Source of the DNA: Welwitschia mirabilis
Taxonomy: Eukaryota
Length of the DNA: 20,000 nt
Direction of reading: 5' to 3'
NCBI GenBank assembly: GCA_051453625.1
Contig: JBOZIK010000001.1
Span: 24,976,994-24,996,993 of the forward strand
The stretch's first letter is position 1. Each line of letters opens with the position of its first letter. The notes beneath the pieces were generated by a model. It made no database searches and had not been told where the DNA came from. It saw only the letters and a list, made by a program, of their open reading frames with translations. Shown piece by piece: positions 1-20,000 of this stretch. The position numbers and the translations under genes are program-made.

Positions 1-1259
1 AAGTAGTATCACAGGATGAAAAGCATATGAAGTTAAATTAAACTTTGAGATAATGAGATATTTATTAAGTGTGTCAAATTTTATTTGAGAAAGTTACTTA
101 CTTTTATGTGATGAGATAATGTAGTTGCACAAGAATTGATACTCTAAACAAAATATAATCAAGTTAATATAATAGATATAAACTTGATTTTGCAAGTCAA
201 TCTTAGCTACTTTTTCCTTAATGTATATCATTTGTATAATTAATTATCTTATCGTTTCGTTATAATAATGTAAATTATTCATTATGGCTATGAGATTAAT
301 GAGTTCCAAGTCATTTTTTATATAAAATATGTCATGCAAACTATAAAAGTTCCTATAGAAAGATTGATTTTTATTACCCAACTTTTTGTATTGAAAATCT
401 ACTAATTCATTCATAATATTGGTCAATTTGAGATTAATAGCTCTCTACAAATATTCTTTGTCTTAGTTCTAAACAGTCATGTGAATTCTCTTAAAGAAAT
501 CCTTGTTAAAACTATAAATATCCATACTTGACATAAAAATCCTCATGCTAATCCCCCCATAACTAAACATTCCAAATAATGACTCTGATGTTGCTCATAA
601 CTGTAATTATCAAACTTAGTGTGAATGAGTCAGATAGCATTTGAAAATTACCCTTTGAGTTTTTCATGATTAATAAAATTGGAAGAGGAGATGAAAAGTT
701 GTAAGTTATAGTCAATTTTCGGGAGGATCTTGCTCACATCCACAAACAAATAATGGGTCTATCCATCATACAAAACAATTGTCAACTAGAGAAGAGAAAG
801 AACTAATAAAGGACAAAATGATATAATTGATTTGATAAGGGATTTTTTAGTCATTCACAAATTCAAATAATCTATCTAAGTTAGAATGACATAACAAAGT
901 GTTAAAAAAGAATCATGATAGAAAGGTTTAGTTAATTTAAAAAGATTATTACTCATATCTACAAGTTGAATGATCTTTTCAATTTATAAGACATGATAAA
1001 TACCAATGGAAAATCCTAAAAATCCCATAAATAAAATGCCTACTCATGCGAAGAATAGAAAAAGAATAAAGTAATCTATTAATGTTTCTTATGTGAGCAT
1101 AGTAGATGTTTATACAAGAGGTTTAAATTTAATATTAGGTGATGAAATGAAACTTTGTTAATTTTAAGACTTGCTTCTAATTTGAGTAGTAATAACATCC
1201 TCTGTAAGGTTGAAACCATTATCTTCAAACATAGTAAAAAGTATAGTATCAGTATCATT

Positions 1260-1272
1260 TGGTATCTAAGTC
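1260..1272 (+). promoter_or_regulatory. Possible decayed tRNA-iMet PBS of an old LTR retroelement
   Basis: TGGTATCTAAGTC matches TGGTATCAGAGCC at 10 of 13 positions and lies two nt after ...GTATCA, an LTR-like end. No partner LTR or coding domain was found. Confidence 0.3.
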
Positions 1273-2630
1273 ATTAGCCAATTTTAGTTACCTTAGCTAT
1301 ACATCCCACTTAGGGGAAATTATGATGTGATGTTAATGATCTACTTATAACTTAGAATCAGTAAATTTTAAGTTTTCTTTATACTTACGCATCCTTATTA
1401 ATTTAACAACAAAATCTAAGTAGACCCTTCCATTGTGCCTCTGGGATTCATCCAATACACTCTTACTTATCAAGGCATATACAAGAATCTAGACCTCGGG
1501 ATGCCTAGGGTGTTTCTACTTAATAGAGGCATGAATCTCTATATGATCTAAGCTATATAGTTATGGTAGTTAAAAATACATAATAGGCTCAAAAGATAAC
1601 ATACATGACACAGATCGATGCCTATGTAAGGATTTCTATGCTTGTCACTAACTAAGATTTATTACTGATTAAAACATTAATTGTTTAAGAGTAAATGTGA
1701 TACCCTTTATTTCCTTATTCTAAATTAGCACTATATCCCTTCCCCCTCTTTTTCTATTTCTTCCTTTTTTAATATTATTACCTAATAGACATAGAAAAAC
1801 CTAGAATAAAATTTTATGTATTTATGTATTAGCATTTTTATATTCTAAGAAAAATAAATCATGTTAAGATTATATATTTACCTATAATTAATTTCTAGAT
1901 TATTTTGGTTTATAAACAATAGCGATATCATAAGTTTGTGCTATCCATTTATTCCTAGTTTTTCATCATATAAAAGATATCTTATAAATAGTTGAGGAAA
2001 TGTAAACTTGTTATAAACATATATAGATAAGTTTAATAATAATACCTAACTAATATAATAGGAGGTTGTAACTCTAATTAATGATATTCCAACTTGATAT
2101 CTGATCATTATCTAGATGTGATCTGGTTTTACTTTAAGTTCTAAATTATACAAATGTGGTTTAACTTAATTTTATAGGCTTTCAATTTAGTTTAATATAT
2201 ACCCCTAATATATGTGATAGGGAGTACATGATATGGATGCATGCTTACAAATGACCCCCCCTTCTTTGAAGCATCTTTGGATGATGTAACATGATACATC
2301 GATGCTAAGGACTTGAGATATTAAGTTGGACTAAGTTCATACATGGATAGGATAGGAGAGTAGTGATCAAATCCACTTCTATAATGCAATCCACCTTGGT
2401 GATGAAATTCAAGTGTGGGGATGAACATTATTAAAATATCTTGATTTAGTCGTGTTCAATAAATACACCATACAAATGCATGCATACAATTCTAACTAAT
2501 GTGGATATTTAATAGATTATTTATCTATTTATAATAATTTTAATCATCAATAGGTTTATTTTATAAAAACAACCATAAAAGAAAACAAGAATATAAGAAC
2601 ATCTTAATATTCAAGATTATAATAATGAAA

Positions 2631-2694
2631 ATCTAGATAAAGGAAATATTGTTTTTCTTTTCTATCTAGATAAAGGAAATATCATTTTCTTTTT
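2631..2694. repeat. Two-copy 33-bp tandem duplication
   Basis: ATCTAGATAAAGGAAATAT is identical at 2631-2649 and 2664-2682, each followed by a similar T/C-rich tail. Confidence 0.8.
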
Positions 2695-5044
2695 TATTTG
2701 AATAATAATAAAAATATTTAAACTATATCAAATCACATCTTAATAATGTATGTAAAGAAACTAAAACATACCTAGAGATATGCCAATCCTAGAAACATTC
2801 TTCCATGATCATATGACAATCTCATGAATTGGTGAAAAGAATGTTAACAAAAGATTATAGCTCAATAATAATGGTTAAGATATAAATATTTATCCAAAAT
2901 TCACATGGATATATTATAAGTCAATAAAAAAAGTGATAATCCAAATACTATTTATATTACTTAAAATACAAAGGTAAAAACTCTTACAAGCATATACATT
3001 CAAAGTAAGATAAAGGAAAAAGGTAAAAGAGGTATTTAATAATTAATTAATTATGAAGCAAAAAATAAATTGTAGTAGTTTTTCAGAGAATAGACACATA
3101 ATAAGATTTTTCAAATCTAACTTAAACTATCTTGGAATTCTAACAATATTATTTATAAGGTTATCATTTAAGGTTAAAAACTATCAAATTTTCTAAAATT
3201 ATAGTCTTACTACACAATACTAAAATGATTAAAACATTTAAAATACTTTGAGTTTTTAAATGATTCAAGATGTTTTGAAAAGCTTATTTAATTTCTTACA
3301 ATTTAGTATGCTAAAGTTTATAGATATTGTAACCGTTAGTTATAAAAACATAAATTACTTGCTTAATATTTTTTGTATCTATTTTCTAACATATTTTAAT
3401 AAATAAATTTTTTTAAAAGTAATTTCCTATCATAAAAATTAATTATTTTTACATCATGTTCATAGAATTATCCTATACATTAAAAAAGAATTCAATAATT
3501 TATAGCTACTAATTATTAAGCTATGGTGTTTTTATCCTATGACTCTATTTTGGAAATTTAACTTTANNNNNNNNNNNNNNNNNNNNNNNNNNNNNNNNNN
3601 NNNNNNNNNNNNNNNNNNNNNNNNNNNNNNNNNNNNNNNNNNNNNNNNNNNNNNNNNNNNNNNNNNNNNNNNNNNNNNNNNNNNNNNNNNNNNNNNNNNN
3701 NNNNNNNNNNNNNNNNNNNNNNNNNNNNNNNNNNNNNNNNNNNNNNNNNNNNNNNNNNNNNNNNNNNNNNNNNNNNNNNNNNNNNNNNNNNNNNNTCCTA
3801 ATAAGATTTAGCTAATGTATAATAGATAAGAATATAATATTAAAATAAACACGTTTATCTAAAGTTCTTTTTTTTAGTAGTAAAACCCCTAGTCACATGG
3901 CCATAATCATCTATGAGTAACCTTCATTAACAACCACAAGAGATCCCTTATATCTCCCTGATATCTTGGTAAGTACTAATGGGAGGAAATAATGTTTTAT
4001 GACATCTTTATATACAAACTATAAATGATTTCCTAATGCAATATCACATCATTCCACTAGAATCTTATTTAGAGATCATAGAAATAATAAGGTAAATCTC
4101 TTACTTGGGAAGATTAGTAAGTCTTTGATAGTTAAATATTGATGAAGATCTAAGATCAAGAGTTTCTTAGATCCAAGCTTTTAAGATTCAAGCACAAGAA
4201 GTAGTAGAATTAAAGAAAGAGAGAGGCAAAAAGGAATGCACTTATATCAAAGAAATGAAAAATGGAAAGTATCTTCTTTTACAAGAGATGAAAGGATCTC
4301 AATATGTTAATAAATGAAGGCACATAGCTCAAGATCACAAGATCACATGATTTAACATTGGTAACTGGGGTGAGTAATAAATAACATTGGAGTACAAAAA
4401 GAGATTATATATATGACTCATGCACCTAAATAGGATGAGTAATATTCTTGCTTTAATTAGCAATATTAATTACATGCATCATTTCTTCATGCTAGTTGCT
4501 TTTTAATCCTNNNNNNNNNNNNNNNNNNNNNNNNNNNNNNNNNNNNNNNNNNNNNNNNNNNNNNNNNNNNNNNNNNNNNNNNNNNNNNTGGCATAATGAG
4601 ACAAACTCTTCAAGTCCAATAAATAAAACAATGAGTGTATTATGAAACAAATTCCCTTACACATCTCAAGAACATAAAAGTTATGATAGAGTAAATCTAC
4701 TCATTTATCATTTTTGGTGCTAGGTAAGAGTGCATGTACTTGTTCAAATGCTTATTAATTTCAAAATGCATAAAATCTATTAATCACATAACACAAGGGT
4801 AAAAATGTTTATTCATAATATAGTATACCTATCACATTTACTAAGAATTTAAATGAGTAAATAAGATGAAAAATATTATTATGTCCTCTTGAAATTTCAA
4901 CTTTATTAGTTTTATTATGTGATTTTAATTTCTCACATAATGGAATTATCTAATTTAAATGTTTGGATAGCTTTTCTTATAAAAACCTTTTAATATAGCT
5001 TTTATCATTTTCATGGTAAATTATGAAAATTACAAACTAAGGTT

Positions 5045-5360
5045 CACTACAAGAAATATGGGATTTTAAGGTGTTTCTAAAAGCTCTTAAAAAATGTCTT
5101 AAAAGCTTTTAAGGTGTTTCTTCATAAAATGCCTTAAAAAAATTTGCCTTAAAAGCCTGCATGCTTTTAAGATGTTTCTAAGGCATTTTTTTAAAAAAAC
5201 GCCTCAAAACATTTTGAGGATTTTTTTTTTTTGAAAGAAATACCTCAAAAGCCTTTTGAGGTATTTTTTTGAAGAAACATCTCAAAAGACATTTGANNNN
5301 NNNNNNNNNNNNNNNNNNNNNNNNNNNNNNNNNNNNNNTTTACAAAATAAACACCTCAAC
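5045..5360. repeat. Left CACTA TIR plus subterminal repeat array (consensus approx. AAAYRCCTYAAAA, both orientations)
   Basis: About a dozen copies in alternating orientation, e.g. ttttaaggtgttt, aaatgtcttaaaa, aaatgccttaaaa, aaacgcctcaaaa, ttttgaggtattt, aaacatctcaaaa. They follow directly on CACTACAAGAAA. This is the usual layout of TnpA-binding subterminal repeats. Confidence 0.88.
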
Positions 5361-8300
5361 GGTATAACCTAGGGGAAAAAATTACCACATAGAATCACTT
5401 TTTCTAGTTAGTTTAAAAGCCAATTGATAGTGTTATATTTTAGCAGTTGTTTATTGCTTAGACACAAAGAAAAAAGAGAATCATAGAATGGTCTTTGTAA
5501 TGCAAACAGGTTTTTAATGCAATCAAAAACCTTGTTTCTCTCACTACTTATAATGGAATTATGTATAGAGAACCATTATAGATGAAAGCTTCAGGATTAA
5601 ATTTCTCTCTGATTATCTCCTTCATTACATTTGTGCCAAACATGATAGAACTAGTTTTAAGAAGGTATTTTCTAGAAACACAGAGGCCCTAGAATCTGGG
5701 TGTAGATATTAAATCTTTTAATAACTTAAAACATATCAACTAATCAAAAAAAAAACTACAACTTGCAAAATTTAAGAACAATTAATAAGTTACTATATTT
5801 GTTACTAAATAGATTATTAAAGTAATGATTGAGAGAAACCAAATATCAAATTAAATTANNNNNNNNNNNNNNNNNNNNNNNNNNNNNNNNNNNNNNNNNN
5901 NNNNNNNNNNNNNNNNNNNNNNNNNNNNNNNNNNNNNNNNNNNNNNNNNNNNNNNNNNNNNNNNNNNNNNNNNNNNNNNNNNNNNNNNNNNNNNNNNNNN
6001 NNNNNNNNNNNNNNNNNNNNNNNNNNNNNNNNNNNNNNNNNNNNNNNNNNNNNNNNNNNNNNNNNNNNNNNNNNNNNNNNNNNNNNNNNNNNNNNNNNNN
6101 NNNNNNNNNNNNNNNNNNNNNNNNNNNNNNNNNNNNNNNNNNNNNNNNNNNNNNNNNNNNNNNNNNNNNNNNNNNNNNNNNNNNNNNNNNNNNNNNNNNN
6201 NNNNNNNNNNNNNNNNNNNNNNNNNNNNNTGATTTTACATAATAAATATAAGGTTTAGTAATAATCATCAAATAAAACATATCAAATTTCTGCTACAATT
6301 ATTCTAAGAGGCAAATAAAAAATTTAGAAAGAAACATACTTAAAACTTTCTAAAAAGACTTTAACTACAACTGCTTCCCATTTGAATGACACCCATGATA
6401 ACCTCATTCAAATTCACCTCTCCCCACTTCATTTAAAAAATTTATTTATTTCTTCTTTCATTATCCTCTTCTTCCCATCATTTACCTATTAAAATATAGT
6501 AAATCTAATGCCTCAGCTTCCCACTAGTTAGGCACCTATTAAGACACATCACAGTATTTCTATAAATAAAGCCTCTTAATACCCATAGTTCTCTATAATC
6601 CATTAAGCTCTTTTAAATGTAAAAAGCTAAGTTTCTTTATTTAACAGATTATGAAACATTGTATTATAAAATTCTTAAAGGTATTTAGATTAGAAGTATT
6701 ATTATTATTATAAAGAGCCATGGAATACTGCGTGTTTAAGAAGTTAATGAAGGTAAACCTCCAACAGTTTAAATAATAGTTATTAAACCAGATGATTCCA
6801 CTAAATTATCATTACTTCAAATGCAAATTAAAGTCATGTTGGAGTTTATAAGTGTAATGCATCATCACATTGATAAAATAGTAAAGGAGAGATCAGGCTA
6901 GAATGGAAACCTCAGATGTGTAATAAAAGATCATACTATGGTTTTTGCAGCTTAGAAATTATAGGTCCACCATGAAAACAAGGCCTTTAAAGTCTTTCTA
7001 GCCACCTGCATGCATTATGAATATTCCTTGCTAGTTTTAGTTTCCTTGTATTTTCACAAGCCATCCATAACTTATATTACTTCTAAACTTTTCAAATGAA
7101 AAGAGCTCAAATGCTTAATAAAGCAAAATAAAATGATAGGGCTTTAGTGGAGGTGGACCACTAATTTCTTCTAATTTTGAATAGCATTTCTATTAATGTC
7201 TTCTTTGCCAAAACTCTAAGGCATTACTTTTAGTGGTTCTTTAAAGCTTAATTTGTCTTATCTATTTTTTAAAATGAAAAATTAGAAATGAAGGCTTTTA
7301 GAGCTTAGCTTTCATTTTCCTTAGCTTAGCTTAGATTTCATTTCTCTCTTATTATGTTTTTTATTTCAATTTGCTTGTCTTATCAGAAATATCCTTAATA
7401 ACATAATCAAAAACTAGCAAAAACGATTCTTAAAAAAGATATTAGGGAAAACATTTCTAAAATAAAATTATAAATAAGTGTAAAAGAAGAGATGATGGTA
7501 AAAAATATCAGCTAGAAAGACTTTCAAACTGAATTTTTGTGATACAAAAATAGCTATTCAATAAGCAAGACATTGTTCTAGTTTGTGTTTTCCCACAAGG
7601 TAGAAGGAAAAATGAAGGATGTTCAAAGATAAGCAGCTTACTCTATGACTGTCTATTCCAAACTAAAACANNNNNNNNNNNNNNNNNNNNNNNNNNNNNN
7701 NNNNNNNNNNNNNNNNNNNNNNNNNNNNNNNNNNNNNNNNNNNNNNNNNNNNNNNNNNNNNNNNNNNNNNTTAATATTATTTTTGTGTAAAAAATCTTTT
7801 TTGGCTTCTGGATAAGTCTTTGAACAAAGTTATTTGTAAATTATTACCAAAACATGCATAGGTTAAGTCTTGTGCTTTTTGGCCAAGAATTCTTTAAACT
7901 GTTTTAACCAACTACATAAATTCAGAGTATTTGAGAATTGAAAATAATTCACATATTTTCATTAACTTGGGAAAATGATTCTTTTACCTTAATCAAAGTT
8001 ATATAACAAATGTAGGATTATATTAATAACTGCAACTCTTTAATAAAAGAAAAACATGGGAAAGAAAAAACTTGTGGAACCCTAGAAACAATTGTGATAA
8101 TGGCTGTAATAGTTGAATCAATTAAACAAAGTTGCTCAATGGGTTCTGGAGCATTAGAGAATGTAAGAGTTGTGTTCAGGCTTATTCTATTTCCCTCTAG
8201 GATTTCTCGTGTGTTACTTTTTGTTATAAAATACTCATAATTATTTTTTAACATTAAATAAATATAACACTAATTGTTGAAATTGAATAAAACTTGCCTC

Positions 8301-10797
8301 AACTCCAAAGACACGTACTAGGAGGCCAGGGATAAAGAAGCTGAGGAATACTTCAATGGAGGCTTTATTTCTTCCTAAGAAAGCCCTTGCCATGTGGTAG
8401 CATTTTAGATAGCTATCTCTTTTGATTACTCTTACTAAAGTATCTATAGCCCAAAGCCATTCCCCCATCCACCACCTAAGCCATTGGTGTTCAAGTCTTT
8501 TAGTTCCTACAAATCCAAACTAAATTAATAAAACATTAACCTATATTTAGAGAATTTAATGAGAGAAGGATGTGGTATAGAAATAAAATTACTTATAAAA
8601 AGATAGGAGGAGACCTTATATTGATTGAAACCAGTGCCTTGATTCTTGGATTACTAAGTACATGGGTGTGCATCTTGCTCTTCTGGTTGACATCTTCTAC
8701 TTCACCTAGAAAATAAAACAAGAAAATTCTTTCAAAATTTACCCACTAAAACCAAAATTTCTTTAAATCGGTTATAACAAGTTAGGGTTTTGGCTTTTAT
8801 AGCCCCACCTTTACATTAGTAGGTGGTCATAGTTTTTTTTATTGCTATCGAATACCTTGAATTTGATGTCCATGTAATTTTTACTTAAGAAACCTAAATA
8901 TAAACCTTAGATTCTAAACCATATCTATTGATGATCAAGAAAGTATGAAAATTTATGAAGTATTAGTCAAAGAAGCCAGATAAAAGGCACTACTTGAAGC
9001 TAAGCAAAAGGTAATTATGAAGCCAATAATTAAACATGGCCTACTTTGAAGATTGATGGTTCAAAGATGGATGGTTGGAAGTCACATTTTAGTAAATGAT
9101 GTAAGATAAAACCAAGGATAGCTTGACAACCTAATGAGCTTGCCAACACCTTATTAAGAAATGATGTGGTATATCTTGAAAAAATTAAACTAATTACTAG
9201 ATATAATAATTTTTTACATTATAAAATCCTATAAAATTAAAAGTGTTAACATGATAGATAATACTGCATTAATGTACTAAAACATATACTCCACTATTAG
9301 TAGTTGTTGTCTGTATTAAAGAATAATATGCCCATGAATATGAGACAAGTTAGTAACCATTCGGATATTAAAAAAAATAAGTTGCAGTGTTTAATTGAAA
9401 TGAAAATTTTGTTTTCTCAAAGATCCTGGTTCTCACTTAAAAAGGGCAATCAAAATGCTATGCGACATAATAAACTTGGAATGGAAAGATATGTTGCTAC
9501 AGCATACATAGAATACTTACGATGGAAATCTTGATTCTAAGACAAAGAAAAAAAATTTAGTTAAGAAATTTATAGCACTCTTTCTACTAGGAATAATGGA
9601 AATTTATTCTATATCCTAATCCCCTCTGAAACTAAAGATAGAATGATGTCCTAGCATATGCATCATGTAACTTACTAAGAATACAGATAGGTGAAAGTAA
9701 TCACTTGATATGTAATCTCAAATGTGAAATTCTAACCCTCAATCTCCATCTCCATCTCCACTAGAAACACCTTTCTTTCTTGGACTTTACTATTGCTCTT
9801 TAGGACTGCACTTGCTTATCTTTAAAGATAGTGTCTAGGATTATTCTAGATGTGTAGAAGTTATTTAATATCCTCATATAGAGTTTTATTCCCATCCTAT
9901 ATGTTTAGCCTTAATAAATGAACAAGTTGTAATTTCCTATTTCTCACAATGTCATATCAGCTACTTTACTAATTTTTACAATCCAGCAACTAGTATGGTA
10001 GTAGTATCATTACAAATAAAATAGAGGGAAAAAATTGAGTTATAGAGTATTTGATAATTGATACTGACTTATGAGTTAGTAAAGTAGACTCACATGAAAG
10101 TCATACTCCATGTATATCTTTTGTCTTGTAAAGAGGCAAAGAGGGATAGAAACACATCTTAAAAGCTTCTCCTCTTCTAGAAGTCTTCCTTCACATTCAT
10201 AGGACTTTGATAAGTCCTATTCTTATTATGTATTTAAAAAGGAAAACAGATTAGGGAAAAATAAATAGTGCCATCCTAGTAAACCCTTAAAAATGCAAAG
10301 ACAGGAAAAGGACTATTTGGAAGTAATAAAAGTTAAAAATTTTACATTCCATCCAAACAGGGATGTAGGATGGAGAGGAAGCAAAGACTAAGAACTAGAG
10401 GGGAAGGAAACTATGAAGAGTTAACTTATTTCATTACCTATCTAGAAAAGTATTTAAATTTAAAAGAGAATTTTAAGAATAAAAACACAAAATTTAAATA
10501 CTAGATGAAGATAAATTAGATTATTTTGTGGAGATCACAAAAGGTATCACAAAGAAGTAATTAAAATGGTTGATGTGCTATAAAGGCTATTTTATATATT
10601 TGTTTTCTTGATAGAGCTTTATCCAAGTAACAACTTCATATTAGTAGGAAATTGCTTCTTGAATATAGACACACTATAGCCTTTGACCCTTTTCTCATGT
10701 TGCATATAAGTACACCTATTATTGGAATTAAAATGGAGTGAAAGGAAAACCAAGGATAGAATTATCAAAATGCACTACAAGATGTCTAAGGATATAT

Positions 10798-10998
10798 TTT
10801 GGTAACTTCAAATTGATCATAAAGTATTATAAAATTCCCTTTTAAGATAATAAGCTCCTCCATCATTGTTATTTTTTTCTATAACAAAGTAATGGTCTTT
10901 GCATTAATAGTTGCATTTATCTAAAGTTTGTTGTTATATTATTATAAGTTAGTATTATATTCTTGTAATCTTCTATTGATATCTTGTAATGAATCCAC
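10798..10998 (-). pseudogene. Kinesin-14 fragment exon 5 (last recognisable exon)
   Basis: CTTAG| acceptor. 201 bp encoding VDSLQDINRRLQEYNTNL**YNNKL*INATINAKTITLL*KKITMMEELIILKGNFIILYDQFEVTK, with four stops. The donor appears decayed (AAA|ATATAT, probably from AAG|GTATAT). Confidence 0.9.
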
Positions 10999-11089
10999 CT
11001 AAGCACATACTAAGTAACACATTGTAATAAACAAAAGCAGCAAATAAATGAACCAGAAACAATTTTGAGCAAAGTCATCTCTAGCATAC

Positions 11090-11209
11090 CTGTTCATTAG
11101 CATTGGAGGCCTCTTGTTGAGTTTTGTTGGATTCTTCAGTCAACTAAGCTTCTACTCTCTCTATAGATTATTGTGCATTTCTTTCTTTCTATAATTCTTG
11201 ACTACATTC
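11090..11209 (-). pseudogene. Kinesin-14 fragment exon 4
   Basis: TTTTAG| acceptor and CAG|GTATGC donor. 120 bp encoding ECSQEL*KERNAQ*SIERVEA*LTEESNKTQQEASNANEQ, with three stops. Confidence 0.85.
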
Positions 11210-12738
11210 CTAAAATAACATTAAAAAAACCATGTTAGATGTAGGTGAAAAGTCACATGTACCACTGGCTATAATTAAGAATTAAAAACCAACTTGATGG
11301 AAGTTATACATATTAACAACCAAATTAGATATCAAAAAATATGCTAGGGAACTTTTTGTGAAGATATAAGCAAACTTTATTTATGCCATGGACACCATAA
11401 ATCAATCATGACATGACTTCTTTAAGTAAGCCACTAGCTAAACTATGACAATCAACATTGAAAAAATCATTCAGATTCCTAAGGAAAATAATCTCAAATA
11501 TTTGTATTATAATGAAAATATGTATCATTCAAGTTGTTTGTTTATAAATAAATATATGTTGTAACATGTCAAGCTTGAATAGAATGGTTATTTGTAAAAA
11601 TCTTAAAACAATTATATTATTCAGCTTTACATAAATACTCTGTGGCATCTAAAAAGACATTGAATGGTTCATAGGTGTTTGCTGATGTGTTTGTTTATAA
11701 TGATAATTATATTTCATGCATATCAATGTTCATTTGTATTATTGAATTAATTATGCCATTATCCAAATAACTTCCTTTCTTTTATGACATTTTCTAACTA
11801 GACTAAATGCAACATGTTTTAGAATTTTGCCTTGGATGGTAATAACTATATTACTTAACAAATATTAATATCAATGTAATGCTAATGACAATTTTAATTA
11901 TGAGGATAAATACATGACATAATGGTTTTATACTCTTTTAAATTAATGAACTAATTCTGGGCTTGTCCATTGCTAAGTGTTATGTACCATTTCCCTATTA
12001 TGTCTTTGTAATGTTACTTTCATAGTATGACCTCTCTTTCTCTCTTATTACCCATATCTGTGTGATAAACTACATAATAGTTTATTTTCACTATAAAAAT
12101 CCAAGAGAAGGTGGGGCATTTGATTTGGGCACTTACATACTAGTAAGCATGCATAAAGAATATTATAAAATAAAAATGTTCTATGTTGATTATTGCTTAA
12201 TAAATAATCACAAGAACCTTGAGTTCTTGCAATTGCCAAGTCATTCAGTCACTAGAATAATTGGCTTAGTAAGAAGAAGGTGGGAATGCCTAATAAGTGT
12301 GAACCAATACAAGCATGCAAGGGATACATTTAGGACTAGTCTATGAATTCTATTGATAGATATCCATTAGAGTCTTTGTAATGATAATTGTTTGCACCAC
12401 ATTGCACAATCATACATCCATATTACATTGTACTACAAGATGCATTTTTCAATTTCATAGACATCACATATTGCTTCTTTCCTTTGCATAGAAAAAGATA
12501 ATTTACTAGGAAAGAATTCAATATAAGTGTTACTTAGATATGTAAATTTCAGGCATTAGTTTTGAGATTATTTTATTATGGAATTCGTAGCTTTGCCTTT
12601 TTCAAGTAATTTATATCCACTTTTTACCAATGCACTTGTGATTCCAATGCTAGTTTTAGTCTCCTTTTTCATGTGTTTAAGTTAAAAATAGGCTTTTTAT
12701 AAAACATGAAAAGCAAATAAAATATCTCAAAATCTAAC

Positions 12739-12848
12739 CTGCATATCTTCAACTACATTTGATAGCCTTTCTTGTAATGTTGAGTAATTATTTTTTAGCT
12801 CTAAGACTTCAGCATTAAACTTTTCTTTCTTTTGTTTCATGGTATCCT
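12739..12848 (-). pseudogene. Kinesin-14 fragment exon 3
   Basis: TTTAG| acceptor and CAG|GTTAGA donor. 110 bp, phase-compatible with exons 2 and 4. It encodes EDTMKQKKEKFNAEVLELKNNYSTLQERLSNVVEDMQ (coiled coil). Confidence 0.85.
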
Positions 12849-12936
12849 CTAAATTAAAAATAAAACCAGTCATTTAAAAGCCAAACAAGCCCCTCACAAA
12901 AAAAAAAAAAAACCAGAAAAAAAAAAAACTGAGGAC

Positions 12937-13123
12937 CTGCTTTAGTTTTTAATTTCTTTTCACTAGACAACTCTTTCTCTAAGAGCTTTTTAGCAGTAAC
13001 ATGACTTTTTGTCTATTTTTGAAAATACCATATACAAAGTTATAGCTTTTTGATATACTCTATCATTTTTTTCATAGTTTCTGTACTTAAAAAACCCACA
13101 TTTGTCTTGCAATGGTAGATTGT
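12937..13123 (-). pseudogene. Kinesin-14 fragment exon 2
   Basis: Acceptor TTCTAG| (the original acceptor may lie ~35-45 nt further in) and donor CAG|GTCCTC. It encodes MIEYIKKL*LCIWYFQK*TKSHVTAKKLLEKELSSEKK, with two stops. Confidence 0.85.
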
Positions 13124-13210
13124 CTAGAACATTTCAAATGGAAAGAAACAACAAATGAATGAATAAATAGTTTGATGTAAATCCTATTAATTAAAATTCT
13201 AAAAACAAAC

Positions 13211-13405
13211 CTTATAATCGAACTTGGTTTCTTCCTTGATATATTCTTTAGTAAATTCTAGTAATTCAAGCAATTGTTCATTTGAAATTCTATCCAAAGA
13301 AGGGCCAAGATCAGAGGAATCTTGAAGAGAAGGTAGGTTTTTATGGCTTTCGAAAGAAGAGGATAAAGAAAAATGAGTCCTATTATTCTTTCTAACTAAT
13401 GCCAT
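13211..13405 (-). pseudogene. Kinesin-14 fragment exon 1 (ATG to KFDYK)
   Basis: This is the ORF-track entry 13199..13405. It ends at the donor AAG|GTTTGT after 65 codons: MALVRKNNR...LEFTKEYIKEETKFDYK. Confidence 0.8.
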
Positions 13406-14919
13406 AACATAGATGATCCAAATTAACCACTTTCATTCCTAATCTTCATGCTTGACTTGACCTCATATTCCATTAATTAAAAAAAAAGCTTTAGTTTAAC
13501 TTTAACCACTTTTCAAAGTTGTTCAAAATATTATGAATGAATGATAATGCGCAAACCTATAATACTAGTTGAAAAACAAACTAAGATAATGCCTAACCAT
13601 TAGTGAATAGTGAGATGCATGCCTTCCAAAAGCGCACCCTAATCTACTTTGTCACGCACTTAGTAATCACATTAATAAAACCAAGATATAATGGNNNNNN
13701 NNNNNNNNNNNNNNNNNNNNNNNNNNNNNNNNNNNNNNNNNNNNNNNNNNNNNNNNNNNNNNNNNNNNNNNNNNNNNNNNNNNNNNNNNNNNNNNNNNNN
13801 NNNNNNNNNNNNNNNNNNNNNNNNNNNNNNNNNNNNNNNNNNNNNNNNNNNNNNNNNNNNNNNNNNNNNNNNNNNNNNNNNNNNNNNNNNNNNNNNNNNN
13901 NNNNNNNNNNNNNNNNNNNNNNNNNNNNNNNNNNNNNNNNNNNNNNNNNNNNNNNNNNNNNNNNNNNNNNNNNNNNNNNNNNNNNNNNNNNNNNNNNNNN
14001 NNNNNNNNNNNNNNNNNNNNNNNNNNNNNNNNNNNNNNNNNNNNNNNNNNNNNNNNNNNNNNNNNNNNNNNNNNNNNNNNNNNNNNNNNNNNNNNNNNNN
14101 NNNNNNNNNNNNNNNNNNNNNNNNNNNNNNNNNNNNNNNNNNNNNNNNNNNNNNNNNNNNNNNNNNNNNNNNNNNNNNNNNNNNNNNNNNNNNNNNNNNN
14201 NNNNNNNNNNNNNNNNNNNNNNNNNNNNNNNNNNNNNNNNNNNNNNNNNNNNNNNNNNNNNNNNNNNNNNNNNNNNNNNNNNNNNNNNNNNNNNNNNNNN
14301 NNNNNNNNNNNNNNNNNNNNNNNNNNNNNNNNNNNNNNNNNNNNNNNNNNNNNNNNNNNNNNNNNNNNNNNNNNNNNNNNNNNNNNNNNNNNNNNNNNNN
14401 NNNNNNNNNNNNNNNNNNNNNNNNNNNNNNNNNNNNNNNNNNNCTCCTAAAACATTAGAGAAAAAAATAATGATGCGGGAAATGAACTAATGTCTATGAA
14501 AGAAGGGGAAAAAAATCATTGTTAACCAAATGAAAATCATTTCCACACTTGATCCTCCCTTTTTTCTTCCTTTTCTATTCATTGAGAAAGTATCAAAGAG
14601 TAACCCACAGAAGAATAACGCCTTCATGAATCTCCATTTAACTTTAAAAAGCACTATATTTTTAAAGCTGTGGTACTTAGTGAAAATCTTTTATTTAAAG
14701 ATACCATTTGAAAGATTAGTGAAAGAATGAATTCATATAAGATGAGGAGAAAGGTGAAACCCTTGTAACAACCAAAGCATGAAATCAGATAAAAGGTCCA
14801 AACCACATATTGAAAAAAGGAAGGCACTGGGGCAGGAATTCTCAAACTTTTTTGCATTTTAGTAAAACAAAATGCATGATTCTCATCATTTTAGCATTAT
14901 TTTAGTGTTTTTTAAACCT

Positions 14920-15116
14920 ATATTTTAAGGTTTTTGTTTTTTAAATGCCTTAAAAAAATCATATACATGCCTTACTTTTAAGGTTTTTTTCATAAACACC
15001 TTAGAAATAATTGTAAAAAAACTTTTAAGGTGTTTATTTATAAAATTACCTTAAAAAGGTTATTATTTTTTAAGGTATTTTTTAAAATAAATTCTTTAAA
15101 AAGTCATATTGTTGTG
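14920..15116. repeat. Right CACTA subterminal repeat array and disrupted TIR
   Basis: Same motif family as the left end: ttttaaggttttt, aaatgccttaaaa, aaacaccttagaa, ttttaaggtgttt, attaccttaaaaa, ttttaaggtattt. It ends in aagtcatatt, matching the inner part of the left TIR. Confidence 0.8.
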
Positions 15117-16197
15117 CTATCAACTTAGGCATATTTAATAGGGTATTATGAGTGGTTTTGTAGATTAATAGATAAGTAAATGCTTGATTTCCATAATAAT
15201 GGAGAGCTAAAGTGAAAAGAGATAAAAACATGCAATCTCCATGATGATTTAAATAATTTTAAGCAATTCTAAATACTTTACATTTCTGAGACAACTTCCT
15301 ATAAAACATTAAGGCTAATGCACTAATTGAAGATTTGCCAAAGGCCATCGTCTACCTCATGTCTAGATGACTAAGAAAATTGTACCAAGAGGGATGTTGA
15401 CTGTAATCAACCTGGCAACTAATGTGGATTAATTATGAGATGGCATTATCTCCTCTATCATCTAGACAACTAGTCAAATAATACTATTATAATGTCTTCA
15501 CTGAAATTCACCTGACTTATTCCACATGTGTTTATTTCTTCTTGCAAGACTGTTACAGTTTTACTCGTAACTTTCTGTCTATTTTCTTGTGTACTCATGT
15601 ATCAATAAATAGTGATCTCATCCTTAACTCTTTCTTATCTTTGTTTGCACCTAAAATTCTTATGACAGGAGATTAAAGGGTTGGAGATCCATCCTTGTAG
15701 TTGTAGAAAGACATTATCCTTGGTGTTATGTAGTGTTTCCTCCATTAAGATGCAGCTAATTTGTAACATAAATGTGGTTCACAATTTTATATAAAGCATT
15801 TTCTTTTATAATTTCAATGCATATTTGTTCTGCCCCCTCATAGCGTATGTTGCTTTTAATCTAGTGATGGTTTATTTAGTATTATAGGTTATGATGGTAA
15901 CCTTTACTAACATTTTGTATGGTTAGTTTAGGTTAGGTGCATTATTATTTTGTATTCCTAGATTAGCTTTGCATGAGTGTGTTATATTTACTTTCATGCA
16001 TTGCAAGTTATTTCTATAGTTAGAGTACAAGTATTTCTTTGTAGAAATTAACTCTCTTATTTTCTAACTTGGTCTTCAATGGATTATGACATTCAGATCA
16101 CTCTCATTTATATTAGTATGTTGTGTTTATGAATTATATTTGTAATTAATAGGATTCTAATCAGGATGTAATGTTTTATAAATACACATTATGAAAT
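15110..16197 (+). repeat. 5' LTR (~1.09 kb) of the Athila-like element
   Basis: Starts TGTTGTG and ends a few nt before the PBS. Its last ~350 bp recur inverted at 19648-20000, and that homology stops at the inferred LTR end. The terminus of the inverted copy (TATTGCG) resembles the 5' start (TGTTGTG). Boundaries are good to a few nt. Confidence 0.7.
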
Positions 16198-16199
16198 AT

Positions 16200-16217
16200 T
16201 GGCATCATTACCAAAGA
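16200..16217 (+). promoter_or_regulatory. Decayed primer-binding site complementary to tRNA-Asp (Athila type)
   Basis: TGGCATCATTACCAAAGA versus canonical TGGCGCCGTTGCCGGGGA. All seven differences are G>A or C>T transitions, and it sits between the LTR end and gag. Confidence 0.75.
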
Positions 16218-16644
16218 AGGCTGCTTAAAGTTTGGATGCTTGCCTACAACAATGGTGTACTATTATCTACAGTAGCATATGTTTCTATTTTTTACATCTT
16301 CAATTTTCTATTTTTCAAATAAAAGTTTTTATTCTATTCTACAATAAAAAATTAGTTGTCCACTTCATCATGTAGAGGATGTGTAGTGATGATGGCCTCT
16401 GTGCTGTGATTTTTCTATTTCTGTTTCTGTTAAAAATTTTTAGGGTTTTTTTCATCATCCCTTCTATTATTTATATGACTCAGTTGGATGACTATCTGCT
16501 TTTAGACTTTTTTGTATTTATTAGTCTTTTGTTTTTATTTTCTACTTTTTCTTTTCTTTTTTGTGGTTTTTGTATTTCTTTCATCTAAACTATCGTCTAG
16601 ACGAGTGTAAGGATGATACTCTATGCATTTGAAATTAAGCATAT

Positions 16645-17874
16645 ATGGTAAAATCTAGTAAGAAAGAAAAATACTAGAGAGAGTGGTTGTTTATTGAAAA
16701 AAATATCCAAGAAGATTTGATAGGCCTAGAAACTGACTCAGGTAAACATAGCAAATGTACATAAGATTTAGAATTTCTTGCAATATCTACTTTCATTTCT
16801 GTAAAGTCTGATTTTACTAAAGAAAATGTTTTAGATGATTATTTAGATGAGAGTTTCTCTTTTTCAATCATGTTTACCTCATCCTAAATGCAAAAGCAAC
16901 CTACCTTACTAAATCCACCCCTTGTCATTGGAACTCCTACAATCACTCCTATTTATACCAATGTCTATGTCATCCTTAGAGATCTCATAGGAAATAAGAA
17001 ATGTGAAATCCAAACCCCATTTGACTTACCTCTTGGTGATAATATTGAACTATGAAACTTAAATGCATATCCTACTTTTAGTGGTGAACTCGATGAACAT
17101 CCCTTGTAATATATTATCAATATAAAACAATTAGTCCTTACTTCTAGAAATAGTAAAAAACACATAAGTGTAGAACCTACATGGTTATCTTTCCCATCAC
17201 TTTTAAAGATAAGGCTAAACTATGGCTAAGAACAATTCCCTACAAAAGCTTAAAATCTTAGAGTCAAGATATGGAAGCCTTTATCAAAGATTTATGACTG
17301 AAACCACCACCTAAAAATGTAAGAAAGAAATCATTAACTTCCAATAAATTCCTAATAAAGACTATGCCTCTGCCTATGAGAGATTCTTTGTTGCTTTACA
17401 TTCAAATCTTGTAGATGCCTTTTCATAAATAGAACTAGTAGACTATTTTTATAGTGGATTAAATAGACACATAAAGTAACTTGTAGATTTTTTATGTGGA
17501 GGTAACTTATTAAACCAAACCTTAGAAGACACTTAAAAAGTGCTAAAAAACTTAGTAGAAGTGAGTCAAACATGGCCTAAACCCTCATCTAGTGAAAACT
17601 AAATAGTAAGCCAAATCATTAAATATCTAAAAGAGGTAAAACATGTGAAAAATGAAATAAGAGATGAAAATGAGCCAAGTAGTGTCATAAATAACTTAAA
17701 TTAACCTTGGAAAAATACATCTAAATAATTCTAGATGCTAAGGTATCAACCAAGAAGAATGAAGTTGCAGCTTCTGCTTGTAATTTATGTGAGGATAGTT
17801 ATCATGTTACCAAAGAATGTCCTTTGCTTCCAACTTATAAAGAAAGAATTTATAAGGAAGTATGTGATTTCAAT
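16645..17874 (+). pseudogene. gag: Gag pseudogene, copy 1 (Retrotrans_gag-like, intact CX2CX4HX4C knuckle)
   Basis: Frame from ATG 16645 with stops and frameshifts, including YPTFSGELDEHP and FPSLLKDKAKLWLR. CNLCEDSYHVTKEC lies at 17779-17820. Truncated by the gap. Confidence 0.8.
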
Positions 17875-17974
17875 NNNNNNNNNNNNNNNNNNNNNNNNNN
17901 NNNNNNNNNNNNNNNNNNNNNNNNNNNNNNNNNNNNNNNNNNNNNNNNNNNNNNNNNNNNNNNNNNNNNNNNNN

Positions 17975-19640
17975 CTTGTTATTGAAATCCCTACAATAAC
18001 TCCTACTTGTACTAGTGCCCATGTTACCCTTAGAGATTTCATAGCAAATAAGAAACATGAAATCCAAACTTCATTTGATTTACTTCTTGGTAATGATGTT
18101 GAACTATGTAACCTAAATGCATATCCTACTTTTGGTGGTAAACCTGATGAAGATACCTTTCAATACATTATTAAGATAGATCAGGTGGTTCTCACTTCTA
18201 AAAGTTGTAAAAAATGCATAAGTGATAGAACTTACATGGTCATCTTCCCCATTACTTTAAAAGATAAAGAAAAATTATGGCTTAGAATGATTCCCCACAA
18301 AAGTTTCAAATTTTGAAGTCAAGTTTAGGAAGCCTTTATCAAGAGATTTAGAGTGAAACCACCATCCGAAAATGTAAAAAAGAAGTAATCAAATTCTAAT
18401 AAATTCCTAATGAAGACTATGTCTCTGCTTATGAGAGATTCTTTATTTCTTTACATTCAAATCTTATAGTTGCATTTTCATAGATAGAACTTATTGACTA
18501 CTGTTATAGTGGATTAAATAATCACATAAAATAACTTTTAGATTTTTCATATGGAGGTAATATATTAAACCAAACCTTATATGATGCTTGAAAAATGTTA
18601 AAAGACTTGATAGAAGTGAGTCAAACATGACCTAAACCCTCACCTAGAGAAAATCAAACAGTAGGACAAATCATTAAAGATCTAAAGGAGGTAAAACATA
18701 AGAAAAATAAAAGAAGAACTAAAAATAAACCAACTAATATCATAAAGGATTTTACTTCAATCTTAAAAAAATACATACAAATGATTCTTGATATTAAAAT
18801 AACAATCAAGAAGAGTGAATTTGTAGTTCCTACCTATGATTTATGTGAAGATAGTTATCATGTTACTAAAGAATGTCCTTTGCTTCCAACTTATAAAGAA
18901 AGAATTTATAAGGAAGTATGTGATTTCAATAAGAGGTCCTCAAATTACAATCAAAACCAAAATAAAAAACAAGTTTAAAGCCATAACAACTTTCAACTTA
19001 GGATGAGTGAACAACCCAACTTCAAAAATTATCAAATAAACCATTCTAACTTTCAACCTTTTCAGAAAACATTTAAGAATATGAACTTTTAATCTAACAA
19101 CTAAAACAACAAAGCAAGATCATCCAACTCCCAAAACCAAAGTGATCCTCTTAGAAATTTTATTGAAAAGTTGAGAAAATCATAAAAAAAGATAAACTTA
19201 AATATTAAAAAGACAAACACCAACATTAAAGACCTTGAGAGTATTTTACAATAAACTATGCTTGCTAACCAAAGACCACATGGATCTCTTGCCACTCAAT
19301 CTTTATCAAATCCAAATAAAGTTAGAAAGATTATAAGGTAGTGATAAGAAGTGGAAATGACATAACTCCTTCCACTCATGAGGCTTTAATATTATAAAGT
19401 AACAAAAATAATGAAGAAGAGGACATAGGAATCTTAAAAAACCATTGTTTCCTTTCTTATTAAGTAACAAAAAGAAAAACGCTTCTCATAAGAAACCTAC
19501 TACCGCATGGCTTGATAGGCTTAACACAAATCCTATTTTTAATGATCATTTAAAATCCTTAATGTAAAATGTGAGTGTTAAATTTCCGTTTTGGAAAATT
19601 TTGCAAGAAAAAACAAAGTATTTAAAGATATGGAAAGAAT
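17975..19640 (+). pseudogene. gag: Gag pseudogene, copy 2, continuing toward the protease region
   Basis: YPTFGGKPDEDTFQYI...FPITLKDKEKLWLRMIPHKSF...EAFIKRF. The knuckle is decayed to YDLCEDSYHVTKEC (18835-18876), followed by an N/Q-rich tract and LANQRPHGSLATQSLSNP (~19261-19315). Covers ORF-track pieces 17735..18316 and 18781..18978. Confidence 0.82.
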
Positions 19641-19647
19641 TGATTAT

Positions 19648-20000
19648 TATTGCGATGCATATTTATGCAACATTCACATCCTAATCTGAATCTTATTAAT
19701 CACAAATAATATGCACAAACACAACAAACTAGTATAGATGGGAGTGATCCGAATGTTATAATCTGTCGAAGACCAAAGTATGAAAATAAAAGAGTTACTT
19801 TCAAGAGAAGATTATGTAACCCTAACCTACTAAAATAAATTGTAATGCATGGAATTGAAATAAAACATACTTATGTAGAACTAATCTAGGAAAGGAAATA
19901 ATAATGCACTTAAACTAATTAAGCTCAACCTTGACAAAAGATGCCTTATAATCTATATCAGAAAAGAAGCTTGTCACCAAATCTTAGATAACATAAACTA
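19648..20000 (-). mobile_element. Inverted LTR (3' end) of a second, same-family Athila-like element nested in gag-pol; runs off the window
   Basis: Colinear with the reverse complement of ~15841-16197. Examples: gggagtgatccgaatgttataatctgtcgaagaccaa vs gagagtgatctgaatgtcataatccattgaagaccaa, and ctaatctaggaaaggaaataataatgcac vs ctaatctaggaatacaaaataataatgcac. Confidence 0.85.

Follow-up and report, generated by a model that had tools for sequence, protein, structure and literature searches.

A decayed kinesin-14 gene fragment with its introns between CACTA-type ends in Welwitschia mirabilis, and a second terminus at its break

How a piece of a kinesin gene came to lie between two CACTA-type transposon ends, and whether these ends ever belonged to a single element, are the questions raised by positions 5045 to 15116 of the window, by which we mean the whole stretch of 20,000 nucleotides that was analyzed. 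The original prediction was one CACTA transposon carrying a motor-less kinesin-14 gene fragment with its introns. Our analyses agree with this as far as the fragment is concerned. For the interval as a whole, the reading that we favor, at about even chances, is a Pack-CACTA-type capture in what would now be decayed, non-autonomous DNA of the En/Spm type, in which two parts are probably joined in tandem or as a composite.

The kinesin piece lies on the minus strand, which had not been stated before, and its five exons between 13405 and 10798 match residues 1–266 of P0001, a kinesin-14 of 777 residues, in tblastn, with 179 of 266 residues identical over the five exons. Exon 1 (13211–13405) begins with the ATG, covers residues 1–73 (42/73 identical) and has an 8-codon deletion; exon 2 (12937–13080, residues 74–121, 31/48 identical) contains two in-frame stops and has an acceptor whose phase does not fit exon 1; exon 3 (12739–12848, residues 122–158, 31/37 identical) has kept an open frame; exon 4 (11090–11209, residues 159–198, 30/40 identical) has three in-frame stops; and exon 5 (10798–10998, residues 199–266, 45/68 identical) has four in-frame stops and a one-codon deletion. 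The coiled-coil stretch in exon 5 is still readable at about 10968 as RLQEYNTNL, two stops, YNNKL and one further stop. Every intron has retained its GT..AG borders, and a 5' untranslated leader of the captured gene (13406–13694, minus strand), recognized by an RNA joint described below, precedes exon 1 and stops at a run of N. Used as a protein query with stops read as X, exon 5 recovered P0001 as the sole hit among five candidates (E 2.5e-15, 67% identity), and with exon 1 as the query among longer proteins, none of 42 candidates had an E as low as 0.01. P0001 is built like a kinesin-14, with an N-terminal tail, a coiled coil and a C-terminal motor, which Pfam places at residues 421–750 (PF00225), and the solved structures closest to it are those of Kar3, KIFC1 and Ncd. 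No such motor (PF00225) was found by Pfam in the six frames of the whole 20-kb window with stops read as X, and tblastn with P0001 beyond residue 266, which covered the 10.8 kb downstream, gave only chance-level matches with an E of 5 or more. Two of these, at 10681–10631 (E 6.5) and 273–235 (E 5.0), had hinted at motor exons and were dismissed as chance, as matches of equal weight occur on the other strand and Pfam found no motor. Judged by its sequence, the window copy is a fragment of a kinesin-14 gene, comprising the tail and part of the stalk, and not a working kinesin, and it is dead as a protein, with nine in-frame stops and the out-of-phase junction between exons 1 and 2. The original prediction had read five spliceable exons from the ATG to the RLQEYNT coiled coil, an origin from a kinesin-14 gene, a DNA-level capture with introns that is confined to the tail and stalk, and a dead copy, and on all these points our findings are in agreement with it.

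By this reading, an expressed kinesin-14 gene supplied the kinesin piece from its 5' end, at the DNA level and with leader, exons 1–5 and introns, and RNA reads give a view of this parent. Intron 4 is skipped by a joint at 10998|11090 (43 reads in run X14, 21 reads in run X17), and loose ends at 12738 and 12850 represent both borders of exon 3, with the loose letters at 12738 reading as parent exon 4. Introns 3 and 4 of the copy are thus placed where the parent reads splice. Another joint, 13454→13602, has six letters between its sides and is seen in 36 reads (X14) and 9 reads (X17); the skipped stretch 13455–13601 represents an intron of the leader or else sequence inserted into the window copy. 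At 10798, reads of the parent mRNA go on into sequence that the window does not share (15 reads in X17, agreement 1), and the copy therefore breaks off inside a parent exon. Less than 90% alike to the window are 837 of the 1024 placed reads in X14 and 325 of 411 in X17, and at most 10 and 4 of them, respectively, are at least 95% alike over the whole window. The RNA reads on the kinesin exons stem from a diverged, expressed parent gene and not from the window copy, for which we see no sign of transcription. The differences between RNA and window are skewed, as positions with A/T in the window and G/C in the read outnumber the reverse by 588:238 (X14) and 409:117 (X17); by the same comparison, differences in DNA contigs are symmetric (1345:1361, X1). 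The loose end provides 30 bases of parent exon 4; at all six sites where these differ from the window (6/6), the RNA has G/C and the window A/T, and one of the six differences turns CAG into TAG in the window copy. The kinesin piece has thus probably decayed after its capture by G/C-to-A/T transitions into a dead pseudogene.

What bounds the interval can be described in similar detail. The left CACTA terminus, CACTACAAGAAAT (5045–5057, plus strand), is read directly from the sequence and has 12 of 13 bases in common with the terminal repeat of maize En1 as listed in Table 2 of PMC3193017; the end at 5045 is a clean En/Spm-type terminus. Contigs of other copies of the left-flank repeat part from the window exactly at 5044|5045 (169 contigs from run X1, 210 from X5), and no comparable row of contig divergence is listed for the right side of the interval. 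The right terminus (15105–15116, minus strand) is degenerate: its reverse complement is CACAACAATATG and not CACTA, and the reverse complement of the right end reads CACAACAA, with seven of eight bases matching. An alignment of the left end's 60 outermost bases with the reverse complement of the right end begins 0–3 bases from both tips and scores 39; in 500 shuffles the score never exceeded 37, with the median at 24 and the 95th percentile at 32. A scan of the window for the TTTTAAGGYRTTT motif, with one mismatch allowed, returned matches on both strands within two end clusters and none elsewhere (16/16), nine in a left subterminal cluster (5064–5266, both orientations) and seven in a right one (14923–15080); 0.76 matches per window are expected by chance, and the top count in 200 shuffles was 4. 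The left cluster, in which hairpin-like inverted pairs are present, reaches the N stretch 5297–5338. When the window was compared with itself, nothing emerged but the repeats of the right flank and a match of 41 bases that links the two ends. The two ends are of one CACTA family and face inward. A 3-bp target-site duplication is absent for the 5045/15116 pairing (GTT at 5042–5044, CTA at 15117–15119) and also for a 10773/15116 pairing (ATG at 10770–10772, again CTA at 15117–15119), which at about 15% decay is weak evidence. The 30-base continuation of the left-flank repeat, as known from its other copies, was not found in the visible window, including the part after 15116; the best score was 23, and the maxima of 20 shuffles ranged from 23 to 30. 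As the repeat on the left is not taken up again on the right, the interval cannot be a simple insertion between intact flanks, and together with the missing target-site duplication this speaks against one clean 10-kb element. The matching ends of the original prediction thus hold up in family and orientation, and not as an intact pair.

A second exact terminus, overlooked in the original prediction, lies inside the interval. The 10-mer CACTACAAGA occurs in the window only at 5045 and 10773, both times on the plus strand; by chance, 0.03 occurrences are expected per window, and about 1e-4 at no more than 30 bases from any one point. At 10773 it is followed by a TCTAAGG motif, and this stub (10773–10797, plus strand, read directly from the sequence) points into the kinesin cargo, whose last codon is only 15 bases away. 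The unit that bears the cargo may thus run from 10773 to 15116, in which case 5045 would belong to a neighboring part of the same CACTA family. The interval would most likely consist of two parts in the same orientation: a part A from 5045 to roughly 9.3–9.9 kb, where the left terminus and its subterminal repeats are followed by a body of moderate repetition that includes the possible WS/DGAT-like fragment, and a part B (10773–15116), with a 25-base left-terminus stub, the kinesin cargo, the right subterminal repeats and the degenerate terminus. Part A is without a right end, and part B is without left subterminal repeats. A stub that abuts the cargo would fit aberrant excision or hybrid-element formation between neighboring direct insertions, and abortive gap repair would yield the same pattern. 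The model given for Pack-CACTA elements in PMC6379663 is of this kind, with hybrids arising from close direct insertions and aberrant excisions that leave one terminus each, and fused two-part elements and neighbors in the same orientation are on record in PMC8903248.

Copy number was viewed through summed contig depth, which is a rough guide only. The interior has a low depth of 13–300, and its limits coincide on either side with the bins that contain the 5045 and 15116 ends; beyond these bins, the flanks, which are nested high-copy repeats, reach 6,600–120,000. Within the interior, depth differs about tenfold between 5337–9338 and 9339–14674. The locus's own contig (two differences) covers 14444–15159 and ends 43 bases into the high-copy right flank. 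There is also a sister copy: in both DNA runs (X1, X5), contigs of about 84–86% identity bridge the junction of stub and kinesin, as seen by contig alignment for record 13 of X5 (9862–11173) and record 6 of X1 (10677–11593). In the available contigs this copy, about 84% identical, spans 9862–12124 of the window, its divergence is alike across exon, intron and non-genic parts, and in both runs (record 4 of X1, record 13 of X5) its similarity ends at 9862, where there is no terminus. With about 15% divergence from the sister copy, the structure is old.

Could the interval nevertheless be the single 10-kb Pack-CACTA element that was originally proposed, with everything between 5045 and 15116 as cargo and CACTACAAGA at 10773 by chance? 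The ends are of one family, inward-facing and aligned from their tips, the low-copy interior is bounded by both of them, and a transposase is absent. However, an exact terminus at the very break of the cargo is hardly expected by chance, a target-site duplication is lacking, the repeat of the left flank is not continued beyond 15116, the tenfold step in depth divides the interior, and the sister copy has its left limit at 9862 and not at 5045. We consider a single element unlikely for these reasons, and whether the whole interval ever moved as one unit is a matter of inference. Very improbable, in our view, is a nested arrangement in which a small kinesin-bearing CACTA element, running from 10773 to a point within the hidden stretch 13695–14443, sits inside an older element of 5045–15116. 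It would make use of the stub and of the 749 hidden bases just upstream of the kinesin leader, and contigs do break at the edge of this stretch (records 8 and 16), but the visible sequence gives no right end there, no subterminal motif is found in 13400–13694 or 14444–14922, and the sister copy has DNA of both sides of 10773.

No capture at all would have to be postulated if the kinesin piece were a resident or segmentally duplicated kinesin-14 paralogue, truncated and scrambled among transposons, with the CACTA ends as unrelated neighbors. This explanation is doubtful. A simple CACTA insertion in exon 5 would have put the TCTTGTAGTG orientation beside the 5' half of the gene, and the stub observed at 10773 points into the cargo instead; besides, no residue past 266 is present in the 10.8 kb downstream, and low-copy DNA bounded by inward-facing ends of a single family is not what unrelated neighbors would suggest. 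Yet the remaining gene could lie outside the window, the flanks are nested high-copy repeats, the missing target-site duplication and the degenerate right terminus would come as no surprise, and the sister copy could be a segmental duplicate, as its limit at 9862 fits no terminus. Capture, with two neighboring parts of one CACTA family, is the reading that we retain.

The interior was also searched for other cargo and for a transposase. A possible second gene fragment is an ORF at 8021–8269 (minus strand) with similarity to the WS/DGAT C-terminal domain (Pfam PF06974), a marginal call on sequence grounds, with 22.3 bits (E 1.4e-4) where 20.7 bits are required, and only 15.6 bits when scored within the long frame. 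Compared with longer proteins, none of 43 candidates was significant for this ORF, and a full HMMER scan against representatives gave five hits that were all read as compositional artefacts, three of which were checked (P0002, P0003, P0006) and are Fn3, SprB or other repeat proteins. The ORF 8244–8519, once suspected to be WS/DGAT-like, has no Pfam family, and ten more ORFs between 5411 and 10774 gave no family at E 0.1 or better. In line with the original prediction, Pfam detected no transposase in the six frames of the whole 20-kb window with stops read as X. Runs of N mask 1262 bases within the interval, the longest being the 749 bases at 13695–14443; this is too little for a CACTA transposase.

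Capture of gene fragments by CACTA elements is known from Arabidopsis, soybean, morning glory, rice and maize, as the accounts in PMC6379663, PMC8903248 and PMC1947982 relate, and the window thus adds an example and not a principle. According to the description by Catoni et al. (PMC6379663), the Pack-CACTA elements of Arabidopsis are, like the interval studied here, non-autonomous, with CACTACAA-type termini and host-gene DNA with exons and introns inside, and the origin model in the same article, in which neighboring direct insertions lose one terminus each, leads to a stub beside the cargo, as found here. In Arabidopsis the 3-bp target-site duplications are intact and movement was observed, whereas the interval, which is old, shows no duplication and has a degenerate right terminus. 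Soybean Tgm-Express1, as portrayed by Zabala and Vodkin (PMC1947982), is likewise a multi-kilobase CACTA element with several unrelated host fragments that have kept their exon/intron structure; its fragments are spliced into host transcripts, whereas for the window there are at most the 10 of 1024 (X14) and 4 of 411 (X17) reads mentioned above, and Tgm termini are CACTATTAGAAAA in Table 2 of PMC3193017, unlike the left terminus here. Rice Pack-MULEs and other Pack-TYPE elements follow the same logic of terminal inverted repeats around captured coding DNA, and fused two-part elements exist among them as well, but the overview in PMC8903248 assigns them to other superfamilies, in which the Mutator terminal repeats are long and the duplications measure 9 bp.

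Among motors, Kar3, Ncd and KIFC1 have the layout of P0001, whereas the window copy retains residues 1–266 only, without the motor and with many stops. The plant ATK1/ATK5 class and maize Kindr are kinesin-14 motors as well, and nothing links the window copy to meiotic drive. The headless, dimer-poisoning protein of the original prediction, or its alternative of an siRNA source, finds no support here, with exon RNA reads that are mostly less than 90% alike and come from the parent gene. It would be a long shot, and is speculation as far as a dominant-negative kinesin is concerned, that the sister of about 84% identity or another copy keeps an open frame and is transcribed, giving a motor-less tail and stalk that poisons the full-length kinesin-14, or small RNAs that tune the parent; if true, transposon capture would have produced a regulator of spindle assembly. 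The modest value of the locus lies in its anatomy, with a stub 15 bases from an exon-internal break and a second end of the same family and orientation 5.7 kb away. This stub-at-break pattern is predicted by the published hybrid-element model, although natural copies of such age have seldom been noted to show it, and on a less bold reading the stub may represent a natural fossil of the gene-capture route by tandem insertion and aberrant excision.

In this AT-rich, plant-like DNA, which is interrupted by seven N runs, the pieces that encode kinesin-like sequence are on the minus strand and include the stretch RLQEYNTNL-stop-stop-YNNKL-stop at about 10968. When exon 5, with its stops replaced by X, was compared with five candidate proteins, the sole match was P0001 (E 2.5e-15, 67% identity, 95% of the query), a 777-residue protein with a kinesin motor at 421-750 and a microtubule-binding domain at 398-563, whose closest solved relatives are the kinesin-14 motors Kar3, KIFC1 and Ncd. 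The kinesin-14 identity given in the original prediction therefore holds; the ATK1/KATA label and the Kindr comparison, likewise from the original prediction, are tentative. By tblastn against the window, residues 1-266 of P0001 fell onto five collinear minus-strand pieces, and exon borders were set from the splice motifs around them: exon 1 at 13405-13211 (42/73 residues identical, no in-frame stop), exon 2 at 13080-12937 (31/48, two stops), exon 3 at 12848-12739 (31/37, none), exon 4 at 11209-11090 (30/40, three) and exon 5 at 10998-10798 (45/68, four). All introns start with GT and end with AG. The sum is 179 of 266 identical residues and nine in-frame stops; moreover, exon 1 lacks eight codons, its 3' end is a complete codon, and neither AG upstream of exon 2 restores the frame. 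As anticipated, the copy is dead as protein.

Contigs of two DNA runs (X1 and X5, under different organism labels) and raw reads of two RNA runs (X14 and X17) were aligned to the whole window at a likeness of at least 82%. Most exon RNA reads are less than 90% alike to the window (837 of 1024 in X14, 325 of 411 in X17) and thus stem from a diverged expressed relative, not from this copy; reads at least 95% alike number only 10 and 4, respectively, anywhere in the window. The parent reads splice at 10998|11090, which is exactly intron 4 (43 X14 and 21 X17 reads), and also stop at either edge of exon 3, where the loose letters at 12738 are the beginning of parent exon 4. Together with the GT/AG borders, this bears out the proposed copying at the DNA level with introns kept. 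Past 10797, the parent reads translate to the next residues of P0001 (TSLQETLQKA) and the window becomes unrelated, so the copy breaks off within a parent exon; the leader was copied too, as reads extend upstream of the ATG, skipping 13455-13601. In the loose end of parent exon 4, 6 of 30 bases differ, all being G/C in the RNA and A/T in the window, and one turns CAG into TAG. Over the whole window, A/T facing a read G/C outnumbers the reverse by 588:238 (X14) and 409:117 (X17), and such differences are symmetric in the DNA contigs. This A/T-ward bias is the pattern expected of cytosine deamination in a silenced copy.

Six-frame Pfam scans of the entire window, reading stops as X, found neither a kinesin motor nor a transposase, and P0001 beyond residue 266 gave only tblastn matches of E >= 5, on both strands. 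N runs mask 1262 bases within 5045-15116 (the longest 749), which could harbor an exon or a terminus and would be too small for a CACTA transposase; the description as a motor-less fragment without transposase can be kept. Contigs enter or cross the N runs 4511-4588, 5297-5338, 7671-7770 and 13695-14443 (a loose end at 4510, a joint from 7668 to 7824, and contig records 8 and 16 reaching 10 and 28 bases into 14443), so real sequence exists there and is merely hidden or unassembled. The sole Pfam match was a weak WS/DGAT C-terminal domain in a minus-strand ORF at 8021-8269 (22.3 against a 20.7-bit cut-off, E 1.4e-4); RNA reads map to its bin, no true relative came out of two sequence searches, and the assignment is marginal. 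A possible third gene-derived fragment, without a family match, is 5600-5700, where reads of a diverged relative share one difference at 5680 (14 X14 and 18 X17 reads) and break off at 5700, an exon-like edge at which the loose letters of 17 reads are uniform (agreement 0.97).

The left end, from 5045, reads CACTACAAGAAAT and shares 12 of 13 bases with the maize En1 terminus (PMC3193017, Table 2); the right end, inward from 15116, reads CACAACAATATG and is degenerate. Copies of the motif TTTTAAGGYRTTT number 16 in the window (0.76 expected by chance), nine in 5064-5266, seven in 14923-15080 and none elsewhere. The terminal 60 bases on the left, aligned to the reverse-complemented right end, score 39 (maximum of 500 shuffles, 37), beginning 0-3 bases from both tips. 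The ends are thus related, and of the predicted matching CACTA ends the kinship stands, with a degenerate right end and no target-site duplication (GTT vs CTA). In each DNA run, 5140 is joined to 14955 on opposite strands by three contigs, as would follow from closely similar inverted subterminal repeats in other family members. Summed contig depth, a rough guide only to copy number, is 15,000-120,000 over 1335-5336, 85-300 over 5337-9338, 13-34 over 9339-14674 and 6,600-40,000 over 14675-20000 (about 5 for individual contigs of this locus); given these jumps, low-copy DNA is bounded on both sides by end-bearing bins. In 169 (X1) and 210 (X5) contigs of the left-flank repeat, the match ends exactly at 5044 and a common unlike sequence follows, so 5044|5045 is a real insertion boundary. 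The left flank (1335-5044) is itself a very high-copy repeat (depth 15,000-98,000) without a Pfam family, with RNA reads at a depth of about 8 over 2002-2668.

An internal CACTA terminus, CACTACAAGA, lies at 10773-10782 on the plus strand, 15 bases past the last kinesin codon, and a TCTAAGG motif comes after it. This 10-mer occurs only at 5045 and 10773, both on the plus strand (chance expectation 0.03 per window, about 1e-4 within 30 bases of a given point), and at 10773 it points into the cargo. Had a CACTA element simply inserted into exon 5 of a resident gene, the opposite end orientation would lie beside the gene's 5' half, so that simple reading is excluded. A sister copy, about 84-86% identical, is represented in both DNA runs by contigs that span the junction of stub and kinesin (X5 record 13, 9862-11173; X1 record 6, 10677-11593; more pieces to 12124), so the chimera was duplicated after its formation, and it evolves neutrally, since divergence is about equal in exon, intron and non-genic parts. 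X1 record 5 agrees with the window over 10148-10782 and departs from it beyond; at most a hint, this might be a copy with an ordinary family end after the 10-mer.

Capture of the kinesin DNA in association with CACTA elements, in some form, is what we consider probable; this estimate combines the two readings discussed next. We give about even odds to two parts, one from 5045 to about 9.3-9.9 kb and one, carrying the kinesin cargo, at 10773-15116. The hybrid-element model, as outlined in PMC6379663, involves neighboring direct insertions and aberrant excisions that each leave one terminus, and predicts a terminus stub adjoining captured DNA; fused two-part elements and same-orientation neighbors are reported in PMC8903248. 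At this locus, the stub beside the cargo could come from that route or equally from abortive gap repair in which the template was switched. A single 10-kb element, which the related outer ends favor and the internal stub disfavors, seems unlikely to us. A small kinesin-bearing CACTA starting at 10773, nested inside an older element, is less probable still and adds little to the overall estimate. We likewise think it unlikely that a resident or segmentally duplicated pseudogene lies between unrelated ends. That reading keeps some weight mainly because no duplication flanks the ends, the left-flank repeat does not resume at the right (its continuation after 5044 was found nowhere in the visible window), and the sister similarity stops in both DNA runs at 9862, which coincides with no terminus; the kinship of the two ends speaks against it.

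Pack-type CACTAs with exon-intron fragments of several genes are already established (PMC6379663, PMC8903248, PMC1947982), and the interval is a further example. A literature search combining CACTA, kinesin and gene fragment turned up nothing but an unrelated genome paper. Of all the details, only the stub at the breakpoint merits a specialist's look.

In the right flank, some 1 kb is duplicated in tandem (16921-17874 and 17975-18930, 82.5% identical over 957 bases, with a 100-N gap between), both copies having ORFs with a CEDSYHVTKECP-like stretch; it matches no Pfam family and, given the very high contig depth, probably belongs to a high-copy retroelement. Two inverted stretches of about 260 bases (15928-16184 and 19660-19918, 78.6% identical) may represent the ends of another element. 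About 40 X14 reads match the 47-base piece 16110-16156 alone, with uniform unlike sequence on each side (agreement 0.99-1 for the loose ends, which begin at 16109 and 16156).
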